Shown here piece by piece: positions 1 to 64,000 of a stretch of DNA of 64,000 bases. Position numbers and translations under genes: made by a program. How positions within the stretch are numbered: the first letter of the stretch is position 1; the number at the start of each line of letters is the position of its first letter. Origin of the DNA: an uncultured Chloroflexia bacterium (GTDB taxonomy: Bacteria; Chloroflexota; Limnocylindria; Limnocylindrales; CSP1-4); NCBI GenBank assembly GCA_963749705.1, contig CAVVNQ010000004.1, forward strand, positions 1 through 64,000, given 5' to 3'. Below the pieces are notes generated by a model. The model was not told the origin of the DNA and did no database searches. It worked only from the letters and a program-made list of their open reading frames with translations.

Positions 1-337
1 CCGCGTCCGCGGCGGCGAGCGCCGCCACGATCATCGCGTCGGTGATCGGCCTGCCGGGCATCGATCTCGCGCGCACGAGCATCGCGACCAGTTGCTCGGC
101 GTTGGCATCCACGACCTGGATGTTGGCCCGTTGGACGAGGTCGATGAGGCTGTCGATGATGCTCCGCTGGTCGACGCCGTACTGCGTCCGGAGCACATGC
201 GCGCATTCGGCAAGGGCGACCACCGACACGCCGATCTCCGCGGTGTCGTCGTCGATCAGCGCGGCCGCGTGTTTCGCCTGGTCGGGTGGCGTGCCGACCA
301 GATACCGGACGATGACCGACGTGTCGACGCCGATCAC
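1..337 (-). CDS. PIN-domain (VapC-like) toxin, runs off window start
   Basis: Not in ORF track. Manual translation from GTG at 337: MIGVDTSVIVRYL...ALAECAHVL...ITDAMIVAAL, showing PIN acidic residues. GTGA overlap with antitoxin stop. Confidence 0.85.
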   Translation of the reverse strand, partial: MIGVDTSVIVRYLVGTPPDQAKHAAALIDDDTAEIGVSVVALAECAHVLRTQYGVDQRSIIDSLIDLVQRANIQVVDANAEQLVAMLVRARSMPGRPITDAMIVAALAAADA

Positions 338-591
338 GCCTTCCGGTCCGGATCCACCGTGTTCCAGGCCGCGTCGCGAAGGACGGACCACGTCTCGTCC
401 TCAGGTCGTCGGCCGACCTTGTCGCGAAGCGACCCGGCGAGCGATCGGCGGTGCCTGCCCGGGACGACCTCGATCACGATCCGCCCTTCCTCGACGCGCT
501 GGACCGTCTCGTCTCCCGCGTAGATGCCGAGCTCCTCGCGGATGGCCTTGGCGATCGTGATCTGGCCGCGCTCCCCTACTCGACTGCTCAT
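334..591 (-). CDS. AbrB/MazE/SpoVT-family antitoxin
   Basis: MSSRVGERGQITIAKAIREELGIYAGD AbrB motif; coupled to PIN gene. Confidence 0.85.
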   Translation of the reverse strand: MSSRVGERGQITIAKAIREELGIYAGDETVQRVEEGRIVIEVVPGRHRRSLAGSLRDKVGRRPEDETWSVLRDAAWNTVDPDRKA

Positions 592-702
592 GATATGGAT
601 CATGGCCACCAGTCGTATTCTCGTCAACAGATATGATCTGGCGCCTGGAGACGCAGGTTGACCGATGCAACCGTCGGGCTGTCATGCGTGTTCAGGATTC
701 CG

Positions 703-1230
703 ATGGAGATGGTGACGGGCCGGATGGCCACCTTCGAGACCGCGCTCGGGCGATGTGCCGTTCGCTGGAACGACCACGGGATCACGCGCGTGCTGCTGCC
801 GTCGCGATCCGTGCACCCCGATCCCGCAGATCTGGCCCACACGGACGTGCCGCCATTCGTGCGTGCAGCGATCGAGGGCATGACGGCCGTGATGGCCGGC
901 GGTGCGGCCGACCTGCGCGACGTCCCGCTCGACGAACACGACCTGGACGAGTTTCGGCGGGCGGTGTACGCCGCGACGAGGGAGATCGAGCCGGGCATGA
1001 CACGCTCGTACGGCCAGATCGCCCGGGCGATCGGTCGGCCCGACGCGGCGCGGGACGTCGGCACCGCGCTTGCCCGCAACCCGTTCCCGATCATCGTGCC
1101 CTGCCACCGCGTCGTCGCGGCGAACGGCGCGCTGACCGGCTTCTCGGCGCCGGGTGGCCTGGCGACGAAGCGGCGGATGCTCGAGCTCGAAGGCGCGCCC
1201 GGGTACGGCCAGCAGGTCCTGTTCGGCTAA
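703..1230 (+). CDS. ogt: methylated-DNA--protein-cysteine S-methyltransferase
   Basis: SYGQIA...NPFPIIVPCHRVV active site; start approximate. Confidence 0.9.
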   Translation: MEMVTGRMATFETALGRCAVRWNDHGITRVLLPSRSVHPDPADLAHTDVPPFVRAAIEGMTAVMAGGAADLRDVPLDEHDLDEFRRAVYAATREIEPGMTRSYGQIARAIGRPDAARDVGTALARNPFPIIVPCHRVVAANGALTGFSAPGGLATKRRMLELEGAPGYGQQVLFG

Positions 1231-1952
1231 CCCACCGGTCTCGAGGCCAGCTGCCGGTACTCGTTGAACCGGCCGCGGCGGCCGACCCGCTCGATCACCC
1301 CGCAGCGCTCGAGGCAGTAGACCGCGCGCATCGCGAGCCGCTTCGAGCGCCCCGAGGCAGCCACGATGTCCGCGGTCGTGAACGTGTCCCGGAGGCCGGC
1401 CGGCAGCAAGGCGAGCAGGTCCTCGGGTCCGTCGATCCGGCGCGTCTCCACGACGTCGACGAGCCGCCGGTCCAGGCGCCACCACGCGCGTGGGTAGCGG
1501 TACCGGGCGCCGTCCGGCACGGGGCCCCGGATCTCCTCCTCGGACGTCAGCACCAGCTCGATCCGGAAGCCGGCATCGGTGAGCAGCGCCGGGATGGATA
1601 CCAGCTCGTCGAACAGGTCGAGCGGCTGCGCCCGCCGCGGCGATCGCCGGCGCCGCACGATCGCTCCGTCAGCGTCAACGACGATCAGCCATTTCTCGAC
1701 CGGCATCGGGTGGACGAGGACGACGCGATGGCGCACCACGAGCTGCTCGAGCTTGCGGCGGGCCGAGGCGAAGCCGCTGGTCTGGATCTCGATCAGCTCG
1801 TCGGGCGCGACGATATCGATCACGAAGCCGTCGACCGCGGTCTCGACACGCGCGCCGGCGACCGCCCGAGCGTAGCGCTCCTTCAGCGCAGCGTGGAGCG
1901 ATCCCTCCCGGTACGTGGCGAGGCCCCGCGCCGCACGTTCGGCAGGTGTCAT
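1227..1952 (-). CDS. hypothetical PD-(D/E)xK-like nuclease-fold protein
   Basis: EGSLHAALK...GFVIDIV...LIEIQT motif; C-terminal wHTH-like segment. Confidence 0.6.
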   Translation of the reverse strand: MTPAERAARGLATYREGSLHAALKERYARAVAGARVETAVDGFVIDIVAPDELIEIQTSGFASARRKLEQLVVRHRVVLVHPMPVEKWLIVVDADGAIVRRRRSPRRAQPLDLFDELVSIPALLTDAGFRIELVLTSEEEIRGPVPDGARYRYPRAWWRLDRRLVDVVETRRIDGPEDLLALLPAGLRDTFTTADIVAASGRSKRLAMRAVYCLERCGVIERVGRRGRFNEYRQLASRPVG

Positions 1953-2869
1953 CGTCGCATCGTCGGCTGGGTGGTCGGCCGCCCGCCGTCCGGTTCACCT
2001 GGCGCCACGGCAGCATCGGACGGCCGGCGCTCGCGCAGGAAGTCGCCGACGACGGTCATCACCTCGTCGCGACGCTCCGAATGCGCATTGTGGCCCGCGC
2101 GGTCGACGAGGTGATGGCGCGCGTCCGGGATCGCCGCCGCAAGCTCGCGCTGGTGCTCGGGGGGAAAGATGAAGTCATCGCGACCGGCGATCACCAGTGT
2201 GGGGGCTTCGATCTCGCCCAACCGGCTCATCACCGTCCAGCCCGGCAGCAGCCGGCGGCCGGCGAAGATGAGCGCCTCGGGTCGGAGCTTCGTCCGCCAC
2301 TGGCCCCCAAGCATGTCGCGGAGCGTGTGGAGCAGGCTTGGCTCGGAGGCATACGCATCGCCGATCCGAATCAGGATCGGCATCATCTCGCGTGGCTCGA
2401 ACTCGCCGTTGAACCAGCGCCGCACCAGCTCCACCTTGTGCGGGCTGGCGCCGCGCCGCGCGAGCTCCCGGGCCGCCTCGGTGACCGACCATCGGCCCTC
2501 GGCGCCGGTGTCGAGCAGGATGAGATGGCTCAGCCGATCGGGGTAGCGCAACGCGTACTCGAGGGCAACCATGCCCCCGAACGAATGCCCGAGCACGGCC
2601 CATCGGTCGAAGCCCAGGGCCTCGCGCAGCGCGTCGGCATCGGCGGTCAGGTTGTCCCAGGTCATGGACTCGACCGGCGTTCCCTCGGACCGTCCGTTGC
2701 ATCGGTGGTCGTAGAACACCAGCGTTCGCCGGTCCGCCAGCTGCCGGAACGGGCGCATGGTCCAGTGGTCCGCCCCCGGTCCGCCATGCATCAGCAGCAA
2801 CGGATCGCCGCGCCCGACGACGTCGACGAACAGCGAGACATCCCGGACCTGCATCTGCGTCATCGGCAC
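1949..2869 (-). CDS. alpha/beta hydrolase (proline iminopeptidase-like)
   Basis: HGGPG, GHSFGG nucleophile elbow, AGH. Confidence 0.85.
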   Translation of the reverse strand: MPMTQMQVRDVSLFVDVVGRGDPLLLMHGGPGADHWTMRPFRQLADRRTLVFYDHRCNGRSEGTPVESMTWDNLTADADALREALGFDRWAVLGHSFGGMVALEYALRYPDRLSHLILLDTGAEGRWSVTEAARELARRGASPHKVELVRRWFNGEFEPREMMPILIRIGDAYASEPSLLHTLRDMLGGQWRTKLRPEALIFAGRRLLPGWTVMSRLGEIEAPTLVIAGRDDFIFPPEHQRELAAAIPDARHHLVDRAGHNAHSERRDEVMTVVGDFLRERRPSDAAVAPGEPDGGRPTTQPTMRR

Positions 2870-3039
2870 CTCACTCGCTCGCCGGTCAGGAGATCATCCA
2901 TGCCCGCCCACGGGCAAGTGCCGTCGCGGCCGGAGGATACGGTCGGTCACGCACATGCGGGACAGGCTGGCGCCGACCGGGACGGGCTCGCGCCGGCCCA
3001 GCCGCGTCGCGGAGCCGCGCGAGGTGCAATCCTGTGGGC

Positions 3040-3624
3040 ATGGGCGATGTCGAGCGGGCGGCGCGGATCGGACGGATCGAGGTCGTGTGCGGCCCGATGT
3101 TCGCGGGCAAGACCGAGGAGCTGGTGCGGCGCGTCCGTCGATCGGTGATCGCAGGGCGGCGGGTGGTCGTCCTCAACCACGCGCTCGACACGCGCCACGG
3201 GACGGATCGCCTTTCCTCGCACGCCGGCGTCGACTTCCCTGCCCTGGCGGCCGCGACCCCCGATGACATCGAGCCGGCCGTCCCCGACGAGACCGACGTG
3301 GTCGCCATCGACGAGGCGCAGTTCTTCGGACCGGGCCTGGTGCCCGTTGCCGGCCGGCTCGCGGCGCGCGGCCTGGTCGTGATCGTGGCCGGGCTCGACG
3401 TCACCTTCGACGGCCGGCCGTTCGAGCCGCTGCCGACGCTGATGGCGCTCGCAGAGCGCGTCGACAAGCTCACCGCGATCTGCTCGGTGTGCGGCGAGGA
3501 AGCCGTGTTCCACGTGCGCGTCGACGCTGCCCCGGTCGGCGCTGATGCGCTCGTCTCGGCCAACGTGGGCGGCACCGAGACCTATCAGGCCCGCTGCCGG
3601 CGCCACTTCGTCATCCCGGACTGA
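3040..3624 (+). CDS. tdk: thymidine kinase (copy 1)
   Basis: GPMFAGKTEEL P-loop, IDEAQFF, CSVCG...YQARCRRH. Confidence 0.92.
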   Translation: MGDVERAARIGRIEVVCGPMFAGKTEELVRRVRRSVIAGRRVVVLNHALDTRHGTDRLSSHAGVDFPALAAATPDDIEPAVPDETDVVAIDEAQFFGPGLVPVAGRLAARGLVVIVAGLDVTFDGRPFEPLPTLMALAERVDKLTAICSVCGEEAVFHVRVDAAPVGADALVSANVGGTETYQARCRRHFVIPD

Positions 3625-3659
3625 CGTCGCGGCACCCGCGTCCCGGGATCGTTGACGCC

Positions 3660-4532
3660 CTACCCGTCGCGGAGCGGCCCGGCATCGACCGCCCGGCCCA
3701 TCGTCGGTCGGTCACCGGGCGGAACCCATTCGATCCACCATGTCGCCCCGGCCGCCTCGATGTCCCGGATGTGGGCCCGCTCGGCGTCGATGTCGCCGCC
3801 CCGCGGGGACCCGCCGACGGCGATGTCGTATGGGCGATCACCGGCGAGCTCGCGGAGCGCCCGAACGTCGTCGGCCGTCATCCGCTCGTCCGCGTCCTCG
3901 TCCTGGGCGCTCGCCGCGCCACCCGCCTTGTACAGCAGCGAGCCGTCCCAGCGGAGCGCGCGACGGGTCGGGCCCGGCAACGGGTAGCCGCCGCCGACCC
4001 AGATCGGGATCCGTGGCTGCTGGATCGGGCGAGGCAGGAACGTGACCTCGTCGATTCGATAGTGGCGGCCCTCGAATCGGAATGGCTCTCCGCGCCACAG
4101 CCCGTCGATGATGATGAGCGCTTCGTCCAGCATCTCCGCGCGCGTCCGCCGATCACGCTCCTCTCCGAAGTGCGTGAGGCTCGCATCCGCTACCACGTAG
4201 TCGTCCGCATCGCCGATACCCACGCCGAGCACGAACCTGCCCTCGGACAGCTGGTCGATGGCCGCCGCCTCGCGGGCCACCTTCCATGGTCGCCGTCGCG
4301 GAAGCGGGGTGACCGATGTGCCCAGGATCATCCGCGTCGTGCGCACCGCGATGGCGCCCAGCGTGGTCCAGACGTCGGCGGTCGGGGCGTGGGGATCGCC
4401 CTGGTAGCTGATGTAGTCCTCGAGGAACAGGCCGTCCCAACCGGCCGCCTCGGCACGCTCGGCCAGCGCGAGCAGGAAGCGCGGGTCCCCGCACTCGCCG
4501 CCGTCCGGGAGGCTCAGGCCGTAGCGGAGCAT
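3660..4532 (-). CDS. LLM-class flavin-dependent oxidoreductase
   Basis: AEAAGWDG, LSEGRFVLGVGIG, RIPIWVGG; start at ATG 4532 with TATGGT 6 nt upstream. Confidence 0.85.
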   Translation of the reverse strand: MLRYGLSLPDGGECGDPRFLLALAERAEAAGWDGLFLEDYISYQGDPHAPTADVWTTLGAIAVRTTRMILGTSVTPLPRRRPWKVAREAAAIDQLSEGRFVLGVGIGDADDYVVADASLTHFGEERDRRTRAEMLDEALIIIDGLWRGEPFRFEGRHYRIDEVTFLPRPIQQPRIPIWVGGGYPLPGPTRRALRWDGSLLYKAGGAASAQDEDADERMTADDVRALRELAGDRPYDIAVGGSPRGGDIDAERAHIRDIEAAGATWWIEWVPPGDRPTMGRAVDAGPLRDG

Positions 4533-4699
4533 GGCAGCACCATAACGGGGTGGCGTCCGAAGCGTTCGCTGCGTCCTTCGGCGCGTCCGCCCGGTCCGTC
4601 TTGGGCGCGTTCGGGTGGCATGGGCGCGGCGCGATGCTCGCGCTAGACTCTCGGTCGGCCCGCGACGGGCCCCGGGGGCCGACGCCGGCGCCCGACCAC

Positions 4700-4775
4700 T
4701 GGCGAGTGGCCAAATTGGTAAGGCACCTGACTCTGGATCAGGAAATTGAAGGTTCGAGTCCTTCCTCGCCAGCCA
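4700..4775 (+). tRNA. tRNA-Gln (CTG)
   Basis: TGGCGAG/CTCGCCA acceptor stem, CCTGA-CT-CTG-GA-TCAGG anticodon arm, GGTTCGAGTCC T-arm, encoded CCA. Confidence 0.97.
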
Positions 4776-4940
4776 TTCGCCCAGCGCGGGGCCCAATGCG
4801 CGGCCCTCGACCTTGCCCTCCCGAGCAGAATTCGAGCACCGGACGCAGGTCCCCTCGGCAGCTGGCTGGCCAGAGACCTCAGGATCTGACGCGAAGCCCG
4901 GATGGGCCCGACGGATCCGGGAGCGAGGGAGGCAATACGG

Positions 4941-5504
4941 GTGTTCCGGCGGAGCACGGCCGACGCCGCTCACGAGACCAGGTCGCGATTCGACCTACGG
5001 GCGGTCATCAAGGACGACGGCCGATTCCGCCAGTTCTACGAGGAAACCTCGCCCCGCGTGTATGCCTTCCTCTATAGCCGGACCGGATCAAAGGCGATCG
5101 CCGAGGAGCTGACCCAGGAGACGTTCGTCGAAATCATCCGGAACCCTAGGACCTACGACGGTCGCTCGGATCCCATCCCATGGATGATGGGCGTCGCGCG
5201 CCATCGGCTGCTCCGACACGTTCGAGCCACCCGCCGGGACAACGGCCGTGCACGTGAGCTCGTCCGGGAGATCGACACGGTGACAGCCGATTACGCCAAT
5301 GCCGTCGAAACCCGCGACCTTGTTTCCGCTGCGCTGCAGCAGCTGACGCTCGACCAGCGGACGGTGCTGATGCTCAGGTTCGTCGACGACCTGCCGGTGC
5401 GCGAGGTTGCCAGGGCGATCGGTCGCTCGGAGCACGCCACCGAATCCCTGTTGCGTCGCGCTCGCGCATCGTTTGAGGCGGCGTTCCACGGAGGCCGTCG
5501 ATGA
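4941..5504 (+). CDS. ECF RNA polymerase sigma factor
   Basis: AEELTQETF (region 2), LPVREVARAIGRSEHATESLLRRAR (region 4); GGGAGG RBS before GTG 4941. Confidence 0.88.
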   Translation: MFRRSTADAAHETRSRFDLRAVIKDDGRFRQFYEETSPRVYAFLYSRTGSKAIAEELTQETFVEIIRNPRTYDGRSDPIPWMMGVARHRLLRHVRATRRDNGRARELVREIDTVTADYANAVETRDLVSAALQQLTLDQRTVLMLRFVDDLPVREVARAIGRSEHATESLLRRARASFEAAFHGGRR

Positions 5505-6150
5505 TCCCCGATCACCGGTTGCGCGCATTGCTCCGCGACCACGAGGACTCGATCACGAAGGCTGACCCCAAGTTCCTCGAGCACCTGCATGGAGAGCTCG
5601 AGCGCGAGCGAAGCCGGTCGCGCCTCCGGCTCTTGGTTCCGTGGCCATTCCCCGCGCTTGGGCCGGTCGCCGCGACCGGCATCCTCGCCGTGGCCGTCGT
5701 CTTCGGGCTCGTCGCGTCCTCGTATCTCGCATCCGGGAACGCGCCCGGCGTTGGCGGCGGCGGTCGAGACGTCCGTCTGCGAGACCCGCATCCAGCAGCG
5801 CGCCGAGTCCAGGCGCCCGCCAGACACCGAGCATGGCGCCCACCCCGACGGCCTCCGGGACCTCGGTTGGGGGCGGGTGTGCGCTTGCGTGGGACATCCC
5901 ACCGGCCAAGGGCCCCATCCAGCACAACCTGACGGGATCTGGGTTCGCACCGGGTCACGAGATCACCTTCACGGAGACGGCGCCATATGGCGCTATCAAC
6001 TCCGAGACCTTCGTCGCCGACGCCACCGGCACGGTCGTCCTTGGCCACTACTACTGGACGGACCCCCTCGGCGCCAGGGACCAGGGGACGTATGAATGGG
6101 TCGCGAGCGACGGTGTCTGCACGGCGACGATCCAGGCGACGGTTCGCTAG
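5501..6150 (+). pseudogene. membrane-anchored anti-sigma-like protein, apparent -1 frameshift near 5760
   Basis: N-terminal cytoplasmic part and TM helix lie in ORF 5501-5932; Ser/Pro linker and beta-rich domain continue in frame of ORF 5641-6150. Confidence 0.6.
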
Positions 6151-6323
6151 TAGCGTCCGAGACCAGCAGCGCCGCCCCCGTGCCGCGGGAGGTGGGGGGG
6201 TTACGGGTGATCCCAGATCAGGTTCGGTGTCCCGACGGATTCCGGCGCATCGGCGGCAATCCCCGTCGAGAATGCCCGCGCCATGGTCGGCATGCAGCCC
6301 GCGGGCAAGGGAGGAAGGCGATC

Positions 6324-7085
6324 GTGTTGGAGCTCGCACCTCGTGGCGTCACGTCGAACCCCTGGCGCGGTCGGGGTCGACGGGCACTGGGCGCTGCCGC
6401 GGCGCTGCTGATGGCCACGTCGGTCGTCGCCGCCTGCACCGGAGCGGCACCCGCCACCGCGCCGGCGACGGCAACGACCGAGCCTACCGCGACACAGAGC
6501 CCCACCCCGACGCCGCCGACGCCTGCTCCAACGGCTGTCCCGACGCCGACCCCGACACCCATCCCCCTGACGGCCGGGGATCTTGCCGCCGGCAGGTACC
6601 AGGTCTCTTCGTCACCAGCCGTCGTGTTCACCGTGGATGGCGGTTGGACCGCAACGATCCCGGAGCCGAACACCTTCGATCTCGAGAAGGGTCCCACCTA
6701 CATCTTCGTCGGCGTCGTGACCCAGGTGTTCACCGCCTGCTGCGAGGATCAGGAGACCGAGCCGGTCCCGGACGGTGCCGATCCTGCCGCGATGGCTGCC
6801 GAGATGGCCCGGAACGTCGGGCTCCACCTGACCGCCGCCCAGCCGATCTCGATCGGTGGCGCCAGTGGGGTCGTGTTCGACGTGACGACCGACGCGGAGA
6901 CGAACTACGGGTTCATCGCGGGGGACCACCAGGGTTATGCATTCGGCAATACGATCAAGGTCCGGCTGGCACTCCTGTCCGTCGCCGGCACCCTGGTGGC
7001 GATCACAGTCGAGGGCGCCATCGACCAGTTCGATGCCGTTGTGGCCGAGGCTCAGCCCGTCCTCGACAGCCTCCGCTTCTCGTAG
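6324..7085 (+). CDS. putative lipoprotein with Pro/Thr linker
   Basis: GGAGG RBS; signal peptide ending VVAA-C; PTPTP linker. Confidence 0.75.
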   Translation: MLELAPRGVTSNPWRGRGRRALGAAAALLMATSVVAACTGAAPATAPATATTEPTATQSPTPTPPTPAPTAVPTPTPTPIPLTAGDLAAGRYQVSSSPAVVFTVDGGWTATIPEPNTFDLEKGPTYIFVGVVTQVFTACCEDQETEPVPDGADPAAMAAEMARNVGLHLTAAQPISIGGASGVVFDVTTDAETNYGFIAGDHQGYAFGNTIKVRLALLSVAGTLVAITVEGAIDQFDAVVAEAQPVLDSLRFS

Positions 7086-7270
7086 CCGGACGGGCCATCG
7101 AGGGACCGACGCCGCGACGGCTCGATCAGGAGCCGAGGTGGGTCGAGCCCTCCCCGCCGGTCACGTTCCGGCCGGGCGACCTCGACGACGGTCTCGGCGC
7201 GACCCCGGCAGGACGGACCCGTTCTCCGACCCCATTGCGCTCGCGCCCCCGGACAGGCATGCTCGCCCAG

Positions 7271-7972
7271 ATGCACAACCCCGCAAGCCCGATCCGGCTC
7301 CTCGTCGTCGACGACCACGAGGTCGTCCGCAAGGGGCTGATCGCATACCTCGACCGCCGCGGGCAGTTCGAGGTGATCGCCGAGGCCGGGACCTGCGCGG
7401 AGGCGGTGGCCCAGGCGCGGCGGTTCGTGCCCGACCTCATCCTGATGGACGTCAGCCTTCCCGACGCGTCGGGGATCGAGGCCTGCCGGCTGGTGCGCGA
7501 GGAATTCCCGGACATGGCCGTCGTGTTCCTGACCAGCTCGCCGGACGAGATCGACGTGCTGGACGCGATCCTCGCGGGCGCGCGCGGATACGTGCTCAAG
7601 CAGGCAAGGAGCGCGGAGCTCGTCCGCACGCTCGAGGCCGTCGGCCGCGGCGAATCCATGCTCGATCCGGCGGTGACCGGGACGATCCTGGAGCGGATCC
7701 GGCGGATGGCAAGCGGGGTCGATCCGGACGGGGCAAGCACCCTGACGCCGCGCGAGCGGGAGATCCTTCCGCTGCTCGCGGCGGGCCAGACGAACCGGCA
7801 GATCGCCGCTGCCGTGTTCCTGTCCGAGAAGACGGTCAAGAACTACGTCAGCGCGATCCTGGGCAAGATGGACCTCGACCGGCGGGCGCAGGTTTCGGGC
7901 TACCTGGCCCACCACGGACCGCGGGGAGCGCTTGGTCGGACGACCGGATCAGACCCGGACCGGTCGACCTAG
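7271..7972 (+). CDS. NarL/DevR-like response regulator
   Basis: LLVVDDHEVVRKGL, phospho-Asp in LILMDV, LuxR HTH SEKTVKNYVS. Confidence 0.92.
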   Translation: MHNPASPIRLLVVDDHEVVRKGLIAYLDRRGQFEVIAEAGTCAEAVAQARRFVPDLILMDVSLPDASGIEACRLVREEFPDMAVVFLTSSPDEIDVLDAILAGARGYVLKQARSAELVRTLEAVGRGESMLDPAVTGTILERIRRMASGVDPDGASTLTPREREILPLLAAGQTNRQIAAAVFLSEKTVKNYVSAILGKMDLDRRAQVSGYLAHHGPRGALGRTTGSDPDRST

Positions 7973-8070
7973 CGGCGAACCCGGTGCCCGGGTGTCAGCA
8001 GGCCCCAGCCCGGACCAGGTACCTCTGTGCCATTGCGAACCGTGCGGCGGCCGTGCTCACTGGGCGGGTG

Positions 8071-8322
8071 ATGCGGTACGTGACTCCCCGCCCGCTCGAT
8101 GACGACGCCTGGCGCGTCAGCGACGCCGCGCCCGGCGTCGCGCACTTCTTCGGCTGGGCACGCGACGATGCCCGCCAGTCCAGGTGCTGGGCCGATGTCT
8201 CTGCGGCAGGCACGCGACCGGCCACCGAGGATGATCAGCTGTGTCCGGACTGCGACGGCTGGTACTGGCAGCACGTGTCTGCATCCTGGCTCGCCTACCG
8301 CGAGACCGTGACCTCCGCCTGA
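8071..8322 (+). CDS. small protein with H/C...CPDC putative Zn finger
   Basis: 83 aa; AHFF...SRCW...LCPDC; fills gap between genes. Confidence 0.55.
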   Translation: MRYVTPRPLDDDAWRVSDAAPGVAHFFGWARDDARQSRCWADVSAAGTRPATEDDQLCPDCDGWYWQHVSASWLAYRETVTSA

Positions 8323-8564
8323 AGCTGCGGCCAGGGGGTTTCTGACCCGCTCGCGCGTCGTGCGGGCGCGACGCGTGCCGCTGCAGATGGCCTGGGCGCT
8401 TGTTCGCGTCGGAGCGCGCCCGTGCCGCGGTTGCCGGCCGAGAATCGGTCGCCATCGCGCGGACAGATACGGATCTCTATTGATGTGCGCGGCCCCTATT
8501 TAGGCCGACTCTGGATCTCGGCGGGCAGCAGGCCCGACACCATCGAGACCGGAGGAACACGGAG

Positions 8565-8750
8565 ATGATCCCGTACCACATCGCAAGCGACCTGATCCAG
8601 GAGCAGATCCGCGAGCGGACGCGCGAAGCCGAGCGCAACCAGCTTGCAGGTGCCGTGCGAGCAGCAGCAACACCGGCGCCTCACCACCGGCAGGCCCGTC
8701 CGCTTGTCGCGCTCGGGCGCCTGGTGCGGCGGCTGGCCATTGCCGCCTAG
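8565..8750 (+). CDS. small hypothetical protein (61 aa)
   Basis: GGAGG and GGAG purine tracts upstream; helical ERTREAER segment. Confidence 0.7.
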   Translation: MIPYHIASDLIQEQIRERTREAERNQLAGAVRAAATPAPHHRQARPLVALGRLVRRLAIAA

Positions 8751-8795
8751 GGCCGAAGACCTGCAGATCACGAAGACGAAATTGGAGGATCGACC

Positions 8796-8924
8796 ATGGA
8801 TGGACTGCTGGTGCTGATCGGGGTGACCGGGCTGCTCGCGCTGCTCGGTCATCTCGCCACCGCCTTCGGCGTCGACTCGCGCGACGGCCTGGGTTACGAC
8901 CGTCGGACGCGAGATCAGTCCTGA
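8796..8924 (+). CDS. 42-aa single-TM small protein (FGVDSRD)
   Basis: Not in ORF track. GGAGG 7 nt before ATG; MDGLLVLIGVTGLLALLGHLATAFGVDSRDGLGYDRRTRDQS. Confidence 0.7.
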   Translation: MDGLLVLIGVTGLLALLGHLATAFGVDSRDGLGYDRRTRDQS

Positions 8925-9016
8925 CGAGACTCGATCGAGACAGATGTTCCGCGACCGCTCCCACGGACCCGTGAGCTGGTAGTGCGATGGGGATGACCGA
9001 CCGCATAATCGCCGCC

Positions 9017-12000
9017 ATGGCGACCCACGTCTCGAGCCCGGTCATGATCGGGCGTCGCGATGAGATGCAGCGGCTGCAGACTGCGCTGGATGGCACCCGG
9101 GCGGGCCATGGCAGCACCATCCTGATCGGCGGCGAGGCGGGCGTCGGAAAGACGCGGCTGATCACCGAGCTCGGGCAGCTGGCGGCGGCCGACAACGGGC
9201 GGGTGCTCGTCGGCGGCTGCCTGGTCCTGGGTGACGGAGCCCTTCCATACGCCCCCATCGCCGAGGCACTTCGAGGCCTGTACCGGCGCTCCGACCCGGA
9301 GCTCCTCGAGCTGGTCCTCGGACAGGGCCGCGCAGAGCTCGCGCGGTTGGTGCCTGACCTCGATCCCGGGCCGCGCGTCGATCTTCCCGGACCGAGCATC
9401 GACTTCGCGCAGGCACGGCTGTTCGAGCTGCTGCTCGGCGTCCTGGAGCGCCTTGCTGCCATCGCGCCCGTCGTGCTGATCATCGAGGACCTTCACTGGT
9501 CCGATCGATCGACCCGCGACCTGCTCGGGTTCCTGGTACGGAACCTGCGCGACACGGGCGTGATGCTCGTGCTCACCTATCGCTCCGATGAGCTCCACCG
9601 GCGCCACGCGCTGCTCCCGTTCATCGCGGAGCTCGGTCGCAGCGGTCACGTCGAGCGGATCGAGCTGTCGCCATTTGACGCGCGGGAATCGGCCGATCAG
9701 CTTCGTGCGATCGCGGGGCATGACCTGCCGTCCTCGCTCGTCGAGTCGATCCACGCGCGGTCCGGCGGCAACGCGTTCTTCGCCGAGGAGCTCCTGGCGG
9801 CAGCGGGCGAGGACGGCACGACGGAGCTGCCGTCGTCGCTCCGTGACGTCCTGCTGGGGCGGATCGCGGACCTCGGCGAGCCGACGCAGGAGTTCCTGCG
9901 GATTGCATCCGCCACCGGACAGCGGGTCGATCCCTCGCTGGTGGCCCAGGCCGCGGCGATCGACGAGGCGACGCTGTACGACGCCCTGCGCGAGGCGGTT
10001 GCCCGCCAGGTGCTGGTCGGGGATCCATCGTCTGGCACGGAGCGGTACGCCTTCCGTCACTCGCTGGTCCAGGAGGCGATCTACGACGATCTGCTGCCCG
10101 GTGAGCGGAGTCGCCTGCATTCCGCGTTCGCCAGGACGCTCGAGGCATGCTGCGGGAGCGACTCGTCCCACGCCGCCGAGCTCGCCTACCACTGGCACGC
10201 GGCGAACGACCTGCCGCGGGCGCTCGGCTGGGCCGTCGCGGCGGGGGTGGCGGCCGAAGCCGCATATGCATTTGCGGAAGCGGTCACGCAATACGAGTTC
10301 GCGGTGGGGATGTGGGACCAGGTCCCCGACGCGGAGGCGCGAGCGGGCCGCGACCGCGTGGACCTCCTGGCGGCGCTGGCCGGCGTGGCGCGGTTCCACG
10401 AGCCCGCGCGAGCTGTTGCGCACATCCAGACGGCAATTCGGCTCGTCGACGAGCACACGGATCCGGTCCGCTACGGCCTGCTGCACGAGCGGCTGGGGCG
10501 GTTCGCATGGATCGCGGGCCAGGGCGTGCTGGCAGGCGAAGCGTACGCCACCGCGGTGCGGGTGATCCCCGGCGATCCCCCATCCGAGGCCAGGGCGCGG
10601 GCCATGGCCGGGCTCGCCCAGATCCTCGCCCTCGAGGCGCGCTTCGGCGAGTCGCAGGTCGTGGCGCAGGAGGCGCTCACCATCGCTCGTGCGATCGGCG
10701 CCCGCGACATCGAGGGCCACGCCCTGAACTCGCTTGCACTCGGCCTTGGCGTCTCGGGAGACATCGACAGCGGCATGCGGGACATCCGGGCCGCGCTCGC
10801 CATCGCAGAGGAGGTGGGCATCGTCGATGACATCGGCCGAGCGCACGCGAACCTCATCTGGCTGCTCGACCTCGCGGACCGGCTCGACGAGGCGGTCGAG
10901 GCAGCGCGGCACGGCGTCGTCGTCTCCGACCGCCTCGGGCTCATCCGGTTCTTCGGAGCGCACATGCTGTGCAACGAGGCCGACTGCCTGTTCCGGCTCG
11001 GTCGCTGGGACGAGTGCGAGCGAGCCGTCAGCCGTGCCGAGGACGTCGGATCACTGGGCATCAACGGGATCCTGGAGCAGGAGCTCCTCGGCCGCCTCGC
11101 CCTGTCGCGTGGACGGTTCGACGAGGCCGCCGAGCGACTTCGGCCACTGGCCCCGCTTGCCCAGCGTGCCGTGGACATCCAGTTCGTCGTCCCGGTCGAG
11201 GCAAGTCTCGCGCTGCTGGCGATCTGGCAGGGGCGACCGGGACAGGCCCTCGACCAGCTGCTGGCTGCCATTCCGAAGATCGACCTCACGCCGGAGGTAC
11301 GGATCGGGGAGCTGTACGCCATGGGCCTGCGAGCCGCGGCAGATCTCGCCGAGCTGTCCGTTGCCAGACGATCGACCGACGCCGAGCAGCGCGCCGTCGC
11401 CGCCGCCACACGGCTGCTGGCGGCGATCCGGGCTCGCCACGAGGACGTCGTCGCAACGCGCCCGGTCTTCACCGCGGGCTCGGAAGCGTGGCTGCTGCAA
11501 TGCGAGGCCGAGGTCACGCGGCTCCACCGGCGGCCAGACGCCGCGGCCTGGGTCCGTGTAGGGGAAGCCTGGCGGCGATTGCACCGCCCTTACTCGGTCG
11601 CATATGCGCGCTGGCGCGAGGCCGAGGCCAGGCTTGCGTCGCGGGGGGACCGCAGCCTCGCAGCCGCCGCGCTGCGCGCGGCGCTCGACGAGGCCCGTCG
11701 CCTGGGAGCCGAGCCGATGGCCCAGGAGCTGACGGCGCTTGCGGCGAGGGCCCGGCTCAGGATCGATCAGCAGGCGCCAGACGCCGAGGTTGGCCCGGAT
11801 CCCGCCACGGATCTGGGGCTCACCGCACGCGAAGGCGAGGTGCTCGCACTGATCGCGATCGGTCGGACCAATCGCCAGATCGCGGACGAGCTGTTCATCA
11901 GCCAGAGCACCGCCGGGGTGCACGTATCCAACATCCTGGGCAAGCTGGGAGTCACGGGCCGCGGTGAGGCGGCCGCCCTGGCCTACCGCCTCGGCCTGGT

Positions 12001-12028
12001 TGATCATCGCCACGCCGAGGGTACCTAG
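9017..12028 (+). CDS. LAL-type regulator (AAA ATPase + TPR-like + LuxR HTH)
   Basis: GEAGVGKT, IIEDLHWSD, GGNAFF, C-terminal LTAREGEVL...HVSNILGKLGV. Confidence 0.92.
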   Translation: MATHVSSPVMIGRRDEMQRLQTALDGTRAGHGSTILIGGEAGVGKTRLITELGQLAAADNGRVLVGGCLVLGDGALPYAPIAEALRGLYRRSDPELLELVLGQGRAELARLVPDLDPGPRVDLPGPSIDFAQARLFELLLGVLERLAAIAPVVLIIEDLHWSDRSTRDLLGFLVRNLRDTGVMLVLTYRSDELHRRHALLPFIAELGRSGHVERIELSPFDARESADQLRAIAGHDLPSSLVESIHARSGGNAFFAEELLAAAGEDGTTELPSSLRDVLLGRIADLGEPTQEFLRIASATGQRVDPSLVAQAAAIDEATLYDALREAVARQVLVGDPSSGTERYAFRHSLVQEAIYDDLLPGERSRLHSAFARTLEACCGSDSSHAAELAYHWHAANDLPRALGWAVAAGVAAEAAYAFAEAVTQYEFAVGMWDQVPDAEARAGRDRVDLLAALAGVARFHEPARAVAHIQTAIRLVDEHTDPVRYGLLHERLGRFAWIAGQGVLAGEAYATAVRVIPGDPPSEARARAMAGLAQILALEARFGESQVVAQEALTIARAIGARDIEGHALNSLALGLGVSGDIDSGMRDIRAALAIAEEVGIVDDIGRAHANLIWLLDLADRLDEAVEAARHGVVVSDRLGLIRFFGAHMLCNEADCLFRLGRWDECERAVSRAEDVGSLGINGILEQELLGRLALSRGRFDEAAERLRPLAPLAQRAVDIQFVVPVEASLALLAIWQGRPGQALDQLLAAIPKIDLTPEVRIGELYAMGLRAAADLAELSVARRSTDAEQRAVAAATRLLAAIRARHEDVVATRPVFTAGSEAWLLQCEAEVTRLHRRPDAAAWVRVGEAWRRLHRPYSVAYARWREAEARLASRGDRSLAAAALRAALDEARRLGAEPMAQELTALAARARLRIDQQAPDAEVGPDPATDLGLTAREGEVLALIAIGRTNRQIADELFISQSTAGVHVSNILGKLGVTGRGEAAALAYRLGLVDHRHAEGT

Positions 12029-12106
12029 CTCCGCTCACGGATCCGGTCGGCACGAGGCGGAGGCGTCGGCGCCGGGCCGTTGACGCTCCCGGATAGCATC
12101 TGGCTC

Positions 12107-13474
12107 ATGGCCGAGCGTCCCGCGGCAGCCGCGCCGACAGCGCCGCTGTCCCCTACCCCGCACCGCGTCGTCGTGATCGGTGGCGGCTTTGCCGGCCTGT
12201 ATGCGACACGGACCCTGGGCAAGGCGGGCAATCGGGTCGCCGTCACCCTCGTCGACCGCCGGAACCACCACCTGTTCCAGCCCCTGCTGTACCAGGTGGC
12301 GACCGGCGCCCTGTCCCCGGGCGACATCGCCCAGCCGTTGCGATCGATCTTCCGGAGGCAACGCAACACGCGCGTGCTCCTGGGCGAGGCAGTTGGCCTG
12401 GATCCGGCGACCCGCGAGGTCGAGCTCTCCGACGGCCTGCGGCTCCCGTACGACACCCTGATCGTGGCCACCGGCGCCCACCACTCGTACTTTGGCCACG
12501 ATGAATGGGCGCCGTTCGCGCCCGGCCTCAAGACCATCGACGACGCCATCGAGATCCGGCGGCGGATCCTGATCGCCTTCGAGGCAGCCGAGCGCGAGGC
12601 CGTGCCGGAGCTTCGCCGGGCGTGGATGACGTTCGTGATCGTGGGCGGCGGCCCGACGGGCGCGGAGCTCGCCGGCGCCCTGGGCGAGATCGCCAACGAC
12701 ACGCTGCGCCAGGACTTCCGGTCGATCCGACCCCAGGATGCATGCATCTACCTGGTCGAGGCGCTGGACCGGATCCTGCCGCCCTACCCGCCCGACCGGT
12801 CGGCGTCGGCGGCGCGCCAGCTGGAACGTCTGGGCGTCACGGTGCGCACCGGCACCCGGGTCGTGGGCATCGATGCCGAGGGCGTCCATGTCGAGACGCC
12901 GTCGGGCCCCGAGCAGATCCCATGCCGGACGGTGCTGTGGGCCGCGGGCGTGCTGGCCTCGTCGTTCGGACGCAAGGTCGCCGAGGCGACCGGCGCCGAG
13001 ACCGATCGCAGCGGGCGCGTCCGTGTGGGACCCGACCTCACCATTCCCGGGCATCCCGAGATCTTCCTGGTCGGCGATGCGGCAGTGCAACCGTGGAAGC
13101 GCGACCGCCCGGTCCCGGGTGTCGCGCAGGGCGGCATCCAGGCTGGCAAGTACGCGGGGCAGACGGTCCTGCGGCGCCTGGACGGGGAGGTGACGCACCG
13201 GTTCCACTACAGCGATCGGGGGGAGGTCGCGGTCATCGGCCGGCTGTCCGGGGTGACCAACATCCCGTGGCTCGGACCGCTCGGCCGGCAGGGCGGGTTC
13301 ACCGCCTGGCTGCTGTGGCTGGGGATCCACATCCTGTACCTGATCGGGTTCGCGAACCGGATCGTGGTGTCCGTGCGGTGGGCGTGGTCGTTCCTGACCC
13401 GCGGTCGCTCGACCCGGTTGATCACCGGATCGCCGCTGGTACCGCCCATCGAGGAGCCCGAAACGCCGTCGTAG
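12107..13474 (+). CDS. ndh: type II NADH dehydrogenase
   Basis: GGGFAG, FQPLLYQVATG, GGGPTGAELAG, WAAG. Confidence 0.9.
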   Translation: MAERPAAAAPTAPLSPTPHRVVVIGGGFAGLYATRTLGKAGNRVAVTLVDRRNHHLFQPLLYQVATGALSPGDIAQPLRSIFRRQRNTRVLLGEAVGLDPATREVELSDGLRLPYDTLIVATGAHHSYFGHDEWAPFAPGLKTIDDAIEIRRRILIAFEAAEREAVPELRRAWMTFVIVGGGPTGAELAGALGEIANDTLRQDFRSIRPQDACIYLVEALDRILPPYPPDRSASAARQLERLGVTVRTGTRVVGIDAEGVHVETPSGPEQIPCRTVLWAAGVLASSFGRKVAEATGAETDRSGRVRVGPDLTIPGHPEIFLVGDAAVQPWKRDRPVPGVAQGGIQAGKYAGQTVLRRLDGEVTHRFHYSDRGEVAVIGRLSGVTNIPWLGPLGRQGGFTAWLLWLGIHILYLIGFANRIVVSVRWAWSFLTRGRSTRLITGSPLVPPIEEPETPS

Positions 13475-13530
13475 CGGGCGCCGGCACCGGCGCATCCGAG
13501 CGCCGCCCGCGCCGGCATCGCCGGGCCGCC

Positions 13531-13616
13531 TGGCCCTTCGGACCCGTGCCGTCCGGGCAATTCCGGTGACCGCCGGGCCGAAATGACAGGTCCGAACGAC
13601 TGCCAACGTTCGGCGC
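13531..13616. promoter_or_regulatory. repeated GG(G/T)CCGAA motifs upstream of nifJ (possible DevR-like boxes)
   Basis: Copies at 13537-13544 (-), 13575-13582 (+), 13589-13596 (+). Confidence 0.35.
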
Positions 13617-13726
13617 CCGAGGCGCAAACTATCGATGGAGCCCGGGCCGCGCCGCCCGCACGTCTCCACGCCCCGTCGCCCCCAGAGTCCGGGTGGCCGG
13701 CGCCGCCCGAAAGGATGCAGCAACCC

Positions 13727-16700
13727 ATGGATCAGCGCTGGGAATGCCTCGATGGCAACGAAGCGGCCGCGCGTGTCGCCTATCCGCTGAGCGAGGTCAT
13801 CTCGATCTTCCCGATCACCCCTGCCTCGCCGATGGCGGAGCACTGCGACGACTGGGCGGCGGCCGGCAAGCCGAACCTGTGGGGCACGGTGCCCGACGTC
13901 GTCGAGATGCAGTCGGAGGGTGGCGCCGCGGGCGCGATGCACGGCGCGCTCCAGAAGGGCGCGCTGGCCACGACCTTCACGGCCTCCCAGGGCCTGCTGC
14001 TGATGATCCCCAACATGTTCAAGATCGCGGGCGAGCTGACGCCTGCGGTCATCCACGTGGCGGCGCGGACCATCGCGACCCATGCCCTGTCGATCTTCGG
14101 CGACCACAGCGACGTGATGCATGCTCGCGCGACGGGCTGGGCGATGCTGGCCGCCGGATCGGTCCAGGAGGCGCACGACTTCGCGCTGGTGGCCCATGCG
14201 GCAACGCTGCGGACCCGGGTCCCGTTCCTGCACTTCTTCGACGGCTTCCGGACCTCGCACGAGGTCAACAAGATCGCGCTGCTGTCCGAGGCGGACCTGA
14301 AGGCCCTCGTGCGGGCGGACGACGTGCTCGCGTTCCGGTCACGCGGCCTCACGCCGGAGGCACCCGTGGTGCGGGGCACCGCCCAGAACCCTGACGCGTT
14401 CTTCCAGGCACGCGAGGCGTGCAACCCGTTCTACGACGCGGTGCCCGGGGTCGTCCAGCAGGTCATGGACGAGCTCGGCGAGCGGACCGGCCGGCACTAC
14501 AGCCTCGCCGACTACCACGGCGCCCCCGACGCGGAGCGCGTGATCGTGATCATGGGCTCGGGCGCGGGCGCGGTCGAGGAGACCGTCGACGCGCTCGTCG
14601 CCGGCGGCGAGAAGGTCGGGACGCTGTGCATCCGCCTGTTCCAGCCGTTCCCCTCCGAGGCGGTCCTCGCGGCCCTGCCGTCGAGCGTTCGATCGATCGC
14701 GGTCCTCGACCGGACCAAGGAGCCGGGCGCGGTCGGTGAGCCGATGTACCAGGCGCTGGTCGCCACGATCGCCGAGGCGATGGACGCGGACGAGCCGCCG
14801 TTCGCCACCGCGCCCCGGGTGTTCGGTGGCCGCTACGGCCTGTCGTCCAAGGAGCTCACGCCGGGGATGGTCAAGCCGATCTTCGACGAGCTGGCGACGG
14901 ACCGGCCCAAGCGGCACTTCACGGTCGGCATCTACGACGACGTCACCCACCTGAGCCTGCCGATCGAGGCGGAGTTCAGCACTCCCCGCCCCAAGGGCGA
15001 GGTCCAGGCGCTGTTCTTCGGGCTCGGCTCGGACGGGACGGTCGGCGCCAACAAGGCCTCGGTCAAGATCATCGGCGAGGGCACGGACCTGTTCGCCCAG
15101 GGCTACTTCGTCTACGACTCCAAGAAGTCGGGCGGGATCACCGTCTCGCACCTCCGGTTCGGACCGAAGCCGATCAGGTCGGCGTATCTCATCGGCGCGG
15201 CCGACTTCATCGCCTGCCACCAGTTCGGCCTGCTCGAGAAGATCGGCGTGCTCGACGCGGCCAAGCCGGGCGCGACGTTCCTGCTCAACTCGCCCTACGG
15301 TCCCGACGAGGTCTGGGAGCACCTCCCGCGCGAGGTCCAGCAGCAGCTGATCGACAAGTCGATCGACCTGTGGGTCATCGACGCGTTCGCGGTCGCCACC
15401 GAGGTCGGCATGGGCAACCGCATCAACACGGTGATGCAGCCCTGCTTCTTCCACCTGTCGGGTGTGCTGCCGGCCGCCGATGCGATCGCGCGGATCAAGA
15501 ACAACGTCGAGAAGACGTACGCCAAGCGCGGCCAGTCCGTCGTGGACCGCAACTTCGCCGCCATCGACCTCTCGATCGAGCGGCTCGGTCACGTCAAGCT
15601 GGGCCCGGTGGCCACCGGCCACGAGATCCCGCTGCTCGTACCGGACACCGCCCCGGACTTCGTGAAGCACGTGACCGCGGCCCTCATGGCCGGCGACGGC
15701 GACCTGCTGCCGGTCAGCGCGTTCCCCGTGGACGGGAGCTTCCCGGTCGGGACCACGAAGTACGAGAAGCGCGCGATCGCCCACGAGATCCCGATCTGGG
15801 ACCCCTCGATCTGCATCGACTGCGGCAAGTGCGCGATGGTCTGCCCGCACGCCGCGATCCGGATGAAGGTGTTCCCGGCCGGCGCCGAGGACGGTGCTCC
15901 CGCGAGCTTCCAGAGCAAGGAGTTCAAGTCGCGGGACCTGCTGGATCACCGGATCACGATCCAGGTCGCCCCGGACGACTGCACCGGGTGCGGCGTGTGC
16001 GTGGACGTCTGCCCGGCCAAGAGCAAGACCGAGGTCAAGCACAAGTCGATCAACATGGAGCCGGCCGAGGACCATCGCGACCTGGAGCGGCCGAACTTCG
16101 ACTTCTTCCTCCAGATCCCGCCGCTCGATCGCGGCCTGATCCCGCACGACACCGTCAAGGGCGCGGCCGTGCTCGATCCCCTGTTCGAGTTCTCGCTCGC
16201 CTGCAACGGCTGCGGCGAGACCCCCTACCTGCGCCTGGTGAGCCAGCTGTTCGGCGACCGGATGATCGTGGCCAACGCGACCGGCTGCTCCTCGATCTAC
16301 GGCGCCAACCTGCCGACCACGCCGTGGACCTCGAACGCCGAGGGACGCGGGCCCGCGTGGGCAAACTCGCTGTTCGAGGACAACGCCGAGTTCGGTCTCG
16401 GGATGCGGCTCGCGGCCGACGCCCAGAACGGCCTCGCGCGATCGCTGCTCGAGAAGCTCGCCCCGGTCGTCGGGGAGGACCTGGTCCGGGAGCTGCTCGA
16501 CAGCCCCCAGGACAGCGACCCGGAGGTTGCCGCGCAGCGGGCCCGCGTGGAGCGCCTCCGCCTGGCGCTCGCAGGCGTCGACGGCGACCATGCCGCCGAT
16601 GCCCGGCAGCTGCTCGCGGTGAGCGCCGACCTCGTCCGCCAGGGCGTCTGGATCATCGGCGGCGACGGGTGGGCATACGACATCGGGTTCGGCGGCCTCG

Positions 16701-17377
16701 ACCAGGTCCTGAGCTCGGGTCGCAACGTCAACGTCCTGGTCCTCGACACCGAGGTCTACTCCAACACCGGTGGCCAGGCGTCCAAGGCCACCCCGCGCGG
16801 TGCCGTGGCCAAGTTCGCGGCGGCGGGCAAGCCCACCGCCAAGAAGGACCTGGGCGCCATCGCCCGCTCCTACGGCAACGTGTTCGTGGCCCAGGTCTCG
16901 ATGGGTGCCAACGACGCCCAGACGATCAAGGCGCTGCTCGAGGCGGATGCCTGGCCGGGGCCGTCCCTGGTCATCGCCTACAGCACGTGCATCGCGCACG
17001 GGATCGACATGAGCAAGTCGATGTCCCACCAGAAGGACGCGGTCAAGAGCGGCTACTGGCCGCTGTACCGATACCAGCCCAGCGAGGTCGAGGACGGCCA
17101 GCCATTCAAGCTGGACTCCGGCAAGCCATCGATCCCGGTCCGGGACTTCGTGGCCACCGAGACGCGGTTCGCGATCCTCGAGCGCACGAACCCGGAGCGG
17201 GCCGCGGAGCTCGCCGCGCTGGCCCAGGCCGATGCCGACGAGCGATGGCGCTACTACCAGCAGCTGGCCGGGATCCACCGCAGCGTGCCGCACATCGAGC
17301 CGGTCGACACCCACGCGGACGACGAGGCCGCAGCGATCACGATCGGCAGCGACAACGGGAAGGGGCAACCGGCATGA
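13727..17377 (+). CDS. nifJ: pyruvate:ferredoxin/flavodoxin oxidoreductase
   Basis: DGNEAAA, FPITPASPM, EMQSEGGAAG, two CxxCxxCxxxCP, GGDGWAYDIG, YSNTGGQ. Confidence 0.97.
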   Translation: MDQRWECLDGNEAAARVAYPLSEVISIFPITPASPMAEHCDDWAAAGKPNLWGTVPDVVEMQSEGGAAGAMHGALQKGALATTFTASQGLLLMIPNMFKIAGELTPAVIHVAARTIATHALSIFGDHSDVMHARATGWAMLAAGSVQEAHDFALVAHAATLRTRVPFLHFFDGFRTSHEVNKIALLSEADLKALVRADDVLAFRSRGLTPEAPVVRGTAQNPDAFFQAREACNPFYDAVPGVVQQVMDELGERTGRHYSLADYHGAPDAERVIVIMGSGAGAVEETVDALVAGGEKVGTLCIRLFQPFPSEAVLAALPSSVRSIAVLDRTKEPGAVGEPMYQALVATIAEAMDADEPPFATAPRVFGGRYGLSSKELTPGMVKPIFDELATDRPKRHFTVGIYDDVTHLSLPIEAEFSTPRPKGEVQALFFGLGSDGTVGANKASVKIIGEGTDLFAQGYFVYDSKKSGGITVSHLRFGPKPIRSAYLIGAADFIACHQFGLLEKIGVLDAAKPGATFLLNSPYGPDEVWEHLPREVQQQLIDKSIDLWVIDAFAVATEVGMGNRINTVMQPCFFHLSGVLPAADAIARIKNNVEKTYAKRGQSVVDRNFAAIDLSIERLGHVKLGPVATGHEIPLLVPDTAPDFVKHVTAALMAGDGDLLPVSAFPVDGSFPVGTTKYEKRAIAHEIPIWDPSICIDCGKCAMVCPHAAIRMKVFPAGAEDGAPASFQSKEFKSRDLLDHRITIQVAPDDCTGCGVCVDVCPAKSKTEVKHKSINMEPAEDHRDLERPNFDFFLQIPPLDRGLIPHDTVKGAAVLDPLFEFSLACNGCGETPYLRLVSQLFGDRMIVANATGCSSIYGANLPTTPWTSNAEGRGPAWANSLFEDNAEFGLGMRLAADAQNGLARSLLEKLAPVVGEDLVRELLDSPQDSDPEVAAQRARVERLRLALAGVDGDHAADARQLLAVSADLVRQGVWIIGGDGWAYDIGFGGLDQVLSSGRNVNVLVLDTEVYSNTGGQASKATPRGAVAKFAAAGKPTAKKDLGAIARSYGNVFVAQVSMGANDAQTIKALLEADAWPGPSLVIAYSTCIAHGIDMSKSMSHQKDAVKSGYWPLYRYQPSEVEDGQPFKLDSGKPSIPVRDFVATETRFAILERTNPERAAELAALAQADADERWRYYQQLAGIHRSVPHIEPVDTHADDEAAAITIGSDNGKGQPA

Positions 17378-18399
17378 CCGTCGACCTGCGCACCAGCTAC
17401 CTGGGCCTCGACCTTCGCTCACCCATCGTCGCGTCCGCGTCGCCACTGACCGGCGAGCTGGCCTCGGCGCGCCAGCTCGAGGCGGCGGGTGCCGCGGCAA
17501 TCGTGCTGCCGTCGCTGTTCGAGGAGGAGATCCTCAACGAGGAGCTCGAGCTCAGCCGGTCGCTCGACGCCGGCACCGAGCAGTTTGCGGAGGCCATCAA
17601 CTACTTCCCGTCGATCGCGACCTACTTCGGCACCGGGGACCGCTACCTCGCCCGGCTCGAGCGGTACAAGGCCGAGCTGGGCGTGCCGATCATCGCCAGC
17701 CTCAACGCCACGACGGTGGGTGGCTGGGTGCGCTACGCGCGGCTGATCCAGGATGCAGGCGCCGATGCGCTCGAGCTCAACCTGTACCACGTCGCGGCGG
17801 ACCCGGCGATGACCGCCGACGATCGCGAGGCCGCCGACCTGGAGCTGATCGCCGCCGTGCGAGCCGCGGTGACGATCCCGCTCGCGGTCAAGCTGAGCCC
17901 CTACTACTCGGCGTTTGCGAGCTTCGCCGCCGCGGTACGTGCCGCCGGGGCGGACGGGTTGGTCCTGTTCAACCGCTTCTACCAGCCCGACCTCGATCTG
18001 GAGACGCTGGACATCGTCAACCGCGTGGACCTGAGCCACCCGACCGACCTGCGCCTGCCGCTGCGCTGGATCGCGATCCTCCGCCCGCAGCTCGGCCCGG
18101 ACGTGGCGATCGCCGCGACCTCGGGGATCCACTCCGGGACGGATGCGGTCAAGGGGCTGCTGGTCGGCGCCGACGTGGTGATGATGACGTCGGCCGTGCT
18201 GCGCAACGGTCCGGAGCACGTTCGCTCCGTCGAGTCCGGGCTGGTGGCCTGGATGGAGGAGCGCGAGTACGAGTCGGTCGCCCAGCTGCGCGGGAGCGCG
18301 AGCGCCGCCGCCATCGAGGATCCGTCGGCGTTCGAGCGTGCCAACTACATGGCCACGCTCCATTCCTGGTCGACGCCACCGGAGCTCACCCCCGCCTGA
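17374..18399 (+). CDS. dihydroorotate dehydrogenase-like flavoprotein
   Basis: ATGA overlap with nifJ; DLRTSYLGL, VKLSPYY, LVLFNRFYQPD; lacks NxSCPN. Confidence 0.85.
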   Translation: MTVDLRTSYLGLDLRSPIVASASPLTGELASARQLEAAGAAAIVLPSLFEEEILNEELELSRSLDAGTEQFAEAINYFPSIATYFGTGDRYLARLERYKAELGVPIIASLNATTVGGWVRYARLIQDAGADALELNLYHVAADPAMTADDREAADLELIAAVRAAVTIPLAVKLSPYYSAFASFAAAVRAAGADGLVLFNRFYQPDLDLETLDIVNRVDLSHPTDLRLPLRWIAILRPQLGPDVAIAATSGIHSGTDAVKGLLVGADVVMMTSAVLRNGPEHVRSVESGLVAWMEEREYESVAQLRGSASAAAIEDPSAFERANYMATLHSWSTPPELTPA

Positions 18400-18426
18400 G
18401 CGTCGGGCGCCATCGAGGAGACATCG

Positions 18427-19260
18427 ATGCGCTACGCGATCGACATCGCGCCGCTGGGCGAGCTGGCGGATCCGCACGCCATCGTCCGGCTCGCCGTCGC
18501 CGCGGAGGCTGCGGGCTGGGACGGCCTGTCCATCTGGGACAGCCTGGGCCTCGGCATGGGCACGACGGCCAGCGATCCGTTCGTAACCCTTGCGGCGGTC
18601 GCGTCAGCGACGACCCGGCTGCGGCTCATCCTGTCCGTCGTCGCCCTGCCCCGCCACCGGCCGCAGCTGGTCGCACAGTCGGCCTGGACCCTGGACCGGT
18701 GGACCGAGGGCCGGTTCGTGCTCGGCGTGGGCAGCGGCGGGGACCGGGCCGACTTCGAGGCCTTCGGCGAGCCGTTCGACGGGACTCGAACCGCGTTGAT
18801 GGACGAGAGCATCGGGCTCGTCGACGCCTACCTCCGGGCCGAGGTCGTCACCCACGACGGTCCGGCCTACACGGCTCGGGGGATCGCCGTGTGCCAGGCG
18901 CCGGCGGAGCCGCCCCGGCCGCCGATCTGGCTGGGGGGCATGAAGCCGGGTGCGCTCCGGCGCGCAGCGCGCTGGGACGGCTGGATCGGGATCGCCACGT
19001 CCGAGGATGGCTCCGGGATGGCGTTGACGCCGGCCGCCTTCGGCGAGATGGTGAACCGCGTGAACGGCGAGCGGGAGATCGCGGGCCGGTCGGACGCCCC
19101 GTTCGATGTCGCCCTGTTTGCGCTCTCGGAGCCGTCCGAGCGCGAGCTCGTGCGGGCCTACGAGGACGCGGGCGCGACCTGGTGGCTGGAGAGCCTGTCG
19201 CCGACACGTGGCTCGATGGACAGGCTGCTGGCCCGGGTGGAGGCGGGTCCGCCCCGCTGA
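18427..19260 (+). CDS. LLM-class flavin-dependent oxidoreductase
   Basis: AEAAGWDG, GRFVLGVGSG, PPIWLGG. Confidence 0.85.
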   Translation: MRYAIDIAPLGELADPHAIVRLAVAAEAAGWDGLSIWDSLGLGMGTTASDPFVTLAAVASATTRLRLILSVVALPRHRPQLVAQSAWTLDRWTEGRFVLGVGSGGDRADFEAFGEPFDGTRTALMDESIGLVDAYLRAEVVTHDGPAYTARGIAVCQAPAEPPRPPIWLGGMKPGALRRAARWDGWIGIATSEDGSGMALTPAAFGEMVNRVNGEREIAGRSDAPFDVALFALSEPSERELVRAYEDAGATWWLESLSPTRGSMDRLLARVEAGPPR

Positions 19261-19303
19261 GACCGTCGCCGGGACCGCCCCGGGCGAACGGCACGATGCG
19301 TGC

Positions 19304-20119
19304 TCAGGTCGGCGCCGCCAGGTCCCGCCTCGGGAAGACCCACAGGCCGAACGCCGTGAAGGCGACGGCGACCAAGGCGAGCACGAGCGGGTCCGATGCC
19401 GCTCCACGGCCGGCCAGGATCTCCAGGGGCTGCAGGTAATGGAACGGCGAGATCGGCTGGAGGAACGCGGCATCCGGCCACAGCGTGCCCAGGACCTCGA
19501 GCACGTAGCCGGCGAGGACGACCGCGAACCCGATCCCCAGCGCCGGCGGCAGGCGATCGACCGACGCCGAAGCCGCCAGCGAGATCCCGGCCAGGGCGGC
19601 GAGCAGGAGGACGGTGTTGACGGCGAGCAGGACCAGGTCACCAGCGTCGAGCCGGCCCAGGTTCCCGTACGCCGCCGCACCGGCGAGGGTGCCCGCCAGC
19701 TCCGCGACCGTCGTGATGACCGCGAACGAAAGGATCGCCAGCAGCAGCGTCAGGAACACCGCGCGCCGGGAGATGGGGCGCGACAGCAGCACCTCGAGCG
19801 TCCCGCGCTGGCGCTCGCCGGCGATCGCCGCCGCCGCGAAGCCCACCGGATAGGCGACCTGGAGGGCGATCGCGAACGGGTGCGACGAGCCCAGCGCGAC
19901 GGCGCCGTTGAGGCTGAACGGGTCGGCACCGAGCAGCCGCAGGAAGGCGTCGGGGATGATCCCCGACTCCATGATCGCCTCCATCTGCCGGCCGAACGTC
20001 GCGTAGATCACCGGCATCAGGAACGACCAGATCGCCAGCGCCAGCGCGATCAGCGCCACCCGGGCGCGCTGCGTCTGCCAGGTGTGGCGCAGCAGGGGCA
20101 GGCTCAGCAGCCGCGTCAT
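19304..20119 (-). CDS. ABC-2 type permease
   Basis: IAGERQRGTLEVLLSRPISR; about 6 TM segments. Confidence 0.88.
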   Translation of the reverse strand: MTRLLSLPLLRHTWQTQRARVALIALALAIWSFLMPVIYATFGRQMEAIMESGIIPDAFLRLLGADPFSLNGAVALGSSHPFAIALQVAYPVGFAAAAIAGERQRGTLEVLLSRPISRRAVFLTLLLAILSFAVITTVAELAGTLAGAAAYGNLGRLDAGDLVLLAVNTVLLLAALAGISLAASASVDRLPPALGIGFAVVLAGYVLEVLGTLWPDAAFLQPISPFHYLQPLEILAGRGAASDPLVLALVAVAFTAFGLWVFPRRDLAAPT

Positions 20120-21093
20120 CGCCGACGCCCCGCGGCATCCGCCGGCGCGGCAGCGACACCCTCCGACGCGGCCGCCCCGTCACCTGAATACAGCTCGAGG
20201 AAGGCGTCCTCGAGGCGGGCGGGCTCGATGGTCAGGTCGTCGATCGACGCGATGTCGAGGGCGGCCAGGAACGGGCGCGGATCTCCCTCGAGCGCGCAGC
20301 GCAGCCACCCGTCGCTTACGGTCAGCTCGCTGACGCCCGCCACGGCCGACAGGTCAGGCGCGGGGCCTCCAAGGCGCAGCTCGACCCGCCGCTTGCGCCT
20401 CGCCAGCAGGCTTCCGATGTCCTCGAGCGCGACCAGCCGGCCCTCGCGCACGATCGCGACCCGGTCACACACGCGTTCGACCTCGGACAGGACGTGGGAC
20501 GAGAGGAACACCGTGCGGCCCGCCTGCCGGATGCCGTCCAGGATGTCGTAGAACGCGCGCTGCATCAGCGGGTCCAGCCCCTCGGACGGCTCGTCGAGGA
20601 TCGCCAGCTCCGGATCGTGCTGGAGCGCCTGGACGATGCCGATCTTCTGGCGCATCCCCCGCGAGTACTCGCGGATCGGCCGGCGCAGGATCCGGGCCGA
20701 CAGCTCCAATCGATCGCACAGCTCCGCACGCCGCGAGGGCGCCCGATCCGAAAGCTCGGCCAGGTATTCGAGGTGGCGGTCGCCGGTGAGGCCGTCATAG
20801 AGCGCGATGCCGCCGGGCAGGTAGCCCACACGGGCGCGGATCGCGACCGAGTCGGCGCCGATGTCGAGCCCGAGCACCCGTGCCTGACCCGCGGTGGGGT
20901 GGATCAAGCCGAGCAGCAGCCTGATCAGGGTGCTCTTGCCGGCGCCGTTGGGGCCCAGGAAGCCGAAGATCTCGCCCTCGCGCACCTCGAGCGTGCAGTC
21001 GTCAAGGGCGCGGACCGGCGCCGCGAGGGACCGACGGCGCCAGTCGGTCGCCCGGTAGTGCTTGGTCAGCCCCGTGGTCTCGATCGCTCCCAT
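20116..21093 (-). CDS. ABC transporter ATP-binding protein
   Basis: GPNGAGKST, YSRGMRQK, ILDEP, SSH. Confidence 0.92.
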   Translation of the reverse strand: MGAIETTGLTKHYRATDWRRRSLAAPVRALDDCTLEVREGEIFGFLGPNGAGKSTLIRLLLGLIHPTAGQARVLGLDIGADSVAIRARVGYLPGGIALYDGLTGDRHLEYLAELSDRAPSRRAELCDRLELSARILRRPIREYSRGMRQKIGIVQALQHDPELAILDEPSEGLDPLMQRAFYDILDGIRQAGRTVFLSSHVLSEVERVCDRVAIVREGRLVALEDIGSLLARRKRRVELRLGGPAPDLSAVAGVSELTVSDGWLRCALEGDPRPFLAALDIASIDDLTIEPARLEDAFLELYSGDGAAASEGVAAAPADAAGRRR

Positions 21094-21162
21094 CGCCGGA
21101 AGGCTATCCGGGCGAGGCGGGCGATGCCACGCCACGGCCCCTGCACCCGGTAGGATCGTTGC

Positions 21163-21795
21163 GTGCTGTTCCGTGCCGATCCCTGGCTCCACGTCATCGC
21201 CGGGTGCATGTCCTCCGGCAAGACCGACGAGCTGCTGCGACTCCTCCGCCGCGCGGAGATCGCCAAGCGCCGGATCCTCCTCGTCCGCCCGGACGTCGAC
21301 GACCGGACGCCCGCCGAGTACGCGGAGAGCCGGAGCAAGGCGCGCTACCCGTCCGTGCTCGTTTCGCGCTCGGATCCGGTCGAGATCCTGTCGCTGTCCC
21401 GCGAGCGCGACGCGGACCTCGTCGGCATCGAGGAGGCGCAGTTCTTCGACGACAGCCTCGTCCGCGTCGTGGAGACGCTGCGACAGAGCGGCCGTCACGT
21501 CATCGCCAGCGGCCTCAACACGGACTTCGCGGGCCGCCCGTTCGGATCGATGCCGGACCTGCTCGCGGTCGCCGACGAGATCACGATGCTCACCGCGATC
21601 TGCGTCGTGTGCGGCGACACCGCGACCCGGACCCAGCGGCTGGTCGGCGGCCGGCCGGCCGCTGTGGACGACCCGCTCATCGTCATCGGCGGCTTCGAGT
21701 CGCCCGCGGTCGAAACGTACGAGGCGCGCTGCCTCCGCCACCACGAGGTCGCCCCGGCCGGCACGGCGCGCGGCGTCGTCGCCGACGGCGGCTGA
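21163..21795 (+). CDS. tdk: thymidine kinase (copy 2)
   Basis: GCMSSGKTDEL, IEEAQFF, CVVCG...YEARCLRH. Confidence 0.9.
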   Translation: MLFRADPWLHVIAGCMSSGKTDELLRLLRRAEIAKRRILLVRPDVDDRTPAEYAESRSKARYPSVLVSRSDPVEILSLSRERDADLVGIEEAQFFDDSLVRVVETLRQSGRHVIASGLNTDFAGRPFGSMPDLLAVADEITMLTAICVVCGDTATRTQRLVGGRPAAVDDPLIVIGGFESPAVETYEARCLRHHEVAPAGTARGVVADGG

Positions 21796-21898
21796 CCCAA
21801 CCGCTCCCAGCCGATCGCGACCCGGTCGCGCCGCCGGCGCCGGGGTTGCACGCGCGAGGGCCGCCCGGCCTGCCTGGTGGGGTCCGGCTCGGCCCTGC

Positions 21899-21986
21899 CG
21901 CTCCACATGTTGTCCACGGGTGGATGGAAGTGTGGACAACTTCCGGGCCGCCCGACCCAACTTCGTGGACAAGTGCGTTGTCCCCC
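21899..21986. promoter_or_regulatory. cluster of DnaA-box-like 9-mers
   Basis: TTGTCCACG 21910-18 (+), TTGTCCACA 21931-39 (-), TTGTCCACG 21964-72 (-), TTGTCCCCC 21978-86 (+). Confidence 0.7.
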
Positions 21987-22056
21987 TCCCCGCCGGCGGA
22001 TATCGTTCGGTTTGCCCGAAGGGGCCGGTGGTACAGACGCCGGACCGGTGAGTGAT

Positions 22057-22229
22057 CATCGGACCGGGTCCCCGAACCGCCGCCACGACGACCGCAAGGC
22101 CGACGAGGTGGCTGGATACCGGGGCCGCTGCGACAAGGCCGAGCTTGCTTGGCAGTGGCGTGGGCGTGTCGGTACGGTACGGTTCCTTCGGGCGCTTTCG
22201 TGTGCGCTCGCCCGTTCGGATCCCCGATG
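22057..22229 (+). ncRNA. candidate structured RNA / cis-regulatory leader
   Basis: Nested stems with GCAA and UUCG tetraloops; G-U pairs favour + strand; see findings. Confidence 0.45.
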
Positions 22230-22697
22230 CCCAAGCTGTCAGCCGGCCTGTTGCTCTTCCGTCGCACCGAGGACGGGATCGAGGTCCTGGTCGCCCACCC
22301 CGGTGGACCGATGTGGGCGCGTCGCGACATGGGCGCCTGGTCGCTGCCCAAGGGAGCCCCGAACGACGACGAGGTCGACCTCCTGGATGCGGCACGGCGG
22401 GAGTTCCGCGAGGAGACCGGTCACCAGCCCCCGGGCGGACCCTATCTCGAGCTGGGAGAGGTCCGGATGCGGTCGGGCAAGGTCGTGCGTGCCTGGGGCG
22501 TCGAGGGCGACCTCGACCCGGCGACGGTCGAGAGCATGCGAGTCGAGCTCGAGTGGCCGCCGCGATCCGGGCGCACGGTGACGGTGCCCGAGCTCGACCG
22601 AGTCGCGTGGCTCCGCCCGGTGGAGGCTCGCCGCCGCCTCAACCCCGCGCAGGCCGGGTTCGTCGATCGCCTGCTCAACATCCTCGCCCGGCGCTGA
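22227..22697 (+). CDS. NUDIX hydrolase
   Basis: SAGLLLFRR, HPGGP, WSLPKG...AARREFREETG. Confidence 0.9.
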   Translation: MPKLSAGLLLFRRTEDGIEVLVAHPGGPMWARRDMGAWSLPKGAPNDDEVDLLDAARREFREETGHQPPGGPYLELGEVRMRSGKVVRAWGVEGDLDPATVESMRVELEWPPRSGRTVTVPELDRVAWLRPVEARRRLNPAQAGFVDRLLNILARR

Positions 22698-22703
22698 TCG
22701 GCC

Positions 22704-23927
22704 TTGCACGACTCCGCGGACCTGGTCGACGTCGCTGTCATCGGCGCGGGTATCGTGGGCCTGGCCACGGCGCTCCGGCTGCTCGAGGCACGACCCGGCC
22801 TCAGGATCACCGTGCTCGAGCGCGAGGCCCGCGTCGGCGCGCACCAGTCGGGTCACAACTCGGGCGTCGTCCATGCCGGCCTGTACTACGCACCTGGATC
22901 GCAGAAGGCGATCCTGTGCCGCGAGGGCAAGGGCCTGCTCGAGCGCTATTGCGAGGACCACGGGATCCCGATCGCCTTCCCGGGCAAGCTGGTGGTCGCG
23001 CTCGACGAATCCGAGCTGCCGCGGCTTGCAGCGCTCCGCGAGCGCGGCCTCGCGAACGGCGTCGACGGCCTCGAGGAGGTCGGTCCCGAACGCATCCGCG
23101 AGCTGGAGCCCCACGCGGCCGGGATCCGGGCGCTGTGGAGCCCGCGCACTGGGATCGTCGACTTCGCCCGCGTGACCGACGCCTACGCCGCCGATGTCGA
23201 GGCGCGCGGGGGCGTCATCGAGCTGTCCCGACCGGTCGTCGCCATCCGTCGTCGAACCGACGCGCTGGTCATCGAGACGCCGGCCGGTGCCCTGCGCGCA
23301 CGCTCGGTCATCGCCTGCGCGGGCCTGTGGTCGGATCGCGTGGCGGCGCTGACGGGTGACAGGACCTCCGACTCCCCGCGGATCGTGCCGTTCCGGGGCG
23401 ACTACTACACGCTCGACCCGGACGCGGCGGCACTCGTCAACGGGCTGATCTACCCCGTGCCCGATCCACGGTTCCCATTCCTCGGCGTCCACCTGACGCG
23501 GCGGATCGACGGACAGGTGTGGGCCGGGCCGAACGCCGTCCTGGCGTTCAAGCGAGCCGGCTACCGGCGCCGGGACGTGTCCCTGCGCGACCTCGCCGGC
23601 ACGCTCCTTGATCCGGGCTTCCTCCGCCTCGCCCGCCGGTTCTGGCGGACGGGGGCCGCCGAGATGTGGCGCGACGCGAACCGGGCCGCGTTCACGCGCG
23701 AGGTCCAGCGGTACGTTCCGGCCATCTCGGCGAGCCAGCTGCGGTTCGGGCCGTCCGGGGTCCGTGCCCAGGCCCTCGGCCGCGACGGATCGCTGGTCGA
23801 CGACTTCGACCTCGCGGGCGGTGATCGCGTGCTCCACGTGCGCAACGCCCCGTCGCCCGCAGCGACGAGCTCGCTGGCGATCGGCGGACGGCTCGCGACC
23901 CGGGCGATCGAGCGGTTCGGGCTGTAG
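22704..23927 (+). CDS. lhgO: L-2-hydroxyglutarate oxidase
   Basis: GAGIVG, HQSGHNSGVVHAGLYY, PFLGVH, NAPSPAATSSLAIG. Confidence 0.9.
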   Translation: MHDSADLVDVAVIGAGIVGLATALRLLEARPGLRITVLEREARVGAHQSGHNSGVVHAGLYYAPGSQKAILCREGKGLLERYCEDHGIPIAFPGKLVVALDESELPRLAALRERGLANGVDGLEEVGPERIRELEPHAAGIRALWSPRTGIVDFARVTDAYAADVEARGGVIELSRPVVAIRRRTDALVIETPAGALRARSVIACAGLWSDRVAALTGDRTSDSPRIVPFRGDYYTLDPDAAALVNGLIYPVPDPRFPFLGVHLTRRIDGQVWAGPNAVLAFKRAGYRRRDVSLRDLAGTLLDPGFLRLARRFWRTGAAEMWRDANRAAFTREVQRYVPAISASQLRFGPSGVRAQALGRDGSLVDDFDLAGGDRVLHVRNAPSPAATSSLAIGGRLATRAIERFGL

Positions 23928-24064
23928 GCGGTCGCGGCAGGCAAGGACGATCGCGCCCGCCGCCGCGCACCCGAGCCGCGTCGCCGATGCCTCGCCGGGG
24001 GCGGACCCAGGACGTACCCTATGGCCGGGCCATCGAGGCCGGGAGGGAACGGAGGAAGAGGCGG

Positions 24065-24451
24065 ATGCTGACCGAGTTCAAGGCGTTCCTGCTCAAGACG
24101 AACGCCCTTGCGCTGGCGATCGGCGTGATCATCGGCGTCGCGCTGAACAATGTCGTCACCTCATTGGTCAACGACATCATCATGCCGCCGATCGGGCTCG
24201 CCCTTGGTGGGGTCGACTTCGACAGCCTCAAGATCGTGCTCAAGGATGCCGTCAACGGCGATGCCGCGACCGAGGTGGCGATCCGCTGGGGTGCGTTCAT
24301 CAACACGGTCATCGCGTTCATCGTGATCGCGCTTGTCGTGTTCCTCGTCGGCCGGGCGATGATCAAGGAGCCGGCTCCGGCGCCGCCGCCCGAGCCATCC
24401 GACGAGGTCAAGCTGCTGACCGACATCCGCGACGCATTGCGCAAGGGATAG
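24065..24451 (+). CDS. mscL: large-conductance mechanosensitive channel
   Basis: EFKAFL...LAIGVIIG...SLVNDIIMPPIG...LLTDIRDAL. Confidence 0.95.
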   Translation: MLTEFKAFLLKTNALALAIGVIIGVALNNVVTSLVNDIIMPPIGLALGGVDFDSLKIVLKDAVNGDAATEVAIRWGAFINTVIAFIVIALVVFLVGRAMIKEPAPAPPPEPSDEVKLLTDIRDALRKG

Positions 24452-24545
24452 CGCCGGCCCCGGCGTCAAGGCCCATCCCGGACGGGCGTCCCATTCCCGG
24501 TCAACCCCGTGAGCACGATCGACGTGACCGGGGCATCCTTCCGCC

Positions 24546-27392
24546 ATGACGCACGAGCCCACCGACCAGGATCTCGCGCCACGCCCGACGCGCAGCGCGG
24601 CCCGCCGGCGGCAGACCGGCTTCGGGGCTGCCGGCAGCATGGCGCTGCTGCTGTTCGGGGCGTTGGTCCTGCTCGGCGCGGTCGGCGCCATGATCGCCGT
24701 CGCGACCTACGTGTCGCTCAGGAGCGACCTGCCCGACCCATCGGCACTCGAGCAGATCGAGCTGCCGCAGCAATCGGTGATCCTGGACCGGACCGGAACG
24801 GTCGAGCTGGCCCGGTTCGGCGAGTTCAACCGCGAGACCGTGACGTTCGACCAGATCCCGCCGGTCCTGGTCGACGCGACGACGGCCGTCGAGGACCGGA
24901 CGTTCTGGGAGAACTCGGGGTTCGACACGATCGGGATCTTCGCGGCCGGGCTTGACGCGTTGCGGGGACAGGCCCGCGGCGCATCGACGATCACCCAGCA
25001 GCTCGTCCGCCAGCGCCTGCTCAACGCCGAGGGCACGGCCCAGACCCAGCGCTCGATCGACCGCAAGCTGCGCGAGGTCATCCAGTCGATCCGGCTCACC
25101 CGGGCCTTTCCGGGCGAGGCGGGCAAGCAGCGGATCATGGCCGCTTACCTCAACCAGAACTACTACGGCAACGAGTCGTATGGGGTGAAGGCGGCCGCCA
25201 AGAGCTACTTCGGGGTCGAGCTGCAGGACCTGACGCTGGCCCAGGCGGCAATCCTGGCCGCGATCCCCAAGGCGCCGTCGTCCTACGACCTCGTCCAGAA
25301 CGCGATCGAGGAGTGCGCCGATCCCAGCCAGGACCCGGACACGTGCACCGACACGCGGCTGGTCGTGCCGCTCGACACGCCCATCGCGCAGCGGCGGAAC
25401 CTGGTGCTGGACCTGATGGAGAAGGGACGCACGCCGCTCACCGGATCGACGTACACGACCGCGGACTTCGAGGCCGCGAAGCTCGAGCCGATCGTCCTCG
25501 CGCCCCAGACGACGCCGCGCTGGACCGCGCCCCAGTTCGTGTGGCAGGTCCGCAAGGAGCTCGCCACCCGCGTGTGCGGCGACGGCGTCGAGACCTGCCC
25601 CACCCTCGAGCGTGGCGGGTTGACGATCACGACGACGCTCGACACGCGGCTCCAGGGCATCGCCGAGAAGTGGGTCAAGGCCGCCGCCATCGTGCCCCAC
25701 GCGAAGGACCCCAAGGCCGCGGCCAAGGCGCTCGGCCTGACCTACGCCAGCTGGATGGCCAACCTGCGCTCGAAGGACCTGCACAACAGCGCGATGATCG
25801 CCATCGACTACCAGACCGGTGACATCGTCGCCTACGTCGGCAGCGCGGACTACTACGCGACCAAGTCCACGCCCAAGTTCCAGCCCCGGTTCGACGTCCT
25901 GAGCGACGGCTGGCGCCAGCCTGGCTCGGCCTTCAAGCCGGTCGTCTACGCCACCGGCATCGACTCCCGGCAGATCACCGCTGCGACGATGTTCATGGAC
26001 GTCGTCACGGACTTCGGTGGCGGGTACACGCCGAAGGACGCCGACAACTACGAGCGAGGGCCCGTCCGGATGCGCGATGCGCTGCGCTTCTCGCTCAACA
26101 TCCCGGCGGTCAAGGCAGTCGCGGTGATCGGAACCGGGCGGATCCAGGCCAAGGCCGAGGACATGGGCGTGCGGTTCAAGGGAGGGCCGACGGACGCCGG
26201 CCTGTCGTTCGCGCTGGGCGTCGAGGAGATCCACCCCGCCGACCTCGTCCGCGCGTACGGCACGCTTGCGGACGGGGGCCAGCTGGCCGAGCAGACGACG
26301 ATCCGCACGGTCACCGACAGCAAGGGGGAAACGCTCGTGTCGGAGGCGGACCGGCCGGCGCCCGCGCAGGCGATCGGCGACGGCGCGGCCGGGATCATGA
26401 CCGACATCCTGGCCGGCAACACCGACCCCAAGCAGAACCCGTACTGGGGCAAGTTCGAGGTCACGGACGGCAAGGCTCGACGTCCCGCGGCCCTGAAGAC
26501 CGGCACCAACAACGATGCGAAGGACCTCAGCGCATACGGCTACATTGCGCCGCCGGCCGCGGCCGACCGTGACCAGGGCGAGTACGCACTCGCCGTCGGC
26601 GTGTGGAATGGCAACTCGGACAACTCGCTCGTCAGCAAGTCCGGGTCCCCGGTGTTCTCCCTCGATGTCAGCACCTACGTCTGGCAGGGGTTCCTCAACG
26701 AGGCGACCAAGGGCTGGGCGATCGCGGACTTCACCCGGCCGGGCGGCCTCAAGACTGCCGCGGTCGATCCGTGGACCGGGCTGGCCGCGGATGCCGGCGC
26801 GCCTGCGGTCCAGGAGCTGTTCCTCGACGGCACGACGCCGTCGAGCGGCGTGCCGCAGGACGCCCGGTGCGGAGAAGCGGTGCTCCAGACCGCGGGCTTC
26901 GAGCGCGATCACGATGCGTGGCTGACCGCGGATCGCGCCTGGCTGGCACGCGCCCAGCGCGGAACGAACGTCCGGGGCGGGCCCAAGGGGACGCTGACCT
27001 CGTACTTCTACAACCGCACGTTCAACCCCTACGGCAAGTCCTGGGGGCCGCTGCTCGGCGGGGGCGGCTGTTCGACGCCGACGCCCAGCGTGTCGATCGA
27101 CCCGTGCGCGACGCCGCTCGACTCGGGCGCGCCGCCGGCGTCCGTCGATCCGCTTGCCTCGCCGGACGCGTCCGCCGTCGTCTGCCCCTCGCCATCCGAG
27201 TCCCCGAGCGCGATCCCGTCGGAAGCGCCGTCACCGAGCACCACGCCCACCCCCACGCCGACACCGTCGCCGCCGGGGGGAACGCCGACGCCGCCGCCCT
27301 CCCCGACCCCCACGCCATCGCAGCCGCCGGCACCGCCCACGCCGGGGGCAACGGTCGCGGCACCGGCCGCCACCTCCTCGCCGGCCGGCTAG
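24546..27392 (+). CDS. class A penicillin-binding protein
   Basis: EDRTF, GASTITQQL, RKLRE; SAFK, SLN, KTGT; Pro/Thr tail. Confidence 0.93.
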   Translation: MTHEPTDQDLAPRPTRSAARRRQTGFGAAGSMALLLFGALVLLGAVGAMIAVATYVSLRSDLPDPSALEQIELPQQSVILDRTGTVELARFGEFNRETVTFDQIPPVLVDATTAVEDRTFWENSGFDTIGIFAAGLDALRGQARGASTITQQLVRQRLLNAEGTAQTQRSIDRKLREVIQSIRLTRAFPGEAGKQRIMAAYLNQNYYGNESYGVKAAAKSYFGVELQDLTLAQAAILAAIPKAPSSYDLVQNAIEECADPSQDPDTCTDTRLVVPLDTPIAQRRNLVLDLMEKGRTPLTGSTYTTADFEAAKLEPIVLAPQTTPRWTAPQFVWQVRKELATRVCGDGVETCPTLERGGLTITTTLDTRLQGIAEKWVKAAAIVPHAKDPKAAAKALGLTYASWMANLRSKDLHNSAMIAIDYQTGDIVAYVGSADYYATKSTPKFQPRFDVLSDGWRQPGSAFKPVVYATGIDSRQITAATMFMDVVTDFGGGYTPKDADNYERGPVRMRDALRFSLNIPAVKAVAVIGTGRIQAKAEDMGVRFKGGPTDAGLSFALGVEEIHPADLVRAYGTLADGGQLAEQTTIRTVTDSKGETLVSEADRPAPAQAIGDGAAGIMTDILAGNTDPKQNPYWGKFEVTDGKARRPAALKTGTNNDAKDLSAYGYIAPPAAADRDQGEYALAVGVWNGNSDNSLVSKSGSPVFSLDVSTYVWQGFLNEATKGWAIADFTRPGGLKTAAVDPWTGLAADAGAPAVQELFLDGTTPSSGVPQDARCGEAVLQTAGFERDHDAWLTADRAWLARAQRGTNVRGGPKGTLTSYFYNRTFNPYGKSWGPLLGGGGCSTPTPSVSIDPCATPLDSGAPPASVDPLASPDASAVVCPSPSESPSAIPSEAPSPSTTPTPTPTPSPPGGTPTPPPSPTPTPSQPPAPPTPGATVAAPAATSSPAG

Positions 27393-27561
27393 GTCCGGGC
27401 TGCGACGGCGGCAGCGCACGCTCGGGGCCGCCGCTCGCCACGCCTCTCAGCGTGCTCTCAGAAAATCCCGTCTATGATCCCCGCGGTCGAGGTCGGGGGA
27501 TCCTCGCCGATTCCTCCCATGGGCGACGCCCATGCCATCGCTTGTCAACGCGGAGATGCGC

Positions 27562-28749
27562 ATGTCGGATCGCGCTTCCGGGCCCACGAGCCGCTCCCTC
27601 ATGGCCGGCCGTCTCGCCCTCCTCCTTGGTCTGCTCGCCATTGCGGCGGGACCAGCCGTCCCGATCGTGACGGCCGCCAGCGGCCTCACCGTGACCACCC
27701 CGTTCCCCGCGATCGTGGCCGAGCCCGGGACGACGGCATCGTTCAAGCTCTCGGTCGACGTCGCGACCGCACGCAAGGTCGACCTCAAGACGGCGGGCGT
27801 TCCTGACGGCTGGACGGCCAGGTTCCGCGGTGGCGGGCTGACGGTCGAGGGCGTGTACGTCGATCCGAAGTCACCGCCGGACCTGACGCTCGACGTGGAG
27901 ATCCCCGATGGGACGGCGCCCGGCGTGACGAGCATCACGGTCCAGGCAGGCTCGGGCTCGCTGACCGACAGCCTCACCCTCTCGATCCGCGTGGCCGATG
28001 CCGCCGCGGGCGACGTGACGCTGACCGCCGACTTCCCCGAGCTGCGCGGTCCCTCGAGCTCCACCTACACGTTCAACCTGACGATCCACAACCAGACCGC
28101 CGTCGAGGCCACGTTCTCGATGGACGCCACCGGACCCGATGGCTGGGCCGTGACGGCGAAGCCGGCCGGCGAGGCGCAGGCCACGAGCACCAAGGTGAAC
28201 GCGGGCAGCACCTCCAACATCACCGTGAGCGCGACGCCACCGACCGACGCGGCCGCGGACACGTACCCGCTCAAGGTCACCGTCACCGGCGGCGGCAAGA
28301 CGGTGACCACGGACCTGCAGGTGGTGATCACGGGTACCTACAAGCTCGACGTGTCCACGCCGGACCTCGTCCTCTCGACGAGCGCCAACGCGGGCAGCGA
28401 GCACGACATGCAGATCACCATCACCAACAACGGCACGGCACCGGTCACCAGCGTGAAGCCGTCGGGGTCCGCGCCAACCAACTGGACCGTCAACTTCGAT
28501 CCCGCGACCATCGACTCCATCGCGCCCAATGCCTCGTCGACCGTGACGATGCAGATCACGCCCAGCGGCGACGCGATCGCGGGCGATTACAACGTCACCG
28601 TGAACGCCAAGGGCGCCGAGGCCAGCGGCAGCACGACCATCCGGGTGCGGGTCGAGACGCCGCAGTTCTGGTGGATCGTGGGCGTCGTCCTGATCGTCGC
28701 CGTGTTCGCAGGCCTGTACTGGGTCTTCCGGACCTACGGGCGTCGCTAG
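27562..28749 (+). CDS. NEW3 (NPCBM-associated) Ig-like membrane-anchored protein
   Basis: Signal peptide, repeated PDGW beta-domains, C-terminal TM + RTYGRR; precedes ABC genes; start approximate. Confidence 0.8.
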   Translation: MSDRASGPTSRSLMAGRLALLLGLLAIAAGPAVPIVTAASGLTVTTPFPAIVAEPGTTASFKLSVDVATARKVDLKTAGVPDGWTARFRGGGLTVEGVYVDPKSPPDLTLDVEIPDGTAPGVTSITVQAGSGSLTDSLTLSIRVADAAAGDVTLTADFPELRGPSSSTYTFNLTIHNQTAVEATFSMDATGPDGWAVTAKPAGEAQATSTKVNAGSTSNITVSATPPTDAAADTYPLKVTVTGGGKTVTTDLQVVITGTYKLDVSTPDLVLSTSANAGSEHDMQITITNNGTAPVTSVKPSGSAPTNWTVNFDPATIDSIAPNASSTVTMQITPSGDAIAGDYNVTVNAKGAEASGSTTIRVRVETPQFWWIVGVVLIVAVFAGLYWVFRTYGRR

Positions 28750-28752
28750 CCC

Positions 28753-29991
28753 ATGGCCGACGAGCGGACGCCCCCGTCCGACGGGCGTCGGGGCACGAGA
28801 TCGAGGCGCCGACCGCGAAGCGGCCTGATGGCAAGGCCGGCGACGACGGACCGGCTGTCGGGGGACGCCGGGACGGACCAGGAGGTCCCGGGCACCGACG
28901 CCGCGACGCCCGAAGGCCGTCCGATCCGCCCCTGGGAGGTCGGCAGCAGCGCCCCGTCGGGCGGCGACGCCTCGTCACGCGGCAATGCGCCGCGCGAACG
29001 GCGCCGCCGGACCGTCGCATCGCTGCTCGCGGACGTGCCCGACGATGCCGTCATCGTCGCCCGGCGGCTGACCAAGATGTACGGCGAGTTCACGGCCGTC
29101 GACTCGCTCGACCTCACGATCCGGGCCGGTGAGGTGTTCGGGCTGCTGGGGCCCAACGGCGCGGGCAAGACGACGACCGTCCTGATGCTGCTCGGGCTCA
29201 CCGATCCGACCCGGGGCGTGGTGCGCGTCGTGGGCCTCGACCCCACCCGCGAGCCGCTGGCGGTCAAGCGCACCGTGGGCTACCTGCCCGACAACGTGGG
29301 CTTCTACGGCGCGATGACCGGCCGCGAGAACCTGCGCTACACCGCGAAGCTCAACGGCCTGCCGCGCCGGGATGCCGAGGCCCGGATCGACGAGCTGCTG
29401 GGCGAGGTGCGCCTCCACGATGCCGCCGATCACAAGACCGAGACGTACTCCCGCGGGATGCGCCAGCGGCTGGGCATCGCCGACGCGCTCGTCAAGCGGC
29501 CGTCGGTGCTGATCCTCGACGAACCCACCATCGCGATCGACCCCGCCGGCGTCGAGGAGCTGCTCGCGCTGCTCCGGCGCCTGGTCGCGGAGCACAACCT
29601 CACGGTGCTCCTGTCGTCCCACATCCTCGGCCAGGTCCAGTCCCTGTGCGACCGCGTCGGCTTCTTCGCCGCCGGCAGGCTGGTCGCCGCCGGGCCGCTC
29701 GACGAGCTCGCCCGGGGTGGCGACCGGCTGGTCGAGCTCGAGGTCGGGGTTGACGGTGATCCGGCGACGATCGACCCGGTGGCCATGAAGATCCCGGGCG
29801 TGATGTCCGTCGCACCGCACGAGCGCAGCGAGCGCCTCCGGGTGGTGACCGCCTCGTCCGACGTCGCGGCGCCGCTGGCCACGGCGCTCGCCGACGCCGG
29901 GGTATCGCTCGTCCACCTGCGGCTCCGCGGGTCCGACCTGCTGGAGCTGTACCGCCGCTACGTCCCGGAGGGTCTCGATGGCGTCCGCTGA
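28753..29991 (+). CDS. ABC transporter ATP-binding protein
   Basis: GPNGAGKTT, YSRGMRQR, ILDEP. Confidence 0.92.
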   Translation: MADERTPPSDGRRGTRSRRRPRSGLMARPATTDRLSGDAGTDQEVPGTDAATPEGRPIRPWEVGSSAPSGGDASSRGNAPRERRRRTVASLLADVPDDAVIVARRLTKMYGEFTAVDSLDLTIRAGEVFGLLGPNGAGKTTTVLMLLGLTDPTRGVVRVVGLDPTREPLAVKRTVGYLPDNVGFYGAMTGRENLRYTAKLNGLPRRDAEARIDELLGEVRLHDAADHKTETYSRGMRQRLGIADALVKRPSVLILDEPTIAIDPAGVEELLALLRRLVAEHNLTVLLSSHILGQVQSLCDRVGFFAAGRLVAAGPLDELARGGDRLVELEVGVDGDPATIDPVAMKIPGVMSVAPHERSERLRVVTASSDVAAPLATALADAGVSLVHLRLRGSDLLELYRRYVPEGLDGVR

Positions 29992-31003
29992 CACCCCGCA
30001 CCCCGTGTCGACCCGGGCAACCCGGCGAGCGGAGCGAGCCCCGTCGGGCGGCTGGCGCACCATCGCCGCCAAGGAGTTCACCGACCACGTCGAGAGCATC
30101 CGGTTCATCGTGCTGCTCCTGGTCATCGGGGCCGCAGCCGTGATCCCGCTGTACTTCATCTCGACCGAGATCACCGCATCGGCGCCCAAGATCTCCGGCC
30201 AGCCGGCCGTGTTCCTCGCCCTGTTCGTGGTCGGGTCGAAGTCCGTCGGGGGCATGACCACGGTCGCGTTCGCGGCCCTGCTGGTGCCGCTGGTGGGGAT
30301 CGCGTTCGGGTTCGACGGGATCAACAGCGAGCGCACCCAGGGGACGCTGTCGCGGCTGCTCGCCCAGCCGATCCACCGTGACGACGTCGTCAACGGCAAG
30401 TTCGCGGCGGGGATCGCCGTGATCGCGGTCATGCTGGGCGTCCTGATCGTGCTCATCTCGGCGATCGGCATCGTCCGGCTGGGTATCATCCCGGCGCCCG
30501 AGGAGGTGGCCCGGGTCGTGGGCTGGTGGCTGGCGACGATCCTGTATGCGTCGTTCTGGCTGGCCTTCGCGCTGCTGCTGTCGGTCGTGATCCGCGGCGC
30601 GGCGTCCGCGGCGCTGGTCGGGTTCGGGACCTGGCTGGGGCTGATCCTGTTCGGTCAGTTCCTGCTCCCGCTGGCTGCCGATGCGCTGTTCCCGATCAAC
30701 ACGTCCGGGACCATCAACGACGCGTTCGCATCGAACTCCGCCCAGCAGCTGTTCCTGCGGATCTCGCCCGCGACGCTGTACCAGGACATCGTCACGGCGG
30801 TCATGAACCCGTCGACCAAGAGCGTGCTCGGCCTGGGCAACCTGGGTCAGTACCAGAGCGCGCAGGAGCAGCTGCCGAGCCTGCTGTCGCTGGACCAGAG
30901 CATCCTGATCGTGTGGCCGCAGATCGTCGTGCTCGTCGCGCTCACGGTCGCGATGTTCGCCCTCGCCTACGTCCTGTTCCTGCGCCAGGAGGTCCGCGCG
31001 TAG
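29978..31003 (+). CDS. ABC-2 type permease
   Basis: GFDGINSERTQGTLSRLLAQPIHRD; multiple TMs. Confidence 0.9.
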   Translation: MASADTPHPVSTRATRRAERAPSGGWRTIAAKEFTDHVESIRFIVLLLVIGAAAVIPLYFISTEITASAPKISGQPAVFLALFVVGSKSVGGMTTVAFAALLVPLVGIAFGFDGINSERTQGTLSRLLAQPIHRDDVVNGKFAAGIAVIAVMLGVLIVLISAIGIVRLGIIPAPEEVARVVGWWLATILYASFWLAFALLLSVVIRGAASAALVGFGTWLGLILFGQFLLPLAADALFPINTSGTINDAFASNSAQQLFLRISPATLYQDIVTAVMNPSTKSVLGLGNLGQYQSAQEQLPSLLSLDQSILIVWPQIVVLVALTVAMFALAYVLFLRQEVRA

Positions 31004-31192
31004 CGGTCACGCCGCCGCGGCCGTCAGCGCGCCGGCCGGCGTATCCGCTGGCGGACCCTCCGGCGGATCGACCGGCCGCCGGATCGGCCGCGGATCGGGC
31101 GGCGCATGTCACCGAGCCGTCATCGCCACGTGCGAGAGTGGGTCGATCAGACCGGCGATCCACCAACCCCTACCGGTGACCAGGCCAACGCG

Positions 31193-32770
31193 ATGACACA
31201 ACCGAACCCGAACCCTGACAGCCAGCCCCGCCGCCGTCCCGAAGCGGGAGGGCTGCGCGCGGCGATCGCCGGCATCGTGGCGGCGGCCGTCGCGCTGGGC
31301 GTGGGTGAGCTCGGCGCCGGGATCCTGGTCGGCGCGCCGTCGCCGGTGGCAGCCGTCGGGTCGGTGATCATCGACCTCGCCCCGCCCGGCTCCAAGGACC
31401 TCATGGTCTCGCTGTTCGGAACCAACGACAAGATCGCGCTGATCATCATGATCGCGGTCGCGGTCCTTGCCGTGGGAGCCGGGGTCGGCATCCTCGCGCG
31501 GCGTTCGACCAGTGCCGCGAACGCGGTCATCCTGGGCGTCGTCGTGGTCGGGTTCGTCGCCTCGCTCCAGGATCCGACCGCGTCCCTGCCGCTCGTCCTG
31601 GTGGTCGCCGCGGTGCAGGCCGTCGCGGCCGTCCAGGCGCTGTCCATCCTGCTGAGCGCCGCCGAGATCGGCCACGTGACCTCGAGCGTGCCGCGCCTGG
31701 ACGACGGGCGCCGCGGGTTCCTCGTCCGCGCCGGCGTGCTGGGCGGCCTGGCGATCGCGGGCGGCGGCGTCGGCCGGTACCTGCTGGAGCGGCGCGCGAC
31801 CGAGGTGACCGTCGCCGGCGACACCATCCCCGACGCCGTCGATCCCGCGCCGTCACCACCACCGGATGCCTCGTTCGCCGTCGCGGGGATCACCCCCGTC
31901 GTGATGCCCAACGGCCGTTTCTATCGCATCGACACTGCATTGATCACACCGGCGATTGACGTCGAAGGCTGGCAGCTCAGGGTCCACGGCATGGTCGATC
32001 GCGAGGTCACGTTGACCTTCGCCGAGCTCGTGCAGCTGCCCCTGATCGAGCGCTACGTCACCATCGCCTGCGTCAGCAACCAGGTCGGCGGCGATCTCGT
32101 GGGCAACGCGAAATGGACGGGCGTTCGGTTGATGGACGTGCTCGACATGGCCGGCATCCAGCCCGGGGCGACGCAGATCGTGCCGCGTTCCGTCGACGGC
32201 TGGACGGCCGGGTTCCCCACGACGTGGATCACGGACACCCCGCGTGACGCGATGATCGCGGTCAAGATGAACGACGCCCCGCTGCCGGCGGAGCACGGCT
32301 TCCCCGCCCGGCTCATCGTCCCCGGCCTGTACGGGTACGTGTCCGCCACCAAGTGGCTGAGCGACATCGAGCTCACGACGCTCGAGGCGTTCGACGCCTA
32401 CTGGGTTCCCCGCGGCTGGGCGAAGGAGGCGCCGATCCTGACGCAGTCCCGGATCGACGTTCCGCAGCACGGGGCCCGGTTGAGCCCGGGTGCCGTCGCC
32501 ATCGCCGGCGTCGCATGGGCGCCCGATCGAGGGATCTCGAAGGTCGAGGTATCGATCGATGGTGGCGACTGGCAGGCGGCCACGCTTGCGACGGAGCTGA
32601 GCGCGTCGACCTGGGTCCAGTGGAAGCTCGCCTGGCAGGCGACCGCCGGGGACCACACGCTGGAGGTCCGCGCGACCGACGGGACCGGCGCCGTGCAGAC
32701 CGCGGAGCGGACTCGGCCGGATCCGGATGGCGCCCGCGGCCATCACCAGGTCTCGGTGTCCGTGTCCTGA
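31193..32770 (+). CDS. membrane-bound sulfite-oxidase-family molybdoenzyme
   Basis: N-terminal TMs, FYRIDTAL, CVSN, HGFPARLIVPGLYGYVSATKW. Confidence 0.9.
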   Translation: MTQPNPNPDSQPRRRPEAGGLRAAIAGIVAAAVALGVGELGAGILVGAPSPVAAVGSVIIDLAPPGSKDLMVSLFGTNDKIALIIMIAVAVLAVGAGVGILARRSTSAANAVILGVVVVGFVASLQDPTASLPLVLVVAAVQAVAAVQALSILLSAAEIGHVTSSVPRLDDGRRGFLVRAGVLGGLAIAGGGVGRYLLERRATEVTVAGDTIPDAVDPAPSPPPDASFAVAGITPVVMPNGRFYRIDTALITPAIDVEGWQLRVHGMVDREVTLTFAELVQLPLIERYVTIACVSNQVGGDLVGNAKWTGVRLMDVLDMAGIQPGATQIVPRSVDGWTAGFPTTWITDTPRDAMIAVKMNDAPLPAEHGFPARLIVPGLYGYVSATKWLSDIELTTLEAFDAYWVPRGWAKEAPILTQSRIDVPQHGARLSPGAVAIAGVAWAPDRGISKVEVSIDGGDWQAATLATELSASTWVQWKLAWQATAGDHTLEVRATDGTGAVQTAERTRPDPDGARGHHQVSVSVS

Positions 32771-32893
32771 CCCGCCTGCGCGACGCAGCGGCCGTGCCTG
32801 GCCGCGGCGCCCGCCACGGGGCCACCATCCGTGCACTTCCGGTACGCTCTCCTCCCGGCGTCCCGCCGCTCCCCCACGCAGCAACCGATCCGG

Positions 32894-33457
32894 ATGACCA
32901 GACACCGCTACCTGTTCGACACCCCAGACCGCTTCATCGCCGGCACCGTCGGCGAGCCGGGCAATCGCGTGTTCTTCCTCCAGGCCCGCGACGGCGCCCG
33001 GATCGTCTCGGTCGCGCTCGAGAAGGTCCAGGTTGCCGCGCTCGCCCAGCGTCTCGACGAGCTGCTCGATGAGCTCGAGCGCAGGGGGATCGAGGGCGCG
33101 GCCGAGGACGACACCCTGACCGGCGATCCCGGGCCGCTGGACGAGCCGATCAACGAGGCGTTCCGGGTCGGAACCCTGACGCTCGGCTGGGATACCGGCG
33201 ACGACCTGGTCCTGGTCGAGGCGCTGGAGCTTGTCGATGTCGATGACGAGGACGCCGCGGAGGACCTCGCCGATGACGACGACGAGGAAGGACCCGATGT
33301 CCTGCGCATCCGCGTCACGCCGCTCGCCGCGCGCGAGTTCGTGGCCCGTGCGGTCCGTGTCCTCGCGTCCGGGCGGCCACCGTGCCCCCTGTGCGGCGAG
33401 CCGCTGGATCCCCAGGGCCACCTGTGTCCGCGTCGGAACGGGCACCGGCTGAACTGA
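32894..33457 (+). CDS. DUF3090 family protein
   Basis: GTVGEPGNRVFFLQA, LEKVQV, GRPPCPLCG...HLCPRRNGH. Confidence 0.9.
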   Translation: MTRHRYLFDTPDRFIAGTVGEPGNRVFFLQARDGARIVSVALEKVQVAALAQRLDELLDELERRGIEGAAEDDTLTGDPGPLDEPINEAFRVGTLTLGWDTGDDLVLVEALELVDVDDEDAAEDLADDDDEEGPDVLRIRVTPLAAREFVARAVRVLASGRPPCPLCGEPLDPQGHLCPRRNGHRLN

Positions 33458-33474
33458 GCGCGGGGAGCGGTCCA

Positions 33475-34335
33475 GTGGACGATCGCGACCGGGAGCAGGC
33501 GGGCGCACGGGACGCCGAGGTGGACGAGCCGTCCCCGGCAGACCTTGACGAGGAGGCGCAGGAGATCGGCGCGCTCGACCTCCCGATGCCGGTCCTGGAC
33601 ACCGACGACGCGCTCGACCTCCTGCGCAACGGCGATCTCGAGATCGTCGGCCGGCTGTACGCCTCGAGCAACAATGCCCTGCTCTGCCTGGCGACCCGGC
33701 GGGACACGGGCGGTGGCGCGGACGCCGCCGCCGAGCTCGTCGCGACGTGCATCTACAAGCCGGTCGCCGGCGAGCGTCCGCTCGACGACTTCCCCGATCG
33801 AACGCTGTCGCGGCGCGAGGTTGCGGCGTTCGTCGCGTCGCAGGCCACCCCGTGGAACGTGGTGCCGCCGACGGTGCTGCGCGACGGGCCGTTCGGCGTG
33901 GGGATGGTCCAGCTGTGGATCCAGGTCGACGAGTCGGTCGACCCGGTGGGCCTGGTGGTCGATTCGGACACGCGCCTGCGGCGGATCGCGGTGTTCGATG
34001 CCGCGCTCAACAACACCGATCGCAAGGCCGGGCACCTGCTCCCGGTCACCGGCGGCCACGTGTACGGCGTCGATCACGGGGTCACGTTCTCGCCCGTGCC
34101 CAAGCTGCGGACGGTCCTCTGGAACTGGCGCGGCGAGCCGTTCGCACCCGACGAGGTCGACGTGCTGCGGTCGCTGCGGTCGGATCTCGATGGCGCGCTC
34201 GGGGTGACCCTGCGGGAGCTGCTCGACCCGATCGAGGTCAACGCGACCGCGCGCCGCATCGACCGGCTGCTCGCCGCCGGCGTGTTCCCGCAACCCGAGC
34301 CCGGACGCCCGGCCCTTCCCTGGCCGCCGGTCTGA
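33475..34335 (+). CDS. SCO1664 family (PI3/4-kinase-like) protein
   Basis: YKPVAGERPL, REVAA, NNTDRKAGH, DHG, LRTVLW, PWPP. Confidence 0.9.
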   Translation: MDDRDREQAGARDAEVDEPSPADLDEEAQEIGALDLPMPVLDTDDALDLLRNGDLEIVGRLYASSNNALLCLATRRDTGGGADAAAELVATCIYKPVAGERPLDDFPDRTLSRREVAAFVASQATPWNVVPPTVLRDGPFGVGMVQLWIQVDESVDPVGLVVDSDTRLRRIAVFDAALNNTDRKAGHLLPVTGGHVYGVDHGVTFSPVPKLRTVLWNWRGEPFAPDEVDVLRSLRSDLDGALGVTLRELLDPIEVNATARRIDRLLAAGVFPQPEPGRPALPWPPV

Positions 34336-34352
34336 CCGCGACGGCCCGGTCG

Positions 34353-34748
34353 TCAGGGTTCCCGGTCCACCGGTAGCCCGTCGCTCGCATCGGCGACCTC
34401 GCCGATCAGCGCCAGCTGGTCCGCATCGGGTCGCCGCGCCGTGGCCGGGTGGTCAGCATCGCGCGCTCGACGCGATCGCCCGTCGGACGGCGACATCCGC
34501 CGCCGCGTCTCGACCTCGACCCGCGCCCCGTCGGACTCCAGCGCCGGGTGCTCGACGAGCGCCACGACGCGGCTGGCCATGAACCGTCCCGTGCGGACCG
34601 GTGTCCCGCCGCGGGTGACCTCGGTGACCTCCACCACGCCGCGCGCGGTCGTGACCTCGAGCCGGCGCCCGTTGCGCGACGCGAGGATCTCGAACGTCTG
34701 GGTCCCGTGCCCGGTGTCGACCACGATCTCGACTCGATCGCCCTTCAT
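34353..34748 (-). CDS. hypothetical protein
   Basis: Globular-looking MKGDRVEIVVD...; TATCGT 6 nt upstream of ATG. Confidence 0.7.
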   Translation of the reverse strand: MKGDRVEIVVDTGHGTQTFEILASRNGRRLEVTTARGVVEVTEVTRGGTPVRTGRFMASRVVALVEHPALESDGARVEVETRRRMSPSDGRSRRARDADHPATARRPDADQLALIGEVADASDGLPVDREP

Positions 34749-34782
34749 GGCGGCACGATACCCCGGGTCGATGACGCGCCGC

Positions 34783-35730
34783 TCATCGGGCCGAGCCTGA
34801 CCGCTCGGCGTTGCGCTCCCGGGCCTCGCGCGCCTGCTGCGCCAGCTGGCGGAGCTGCGCCCGATAGCGCTCCGCCGCCGGGCTGCTCAGCACGTCCTCG
34901 ACCGGCACGCCCAGCACCCGCCGGATGCGCGCCTGGGCCGCCGTCCAGCGAGCCCGGAACGGCTCCCGGTCGGCTTCAGCGAGGAACTCCCAGCCCACGC
35001 CGGCCTGCAGCGCGGCGGTGCGCATATGGCTGCTGGAATGCGCGGACTCGACCTCGGACAGGTAGGCGTCGAACTCGTCGGGATCGTTGCCGTAGCCGGG
35101 CTCCCGGTCCGGGCCCGTCTCCGCCGGCCGGTTCACACGCTCCGCCTGCTGCTCGACGTGGCGATACTCGTGGAGGAGCGTCGCGTGGAGCTGCTCGAGC
35201 GCGCCGGGCCGGCCCGGGCCGAGGATCCGCGGGCTCACCTTGAAGCGCGGGTTCGGCAGCCGTCGTGACGGATCATCCGGATCGGCGAACGAGGCCCGGA
35301 ACGACGCCACGGCTCCCATCGCGCCGACGTCCCCGATCTCCCACAGGTCGCCCGCCCCCGACGTCCGGAGGAGCTTCGGATCGAGCTCCCCGCGAGCCGT
35401 CATCGCCGCCACGGCCACGCGCAGCGCCTCGGCCTGGTTGCCGGCCTCCACCTGGCGTGCGAACTCGGCCGCCGTGTCCGCCGGCAGCGGCGACGACTCG
35501 GCGGCGGGTCGGCTGTAGATGTCGAGCCGCTGCACCGTGGGCGTGGGCGCAACCCAGCTCGCCGTGGCGCGGTTGCCGGCCAGCCGCTGAAATGCCAGGA
35601 CCTGGGCGGCGGCGGGGCCGAATGCGCGCGCCAGCAGCTCCGGCGGTGCGGCGGCCCGGTCCGCCGGCAACCGCTGGCCGCCTGCCAGCGGGCCGATCGG
35701 GGGGCGCTTCGGTATCCGATCTGCGACCAA
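34783..35730 (-). CDS. HExxH metallopeptidase-like protein with eCIS/DUF4157-type N-terminal motif
   Basis: GAGGG RBS before TTG 35730; FQRLAGNRA...VQR; LLHEYRHVEQQ...DEFDAY. Confidence 0.65.
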   Translation of the reverse strand: MVADRIPKRPPIGPLAGGQRLPADRAAAPPELLARAFGPAAAQVLAFQRLAGNRATASWVAPTPTVQRLDIYSRPAAESSPLPADTAAEFARQVEAGNQAEALRVAVAAMTARGELDPKLLRTSGAGDLWEIGDVGAMGAVASFRASFADPDDPSRRLPNPRFKVSPRILGPGRPGALEQLHATLLHEYRHVEQQAERVNRPAETGPDREPGYGNDPDEFDAYLSEVESAHSSSHMRTAALQAGVGWEFLAEADREPFRARWTAAQARIRRVLGVPVEDVLSSPAAERYRAQLRQLAQQAREARERNAERSGSAR

Positions 35731-35976
35731 TGACCAACCCTCGGAACGTGCCGTGGACAAAGGATCGCGCGGCGCACGGGGCTCCGGCGGTCCGTTCGGG
35801 CAACGGCGGGGGCGAACGGGCTGCCCGAACGGGTGGCTGGGCCTGCGCGCGCTGAGGGCTCCCCTCGGCAACGCGTGCCTCGCCGCCGGACGGATCTTCG
35901 CCGCGATGCGGGCGCGTCCTCGGGGCCCACGCGCGGACGGCCGATGCGACCGCCCTCGTTGGGGCAGGATGGACGG

Positions 35977-37578
35977 GTGAGACGCTGGAACGGCTGGGGC
36001 GACGATGGCGACGACACGGAGCTGGGCCGCGGCGCGCGCCGGTTGCTCGAGCAGCGGCTCGGACCCGCGACGCCGCCGGTCGATGCCGTCCTCGAGGACG
36101 TGGTTGCCGCGGTCCCCGCCTCGAGGCTGAGCGCATATCCGGCCCTGTCGGACGATCCGGAGCTGCGCGTGCGGCGGGCGCGCGGCCAGTCGTTCCCGGA
36201 CCTCGTCGCGCTCCGGTCGGGTCGCATCGACGCAGTTCCCGACGCGGTCGCGCGCCCGATCGACGACACCCAGGTTCGCGAGCTGATCGACCACGCGCGG
36301 AGCGTCGGCGCGCGACTCGTGCCGTACGGCGGCGGCACCAGCGTCGTGGGCGGCGTGTCCGTCCGGGCGCTGCCAGATCCGGTGATCACCGTGGACCTGG
36401 GCCGGCTCGCCGGCGTCCGGTCGGTCGACGAGCGCAGCGGCCTGGTCACGGCGGGCAGCGGGACGACCGGCCCGGCGCTCGCGACCACGCTGGCGGGCGT
36501 CGGACTGACCGTGGGCCACGAGCCGCAGTCCTGGGAGCTGGCGACGGTCGGGGGCTGGGTCGCGGCGCGCGGGTCCGGGCTGCGGAGCATGGGCGTCGGG
36601 CGGATCGAACAGCTGTACGCCGGCGGGCGGCTCCAGGCGCCGGCCGGTACGCTCGACATGGCCCCGTACCCGGGCTCGGCGGCCGGGCCGGACGTGCGCC
36701 AGCTGGTGCTGGGGTCGGAGGGCCGGCTGGGGATCCTGACCGACGTGATCCTGCGCACGACGCCGCTGCCCGAGGTCGACCTGCTGGAGGCCTGGGCCCT
36801 GCCCGGCTGGGCGGCGGCGCACGAGGCGGTGCGTGCGGTCGCCCAGGCGCGACCGGGCCTGTCGCTGCTGCGACTGTCGACGCCCGCCGAGACGCAGACG
36901 CTGCTGGCCTTCGCGGAACGCCCGATGCAGACGACGGCGCTCGGCGCATACCTTCGTGCGCGGCGCCAGCCTGCCGACTGGGCCCTGGTGCTGCTGGGTG
37001 CCTCCGGTCGACGGCGCGTGGCTCGCGCGGCGCGTGCCGAGGCCGTGTCGATCCTGCGCGGGTTCCACGCGGTCCGGGTTCCCGGTCTGGCCGCGACCTG
37101 GTCCAGGACCCGCTTCCGCTCACCGTACCTGCGCAACGCGCTGTGGTCGGCCGGCTACGGCTCGGACACGCTCGAGACCGCGACCGACTGGACGCACGTC
37201 CCATCGCTGCTCGCCGGCCTCGAGGCGGCCGTCGCAGGGGCACTCGCGCCGCGCGGCGAGCGCGTCCACCTGTTCACGCACCTGTCGCACCTGTACCCGT
37301 CAGGGTCGAGCCTGTACCTGACGTACCTGTTCCGCCTGGGGCCGGATCCGGACGAGACGCTCGACCGGTGGCAGGCCATCAAGCGCGCGGCCTCGGAGGC
37401 GATCGTCGCCGAGGGCGCGACGATCAGCCATCACCACGGGATCGGGACGGACCATGCGCCGTACCTGTCGTCGGAGAAGGGGCCGCTCGGGATGGCGGCG
37501 CTGGAGTCGATCGTGCGGACGTTCGATCCCGACGGGCTGATGAACCCCGGCGTGCTGCTCGTGGACGGACGTCGGTGA
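35977..37578 (+). CDS. FAD-binding oxidoreductase (alkyl-DHAP synthase family)
   Basis: RRWNGWG, PYGGGTSVVGG, GHEPQSWE, GSEGRLG, ISHHHGIG. Confidence 0.88.
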   Translation: MRRWNGWGDDGDDTELGRGARRLLEQRLGPATPPVDAVLEDVVAAVPASRLSAYPALSDDPELRVRRARGQSFPDLVALRSGRIDAVPDAVARPIDDTQVRELIDHARSVGARLVPYGGGTSVVGGVSVRALPDPVITVDLGRLAGVRSVDERSGLVTAGSGTTGPALATTLAGVGLTVGHEPQSWELATVGGWVAARGSGLRSMGVGRIEQLYAGGRLQAPAGTLDMAPYPGSAAGPDVRQLVLGSEGRLGILTDVILRTTPLPEVDLLEAWALPGWAAAHEAVRAVAQARPGLSLLRLSTPAETQTLLAFAERPMQTTALGAYLRARRQPADWALVLLGASGRRRVARAARAEAVSILRGFHAVRVPGLAATWSRTRFRSPYLRNALWSAGYGSDTLETATDWTHVPSLLAGLEAAVAGALAPRGERVHLFTHLSHLYPSGSSLYLTYLFRLGPDPDETLDRWQAIKRAASEAIVAEGATISHHHGIGTDHAPYLSSEKGPLGMAALESIVRTFDPDGLMNPGVLLVDGRR

Positions 37579-37675
37579 CGACGAGGCCGCGACACGGTCG
37601 CCGACGGGGCCGCGTGACCGCGCCGACGGGGCCCCATGATCGCCGACGGCGCCGCATCACGGCGGCGGGGACCCG

Positions 37676-39238
37676 ATGACCGCCGACCGCCTGCTGGCGC
37701 TCGATGTCGGGACGCAGAGCGTCCGGGCGATGGTGTTCGACCCGGCCGGGAACCTGCTGGCCCGCGCGAAGGTCCCGATCGAGCCGTACGTCGACGGGCC
37801 TCCCGGCTGCTGCGAGCAGGATCCGGACCTGTTCTGGCGTGCGATCGGTGAGGCGTGCCGGCAGCTGTGGGCGATGCCCGATGGCCGTCGCGACGCACTG
37901 GCCGGCGTCGCGCTCACGACCCAGCGTGGGACCGTCGTCGTCACCGATGAGGCCGGCGAGCCGCTGCGGCGGGCGATGATCTGGCTCGATCGCTGCCGCG
38001 TCGAGGGGCTGCCCAGGATCGGCGGCCGGTGGGGCGTCCTGTTCCGCGCCGCTCGCGTGACCGAGACGGTGGCGATGTTCCAGGCCGAGGCCGAGGCGAA
38101 CGTCATCCGCGCCCGTGAGCCCGGGGTATGGGCGCAGGTCCGGCGGTACCTGCTGCTGTCGGGCTTCCTCACCCATCGCCTGACCGGGGAGCTCGCGGAC
38201 TCGGTGGCCGCCCAGGTGGGCTACCTCCCGTTCGACTACAAGGCGCTTCGCTGGGCGAAGCCGGGCGACTGGAAATGGCAGGCGGTTCCGGTCGAGCCCG
38301 CGTGGCTGCCCCGGCTGGTGCCGCCGGGCGGCATGCTCGGGACCATCAGCGCCGCCGCCGCCGAGGCGACGGGGATCCCCGCGGGCCTGCCGTTGATCGC
38401 CGCCGCGGGGGACAAGGCGTGCGAGGTGCTCGGGTCCGGGGCGCTCGACCCGCACGTGGGCGCGATCTCGCTGGGCACCACGGCCTCCATCAACACCACC
38501 CATCGCCGGTACGTCGAGGTCATCCCGGTCGTGCCCCCCTACCCCGCCGCGGTCCCCGGCGCCTACAGCCTCGAGGTCAACGTCTATCGCGGCTACTGGA
38601 TGATCGAATGGTTCAAGCGCGAGTTCGGGGCGGCCGAGGTCGCCCGCGCCGCGGAGCTGGGCGTGGAGACCGAGGCGCTGTTCGACGAGCTGGTTGCCGC
38701 GACCCCGGCCGGCTCGATGGGCCTCGTGCTCCAGCCGTACTGGTCGCCGGGCGTGCGGATCCCGGGCCCCGAGGCCAAGGGTGCCGTCATCGGCTGGGGC
38801 GACGTGCATACCCGTGCCCACCTGTATCGGGCCATCCTCGAGGGGCTCGCGTACGCGTTGCGCGAAGGCGCCGAGCGGACGGTGCGACGAACGAAGGTGC
38901 CGATCCGCGAGCTGCGGGTCTCGGGCGGTGGCAGCCAGAGCCCGTCCGCCGTCCAGCTCACCGCCGACGTGTTCGGGCTGCCCACCTCGCGCCCGCACAC
39001 CCACGAGACGTCCGGGCTGGGGGCCGCGATCGATGCCGCGGTCGGGCTGGGGATCCACCCCACGTTCGAGGCGGCGGTCGCCGCGATGACGCGGATCGCC
39101 GAGACCCGCGACCCGGATCCGGCGACCCGCGCCATGTACGACGACATGTATCACGCGGTCTACCTGCGGCTGTACGACCGGCTGAAGCCGCTGTACGGCG
39201 AGATTCGACGCATCACCGGGTATCCTCCGCCGGCGTGA
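37676..39238 (+). CDS. FGGY-family carbohydrate kinase
   Basis: LDVGTQSVRA, WLDR, GDKAC, SLGT, SGGGSQS. Confidence 0.92.
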   Translation: MTADRLLALDVGTQSVRAMVFDPAGNLLARAKVPIEPYVDGPPGCCEQDPDLFWRAIGEACRQLWAMPDGRRDALAGVALTTQRGTVVVTDEAGEPLRRAMIWLDRCRVEGLPRIGGRWGVLFRAARVTETVAMFQAEAEANVIRAREPGVWAQVRRYLLLSGFLTHRLTGELADSVAAQVGYLPFDYKALRWAKPGDWKWQAVPVEPAWLPRLVPPGGMLGTISAAAAEATGIPAGLPLIAAAGDKACEVLGSGALDPHVGAISLGTTASINTTHRRYVEVIPVVPPYPAAVPGAYSLEVNVYRGYWMIEWFKREFGAAEVARAAELGVETEALFDELVAATPAGSMGLVLQPYWSPGVRIPGPEAKGAVIGWGDVHTRAHLYRAILEGLAYALREGAERTVRRTKVPIRELRVSGGGSQSPSAVQLTADVFGLPTSRPHTHETSGLGAAIDAAVGLGIHPTFEAAVAAMTRIAETRDPDPATRAMYDDMYHAVYLRLYDRLKPLYGEIRRITGYPPPA

Positions 39239-39296
39239 CCTGGCCCGATCGGCGACGGGAGTCGGGGTCCGGGTGGGCATGGCCCGAACGGGTGGT

Positions 39297-39325
39297 TTGA
39301 CAGAATCGACCATCGGCCCGATGCT
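39297..39325 (+). promoter_or_regulatory. sigma70-type promoter
   Basis: TTGACA-N17-GATGCT. Confidence 0.55.
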
Positions 39326-39494
39326 CTACAGGTATCGCCCGAGTGAACGCGGCCGACAGGTCGACGCCAAACCGCGCAACCTCCGCCGCGCCGGGCACCA
39401 AACGAACGCCGCTCCGGCCCCGTATGTCCGGCCGTTGGAGCGGCAAGGCACCCATCCCAACCCGATGGGCTGCCGGGAAAGGAACTCTCGTCAC

Positions 39495-39683
39495 ATGCTC
39501 ACCCGCGCCACCACGAACGCCGTGGCGCATCGCGCCAGCTCGATGCGCCGAATGCGCCGCCGAGCCGTCGCAGCGAACCGGCTCTACTGCGCCACCAACG
39601 GCTGCACCAGCTTCCTCGTCATCGACGAGCTCGGCGGTGTCGCCCATTGCGAGATCTGCGGTTACGTTCGCAGGCTCAACTGA
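39495..39683 (+). CDS. 62-aa basic Zn-ribbon protein
   Basis: GAAAGGA RBS; YCATNGC...CEICG. Confidence 0.7.
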   Translation: MLTRATTNAVAHRASSMRRMRRRAVAANRLYCATNGCTSFLVIDELGGVAHCEICGYVRRLN

Positions 39684-39731
39684 TACGACCCCGCGGCAGG
39701 GACACTTCGCTCCCGCCCGGGTCTGACCGTC

Positions 39732-39761
39732 GGCCGGCCCTGAGGGCCGGCCTTCGTGTTT
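39732..39761. terminator. GC hairpin between convergent genes
   Basis: GGCCGGCCC-TGA-GGGCCGGCC followed by TTCGTGTTT. Confidence 0.6.
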
Positions 39762-39770
39762 CCGGCGTCA

Positions 39771-40559
39771 TCAGCGGGGTGGCATCGCCTCGAAGGTGCG
39801 ATCGATGTCCGCGAGCATCCGGACGGTCGCGTCGGTGACCACCTCCAGGTAGCGCTCGCCGAACTCGGCCGTCGCGCCGCGGGCGTCGCCCCAGGTCCCG
39901 GAGTGGGTCGCCCGGTGCACCGAGCCCGGCGCCGAGAAGAAGAACGCGGTGTGAACGGCGGCGGGACCCGCGACATCGGGAAACGGCGGGAACTCGACGT
40001 TCGCCCGGTCCATGTCGACGAGATCCGGGTTGATCGCCAGCACCGCCGACGTCTCGCCCTTGTTTGCGTGCAGGCCGTTGGACGGATCGAAGTACTCGGC
40101 GGCCTCGGCCGGGGTCATGCCGTCCCAGTAGTTGATCGGGAACGCGTCCACGCCATCGGGCAGCCGCTCTCGGACGTTCGCGCAGGCATAGGCAATCGCA
40201 TACGTGTTGTCGTAGTGGCCGTTGAGGAACACGATCCGCCGGAAGCCGATGGAGGCGAGCGACGCGCACACGTCCTCGATCAGGGCCATGAACGTCGGGA
40301 TCCGGATATGGACGACGCCCGTGAACCCGACGTGCGGGTAGGACAGCCCGTAGTTGACGGACGGAGCGACCAGCGCGTCCACCTGCGGAGCGACGCGTCG
40401 CGCCACCTCGACCGGGATGAGGACATCGGTCGCGAGCGGGCCGTGCGGGCCGTGCTGCTCGGTGGAGCCGACCGGCACGATCACCGTCCGATGTTCGGCC
40501 AGGAACGCCGCCACCTCCGGGTCGGTCATCTCGCCCATGAACACGGTTGCCGGCTTCAT
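39771..40559 (-). CDS. creatininase-family amidohydrolase
   Basis: GSTEQHGPH...D, NGHYDN, HANKGETS. Confidence 0.9.
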   Translation of the reverse strand: MKPATVFMGEMTDPEVAAFLAEHRTVIVPVGSTEQHGPHGPLATDVLIPVEVARRVAPQVDALVAPSVNYGLSYPHVGFTGVVHIRIPTFMALIEDVCASLASIGFRRIVFLNGHYDNTYAIAYACANVRERLPDGVDAFPINYWDGMTPAEAAEYFDPSNGLHANKGETSAVLAINPDLVDMDRANVEFPPFPDVAGPAAVHTAFFFSAPGSVHRATHSGTWGDARGATAEFGERYLEVVTDATVRMLADIDRTFEAMPPR

Positions 40560-40578
40560 CGCGCGGGTCCTCCTCGCC

Positions 40579-41427
40579 TCATCCGATGGTGGTGGTCAGC
40601 TCGCCGATCCGTTCGATCGAGACGCACACGATGTCGCCCGGCTGCAGGCGGCGGTCAGGCCCCGGTGGGATGGCCAGCCGAGCCGGCGTTCCGGTCGCGA
40701 TCAGGTCGCCCGGCCGCAGCACGGCATGGCGGCTGAGGAACGCGACGATCTCGGGGATCGTGTACCGCATCCTGCCGGTGCGCCCATCCTGGATCGGATC
40801 GCCGTTGATGGTGCATTCCAACCGGAGGTCCAGCGGGTCGAGCTCGTCGCGGGTCACCAGCGCTGGGCCGACAGGGCAGAACCCGGGCATCGACTTGCCC
40901 AGCAGCCACTGGTCGCCGTCGAGCCACGGGTCGCGCGACGAGATGTCGTTGATGCACGTGTAGCCGAACACGTGGCGCATCGCCTCACCCGGCGAGACGT
41001 CGAACGCCGGCTCGCCGATCACGATACCCAGCTCCACCTCGGCGTCCACGTTCGCCGTCAGTGTTCGATCCCAGGCGACGACCGCGCCATGTCCGATGAC
41101 GGACGTCGGTGCCTTGCCGTAGACGAGCGGACGCGGCGGCCGCGCGGCGGCCGGCTCGCCCGGCTCGCCGTAGTTGAGCCCGATGGCGTAGATCGCACCC
41201 GGGTCGGGCACCACGGGGCCGAGCGTCATGCCGGCCATCGGGCGCCACGCCGCGTCGCCCTGCCGGGCCGTCCACTCGCTCACGCGGGCCAGCGCGCGCT
41301 GACCCCCGGCGGCGATCTCACGCACGGATCCGAGGCCGGACGGCGCGCCCGCCAGATCGAGCGCACGGTCGCCGTCCACGACGGCCGCCGAGCTCGACCC
41401 GTCCACGTCGATCGTTACGAGGCGCAT
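40579..41427 (-). CDS. fumarylacetoacetate hydrolase family protein
   Basis: GLNY, DAEVEL, NDISSRD, GKS, GDLIATGTP. Confidence 0.9.
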   Translation of the reverse strand: MRLVTIDVDGSSSAAVVDGDRALDLAGAPSGLGSVREIAAGGQRALARVSEWTARQGDAAWRPMAGMTLGPVVPDPGAIYAIGLNYGEPGEPAAARPPRPLVYGKAPTSVIGHGAVVAWDRTLTANVDAEVELGIVIGEPAFDVSPGEAMRHVFGYTCINDISSRDPWLDGDQWLLGKSMPGFCPVGPALVTRDELDPLDLRLECTINGDPIQDGRTGRMRYTIPEIVAFLSRHAVLRPGDLIATGTPARLAIPPGPDRRLQPGDIVCVSIERIGELTTTIG

Positions 41428-41429
41428 CG

Positions 41430-42287
41430 TCAGGCCCGCGCGCCGGCGTCGGCGAGCATCGGGCTGACGGCGGCCCGCATCACGTCCGCCATGCCACCCA
41501 CGCCCGTCCAGCGCTCGAACGCGATCGCGGCCTGGGCGATGAGCATCTCCGACCCGTTGGCCGCGCGCAGGCCGCGGGCACGCGCGGCACGCAGGAGCGG
41601 CGTCTCGAACGGGACATAGACCAGGTCGAACACGGTCGCCCGCGCGGGCAGGGCATGGACGTCGATCGTCGTCCCGGGATCGACCATGCCCACCGTCGTG
41701 GCATTGACGGCAAGGTCGGCCGTCGCCAGCGCGGCGCCGAACCCCGGGTCACCCAGTGCCATCGCCGCGCAATCGCCCGAGCCCACCGCCGCGAGCCGTT
41801 CGACCAGGGCCGTGGCGCCCGCGACCGTACGGTTGCCGATGATGACCCGTCGCGCACCGGCCGAGAGACAGGCGTAGACCACCGCGTGCGCCGCTCCACC
41901 GGCACCGGCTACGACGACCTCGAGCCCGTCCAGCGGTCGACCCATCGCGATCTCGACACCAGCCACGAACCCCGGCGCGTCGGAGTTGAACCCCACCAGC
42001 CGCCCGTCGGCTTCCCGCACCACGTTGTTGACGGCCCCGATCGTCTCCGCTTCGGCCTCCACCTCGTCGCACAGCCCGGCGACGACCCGCTTGTACGGCG
42101 CGGTGACCCCGAGCCCGAGCCATTCCGGCCCCCGCGCCGCGCGGACCGCGTCCTCGACCGCGTCGGGGTCGAGCTCCCTGAGCACGTAGCGTGCATCGAT
42201 CCCGGCAGCCGCGAACGCCGCGTCGTGCATGACCTGGGAGTGCCGGCGGCGAAGCGGCTTGCCGAGCAGGGCGACGTATCGGGTCAT
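41430..42287 (-). CDS. shikimate/quinate dehydrogenase-family protein (divergent)
   Basis: VTAPYK, IGAVN, GFNSD, GAGGAA, NATTVGM, DLVY. Confidence 0.85.
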   Translation of the reverse strand: MTRYVALLGKPLRRRHSQVMHDAAFAAAGIDARYVLRELDPDAVEDAVRAARGPEWLGLGVTAPYKRVVAGLCDEVEAEAETIGAVNNVVREADGRLVGFNSDAPGFVAGVEIAMGRPLDGLEVVVAGAGGAAHAVVYACLSAGARRVIIGNRTVAGATALVERLAAVGSGDCAAMALGDPGFGAALATADLAVNATTVGMVDPGTTIDVHALPARATVFDLVYVPFETPLLRAARARGLRAANGSEMLIAQAAIAFERWTGVGGMADVMRAAVSPMLADAGARA

Positions 42288-43330
42288 CGTGGCCAGACGC
42301 GGGGCGGGCGGCGAACCGGACCGGCGGTGGGCGGGAACGTCACATTGGGGATGATCTCGTCCACCCACTGCTGAAGCTGGGCCGGGTCCGGGGTCATCGT
42401 GTGGAGGAAGAAGTACTCGACCCCCGCGTCCACCCTCGCCTGCAGGGAGGCGATGATCTCATCCGGCGTGCCGAACAGGTAGACGGTCTCGAGGTACTTC
42501 GGCCCCCGCTCGTTGCTCATCACCTTGAGGAACGCCCGGTGTTGCTCCTCACGGGCCTTGGCGGGATCCGTGGTCAGCACGAGATGGAGGAAGTTCTCGT
42601 GCGTGACCAGCGTGTTCTGCGGATCCCGTCCGGCTGCACGCATGGCGGCCTGGAGCTCCGTCCAGTCGCGGGCGATGTCCGGCGGCGGGCATGTCGGGCG
42701 GGCAATCCAGCCGTCGGAGCGGATCGTTCGCGCCTTCACCGACTCCACGAACCGGGGTACGTCCGGGGACTTCGGGTCCGCCAGCTGGGAGCCGCCGCCG
42801 ATCCAGAGCAGCGGCCGCTGTGTCGTCCGCGGCTCGATGAACACGCCGTCCACCGAGTAGTAGCGACCGTGGTAGCTGACGGTGTCCCCTTCGAGAAGGG
42901 GCATCATGATGTCGAGCATCTCGTCGGTGCGGCGGCCGCGCTCGGACTTCTTTACCCCGACGGCCCCGTACTCCGCGTCGTTCCAGCCCACGCCCGCGCC
43001 GAGGATGACCCGATTGTCCGATAGGAACTGGAGCGTGGCCAGCTCCTTGGCCAGGATGACCGGGTTGCGCAGCGGCATGATCAGGATCGACGTCCCGAGC
43101 CGGACCCGCTCGGTGGCGCCCGCTGCCACGGCCAGGCTCATCAGCGGCTCCAGCCAGTTGACGGAGTAGAAGCGACGAGCCGCGAGCAGGTGGTCCGTGA
43201 TGAACAGGGAGTCGAAGCCCAGCTCCTCGACCTCGCGCGCGAAGGACTTGACTCCCCGGGCGCGTTCGGCACCGTCGCCCTCCCAGATGTAGGACGGAAG
43301 GAAGACACCGAACCGGCCGATCTCACTCAT
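42284..43330 (-). CDS. LLM-class flavin-dependent oxidoreductase
   Basis: GFDSLFITDH, LGTSILIMPLRNP, LWIGG. Confidence 0.88.
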   Translation of the reverse strand: MSEIGRFGVFLPSYIWEGDGAERARGVKSFAREVEELGFDSLFITDHLLAARRFYSVNWLEPLMSLAVAAGATERVRLGTSILIMPLRNPVILAKELATLQFLSDNRVILGAGVGWNDAEYGAVGVKKSERGRRTDEMLDIMMPLLEGDTVSYHGRYYSVDGVFIEPRTTQRPLLWIGGGSQLADPKSPDVPRFVESVKARTIRSDGWIARPTCPPPDIARDWTELQAAMRAAGRDPQNTLVTHENFLHLVLTTDPAKAREEQHRAFLKVMSNERGPKYLETVYLFGTPDEIIASLQARVDAGVEYFFLHTMTPDPAQLQQWVDEIIPNVTFPPTAGPVRRPPRVWPR

Positions 43331-43357
43331 GGAGCGTGCTCCTCCTGTGCGTCGGCC

Positions 43358-44137
43358 TCATCGGCCTCGATACCCTGGCTCTCGCTTGTCGAAGAAGGCC
43401 GCCGCGCCCTCGAGCATGTCGTCCGTCGCAAACACGCGCGCGGACGCGGCCAGCTCGGCCGACAGGCCGGCGTCCAGGTCGATGTCCGCGGCATCGTCGA
43501 TCAGCCGCTTTGCCTCGCGAACGGCGACCGGGCCACGCGCGCTGATCTCGCGCGCGAGGGCGTCCGCGGCGGCCAGCGCCTCGCCCGCCGGGACGACCGC
43601 GTTGACCAGGCCGATGCGCTCCGCCGCCTCGGCGGTCAGGACGCGGCCGGCCAGGATCAGCTCCTTGGCCCGGGCCGGGCCCACGATCCGCGGCAGCCGT
43701 TGGGTGCCGCCGCTGCCCGGGATGACCGCGAGCCGGACCTCCGGCATGCCCAGGCGGGCGCTGGCGGAGGCGATCCGCAGGTCGCAGCACAGGGCGAGCT
43801 CGAGGCCGCCACCGAGGGCGTTGCCCTCGATCGCCGCGATCGTCGGCATCGGCAGCCGTGCGAGCTCGGTCCACGCGCGTTGCTCGAGCTCCAGCCGATC
43901 CCGACCCGCGGGTCCCCGCTGGGCCTCGAACTCTCCCACGTGCGATCCGGCGCTGAACGCGCGGTCCCCGCGACCGCTCACGACAACCGCGCGCACGGCG
44001 TCGGCTGACGCGGCGGAGAGCGTCGCCAGCGCGTCACGCAGCTCGCCGATCAGCTCGGCCGTGACCAGGTTGAGCGGCGGGTTGACGAGCTCGAGGTGGG
44101 CGACGGGGCCGAGCTCGAGCGAGATCAGGCCGCTCAT
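43358..44137 (-). CDS. enoyl-CoA hydratase/isomerase
   Basis: AFSAG, ALGGGLE, PEVRLAVIPGSGGTQRL. Confidence 0.92.
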   Translation of the reverse strand: MSGLISLELGPVAHLELVNPPLNLVTAELIGELRDALATLSAASADAVRAVVVSGRGDRAFSAGSHVGEFEAQRGPAGRDRLELEQRAWTELARLPMPTIAAIEGNALGGGLELALCCDLRIASASARLGMPEVRLAVIPGSGGTQRLPRIVGPARAKELILAGRVLTAEAAERIGLVNAVVPAGEALAAADALAREISARGPVAVREAKRLIDDAADIDLDAGLSAELAASARVFATDDMLEGAAAFFDKREPGYRGR

Positions 44138-45693
44138 CCGGCGACTCCGAAGTCCGCCGCCAGGCCCATCGGTCCCGCGGCGTAGAGTCGGGTGTCCATG
44201 GCGCGCAGGTCGCCGGCGACGCGGGGCCGGAAGCCCATGCGGCCCAGGACGTCCCGCTCGACATCGATCCCCGGCGCGACCTCGGTCAGCACCAGCCCGT
44301 CGTCAGCAAGGGCGAACACGGCCCGATCGGTGATGTACCGGACCTGCTGCCCGCGCTCGCGCGCGAGCGGCCCATTGAACGAGACCTCCCGAACCCGGGG
44401 AACGAACTTGTGCAGGCCCCCTTCGTTGACGATCCGCACGCCGCCGTCGATCTCGAGCTGCAGTCCCTGCGCCGTCAGGGTGCCCACGAAGTTGATGCGG
44501 GGCGTCCGGGCGCTGATGTTGGGGAAGCCGCCCGGGCCGCGGACCCGCCCCTCGAAGGCGTGGACGTTCACGTTGCCCTCCGCGTCCACCTCCGCGAACG
44601 ACAGGCTGGCGATATCGAGCCCGCCACCGTCGTAGAAGTCGAACATGTAGGGCTGGTCGATCATCGCCTGGTAGTTGAAGCCGGCACCGCCCTCGTTGCC
44701 GGCGACCGGGACGCCGCCGAAGATCCCCTGCTCCACCGTCAGCGTGAGCCGGTCGGTGATCCCCTCCTCCCAGGCGACCCGCCCGATGAGCTGGCTGATC
44801 CCGAACCCGAGGTTGCAGATCGCACCCGGCGGGAACTCCAGCAGCGAGCGCCGGGCGATGATCTTGCGCACGTCGAGCGGCAGCGGCGGCTCGGGCACGA
44901 CGGGCTTGCGCAGCGCCCCGGCGTAGTACGGCGAATCACGCGTGATGTACGTCTGCCACTGGTCCGGGTCGACGTACACGTGGTCGACGAGCGCCCCGGG
45001 CACCTTCACGTCCCGCTGCGGAAGACCGCCTCGTCGCGCGAGCTGGCGAACCTGCGCGATCACGATGCCGCCGCTGTTGCGGGCGGCCATCGCCATCGCC
45101 AGCATCTCGCCCTGGACGGCCTCGTCCTCCATGGTCAGGTTCCCGTCCTCGTCCGCCGTGGTTCCCCGGATCACCGCGACGTCGATCGGGAACGCATGGA
45201 ACAGGAGCCACTCGCGCCCGCGCAGCGTGACGACCTCGACCAGGTCCTCCGTCGTCCGGGCGTTCTGCCGGCCGCCCGTCTGGCGCGGATCGACATACGT
45301 CCCGAGACCGACGTGGGTCACCAGGCCCGGCCTTCCGGCGGCGATCTCGCGCATCAGCTGCGACAGGACGCCCTGTGGGAAGGAGTAGGACTCGAGCTCG
45401 TTCGCCTCCACCAGCGCGCCCAGCCGCGGCTCGTTGCCGATGTTGCTGCCGATGGTGCGGCGCATCAGCCCGGGCAGGCCGAGCTGCGAGAAGCCGCGCT
45501 CCGCGAAGTCGCCGATGCCCACCACGCGGACGGTGGTCAGGTCACGTGGCCGGCCCTCGGCCGTGTACACCGCCGCCAGCTCGTCGATGAATCGCTGCGG
45601 CAGGGCATGACCGGCGCCCGAGCCGGCGATCAGGAGCGTCATCCCGTCACGGACGAGGCCGACGGCGTCGCGGACGTCCACCACGGTGGTCAC
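44134..45693 (-). CDS. YdiF/Pct-type CoA-transferase
   Basis: GLGTYVDPR, GTTADEDGN, NLGFGI, VEQG, FYDGGGLD; GTGA overlap with SDR stop. Confidence 0.9.
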   Translation of the reverse strand: MTTVVDVRDAVGLVRDGMTLLIAGSGAGHALPQRFIDELAAVYTAEGRPRDLTTVRVVGIGDFAERGFSQLGLPGLMRRTIGSNIGNEPRLGALVEANELESYSFPQGVLSQLMREIAAGRPGLVTHVGLGTYVDPRQTGGRQNARTTEDLVEVVTLRGREWLLFHAFPIDVAVIRGTTADEDGNLTMEDEAVQGEMLAMAMAARNSGGIVIAQVRQLARRGGLPQRDVKVPGALVDHVYVDPDQWQTYITRDSPYYAGALRKPVVPEPPLPLDVRKIIARRSLLEFPPGAICNLGFGISQLIGRVAWEEGITDRLTLTVEQGIFGGVPVAGNEGGAGFNYQAMIDQPYMFDFYDGGGLDIASLSFAEVDAEGNVNVHAFEGRVRGPGGFPNISARTPRINFVGTLTAQGLQLEIDGGVRIVNEGGLHKFVPRVREVSFNGPLARERGQQVRYITDRAVFALADDGLVLTEVAPGIDVERDVLGRMGFRPRVAGDLRAMDTRLYAAGPMGLAADFGVAG

Positions 45694-46445
45694 GGCATAT
45701 ACCCCCCGGCATTCGGGTTGAGCGTCTGGCCCAGGAACAGGGCCGAGGCATCGGACAGCAGGAACATCACCGTGTCCGCGACCTCGTCCGCGCGTCCGAA
45801 CCGTCCGAGCGGCATGTCCACCAGCCGTCGCCGGCCCTCCTCGCTGTCGGCGAGCTCCGTCGTCATGCCGGTCACGGTCATGCCCGGCGCAACGGCGTTG
45901 ATCCGGATCCCCTTGGGGCCGAACTCGCGCGCCAGTGCCCGCGTCAGGCCGATGAGCCCGGCCTTGGCGGCGCTGTAGGCCGCGGTCTCGGCGATTCCCA
46001 TCTGGCCGAGCCGCGAGGCGACGTTGACGATCGTGCCGCCCCCCTGGGAGATCATTCCCGGCAGCGCAGCACGACAGGTGTGGAAGGCGGCCGTGAGATC
46101 GGTTCGCAACACGGCATCCCACGCCTCGGGCGTGATCTCGAGGAACGGCCCCACCTGCGTCAGCCCCGCGTTGTTGACCAGGCCGTCGATCCGGCCGAAG
46201 CGATCGATGACCCGCGCGACCAGGCCCTCGGCGGCCGATCCGTCGGCGATGTCGGCACCGAACACGTCGACCTCGGCGCCGGCGTCTCGCGCGCGTGCGG
46301 CGGTGGCGTCGGCGCCATCCGGCGATCGGTGAAAGTGGACGGCGACCCGAGCCCCTTCTCCGGCGGCCTTGACGGCGACCTCCGCGCCGATGCCCCGGCT
46401 GCTGCCGGTGACCAGGACCACGCGCCCCGCGAGCGAGTCCGGCAT
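45690..46445 (-). CDS. short-chain dehydrogenase/reductase
   Basis: TGSSRGIG, NNAG, YSAAK. Confidence 0.92.
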   Translation of the reverse strand: MPDSLAGRVVLVTGSSRGIGAEVAVKAAGEGARVAVHFHRSPDGADATAARARDAGAEVDVFGADIADGSAAEGLVARVIDRFGRIDGLVNNAGLTQVGPFLEITPEAWDAVLRTDLTAAFHTCRAALPGMISQGGGTIVNVASRLGQMGIAETAAYSAAKAGLIGLTRALAREFGPKGIRINAVAPGMTVTGMTTELADSEEGRRRLVDMPLGRFGRADEVADTVMFLLSDASALFLGQTLNPNAGGYMP

Positions 46446-47359
46446 CAGGCGAGGCCCGCCGCGTCGAGCGCCTCGCGGACGCGCGCAGCCGCCTCCTCGG
46501 ACACGGGCGTGAGCGGTGGCCGCATCACCGTGCTGTCGATGACGCCGAGGTGCTGGAGGGCGACCTTGGTACGAGCCCGATAGTCGCGCACCGGCTGGCC
46601 GTAGACGGCCTCCTCGAGTGGCAGGATCCGCTCCCAGATCTGGCGCGCCTCGTCCCAGCGACCCTCGCGGGTGAGCCGGACCATCTTCACCTGGAGGTCG
46701 GTGGCCAGCGTCCCGAACCCGATCAGGGCCCCCTCGGCGCCCATCACGAACGACTCGTACACGAAGTTGTCGTCGCCGGTCAGCAGGTCGATCGGGCGGG
46801 GCAGGCGCTCGATCATCCGCCGCGTGGCCAGGTACAGGCGGGCGTCAAACGACGCCTCCTTGAGGGCGACCACGCTGTCGATCGCGGCGATCCGGCCGAG
46901 CGTCTCCTCGCTGAAGATCACGCCACCCAGCGCTGGCTGGAGCTGGAAGGCGATCAGGGGCAAGCCGCAGCCGCGGGCGACGGCCTCGTGGTAGGCGACC
47001 GGGATCGCCGGATCGAGCGGCGTCCCCTGGTAGGCGGGGATCGGGAACACCAGCAGCCCGCGTGCTCCTGCGCCCTCGGCGCGCTTCGCCTCCTCCACCG
47101 CCTGGGCCGTGAACGAGGCCGACAGGCCGGCCACCACCGGGATGTCGCCGGCCTCGTCCACCGCGACCCGGAGCACCCGCTCGCGCTCGTCGGGCCACAG
47201 GTGGGGGCCCTCTCCGGTGTCCGCGTTGATCGCGAGCGCCACCGGGCCCTGGGGCAGGAGCCACTGGAGGTAGCGCCGGTACGCCGCCTCGTCGAACCGC
47301 CCGTCGGCGTCGAACGTGACCACGCAGGCGGGCACGATGCCGCGCAGGTTGAGGCTCAT
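46445..47359 (-). CDS. DapA/NanA-family aldolase/dehydratase
   Basis: ADTGEG, Schiff-base LKEAS, LTGDD. Confidence 0.88.
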   Translation of the reverse strand: MSLNLRGIVPACVVTFDADGRFDEAAYRRYLQWLLPQGPVALAINADTGEGPHLWPDERERVLRVAVDEAGDIPVVAGLSASFTAQAVEEAKRAEGAGARGLLVFPIPAYQGTPLDPAIPVAYHEAVARGCGLPLIAFQLQPALGGVIFSEETLGRIAAIDSVVALKEASFDARLYLATRRMIERLPRPIDLLTGDDNFVYESFVMGAEGALIGFGTLATDLQVKMVRLTREGRWDEARQIWERILPLEEAVYGQPVRDYRARTKVALQHLGVIDSTVMRPPLTPVSEEAAARVREALDAAGLA

Positions 47360-48462
47360 CTGGTTCCTCCATGGACGGTGCTGGCTGTGGCTGGGGTGGT
47401 GGCCGGCTCGCTCGAGGGGTTCGCCGAGTTCGCCGGCAGCGCGTGTGCCGGCGGTGTGCTCGTGGATTCGCGGAGGATCACCTCGGTCGGAAGCGTCGTG
47501 GGCTCCGCGGGATCGCCGCCCAGCACGCGCGCGGCATAGGCGAACCCGCGGCGCCCCATCTCGCGCAGCGGCAGGCGGACGGTGGACAGGCTGGGCGAGG
47601 TGATCGCCGCCGTTCGGATGTCGTCGAAGCCCGCCACGGAGACCGCCCGAGGGACCTCGATGCCCAGCTCCCCCAGCCGCTCCAGGGCACCCAGCGCGAG
47701 CAGGTCGTTGGCGCAGCAGATGGCCGTGAACGGGGCATGGCCCGCGAGCAGGTGGTCCACGCCGAGTGCTCCACCGACGTGGTCAAAGGACGTGTCGATC
47801 ACGAGGTCGGCGTCGAACGGGATCCCGGCCTCTGCGAGGCCACGCCGGTACCCCGCCAGGCGTTCCCGCGCGACGTACAGGAGCGGCGGTCCGGCGAGGA
47901 ACGCGATACGGCGATGCCCGAGACCGACCAGCGCCGCCACCATCGACGCAACACCCTCGCCGTTGTCGACGCCGATCTCCGGCGGACCCATGGCGTGCGG
48001 CGACAGGTGGACCACGGCGGCACCGTTGTCACGCATCGCGGCCACGTGCCGCGGCAGCTCCTCGTTGAGCGCGGGGTCGTCGATCCCGCTGCCGGCAAAG
48101 ATGATCGCGGCCGCCCGGATCGAGCGCAGCAACCTGACGTACGAGCTCTCGCGGGCGGCGTCCCGCTCCGAGCTGCACGTGATGACGAGGTAGCCGGACG
48201 CCGAGGCCGCGTCCTCGACCCCGCGGACGACCTCGGAGAAGTACGGGTCCGTGATGTCGTGGACCAGGACGCCCACGACCGGGACCTGGCTCTTGAGCAG
48301 CCCGCGGGCGAGCGCGTTGGGCACGTAGTCGAGCGTCCGGGCCGCCTCGAGCACGCGCTCGCGAGTGCCCGGGCTGACGGGGTAGTCGGCCGCGGACACG
48401 ACCCGCGAGGCCGTCGCGATCGAGACGCCCGCCAGCCGGGCGACCTCGGTGATCGACGACAT
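47356..48462 (-). CDS. LacI-family regulator
   Basis: ITEVARLAGVSIATASRV, YVPNALARGL, VAGFDD. Confidence 0.93.
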   Translation of the reverse strand: MSSITEVARLAGVSIATASRVVSAADYPVSPGTRERVLEAARTLDYVPNALARGLLKSQVPVVGVLVHDITDPYFSEVVRGVEDAASASGYLVITCSSERDAARESSYVRLLRSIRAAAIIFAGSGIDDPALNEELPRHVAAMRDNGAAVVHLSPHAMGPPEIGVDNGEGVASMVAALVGLGHRRIAFLAGPPLLYVARERLAGYRRGLAEAGIPFDADLVIDTSFDHVGGALGVDHLLAGHAPFTAICCANDLLALGALERLGELGIEVPRAVSVAGFDDIRTAAITSPSLSTVRLPLREMGRRGFAYAARVLGGDPAEPTTLPTEVILRESTSTPPAHALPANSANPSSEPATTPATASTVHGGTR

Positions 48463-49931
48463 CAGTACGGGAACGGATACGACTTGGCCTCGTCCCGCAC
48501 GGTCACCCACTGCCACTGGGTGAACTCGTCCCAGTTGGCGGCGCCACCGAAGCGGGAGCCGTTGCCCGAGGCCCCCATGCCGCCGAACGGGATGACCGCC
48601 TCGTCGTTCACCGTCTGGTCGTTGACATGGACCATGCCGCTCCGGATCCGCTGCGCGATGGCCAGCCCGCGGGAGATCGAGCGCGAGTAGACGGCGCCGG
48701 CGAGCCCGTGCTCGCTGTCGTTGGCCAGCGCCAGGGCCTCCTCGTCGGTGTCGAACACGACGATCGGCGCGACCGGCCCGAACGTCTCCTCGGTCCACAC
48801 CGGCAGATCCGTGGTCACGTCCGCGAGGACGGTGGGTCGGTAGAACAGGCCCTCGTGGGTGCCGCCTTCGACCAGCCGCGCACCCCCTTCGATCGATCGC
48901 CGGACGATGCCGTCCACCCGGGCGAGCTGCTTCTCGTTGACGATCGGACCGAGGTCGACGTCCTCGCGGTACGGATCCCCGGTCCGGAGGCGTCGCGCCT
49001 TCTCGACCAGGGCGTCGACGTAGTCGCCCACGACGCTGCGATGGACGATGTGCCGTCCGACCGCGAAGCAGACCTGGCCCTGGAACTGGAACGAGGCGTA
49101 GGCACCGGCGGATGCGGCGGCGTCGAGGTCCGCGTCGTCGAGGACGACGAACGCGTTGTTGCCACCCAGCTCCAGCGACACCTTCTTGAGTCGCCCGCCC
49201 GCGAGCTCCCCGACCCGCCGGCCGGCGACCGTCGACCCGGTGAACGACACGGCATCGACACGCGGGTCGGTGACGATCGCCTCGCCGGTCTGCGCCCCGC
49301 CGACCACGACCTGGAGCAGTCCCTCCGGGAGGCCCGCCTCGGCGAACACCGCCGCGAACATCGCCCCGCCGCACACCGGGGTCTGCGGGTCGGGCTTGAG
49401 CACCACCGCGTTGCCCAGGGCCAGCGCCGGTGCGACGACGCGCATCCCGAGCACGCTGGGCGAGTTCCAGGGCGTGATCGCCCCGACCACGCCGACCGGG
49501 ATGCGCCGGACCATCGACAGCCGGCCCGACTGCGCGGACGGGACCAGCGAGCCGTACGGCTGCGACGGCATCGTCGCCGCGTTGAGGATCTCCTGCACGG
49601 TGAAGTTCTGCTCATGGTGCATCTTGGTGTGCACCGCGCCCGTCTCGCGCTGCGTCCAGGCACCCAGCTCGTCCCGATGGGATTCGTAGATCTCCGCCGC
49701 GCGGCGAAGGATCCGCGCCCGCTCGATGTAGCTCGTCTCGGCCCACGCGGGCTGTGCTGCGGCAGCGGCCGCAGCCGCCCTCGCGACGTCCTCCGCCGTC
49801 GACTGGGTGACCGTGATCAGCGGTCGTCCGGTCGCCGGCTCGCGCGTCTCCAGTGGCTCGCCGGTACCGGGCCGCCAATCACCGAGGAACGGCTCCAGCC
49901 ATGCTGTCGAGGCGGTTGCGACCATGTTCAT
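48462..49931 (-). CDS. aldehyde dehydrogenase (benzaldehyde DH-like)
   Basis: PWN, FTGST, LELGGN, QGQVC, EETFGP. Confidence 0.92.
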   Translation of the reverse strand: MNMVATASTAWLEPFLGDWRPGTGEPLETREPATGRPLITVTQSTAEDVARAAAAAAAAQPAWAETSYIERARILRRAAEIYESHRDELGAWTQRETGAVHTKMHHEQNFTVQEILNAATMPSQPYGSLVPSAQSGRLSMVRRIPVGVVGAITPWNSPSVLGMRVVAPALALGNAVVLKPDPQTPVCGGAMFAAVFAEAGLPEGLLQVVVGGAQTGEAIVTDPRVDAVSFTGSTVAGRRVGELAGGRLKKVSLELGGNNAFVVLDDADLDAAASAGAYASFQFQGQVCFAVGRHIVHRSVVGDYVDALVEKARRLRTGDPYREDVDLGPIVNEKQLARVDGIVRRSIEGGARLVEGGTHEGLFYRPTVLADVTTDLPVWTEETFGPVAPIVVFDTDEEALALANDSEHGLAGAVYSRSISRGLAIAQRIRSGMVHVNDQTVNDEAVIPFGGMGASGNGSRFGGAANWDEFTQWQWVTVRDEAKSYPFPY

Positions 49932-50027
49932 CTCCCTGTTCTGCTGGCCGTGAGCGGCGGGGCGTGCCGCGGTCGACGGTGTTGGCCGCTGCCATCGGCG
50001 TCGACCGTCGACAGCGGACCGGCCGTG

Positions 50028-50558
50028 TCAGCGGATCACGGCGCGATGGCCGGTCGCCGGATCTCTCCACACCGGCCCCCGGGCGATCACCTTGTCCGTG
50101 AGGCCCTCCTCGATGAAGTCCGGCACCTTCCACGAATACAGCGTCTTTGCCTCCTGGCCCGGGTAGCCGAGCCGTTCGCGAACGTCGCCGTCGGTGTAGT
50201 AGCCGAACACCACCACGGACACGAGCGTTGAGTGAAGGTCCGGCTCTTCACGTGCGAGCGCATCCAGCCGCGCGGGCGGATCCTCGCCGAGCTCCGGTCT
50301 GAGTGCCGCCAACAGGTCGTCGAGCAGATCGGGTCGTGCGCGAAGCACGAACCGAAGCCGGACGTCGTCGATCACGTCGCCGGCCGACGGCATGCCGTGG
50401 GCATCGGGGATGAGGTGCGCCGCCACGGCCGAGAAGCGTGCGCGGCGGCCGCCATCGATTGCGGCGAGTGGGTCGGGCATCGCGCCCGTGCTCGATGCGT
50501 TCGCGGGGCCCGCGTCCCGGCTCGCACCGGTGTCCTGGGGCGGGCGGGCGGCGCTCAT
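50028..50558 (-). CDS. gluconate-2-dehydrogenase subunit-3-like protein
   Basis: HLIP...MPSA...GYYT...LGYPG; ATGA-coupled to GMC gene. Confidence 0.75.
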   Translation of the reverse strand: MSAARPPQDTGASRDAGPANASSTGAMPDPLAAIDGGRRARFSAVAAHLIPDAHGMPSAGDVIDDVRLRFVLRARPDLLDDLLAALRPELGEDPPARLDALAREEPDLHSTLVSVVVFGYYTDGDVRERLGYPGQEAKTLYSWKVPDFIEEGLTDKVIARGPVWRDPATGHRAVIR

Positions 50559-52168
50559 GCCGGCACCTGCTGGTTGAAGCGCGTCTCCACCATGTGGTCC
50601 GCGGCACGAAGGGCGAGCGCGGAGATGGTCGAGGTCGGGTTGACGCCGCCAGAGGTGACGAAGCAGCTTCCGTCGGCGATGTACAGGTTCGGGACGTCGT
50701 GGGTTCGGTTCCAACGATCGACCACCGAGGTGGCGGGGTCGTCGCCCATCCGCGCCGTTCCCAGCAGGTGCCAGCCCGAGTAGCGCATCAGCCGGTCGAC
50801 CTCGATCGTGTGCGCCCCTGCCTCGCGCAGCGACTCGGACGCCTTCTCGATGTGGAAGTCCAGCAGCCGGCGCGAGTTATCCGACACCTGGTAGTGGATC
50901 TCCGGGGCAGGGATGCCGGAGGCGTCGGCCATGGTCGTCGAAAGGACCACCTGGTTGGCCTCGTCCGGCAGGTCCTCGCCGAACAGGCCCCAGTTCGCGC
51001 CGCGGCCCAGGTGCGACCGGACGTGCAGGTGGTGGTCCGGGCCCCAGACCTGCGTCCCGGCCCGACTGGGGAGTGCCGCGTTGATCGGGCCGAACGTGGG
51101 TGCGAGGCCCCACTTGGCGCCCCGGACGAAGCCGCGCCGCTCGTCGGTCTCGTAGAACTCGAACGATTCGATCGAGCAGCCGAACTGGCCCTGCCAGCTC
51201 TCGAGGTCCTCGTCGAACAGGCCACCGACGTTGGCGAACGGGTGCATCATCAGCCGCCGGCCGACCAGTCCCGACGAGTTGGCCAGACCGTCGCGATGCG
51301 CAGGTGAGGCCGATAGCAGCAGCAGCCGGGTGGTCCCGATCGCGTTCGCCGCCAGGACCACGACCCGAGCTGCCTGGAAATGCTCGCCGCCGTCGGCATC
51401 CAGCCAGGTGGCGCCCGTGACCAGCCCGGCGGCATTCGTCTCGAGCCGCCGCACGCGGGCACCCGTGACCAGCTGCGCTCCGAGCCCGATCGCCTTCGGC
51501 CAGTGGGTGAGGTCGGTCGATGCCTTGGCGCCCTCACCGCATCCCTGCTGGCAGGTGCCACGCTGCACGCACGGATGACGCCCGTCGTAGGGCACCGACA
51601 GGATCGAGTTGGGCTCGGGCCACCAGTGCCAGCCCAGCCGCGCGTGGGCTCGCGCGACCTTGAGGCCCCCTGCGCCCAGCGGCAGCGGCGGCAGGGGCGG
51701 GTCCTCGCCTCCGGGCGGGTACGCCGGGTCACCGCCCATGCCAGAAACGCCGAACTGTCGGTCCGTGCGCTCGTAGTACGGCCGCAGCTCCTCGTAGTCC
51801 AGCGGCCAGTCGTCGGCAATTCCATCGAGCGAGCGCACGCGGAAGTCCGACGGCAGCATCCGGGGCCACGCTCCGGCGAAGATGAGCATCGAACCGCCGA
51901 CCGCGGAGAACATGAGCGGCGACACCGCGGTATCGCGCTCGTCGATCGGATAGTCCTCCGGCAGGCGCCGGATGTTGGGGCTGGTCGCCCACTGCTTGCG
52001 CATCGTGAGCTCCCAGTCGAGCTCCGAGCCCCGGTATTCCGATCGGTCGTGCCACCGTCCCTGCTCGAGGCACACCACGCTGAACCCGGCCTCCGCAAGG
52101 CGGAGCGCGACCACGCCGCCCGTGGCGCCGGCGCCGATGATCAGGACATCTGCGGGTTCAGTGGCCAA
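50555..52168 (-). CDS. GMC-family oxidoreductase
   Basis: GAGATG, CVQRGTCQQGC, LMMH, HLLGTARMG, VNPT. Confidence 0.92.
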   Translation of the reverse strand: MATEPADVLIIGAGATGGVVALRLAEAGFSVVCLEQGRWHDRSEYRGSELDWELTMRKQWATSPNIRRLPEDYPIDERDTAVSPLMFSAVGGSMLIFAGAWPRMLPSDFRVRSLDGIADDWPLDYEELRPYYERTDRQFGVSGMGGDPAYPPGGEDPPLPPLPLGAGGLKVARAHARLGWHWWPEPNSILSVPYDGRHPCVQRGTCQQGCGEGAKASTDLTHWPKAIGLGAQLVTGARVRRLETNAAGLVTGATWLDADGGEHFQAARVVVLAANAIGTTRLLLLSASPAHRDGLANSSGLVGRRLMMHPFANVGGLFDEDLESWQGQFGCSIESFEFYETDERRGFVRGAKWGLAPTFGPINAALPSRAGTQVWGPDHHLHVRSHLGRGANWGLFGEDLPDEANQVVLSTTMADASGIPAPEIHYQVSDNSRRLLDFHIEKASESLREAGAHTIEVDRLMRYSGWHLLGTARMGDDPATSVVDRWNRTHDVPNLYIADGSCFVTSGGVNPTSTISALALRAADHMVETRFNQQVPA

Positions 52169-52328
52169 GGCTGCCTCCTTCCGGCGGATTGGTGGCGGTC
52201 GAGCGCGGAGCACCGAGGATGCCGTGGTCGTCGCGTGGTCCCGTACGGTGCGTGGTCCCCGCTCGGTGGTTCGGTGCGTGGTCCGTGGCTCCGGCCGTTC
52301 CGTGCAGCCGGCTGCTCGCGACCGAGCG

Positions 52329-52366
52329 ATAGTAAACCTTCTCTGTCAGAAGGTAAACCTTGTCTG
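52329..52366 (-). promoter_or_regulatory. catabolic operon promoter overlapped by two LacI-like operators
   Basis: Minus strand TTTACC-N17-TACTAT; GTAAACCTT at 52332-40 and 52353-61. Confidence 0.65.
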
Positions 52367-52426
52367 CGCACGAGGGGGCTCTCCACCGGTACCACCTTCG
52401 CAACCGGTGCCGACCCTCCCTCCGCG

Positions 52427-52607
52427 TATGCGTACCACGCTTACGAGGCCCTACCCCGACGCCTGAACCGCTCACCGGATCGTCTGTTCGCCGTCGCGTG
52501 TGCACCGTATGCGCAGGACGCATGCACCGCGCGCAGACGCGGCCTTCCCGTTGCCCCCTCGACGGCGACACGCGCCGATCCGTGGCTCCGTAAGGGTGGT
52601 ACGCATA
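52427..52607. repeat. 181-bp element bounded by 19-bp inverted repeats (MITE-like)
   Basis: TATGCGTACCACGCTTACG (52427-45) vs CGTAAGGGTGGTACGCATA (52589-607), 18/19 complementary. Confidence 0.65.
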
Positions 52608-52769
52608 TCGGGCACGCCTCGGGGTTGCCTCGCGTGTTCGGCGGCCCGGCCCGTAGCGGCGGCACGCGCCGGTGCGCGCCACGCGACGCACCAACGGCGG
52701 CGCGACGCAGGCGCGATGATCGGCCCGACAGCGAGCAGCCGGTCGTGGTGACCGGGAAGGAGCGAACCC

Positions 52770-54137
52770 ATGGGCGGCGCCCGGACCCTCGATCGTGATC
52801 GCCTAGATCGGCTGATGGCCACGGAGCGCGCGGCGTTCGAGCGCGCCAACCCGCGATCACGGGCGCTCTGGGAGCGCGCCAAGGGCTCGCTCCTCGACGG
52901 CGTGCCGATGAACTGGATGATCAAGTGGGCCGGCAGCTGGCCGCTGTTCGTCGACGAGGCGCACGGCGCCCGGTTCACCGATGTCGACGGCCACGAGTAC
53001 GTGGACTTCTGCCTCGGCGACACGGGGGCGATGGCTGGCCACGGGCCGGACGCGACGGTTCGGGCCGTCGAACGCCAGCTCCGCCGGGGCATCACCCACA
53101 TGCTCCCGACCGAGGACGCGATCGTCGCCGGCGACGAGCTCCAGCGCCGGTTCGGGCTCCGCTGGTGGCAGTTCACGCTCACGGCCACCGATGCCAACCG
53201 GTTCGCGATCCGGCTCGCCCGCGCCATCACCGGCCGGCCGAAGATCCTCGTCCACAACCACAACTACCACGGGTCCGTCGACGAGACCTTCGCCTGGATC
53301 GCGGACGACGGCACCATCGAGGCCCGGCGCGGCAACCTCGGGCCGCCCGTCCCGCCGTCGGAGACCACGAGGGTCGTGGAGATCAACGACCTCGACGCGC
53401 TGGAGCGCGAGCTCGCCCATGGCGACGTCGCGGCGGCGCTGATGGAGCCGGCGCTGACCAACGTCGGCATCGTGCTCCCGGATCCCGGCTATCACGAGGC
53501 CGTGCGCGAGCTGACCCGGCGGCACGGCACGCTGCTGATCAACGACGAGACGCACACGATCTGCGCCGGACCCGGCGGCTATACGGGCGCCCACGACCTC
53601 CACCCGGACCTGCTCACGATCGGCAAGACGATCGGCGGCGGGATCCCGGCCGGCGCATACGGCTTCACCGAGGAGGTCGGTGAGCGGATCCGGGCGACGA
53701 TCTCGTGGGAGGACTCCGACGTCGGCGGCATCGGTGGCACGCTGGCCGGCAACGCCCTGTCGCTGGCGGCGATCCGGGCGACGCTGACCGAGGTGCTGAC
53801 CGACGAGGCGTTCGCCCGGATGATCCCGCTCGGCGAGCGATTCGAGGCCGGCGTCGACGGCGTCATCCGCGCCCACGACGTCCCGTGGCACGTGACCCGT
53901 TTGGGGGCTCGCGCCGAATACCATTTCATGCCCGACCGGCCGCGCAACGGCTCCGAGCAGTGGGCGCACGGCGACACGGACCTGGAGCGCTTCCTTCACC
54001 TGTGGGCGATGAACCGGGGCGTGCTGATGACGCCGTTCCACAACATGGCGCTGATGTCGCCCGACACGACGGCGGCGGACGTCGACCGCCACACCGAGGT
54101 GTTCGGCGACGCGGTGGCGGCGCTGTTCGGGGGCTGA
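52770..54137 (+). CDS. class III PLP aminotransferase (GSA-aminomutase-like)
   Basis: DVDGHEYVDF, YHG, DETHT, GKTIGGG, GGTLAGN. Confidence 0.9.
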   Translation: MGGARTLDRDRLDRLMATERAAFERANPRSRALWERAKGSLLDGVPMNWMIKWAGSWPLFVDEAHGARFTDVDGHEYVDFCLGDTGAMAGHGPDATVRAVERQLRRGITHMLPTEDAIVAGDELQRRFGLRWWQFTLTATDANRFAIRLARAITGRPKILVHNHNYHGSVDETFAWIADDGTIEARRGNLGPPVPPSETTRVVEINDLDALERELAHGDVAAALMEPALTNVGIVLPDPGYHEAVRELTRRHGTLLINDETHTICAGPGGYTGAHDLHPDLLTIGKTIGGGIPAGAYGFTEEVGERIRATISWEDSDVGGIGGTLAGNALSLAAIRATLTEVLTDEAFARMIPLGERFEAGVDGVIRAHDVPWHVTRLGARAEYHFMPDRPRNGSEQWAHGDTDLERFLHLWAMNRGVLMTPFHNMALMSPDTTAADVDRHTEVFGDAVAALFGG

Positions 54138-54182
54138 CGGCGCGCGGCGGCGAGCGCGACCGCGGGGCGGCGAATTGACCGA

Positions 54183-54752
54183 TCAGCCGGTGACCGCCGG
54201 CCGCCACCAGCGGCGCTCGACCACGAGCTCCGCGCCCAGCTGCTCGTCGATCTGCTCGCGCGGCTCGAAGCCGCGCGCCTCGTAGAACACCTCGCCCAGC
54301 CGGTTGCCGGCCAGCACGTCGGCCACGATGGGCAGGTCCGGGTGGGCGTCGATGATCGCGTCGAGCAGGGCGCTGCCGAGGCCACGACCACGCATCCCGG
54401 GGTTGGCGTAGATCGCGACCAGCGTCACCCGGTCGGGCTCCTCGGGCTCCACGGCCGTCTCGGCGAACGCGGTCACCACCCCGTCCAGCTCTGCGACCCA
54501 CGTCTCGTGGCGCTCGATCCGGAGGGCGACGCGCTCCTCGGAATAGGCCCGCTCGACGAACCACTCGATGGTCTCGTCCCGGAGCATGCCGCGGTAGGTG
54601 GCTCGCCAGGCGGACTGCGCGATGTCGCGGATCGCCGTCGCGTGCGACGGCGTGGCGCGGCGCACACGGATTGGCGGGCGGTCGGGTGCCATCATCAGCG
54701 CCTCGAGCGAACGAGGCGGGCCGAGGGACAGATTCGCCGGACGATCAGCCAC
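54183..54752 (-). CDS. GNAT acetyltransferase
   Basis: AWRATY, RGRGLGSAL, FYEARGF. Confidence 0.88.
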   Translation of the reverse strand: MADRPANLSLGPPRSLEALMMAPDRPPIRVRRATPSHATAIRDIAQSAWRATYRGMLRDETIEWFVERAYSEERVALRIERHETWVAELDGVVTAFAETAVEPEEPDRVTLVAIYANPGMRGRGLGSALLDAIIDAHPDLPIVADVLAGNRLGEVFYEARGFEPREQIDEQLGAELVVERRWWRPAVTG

Positions 54753-54799
54753 CGGCGGAGTGTACTAAGGCGTGTGGCTACGAAGATCGGAGGGCCGGC

Positions 54800-55090
54800 A
54801 TGGGGATCACGGGCGATCGCTACCAGGGCACGTTCGCGGGGCACTCGATCGAGCTGGTGCGCGAGAACGTGCTCAAGACGCTGTCACTCGAGGTCGACGG
54901 GCACGAGGTGGCCAGAGCGTCTCGCGTGCTGCCGCACGACATCACGCTGACGGCCGAGCTCGAGCACGAAGGCGTGACGCACGCCGTGACCGCACGCTCG
55001 ACGGTGAAGCGGATCCTCGGCCTGCCGCTCGATGCGAACGACGTCATCGAGGTCGACGGCGAGCCATTGGCGCTGCACAAGGTGCGGTGA
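54800..55090 (+). CDS. hypothetical beta-rich protein (96 aa)
   Basis: GGAGGG RBS; typical codon usage. Confidence 0.7.
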   Translation: MGITGDRYQGTFAGHSIELVRENVLKTLSLEVDGHEVARASRVLPHDITLTAELEHEGVTHAVTARSTVKRILGLPLDANDVIEVDGEPLALHKVR

Positions 55091-55158
55091 CCGGCCGGGC
55101 GGCGGGCCGTTGGCGAGCCGGTCCGCGCCTCGCTTCCCAGCGTCGCGGCCCGTCGATC

Positions 55159-55662
55159 CTAGCCGCCACCTCGGCCGGACGACCCCTGATCCGGCGCCGG
55201 GTCCAGCGCCTCCAGCCGGGCCAGCTCCTCGGCCACCGCGAGCGGTCGGCGGTGCTGCCGGTCCGTGGGCGCCTCGGCGTTGAGCCGGGCGATGGCCGCG
55301 TTGATCTCGATGACCAGCCGCTCGAGCTCGGTCCGGTATCGCCCTCGGCCGACAGGCGACGCCGCCCGCGCCCGGGCGACGATCGCGTCACGCCGGACGA
55401 GCAGCTCGCGCACCTGCTTGTCGGCCTCGATCCAGGGCGGTGCCGCACCCGCGTTCCGGAGCATCCGGTAGGCCATCGCCCACTCTCCGGCGAACGTGTC
55501 GTCACCAAGGGGAATGGGCTCGCCGCGGTACGGCAGGTCGTCGAACGCGCCGTCCTCCATCGCCTCGCGGATCTGGCGATCGACGAGGCTCTCCCAGGTG
55601 GGCGCGACCTGGCGGTGGCCGTCGGCGTCGATGCGGTTCGGTGGCCTGCGTTCCGGTTCCAC
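55159..55662 (-). CDS. DUF1992 domain protein
   Basis: VDRQIREAMEDGAFDDLPYRGEPI...LRNAGAAPPWIE. Confidence 0.88.
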   Translation of the reverse strand: MEPERRPPNRIDADGHRQVAPTWESLVDRQIREAMEDGAFDDLPYRGEPIPLGDDTFAGEWAMAYRMLRNAGAAPPWIEADKQVRELLVRRDAIVARARAASPVGRGRYRTELERLVIEINAAIARLNAEAPTDRQHRRPLAVAEELARLEALDPAPDQGSSGRGGG

Positions 55663-55829
55663 GGGCGGAGTGTAGGCGACGCGCAGGAGCGCCGCGACGG
55701 GATCGTCGAGCCGTCGCCCGTGACCGTCGGCTGCCCGCGATGGTACGAACGGCCATCCGCAACGGGTCGCTGCACGATCGCCGCGGGGCTATCGTCGGGA
55801 ACGGTGGCGCAGGAGCAGGGTGGCAGGCC

Positions 55830-57143
55830 GTGGGGCTTACGTTCGGGGTCGTCGGGCAGGCAGCAAAGCGGGGCATCATTCCACGGCAGCCGGCGCCGGA
55901 TCGGCTGCTGGCCGACGCCCAGGAGTGGATCGCTCGCGAGCACGGTCAGGCAGTCCGCTCGATGCACCGCGACCCGACCCCCGGCGGCGACATCGAGCTC
56001 ACCGTCGACGTCCATCCGGCGGCCGAGCCGGTCACCATCGCCACCGATGCGACCGGCCGTGTGCGCGCGTCGGCGGACGTGACCGCGGTCGGTCCCGGGT
56101 ATCACACGTTCGTCGCCCGCCTGCTCGAGCGCCTCGGTCTGGCCCTGGGGATCGTGTGGCTCGAGGACCCGGCAGGGGCACGGCCCACGGATGTGGTGCC
56201 GGGGAACCACGCGGTGGGACAGGCGAGGGAGCAGCTGCTCGAGCGCGAGGACGTGGAGCGGGCGCACCTCACGGGTCTCGGGCAGTCGCTGGGGCGGGTG
56301 CTGGAGCTTCGCCGCGGCGGTGAGACCGGGATCCACGTGGGGTTGCGAACGGGAACGAGGTTCTCCTCGTCGAGTGCGATCGTGACCCCGCTCGGACCTC
56401 GCGACGACGACTGGCTGGACCGCGCCGCGCGGGACGCGAGGATTGCGCGCGATATCCGGCCGTGGTGGTTGGACGCCATGGATGCCCGGTATCACCTGAA
56501 CCGGGCGCTGTGCCTCATGTGGACCGAGATCCGGTGGCGGCCCCCGACGGACGACACGGAGGTCGCGGCGTTCGACGAAGCGCTCCATCATCTCCGTCGA
56601 GCGCTGCCGATGGACCCGTCGCTCCCCTACCCCTGGCGCGAGTGGCAGGAGATGATCAGCCTGCGCGGTGTCAGCGATCCGATCGAGCACCGTGTCACCG
56701 CTCGGGCCGCATCGGCGGACGCGTCGCCGACGCCCGTGGGCTACCGCCGGCGGCCGGTCACGGTCGTCCAGGATGGCTGGTCGCTCGAGGTGCCCGGAGA
56801 CTTCTCCGAGCGCCGGACCGGTGAGGAATGGCGGGGCCGCGACCGGGGCCGCGCCGTGACCCTCGCGGGAGGCGTCATCGGAACCGAGCGGGACCCCATG
56901 CCACCCGAGACGTTCCTCGCCCAGGTCGCCCCAAGCCTCGGTGACAGCGTGCTCAACCACCGCGACGGCGACCTTCTCGGAACTGCGCGCATCGGCACGG
57001 ATGCAAGCTCCGGGATCGAGGTTGCCGTGCTGGAGGGCTATTCGGCGGTTCCCGGGCGTGGCGCCAGGATCCGGATCGTATTCGACGAGGCCACCGACTG
57101 GCAGTGGGCCGTCAACCTGTGGCGGTCGCTTCGTCCCGCCTGA
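55830..57143 (+). CDS. hypothetical protein
   Basis: Long protein-like ORF (~437 aa) with no recognised family; start inferred. Confidence 0.7.
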   Translation: MGLTFGVVGQAAKRGIIPRQPAPDRLLADAQEWIAREHGQAVRSMHRDPTPGGDIELTVDVHPAAEPVTIATDATGRVRASADVTAVGPGYHTFVARLLERLGLALGIVWLEDPAGARPTDVVPGNHAVGQAREQLLEREDVERAHLTGLGQSLGRVLELRRGGETGIHVGLRTGTRFSSSSAIVTPLGPRDDDWLDRAARDARIARDIRPWWLDAMDARYHLNRALCLMWTEIRWRPPTDDTEVAAFDEALHHLRRALPMDPSLPYPWREWQEMISLRGVSDPIEHRVTARAASADASPTPVGYRRRPVTVVQDGWSLEVPGDFSERRTGEEWRGRDRGRAVTLAGGVIGTERDPMPPETFLAQVAPSLGDSVLNHRDGDLLGTARIGTDASSGIEVAVLEGYSAVPGRGARIRIVFDEATDWQWAVNLWRSLRPA

Positions 57144-57217
57144 TCGAGGCGCCGGCGCTCGCTGCCGACGGCCGTGACAGGCAAGGTGGCACGACGGGCC
57201 CGTAGCATTCCCGGTGC

Positions 57218-60200
57218 ATGCACCTGATCGACGGACGACCCGTCTACGCCGCCACGGATCTCGTGGGCTTCCTCGCCTGCGGGCATCGCCTTGCGCTCGA
57301 GCGGGCCGCCATGTTCGGCCTGGTCGAGAAGCCGGTCCGCAACGACCCGTCGATCGAGCTCGTCGCCAAGCGCGGCCTGGAGCACGAGCGACGGTACCTC
57401 GAGGACCTACGGGCGCAGGGCCTGCGGGTGATCGAGATCGAGAAGGACGGCTCGGCGGTCCTGCCCCTCGTCGATGGAGGTGGCGCTCGTCGAAGGCGTG
57501 CCGCCGGCCGCCGAGGTCCCCGATCCTGCGCCGCGTGACCCGGGGGCGGAGCTGCGCGCCGCCGCCGTCCAGACGATCGACGCCATGCGGGCCCGCGCCG
57601 ACGTCGTGTACCAGGCGACGTTCTTCGACGGGACCTGGCGCGGGCATGCGGACTTCCTCCTTCGCCGGGATCACGATCCGGGCGAGCCGCACAGCGCGTT
57701 CGGGCCGTGGCACTACGAGGTCGCGGACACCAAGCTGGCCCGCCACGTCAAGGCATCGGCGATCCTCCAGATCTGCTCGTACGTGGAGCAGCTGGCGGCG
57801 ATCCAGGGACGTCAGCCCGAGCACCTCTACGTCGTGCTCGGCGGGCGCGCCCGGCCCACGGACAAGCTCCGCGTCGACGACTTCATGGCCTACTACCGCC
57901 AGGTGAAGGCGGAGTTCGAGGCGGCCGTCGGGCTGCGCGGCGACGGGGCTCCGGAGCCCGTCTACCCGCCCATCGCCACGTACCCCGAGCCGGTCGAGCA
58001 CTGCGACGTCTGCCGCTGGAACCCGTCGTGCCGGACGCAGCGCCGCGCGGACGACGATCTCAGCCTGGTTGCCGGCGCGACCAGCCGCCAGCGGCGAGCG
58101 CTCAAGCGCCGCGGGGTGGCCACGCGGCGCGGGCTGGCCGGGCTGGCGCTGCCGATGGGTCCGCCGCTCGAGGGCGTCGGACCGGAGGCGCTGGCGCGCG
58201 TCCACGAGCAGGCCCGGATCCAGGTCCAGAGCGAGGATCGCGGCGAGGTGCTGTGGGAGCTGCTCCCGCTCGAGCGCGCCGAGGATCGCACGCCCGTCCC
58301 GATGCGCGGCCTGCTGGGCCTGCCCGAACCCAGCCCCGGTGACCTGTTCCTTGACCTCGAGGGGGATCCGTTCGCGCTCGACGACGGTGTGGACTACCTG
58401 TTCGGCATCCTCGAGCCCCGGCTGACCGAGGACGATCCCCGCTACGCCGGTTCCGGCGAGACGCCCGGCCCGAAGTTCCACGCGATCTGGAGCCTCGATG
58501 AGGACGGCCAGGTCACCTGGGCAGGCGAGAAGGCGGCGTTCGAGCGGACGGTCGACCTGATCATGGACCGCTGGGCGGAGGACGACCGGCTGCACGTCTA
58601 CCACTACGCGGCCTATGAGCGGACCGCGCTGGCGCGGCTCGCCCAGCGCCATGGCACGCGCGAGCTGGAGGTGGACCGGCTGATGCGGGGCGGGGTGCTG
58701 GTCGACCTGTTCCGGGTCGTGCGCCAGGGGATCCGGGCGGGCGTCGAGAGCTACTCGATCAAGCGGATCGAGCCGCTGTACGCCCTCGAGCGCGAGGTGG
58801 CGCTCAAGGACGCCGGCAGCAGCATCGTCGCGTTCGAGACGTGGCTCGAGCTGGGCCCCGACGCACCGGTGGATGACGGCCCGCGGATCCTGTCCGAGAT
58901 CGAGGGCTACAACCGGGACGACGTGGTCAGCAACTGGAAGCTTCGCGACTGGCTGGAGGAGCGGCGGGCCGACCTGGTTGCCCGCGAGGGCGAGCTCGCC
59001 CGGCCGGAGCCGGATGCGGGCGAGCCGTCCGCGGACCTCAAGGCGCGTGACCTGCGGGTCGCCGAGCTGATGGCAACCCTCACCCCGGACGACCCGGGCG
59101 ATCCGGTGGCGCGCGCGGACCAGCCCGACGTCGCGGGTCGCTGGCTGCTCGCGCAGCTGCTCACGTGGCACCGGCGCGAGGACAAGTCCGCGTACTGGCG
59201 CTACTTCGACCTGCTCAAGAAGAGCGAGGAGGACCTGCTCGAGGAGCGCGAGCCGCTCGCGGGCCTGGAGCTGGTGGCGGACCCGTGGCCCGAGAAGCAG
59301 TCGCGGATCTACCGTTTCCGGTACCCGCCGCAGGACCACCGGATCGACACCGACACCGAGGTGACCGACCCGGTGACAAAACAATCCGCGGGGAGCGTGT
59401 TCCGGATCGACGATGTCGAGCGGATCATCGAGCTCAAGCGCGGTCCGGGCCTGTTCAACATCGAGCTCCCCCACTCGCTCGTGCCGCTGGGCGTCGTCCC
59501 CACCCGCGAGCACGCCGAAAGCCTGCTCAGGACCGGCGAGTGGGTGGCGGCCCACGGGCTGTCGCAGCCCGAGGGCCTCGCGCCGGACGAGCCGGATCTC
59601 GCGGCGGCGCGAGCCCTGCTGCTGCGCACCCCGCCGGCGATCCCCGGGCACGAAGGCGAGCCCCTTCGCCGTGACGGCGAGACCGCGCTCGACGCGGCGA
59701 TCCGGCTGGTGCTCGCGATGCCCGGCGGCGTGCTCCCCATCCAGGGTCCGCCGGGTTCGGGCAAGACGTGGACGGGGGCGCGGCTCATCGTCCGGCTCGT
59801 TCGCGAGGGCCGTCGGGTCGGCGTCGTCGCCAACAGCCACAAGGTCATCGGGCACGTGCTCGACGAGGTCGCCCGGGCAGCCCGCCCCGGGGACGGCGTG
59901 CGCATCGGGCAGAAGCCGAAGAACGGCCAGGAGCCCACGTCCGCCGCGGCCGTCCCGCTGGCCGACAACGCCGCGGTCGAGGCCGGGCTCCGTGGCCGCA
60001 CGGTCAACGTGGTCGGCGCGGTGTCGTGGACCTGGGCGCGATCCGAGATGTCGCGGCCCGCGCCGCTGGTCGACGTCCTGGTCGTTGACGAGGCGGGCCA
60101 GATGAGCCTGGCCAACGTGCTCGCCTGCGCACCCGCCGCCCGTACCATCGTGCTCCTCGGGGATCCGCAGCAGCTCGACCAGCCGACGCAGGGCAGCCAT

Positions 60201-60953
60201 CCGCCGGGAGCCGAGCGGAGCGCCCTCGCCCACCTCCTCGCCGACCCCGCGTACGTCAAGCCGGACCGTCCGACGATCGGACCCGCCGAGGGCCTGTTCC
60301 TCGAACGCACCTGGCGGCTGCACCCAGATGTGTGCGAGTTCACGTCCGGGGCGTTCTATGCCGGGCGGCTGCACCCCGTCCCGGGCCTCGAGCGCCAGCG
60401 GGTCCTGGCCGGTCCGCTGACGCTGTTCGAGGATCACGCCCGACTGGCGGGGACGGGGCTGCGCTACCAGCCCGTCCCACACCTGGGCAACGACACCGAC
60501 TCGCCGGAGGAGTCGGCGGCGGTCGTCGCGCTGGTCCGGGAGCTCCTGGATGCCGGCGCAACCTGGGTCGACGCGGATGGCGTTGAGACGGCCATGACGC
60601 TCGACGACATCGTGATCGTCGCGCCGTACAACGCGCACGTCGCCGCGATCGAGCGGGCATTCGCCGCGGCCGGGCTCGGCCGGCCCTTCGTCGGCACGGT
60701 CGACCGCTTCCAGGGCCAGGAGCGCCCGGTGAGCATCTACGCGATGGCGACCTCGACACCCGAGGACGCGCCACGCGGCATGGAGTTCCTGTACTCGCTC
60801 AATCGGCTCAACGTGGCCACGTCGCGGGCCCGATGCGTGGCCGCCGTCGTCGCGTCCCCGGAGCTGGTTCGTGTCGCCTGCCGGACCCCGCGCCAGATGC
60901 GACTGGCAAACGGCCTGTGCCTGGCCATCGAGGCTGCCGCGCGCGTCCGGTGA
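57218..60953 (+). pseudogene. TM0106-family RecB-like nuclease/RNaseH-like/SF1 helicase, split by +1 frameshift near 57465
   Basis: ORF1 YAATDLVGFLACGH...KRGLEHE is the N-terminus; ORF2 has ADFL, DTKLA, FLDLE, GPPGSGKT, VDEAGQ, GTVDRFQGQE, NVATSRAR. Confidence 0.8.
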
Positions 60954-61014
60954 CCGGGCTCGACGGCCGGCCTCGCCCATCGCGGGGTCGTCCGGTCGGG
61001 TGTGTTCCGATCCG

Positions 61015-62331
61015 TCAGCCGGCGAGCTCCGTGACGACCCACGCCGCCAGCACCCGCGCGCACGCCTCGACCTCCGCGAGCGCCACGTGCTCGTCCGCGG
61101 CGTGCGCGAGGCGGACGTCACCCGGCCCGAAGATGACGCATGGCGTCTCGCCCACGTCGATGAGCAGCCGCATGTCGGCGCCGTAGGGGACGCCCAGGGC
61201 CTGCGGCCGGCGGCCGGTCACCGCCTCCGCGACCGCGGCCAGGCCAACGGGCAGCGGATGATCGCCGGCCACCCGCGCCGAGCCGAAGCGCGCCCCGTCG
61301 ATCTCGATCGTGGCGGGATGCTCGCGGAGGAACGGGTCGGCGTCGCACGCGGCCGCGACGCAGGCCCGGAGCTCGTCCGCGGCGGCCTCGGGGGTCTGGC
61401 CCAGCCGGACGCCATACCGCCCGCCGGCGACCACCCGGTCCATGACCGTCGACTTCCACTCGCCGCCGGCGACCGTCCCGATGATCGTCGGGTACGGGAG
61501 CCCGAGCGCGGTCATCAGCGGGTCCGTCTCGTCCGCGTTGCGGGCGGCCTCGTCGGCCTCGAGCGCGCGGACGATCGTGGCCAGGTTGTCGAGCGCGGAC
61601 ACGCCTTCGAGGCGGCGGCTCGCATGCGCGGCACGCCCCGGGACCGTGAGCCGGAACGTGATGGCGCCGGCGTGGGCCACGACGATGTCGAGCCGGGACG
61701 GCTCGGGGATGATCGCCATGTCGCCGGTCGCACCGGCCCGGATCGCCGCGAGCGTCCCCTGCCCTCCGTCCTCCTCGCTCGGGACGAGGGCCACGATGAG
61801 CTCGCCGTCGAGCCGCGACAACGCATCGGCTGCCCGGAGCGCGCGCACCGCGGCCAGGATCGCGGCGAGCCCGCCCTTCATGTCGCAGGCGCCGCGTCCC
61901 GACAGCTCGCCGTCGCGGATGTCGCCCGAGAACGGATCGCCGGTCCACGTGGCGGGATCCCCGGGCGGGACGACGTCCATGTGCCCGGACAGGACCAGCC
62001 GCCGTCCACCGGGCCGGCCGACTCGCCCGAGCACCACCGGGAGCGTGGTCCGGGCCACCTCCTCTCCGGGCCAGGCCGGGTCGTCCCGGATCGCCGAGGG
62101 ATCCGGGTGGAACACCTCGACGGTCATGCCCAGCGCCTCGAGCCGGTCCGCGAGGTTGCCGGCGATCGTCCACTCGTCGCCGGTGACGCTCGGGATTCGG
62201 ACCAGGGCCGCAAGATCGGCGGCGGTTGCGGCGGGGTCGACGGCATCGGCTGCCGCGCGTGCCAGGTCCGACAGCCCCGCGGCCTGATCCGGCGATCGCT
62301 CGGTCGGCGACCGATCGTCCTCTGTGCTCAT
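61015..62331 (-). CDS. ArgE/DapE-family M20 deacylase
   Basis: GHMDVVP, GRGACDMKGG, SEEDGG, AHAADE. Confidence 0.9.
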   Translation of the reverse strand: MSTEDDRSPTERSPDQAAGLSDLARAAADAVDPAATAADLAALVRIPSVTGDEWTIAGNLADRLEALGMTVEVFHPDPSAIRDDPAWPGEEVARTTLPVVLGRVGRPGGRRLVLSGHMDVVPPGDPATWTGDPFSGDIRDGELSGRGACDMKGGLAAILAAVRALRAADALSRLDGELIVALVPSEEDGGQGTLAAIRAGATGDMAIIPEPSRLDIVVAHAGAITFRLTVPGRAAHASRRLEGVSALDNLATIVRALEADEAARNADETDPLMTALGLPYPTIIGTVAGGEWKSTVMDRVVAGGRYGVRLGQTPEAAADELRACVAAACDADPFLREHPATIEIDGARFGSARVAGDHPLPVGLAAVAEAVTGRRPQALGVPYGADMRLLIDVGETPCVIFGPGDVRLAHAADEHVALAEVEACARVLAAWVVTELAG

Positions 62332-63197
62332 GCCCGCAGGACGGGCCGGGTCAGGCAGGTCACCCCGCCCGATCCGTTCTCGCCAACCTCGCCCAGCGGG
62401 ATCGCGTGGACCTCGCAGCCGGCCGCCTCGAGCCCCCGCCGGGTACCGTCGTTGCCCTCGGCCACGACGACCACGCCCGGGCGGACGGCCAGCACGTTGC
62501 AGCCCAGCGTCGGGTACTCGGCCTCGGGGACCTGCACCAGGCGGACGCCGAGGTCCGCGAGCAGCTCGTACAGGCCTGCGGGCAGCAGTGGCAGGAACAC
62601 GACCGCCACGTCATCGGCCACCGGCGAGATCACCGACAGCAGGTGCACGAGCTCGGCCGGGCCCTTCCAGTACGGGACGTCGAAGATGCGCACGTCGCCA
62701 CCCACGATCGACGCCAGCTGGCGTGCACCGGCGTCGTTCGTCCGCAGCGTCCGCCCGATGCACAGCAGGTCAGGACGAAGCCAGAACGTGTCGCCGCCCT
62801 CGACCGTGCCCGGCCCCTCGATCCGTCCCAGCGTCGGGATCCCGTGCGCCGCCGTCCATGCCTCGAGCACGGCCGGCTCGCCGGCCCGGTTCGGCTTGCC
62901 GGGTCGGAGCGGGATGGCGCCGCCGTCCGCGATGAGCATCGGGTCGAACACGTAGACCAGGTCCGGATCGTCGGTCTCGGTCTCGAGCCGATGGACGCGG
63001 ACGCCGAGCCGGTCGAGGGTCTCGACCAGGCCGTCGTGCTCGCGCCGAGCGCGCTCGATGTCGACGGGTCGCAGGAACCCGGCCCCGGGGTGGTCGTAGG
63101 CTGCCGCGAACGCCGGTCCGGGCGCATTGACCAGCACGTCGAGCAGCGGCGCCACCATGCTCTGGGCGCCAAAGGCGCGCGGCTCGGGCTGGGTCAT
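62328..63197 (-). CDS. amidinotransferase/DDAH-family protein
   Basis: YVFDP, EGGD, RTN, VHL, GGVTCLT. Confidence 0.9.
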   Translation of the reverse strand: MTQPEPRAFGAQSMVAPLLDVLVNAPGPAFAAAYDHPGAGFLRPVDIERARREHDGLVETLDRLGVRVHRLETETDDPDLVYVFDPMLIADGGAIPLRPGKPNRAGEPAVLEAWTAAHGIPTLGRIEGPGTVEGGDTFWLRPDLLCIGRTLRTNDAGARQLASIVGGDVRIFDVPYWKGPAELVHLLSVISPVADDVAVVFLPLLPAGLYELLADLGVRLVQVPEAEYPTLGCNVLAVRPGVVVVAEGNDGTRRGLEAAGCEVHAIPLGEVGENGSGGVTCLTRPVLRA

Positions 63198-63304
63198 GGC
63201 ACGCAGGATACGTCGCGCGAACCGCCGACGATCATGGCCGCGGCTCGCGGCCGGGACAGGGCCCGGGCTTCCATCCGGGTGGCCTCGTCGCGTAGCATCC
63301 GCCG

Positions 63305-63565
63305 ATGGCGGGCTACGTCGCGCTCCAGCGCATCGACCGCGTCTCCGTTCGCGCCCTCGCGTGGCACGGATCGATCCGGGTCGAGGGCACCGTACGACGC
63401 GAACGTCCGGCGGTCATCGGGGCCGGCCGGCTCGCGGAACGTTCCCTGGCTGGGCCGCTCCGGGAGCGTCCCCTGCCCGAGCGGATCTCCGAGCGTTGGG
63501 CGATCGTCCGCGAGCAGTGGGCGATCACGACGTTCTTCCTGTTCGATCCCGAGAGCTGGCGCTAG
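63305..63565 (+). CDS. small hypothetical protein ending TTFFLFDPESWR
   Basis: TAGCAT 6 nt upstream of ATG; fills gap between two minus-strand genes. Confidence 0.55.
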   Translation: MAGYVALQRIDRVSVRALAWHGSIRVEGTVRRERPAVIGAGRLAERSLAGPLRERPLPERISERWAIVREQWAITTFFLFDPESWR

Positions 63566-63598
63566 GACCGGGGGCCGGCCGCACGCCTACCGCTGCCG

Positions 63599-64000
63599 TC
63601 AACCGGCGCGCACCGCGATCTCCCGGAGCTCGTCGACCAGCCGGTCCACCTCGGCCGCCGTGTTGTAGTGGGTGAGCCCGATCCGCAGCACGCCATCGGG
63701 CTCGAGGCCCAGCCGCTCGATCGGGCCGACGGCGTAGAAGTCGCCCCACCAGGTCGCGATCCCCCGCGCACCCAGCGCCGTCGCCGCAGCCTCGGCGGAG
63801 ACGCCGGCGAGGGTCACCGCGGCGGTCGGCGTGCGCTCGGCGAACCGGGCGCGGTCCACGATGCCCCAGGTTCGGAGCCCCGGGATCGACTCGAGACCGT
63901 CGAGCAGCCGCTCGAACAGCGGCATCTCGTAGGCGCGGATCGCGGCCATCCCGGTGTGGGCGTGGAGGCGGCGCCCGGTCATGCCCGGGAACTGCGCCTC
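63599..64000 (-). CDS. cysteine desulfurase-like class V aminotransferase, C-terminal part
   Basis: RTPT, GDFYA, LRIGLTHYNTAAEVDRL; runs off window end. Confidence 0.85.
   Translation of the reverse strand, partial: EAQFPGMTGRRLHAHTGMAAIRAYEMPLFERLLDGLESIPGLRTWGIVDRARFAERTPTAAVTLAGVSAEAAATALGARGIATWWGDFYAVGPIERLGLEPDGVLRIGLTHYNTAAEVDRLVDELREIAVRAG

Follow-up and report, generated by a model that had tools for sequence, protein, structure and literature searches.

The gap between a thymidine kinase gene (tdk) and a NUDIX hydrolase gene in a 64-kb stretch of DNA from Limnocylindria (phylum Chloroflexota; the whole stretch is called the window below) most probably contains a free-standing gene, located on the + strand from 22014 to about 22196, which codes for a stable, structured RNA of ~180 nt, has a promoter furnished with DnaA boxes and belongs to a multi-gene family of these bacteria (we put the probability of this reading at about 0.78). 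Three elements are all present at this gene (Table 1): a module formed by the boxes and the -35 and -10 hexamers, a 12-14-bp helix that joins the two ends of the RNA, and a U-rich tail. The initial annotation of this DNA had described a structured RNA at 22057-22229; the sequence words that it quoted were found where it had placed them, and the RNA is real, but the bounds were wrong, the conserved block being 22014-22196.

Table 1. Features of the tdk-NUDIX region, in coordinates of the window
Feature	Position	Strand	Remarks
Thymidine kinase gene tdk (neighbour)	21163..21795	+	Pfam PF00265, E 6.6e-37
Distal DnaA box TTGTCCACG	21910..21918	+	~-104 from the RNA start; position recurs in other genera
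DnaA box in opposite orientation, reads TGTGGACAA on +	21931..21939	-	~-82
Promoter-proximal DnaA box, reads CGTGGACAA on +	21964..21972	-	~-49; most constant upstream element
-35-like hexamer TTGTCC	21978..21983	+	TTG at -42..-33 in 116/126 family genes
-10-like hexamer TATCGT (TAnnnT)	22001..22006	+	TAnnnT at -17..-7 in 126/126 family genes
RNA gene (~180 nt)	22014..22196	+	Conservation, fold z -3.41, covariation, RNA-library contigs at 22021-22196 only
End clamp P1, 5' strand GCCCGAAGGGGCCG	22014..22027	+	Pairs with 22180-22193 in 30/30 sequences
Hairpin H1, apex tetraloop GUGA at 22052-22055	22036..22070	+	14 pairs, 3 with double changes, 99% paired
Hairpin H2, apex tetraloop GCAA at 22094-22097	22072..22122	+	C-G to U-A in 4/30
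Hairpin H3, apex tetraloop CUUG at 22144-22147	22124..22165	+	One-sided changes only within the genus
End clamp P1, 3' strand CGGTTCCTTCGGGC	22180..22193	+	Same pairing as the 5' strand; adapter letters at contig ends after 22190 and 22193
U-rich tail GCTTTCGTGT	22194..22203	+	Kept within the genus and in other genera
Variable spacer before the NUDIX start, outside the RNA	22197..22226	+	65% identity with indels
NUDIX hydrolase gene (neighbour)	22227..22697	+	Pfam PF00293, E 5.2e-11

Limits and conservation of the gene

Of 36 other genomes of the genus, 35 keep the tdk-NUDIX gap, and synteny at the locus is stable: 28 of 29 other loci can be aligned on both sides, the remaining one ending at a contig edge. 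The RNA block is the best-kept segment within the genus (91.2% identity, vs 83.6% for tdk and 78.7% for NUDIX). It is non-coding, because its variation shows no codon periodicity (31/30/31 at the three codon positions) and its gaps in the genus alignment are 1-2 nt long; the NUDIX gene has 48/38/93 variable sites per codon position. The last 30 nt before the ATG are, the far upstream gap excepted, the least conserved part of the region (65% vs 91% for the RNA). The 5' end of the RNA is placed 7-8 nt downstream of the -10 hexamer, from which it is inferred, and RNA-library contigs start 7-10 nt inside it, at 22021-22024; the 3' end is given by the ends of such contigs at 22190-22196. Within the genus the RNA always lies ~30 nt upstream of NUDIX, and a separate NUDIX promoter was not seen in this 30-nt spacer; cis coupling of the RNA to NUDIX by read-through is possible to some degree.

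Presence in RNA libraries

In RNA libraries from the environment the RNA occurs as a discrete species of very high abundance. Contigs of four metatranscriptome runs (X9 and X10 among them gave the same numbers and may represent a single data set) cover 22021-22196 only, without flanking DNA. The summed contig depth on the RNA reaches 6.4e5 in X5, 1.6e4 in X19 and 1.0e3 in X9, and is zero upstream and ~10 downstream, figures to be read bearing in mind that RNA-library contigs give no strand, exact ends or true level and that carried-over DNA is possible in the low-depth parts. A single bridging contig (X5, depth 10.5) runs from 22178 to 22419 and extends into NUDIX, the depth on the RNA being 2 to 4 orders of magnitude greater. 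In X9/X10, the RNA contigs carry a run of 12 A after 22196.

Fold and covariation

The RNA is closed by a 14-nt end clamp (P1) that encloses three hairpins with GUGA, GCAA and CUUG loops, and is followed by the U-rich tail. At 22013-22206 the fold reaches -106.2 kcal/mol (z -3.41, with 1 of 200 shuffles as good), vs -90.8 kcal/mol for the - strand. The transcribed strand is probably the + strand: its fold is the stronger and the two invariant G.U pairs of P1 are compatible with it only, in agreement with the initial annotation, which had favoured this strand on account of its G-U pairs. By contrast, 22057-22229 treated as a single unit folds at chance level: its + strand (-82.4 kcal/mol) hardly departs from the shuffle mean (-79.5 kcal/mol; z -0.63, 49 of 200 shuffles as good); the z of its - strand is -1.54.

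Helices were tested on 30 sequences of the same genus, and the expected covariation among homologues was found. In the unfitted genus alignment 99.1% of cells are paired, vs 30-45% in slid controls, and double changes occur at 6 pairs (27 cells); in the model-fitted cross-genus alignment they occur at 42 of 58 pairs (201 cells). H1, which has 9 compensated cells, changes for instance from G-C to C-G in 9/30 sequences, and H2 shows double changes across genera in seven of its eight pairs. H3 is the most variable part between genera. Because P1 never varies within the genus, its covariation support comes from five loci of sister families, which carry compensated clamp variants. The apex words are widely shared: GAG[CT][GA]ATC, at the apex of H1, is found in 95 of 133 family RNAs vs 1.0 expected from shuffles, and CGCAAGG, at that of H2, in 88 of 133. 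GNRA- and CUUG-type tetraloops are usually structural. P1 and the U-rich tail together resemble an intrinsic terminator, which suggests that transcription would end there.

The helices proposed by the initial annotation fared unequally in the same 30 sequences. CC-GCAA-GG is kept in all of them, within a covarying helix, and the GCCAC/GTGGC helix around it is whole in 18/30, with better support for a register two positions away. The GCCGCTGC/GCAGTGGC helix is whole in 13/30, with no double changes, and the TACCGG/TCGGTA helix in 4/30; CC-TTCG-GG at 22185-92 is not a hairpin of its own, belonging instead to the end helix. The CATCGG/CCGATG helix over the start codon is whole in 13/30, and CATCGG forms the 3' strand of H1. 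Of the two mutually exclusive alternatives, 22072-77/22214-19 is whole in 2/30; 22074-79/22180-85 could form in 29/30, but without any covariation, and 22180-85 is part of the invariant end helix.

Promoter and DnaA boxes

A sigma-70-type promoter (TTGTCC-17-TATCGT, that is, with a spacer of 17 nt) ends 7-8 nt upstream of the RNA. A simple promoter and terminator scan of 21700-22400 gave no output, its rules missing both this promoter (8/12 matches) and the long-range terminator stem. DnaA-box-like 9-mers had already been pointed out upstream of the RNA and are present there, at fixed, helically phased places (~-49, -82 and -104); a weaker look-alike, GCTCCACAT, lies at 21900-21908. The ~-49 box is invariant in the genus alignment, and 121 of the 126 distinct genes of the family have a strict box with its start at -56..-46. 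Loose boxes cluster at ~-84 (97 cases among these 126 genes), and strict boxes add up to 220 in the 130 nt upstream of them vs 4 in a 130-nt downstream control. The TT[GA]TCCAC cluster upstream of the RNA (three within 120 bp) is the densest in the 3.6-Mb genome, which contains 64 such 8-mers, and the whole box/-35/-10 architecture occurs four times in this genome, always directly 5' of GCCCGAAGGGGCC.

Boxes of the same type are found between dnaA and dnaN of the same genome, and upstream of nrdJ, which codes for a class II ribonucleotide reductase, lies an array of seven looser GTGGA boxes, suggesting that the RNA promoter and nrdJ share a putative regulon. A candidate fifth copy of the RNA, near C8:207452, was discarded, the region being the nrdJ leader with its box array. 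Likewise, the idea that the box module is a general mark of stable-RNA promoters was rejected, because in this genome a loose box is found within 160 nt upstream of 1 of 53 tRNA genes and none in the 16S upstream region. One tRNA-Lys of a sister family does follow the box module.

Outside oriC, DnaA also regulates transcription, for example at the promoters of nrdAB in E. coli and of sda in B. subtilis. The RNA gene resembles these promoters in having clustered, phased DnaA boxes just upstream of the -35, and similar GTGGA-type boxes lie before the ribonucleotide reductase gene of its own genome; unlike nrdAB and sda, its promoter yields a family of abundant non-coding RNAs and not a protein. 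No sRNA family promoted by DnaA boxes is described in the open literature searched, at the level of listings and abstracts. The boxes could also serve a factor other than DnaA.

Distribution and paralogues

To judge from sequence comparisons, the family occurs across the class Limnocylindria in changing gene contexts. Judging from sequence records, the class has been met mostly as metagenome-assembled genomes, which come from soil, sediment and freshwater. A covariance model of the RNA matches 59 of 101 genomes of the taxonomic family (32 of 49 genera), and 88 of the 137 f1-family genomes carry the exact clamp pattern, at 1-4 copies each, the reversed control giving 0; in sister families, compensated clamp variants lie behind the same promoter module. 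A collection search returned at least 119 stretches; among 80 of these, 42 have the 5' word upstream, 39 of the 42 carrying titles of Chloroflexota type, and the remainder look like chance matches or plain terminators.

The genome studied contains four RNA genes of this family, which have the promoter and the clamp in common, different neighbours and unrelated interiors. The clamp is also found in short paralogues (73-150 nt). The 1-4 copies per genome span 73-190 nt, and copies lie at different loci, sometimes in tandem. Across genera, at least 10 types of neighbour were recorded (tdk/NUDIX, HlyD, Rieske, MFS, GT87, CorA, photolyase and MoaA, as well as a DnaB_C-type ATPase/pyrophosphatase and PNP_UDP_1), and the gene downstream is often on the other strand. 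NUDIX is also downstream in one other genus (L039). A cis-acting arrangement, with homologues always before NUDIX, is thus contradicted by contexts that vary between genera, and no conserved protein neighbour was seen across the loci examined.

Comparison with known RNAs

The absence of a known family, as initially annotated, was borne out by Rfam: the whole 64-kb window gave, at gathering thresholds, only a tRNA (4700-4772), and 21700-22400, searched with E up to 10, three sub-threshold chance matches (SNORA57, MIR1432 and ffh) and none to Y_RNA or YrlA, while eight homologous loci gave only a sub-threshold radC match elsewhere. Published work on this RNA was not found, in sources available mostly as listings and abstracts. 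Mimicry of the anti-Shine-Dalgarno sequence was also considered and dismissed: one paralogue shares 9 nt with the 3' end of 16S rRNA, a match that the usual form of the motif lacks.

6S RNA binds the sigma-70 holoenzyme and templates pRNA. Its model (RF00013) has no match in the window or in the whole genome with E up to 10, in a search that matched 7 of 14 control genomes; it matches 35 of 151 genomes sampled from the phylum and 0 of 16 from the class (the genome studied included). As SRP RNA, RNase P RNA and tmRNA were found elsewhere in this genome, 6S is the only housekeeping RNA class without a match. The RNA is like 6S RNA in being a stand-alone species of ~180 nt (6S has about 160-200 nt), with paired ends and highly abundant in RNA-library contigs, and differs from it in its closing stem with three hairpins and no central bubble (6S is a rod with a large central bubble), in its paralogues of 73-150 nt and in its promoter with DnaA boxes.

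Other RNAs offer partial parallels. Ms1 RNA, from Actinobacteria, has about 300 nt and lies beside a HAD-IB hydrolase/oxidoreductase (PMC9130861), and the CoRP RNA of Corynebacterium has about 516 nt (PMC9130861, PMC11077062). The RNA described here shares with both that it is lineage-restricted, abundant, structured and missed by homology searches (PMC9130861, PMC11077062), but it belongs to another phylum (Chloroflexota), is shorter (~180 nt) and has tdk and NUDIX as neighbours. Ms1 and CoRP serve as the model of an RNA that associates with RNAP without resembling 6S. The alternative offered by the initial annotation, a 6S/Ms1-like sRNA, came nearer to the truth as regards a stand-alone sRNA, although membership of 6S or Ms1 is unsupported. 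Finally, Y RNAs and YrlA also have a conserved helix formed by the RNA ends, a variable interior and several paralogues per genome, but here no Ro60/Rsr gene was found (PF05731, TROVE/Ro60-Rsr, has no match), Rfam gives no match either, and nothing was recognised as a tRNA-like module. Neither CsrA nor Hfq was found. The genome is 88% complete, which leaves room for missed genes in the case of all three proteins.

Alternative explanations

The reading of the initial annotation, a riboswitch-like 5' leader of the NUDIX mRNA whose alternative folds hide or free the start codon, would account for the constant position of the element ~30 nt before NUDIX in the genus, for the X5 contig (depth 10.5; 22178-22419) that bridges the two, for the recurrence of NUDIX downstream in genus L039 and for the GAACCG/CGGTTC alternative, possible in 29/30. 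It fails, however, because the helix that would cover the NUDIX start lacks conservation (13/30), and the 5' strand of that helix is used by the covarying H1. The spacer, which varies with indels, the contig ends and the gene context are equally contrary: most homologues precede unrelated or opposite-strand genes, four paralogues of the same genome have a shared promoter and clamp but different neighbours, and the depth on the RNA exceeds that of the bridging contig by 2 to 4 orders. With no Rfam riboswitch match either, we regard a leader of this kind as highly improbable. Hardly tenable, too, is the idea that the gene is a miniature mobile element bounded by terminal inverted repeats, or else a DNA site that titrates DnaA and whose transcript is a by-product; the ends of the gene are near-complementary as DNA, its copies lie at different loci (sometimes in tandem) and the box cluster is dense, but G.U pairs, which are mismatches in DNA, are found at the ends in all sequences, the interior helices covary, the four copies of the genome differ in their interiors, no identical copies were seen at polymorphic sites, synteny is stable in the genus, and the RNA is abundant.

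The remaining alternatives accept an RNA that acts on its own and differ in what it does. A family of base-pairing, trans-acting sRNAs, in which apices such as GAG[CT][GA]AUC would be seeds against mRNAs of replication or nucleotide metabolism, is favoured by the apex words (95/133 vs 1.0 expected), by the putative regulon common with nrdJ and by nucleotide-related neighbours (tdk, NUDIX, pyrophosphatase and nucleoside phosphorylase), but seems unlikely: the apices are GNRA/CUUG-type tetraloops, which tend to be structural, a long single-stranded seed under conservation was not seen, and Hfq was not found. A functional stand-in for 6S (or Ms1/CoRP), that is, an abundant RNA that would bind RNA polymerase and tune global transcription, seems rather doubtful: its size (~180 nt), paired ends and great abundance fit, as does a genome with SRP, RNase P and tmRNA RNAs and no 6S in a class with 0/16 RF00013 matches, and the authors of PMC11077062 propose one abundant RNAP-associated RNA per species, possibly unlike 6S or Ms1; against this, the fold that covariation supports joins several hairpins at a junction and lacks a central bubble, the paralogues of 73-150 nt that share the clamp are too short to mimic an open promoter, and the neighbourhood given for Ms1 in PMC9130861 is absent. 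An RNA of a Y-RNA-like ribonucleoprotein, with the end stem bound by a dedicated protein, would explain the invariant end stem, the unrelated interiors and the 1-4 paralogues of 73-190 nt per genome, but seems very improbable, as TROVE/Ro60-Rsr was not found in the 88%-complete genome, Y_RNA and YrlA gave no match even at E up to 10, and no conserved protein neighbour was seen.

Proposed role

For the free-standing, DnaA-boxed RNA gene, the following course of events can be proposed. DnaA bound to the upstream boxes would set the amount of RNA made; the end clamp and the U tail would end transcription and shield both ends from exonucleases, and the RNA would accumulate because of this protection; it would then act in trans, any effect on NUDIX being probably limited to weak read-through of the terminator. 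We tentatively suggest that it may serve as a protein-binding decoy or scaffold, contacted through the clamp and the conserved apices, that would report the status of the replication initiator to another process. A bolder version, in which the DnaA of Limnocylindria would command a set of abundant end-clamped RNAs that replace 6S as a replication-tied brake on RNA polymerase, or that feed back on initiation, is speculative and seems rather unlikely.

Implications for Limnocylindria

To our knowledge, almost nothing is known of gene regulation in Limnocylindria, and an uncatalogued RNA, the gene of which is wired to DnaA boxes, is among the most abundant transcripts of these bacteria. An annotation model made up of promoter module, clamp and U tail explains many intergenic gaps that look "empty" and keeps them from being misread as riboswitches or repeats. 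If control by DnaA is true, the family would be a clear example of stable non-coding RNAs under the command of a replication initiator, and it would open a route into the question of the "missing 6S" of the class.

Location and Conservation of the RNA Gene

The clamp RNA, about 180 nt long with its first 14 nt paired to its last 14 (helix P1), lies in a 430-nt gap between a thymidine kinase gene (tdk) and a NUDIX gene, in a window with a G+C content of 71%. The initial annotation had read 22057-22229, enclosed by this gap, as a candidate riboswitch-like NUDIX leader. As drawn, this interval fails as a folding unit, because its fold is no better than that of dinucleotide shuffles, the comparison that the annotation itself had proposed (+ strand, -82.4 kcal/mol against -79.5 +/- 4.6 for 200 shuffles, 49 of them equally good, z -0.63; minus strand, z -1.54). 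Refolded at 22013-22206, the + strand reaches -106.2 kcal/mol (z -3.41, 1 of 200 shuffles equally good) and the minus strand -90.8 kcal/mol (z -2.87).

Of 36 further genomes of the genus, 35 retain the gap (71-94% identity), and both flanking genes are alignable in 28 of 29 other genus loci, the remaining one ending at a contig edge. The genus alignment contains a conserved block with sharp limits, from about 22000 to 22205; variable columns of the RNA block are distributed 31/30/31 by codon position, that is, without codon periodicity, with gaps of 1-2 nt, and those of NUDIX 48/38/93. Two variants were observed within the genus: at locus L028 an internally repetitive, G+C-rich insert of about 1 kb separates tdk from the boxes, the RNA gene being unaltered, and in one genome (L030/L165) the 3' clamp strand and U tail are tandemly duplicated, the stretch CCTTCGGGCGCTTTCGTGT occurring twice.

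Coordinates of the features (C, contigs of the genome carrying the window, C4 being that of the window; helices from RNAalifold on the genus alignment A1)
Feature	Position	Details	Identity to window (genus alignment)
tdk	ends 21795	upstream neighbour of gap	83.6% (tdk end)
Far gap			51.3%
Weak DnaA box		~-114 from RNA start	
DnaA box	21910-18	~-104 from RNA start	
DnaA box	21931-39	~-82 from RNA start	
DnaA box	21964-72	~-49 from RNA start	
-35-like	21978-83	TTGTCC, 17-nt spacer to -10	
-10-like	22001-06	TATCGT, ends 7 nt before 22014	
RNA	22014-22196		91.2%
End helix (P1)	22014-22027 with 22180-22193	14 bp, plus 4-bp extension	
H1	22036-22070	GUGA loop	
H2	22072-22122	GCAA loop	
H3	22124-22165	CUUG loop	
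Spacer before ATG	22197-22226		65.2%
NUDIX	ATG at 22227	downstream neighbour of gap	78.7%
Clamp RNA 1	C4:22014-22193	180 nt	
Clamp RNA 2	C2:290084-290169	86 nt	
Clamp RNA 3	C8 near 360512	minus strand, ~150 nt, variant 3' strand	
Clamp RNA 4	C10:33744-33672	73 nt	

Secondary Structure

The consensus fold was obtained by RNAalifold from A1, an unfitted alignment of 30 genus sequences, in which 99.1% of cells are paired against 30-45% when partners are slid; double-sided changes affect six pairs (27 cells), and the covariation score is reached by none of 500 shuffles. In A2, 31 matches from other genera whose alignment was fitted to the model and is thus biased towards it, 42 of 58 pairs have double changes (201 cells) and 90.7% of cells are paired, against 34-52% slid. 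The end helix has two invariant G.U pairs, where the opposite strand would have mismatches.

Among the helices drawn initially, the apex CC-GCAA-GG is real, and GCCAC/GTGGC is close to the supported register, without being identical with it. TACCGG/TCGGTA is whole in only 4 of the 30 genus sequences, the start-codon helix CATCGG/CCGATG in 13 (CATCGG being part of H1) and the alternative pairing with 22214-19 in 2, and none of the three is supported. The other alternative, GAACCG (22074-22079) with CGGTTC (22180-22185), can form in 29 of 30 and lacks covariation; GAACCG may compete with the 5' clamp strand for the 3' strand.

An Independent Gene

In a search of 101 genomes of the taxonomic family, a covariance model derived from A1 matched 59, representing 32 of 49 genera; when the order's two families were compared, the counts were 58 of 108 against 0 of 42 genomes. 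At 28 matching loci, Pfam scans on either side identified as neighbours tdk/NUDIX, HlyD/NUDIX, Rieske-DUF2231 with MFS or GT87 on the opposite strand, EamA/CorA, photolyase, MoaA, a DnaB_C-type ATPase with inorganic pyrophosphatase (ppa; six loci) and RDD/PNP_UDP_1. Homologues do not, therefore, always precede NUDIX, and because the neighbours change between loci, the RNA is an independent gene and not a NUDIX leader. Among the six ATPase/ppa loci is L057, from the unpublished genome G141, which also counts towards the 59/101 tally and the 126-gene promoter set and supplies 1 of 31 rows in A2 and 1 of 24 in a further alignment, A3.

Part of 21900-22260 is present in 20 public runs from 13 studies, seven of the runs being RNA libraries. 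Contigs of four metatranscriptome runs, placed on 21700-22500 at a likeness of at least 85%, cover only 22021-22196, so that the proposed RNA has no direct cover over its first 7-10 nt; this cover carries no information on strand. Contig depth is zero over 21700-21996 and past 22212, save one contig of run X5 that extends over 22178-22419 at depth 10.5. Word depth summed over the RNA is up to 6.4e5 (X5), 1.6e4 (X19) and 1.0e3 (X9/X10, whose identical figures may represent a single data set), values that reflect contigs and not true expression level. In X19, adapter letters adjoin 22021 and 22023 and come after 22190 and 22193; in X9/X10, A12 comes after 22196. In two X9/X10 contigs, 22021 is immediately preceded by 23 letters that resemble 22098-22120; this joining of downstream to upstream sequence may be due to template switching or chimeric assembly.

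Promoter and DnaA Boxes

The DnaA boxes noticed initially were borne out as box-like sites upstream of the RNA, and their spacings of about 11, 22 and 33 bp would place them on one helix face. Among 126 distinct family genes, 121 have a strict box with its start at -56 to -46, all 126 have TAnnnT and 116 have TTG; the 130 nt upstream contain 220 strict boxes in total, and the downstream control of equal length (130 nt) contains 4. The 8-mer TT[GA]TCCAC occurs 64 times in the own genome, most tightly clustered at the RNA promoter, and the genome's four complete box/-35/-10 modules each lie immediately 5' of a clamp RNA. Only 1 of 53 tRNA promoters in this genome has a box, and no box lies upstream of 16S.

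The reading of these sites as DnaA boxes is supported, at the level of sequence, because like boxes lie in the dnaA-dnaN gap and before a class II ribonucleotide reductase gene. The former (C3 ~187780-187890, locus L243), likely oriC, contains TTATCCACG, TTGTCCACG and TTGTCCGCA, with fewer strict boxes than the clamp-RNA promoter. In the latter, seven same-orientation, looser GTGGA-type sites within ~150 bp (C8 ~207180-207320; L240 ~1180-1320) are followed by a TTGACC-17-TATCGT promoter, a ~350-nt leader and the B12-type reductase (L240:1477-4500; PF02867, PF08471).

The promoter module spans the class Limnocylindria, with at least one match in 61/69, 4/7, 19/21, 42/52 and 1/1 genomes of families f1 to f5; the reversed control matched in nine genomes. 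The f4 tally counts the unpublished G425 and G312, and no conclusion depends solely on these two or on G141.

Distribution and Paralogues

The RNA ends are near-invariant across genera and the interiors diverge (size classes ~74, 80-86, 112-120, 145 and 178-190 nt). A 17-nt 3'-end search of named genomes gave, among 80 of the matches listed, 42 in which the 5' word is correctly spaced, 39 of these 42 being labelled, for example, Candidatus Limnocylindrales, uncultured Chloroflexia or Chloroflexota. The exact clamp pattern, two end words of 12 nt separated by 50-230 nt, is present in 88 of 137 f1 genomes (1-4 copies each; reversed control, 0 matches) and absent from the other four families of the class (0/263 genomes searched). 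The own genome has four clamp RNAs; neighbours of the C2, C8 and C10 copies include a GTPase, MoaA, PNP_UDP_1 phosphorylase, a MerR-type regulator and a tRNA-editing-domain protein.

Ten module matches were inspected in five genomes of f2, f3 and f4. Five precede RNAs with related but altered clamps, one with A-U changed to G-C on both strands and others one pair longer or shorter, and sequence comparison indicates that these changes are the covariation missing from the clamp within f1. Of the other five, one has yet another clamp variant, one lies directly 5' of a tRNA-Lys(CUU) gene (L263:1421-1493, f3), two are apparently protein-coding and one is another RNA-like stretch. An interior word, GAGAU-NN-CAUCAA(G/A)G, recurs in clamp RNAs of f1, f3 and f4 (e.g., the C8 and C10 copies, L259, L261, L262, L264 and L266), in f1 in 13 of 133 RNAs strictly and 22 loosely (shuffles, 0).

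Known RNA Families and Proposed Function

The only Rfam match at gathering level in the 64-kb window is a tRNA gene (4700-4772); SNORA57, a eukaryotic snoRNA, over the DnaA-box region (21864-21941) is sub-threshold (26.6 bits; gathering score, 40) and was taken as chance. SRP RNA, RNase P RNA and tmRNA are present elsewhere in the own genome. 6S RNA (RF00013) was not found there; in a sample of 151 genomes from the phylum, 35 matched, against 0 of 16 in the class. The clamp RNA was not filed as 6S because its fold has no central bubble. Ms1 differs in neighbourhood and phylum (PMC9130861). The RNA is undescribed in the open literature searched.

This conserved, structured RNA is abundantly represented in RNA libraries and has a fixed promoter with DnaA boxes, plus an end clamp with a U tail. 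DnaA would set its transcription level, the clamp and U tail would end transcription and protect both RNA ends, and the RNA would work in trans. TROVE, CsrA and Hfq were not found in the own genome (88% complete). Action by base pairing is ranked below protein binding and seems rather unlikely; RNA polymerase as the partner, a subset of the protein-binding reading, is more doubtful still. Taken as a whole, a protein-binding RNA is the most likely form of this trans action, at a probability of about 40%.
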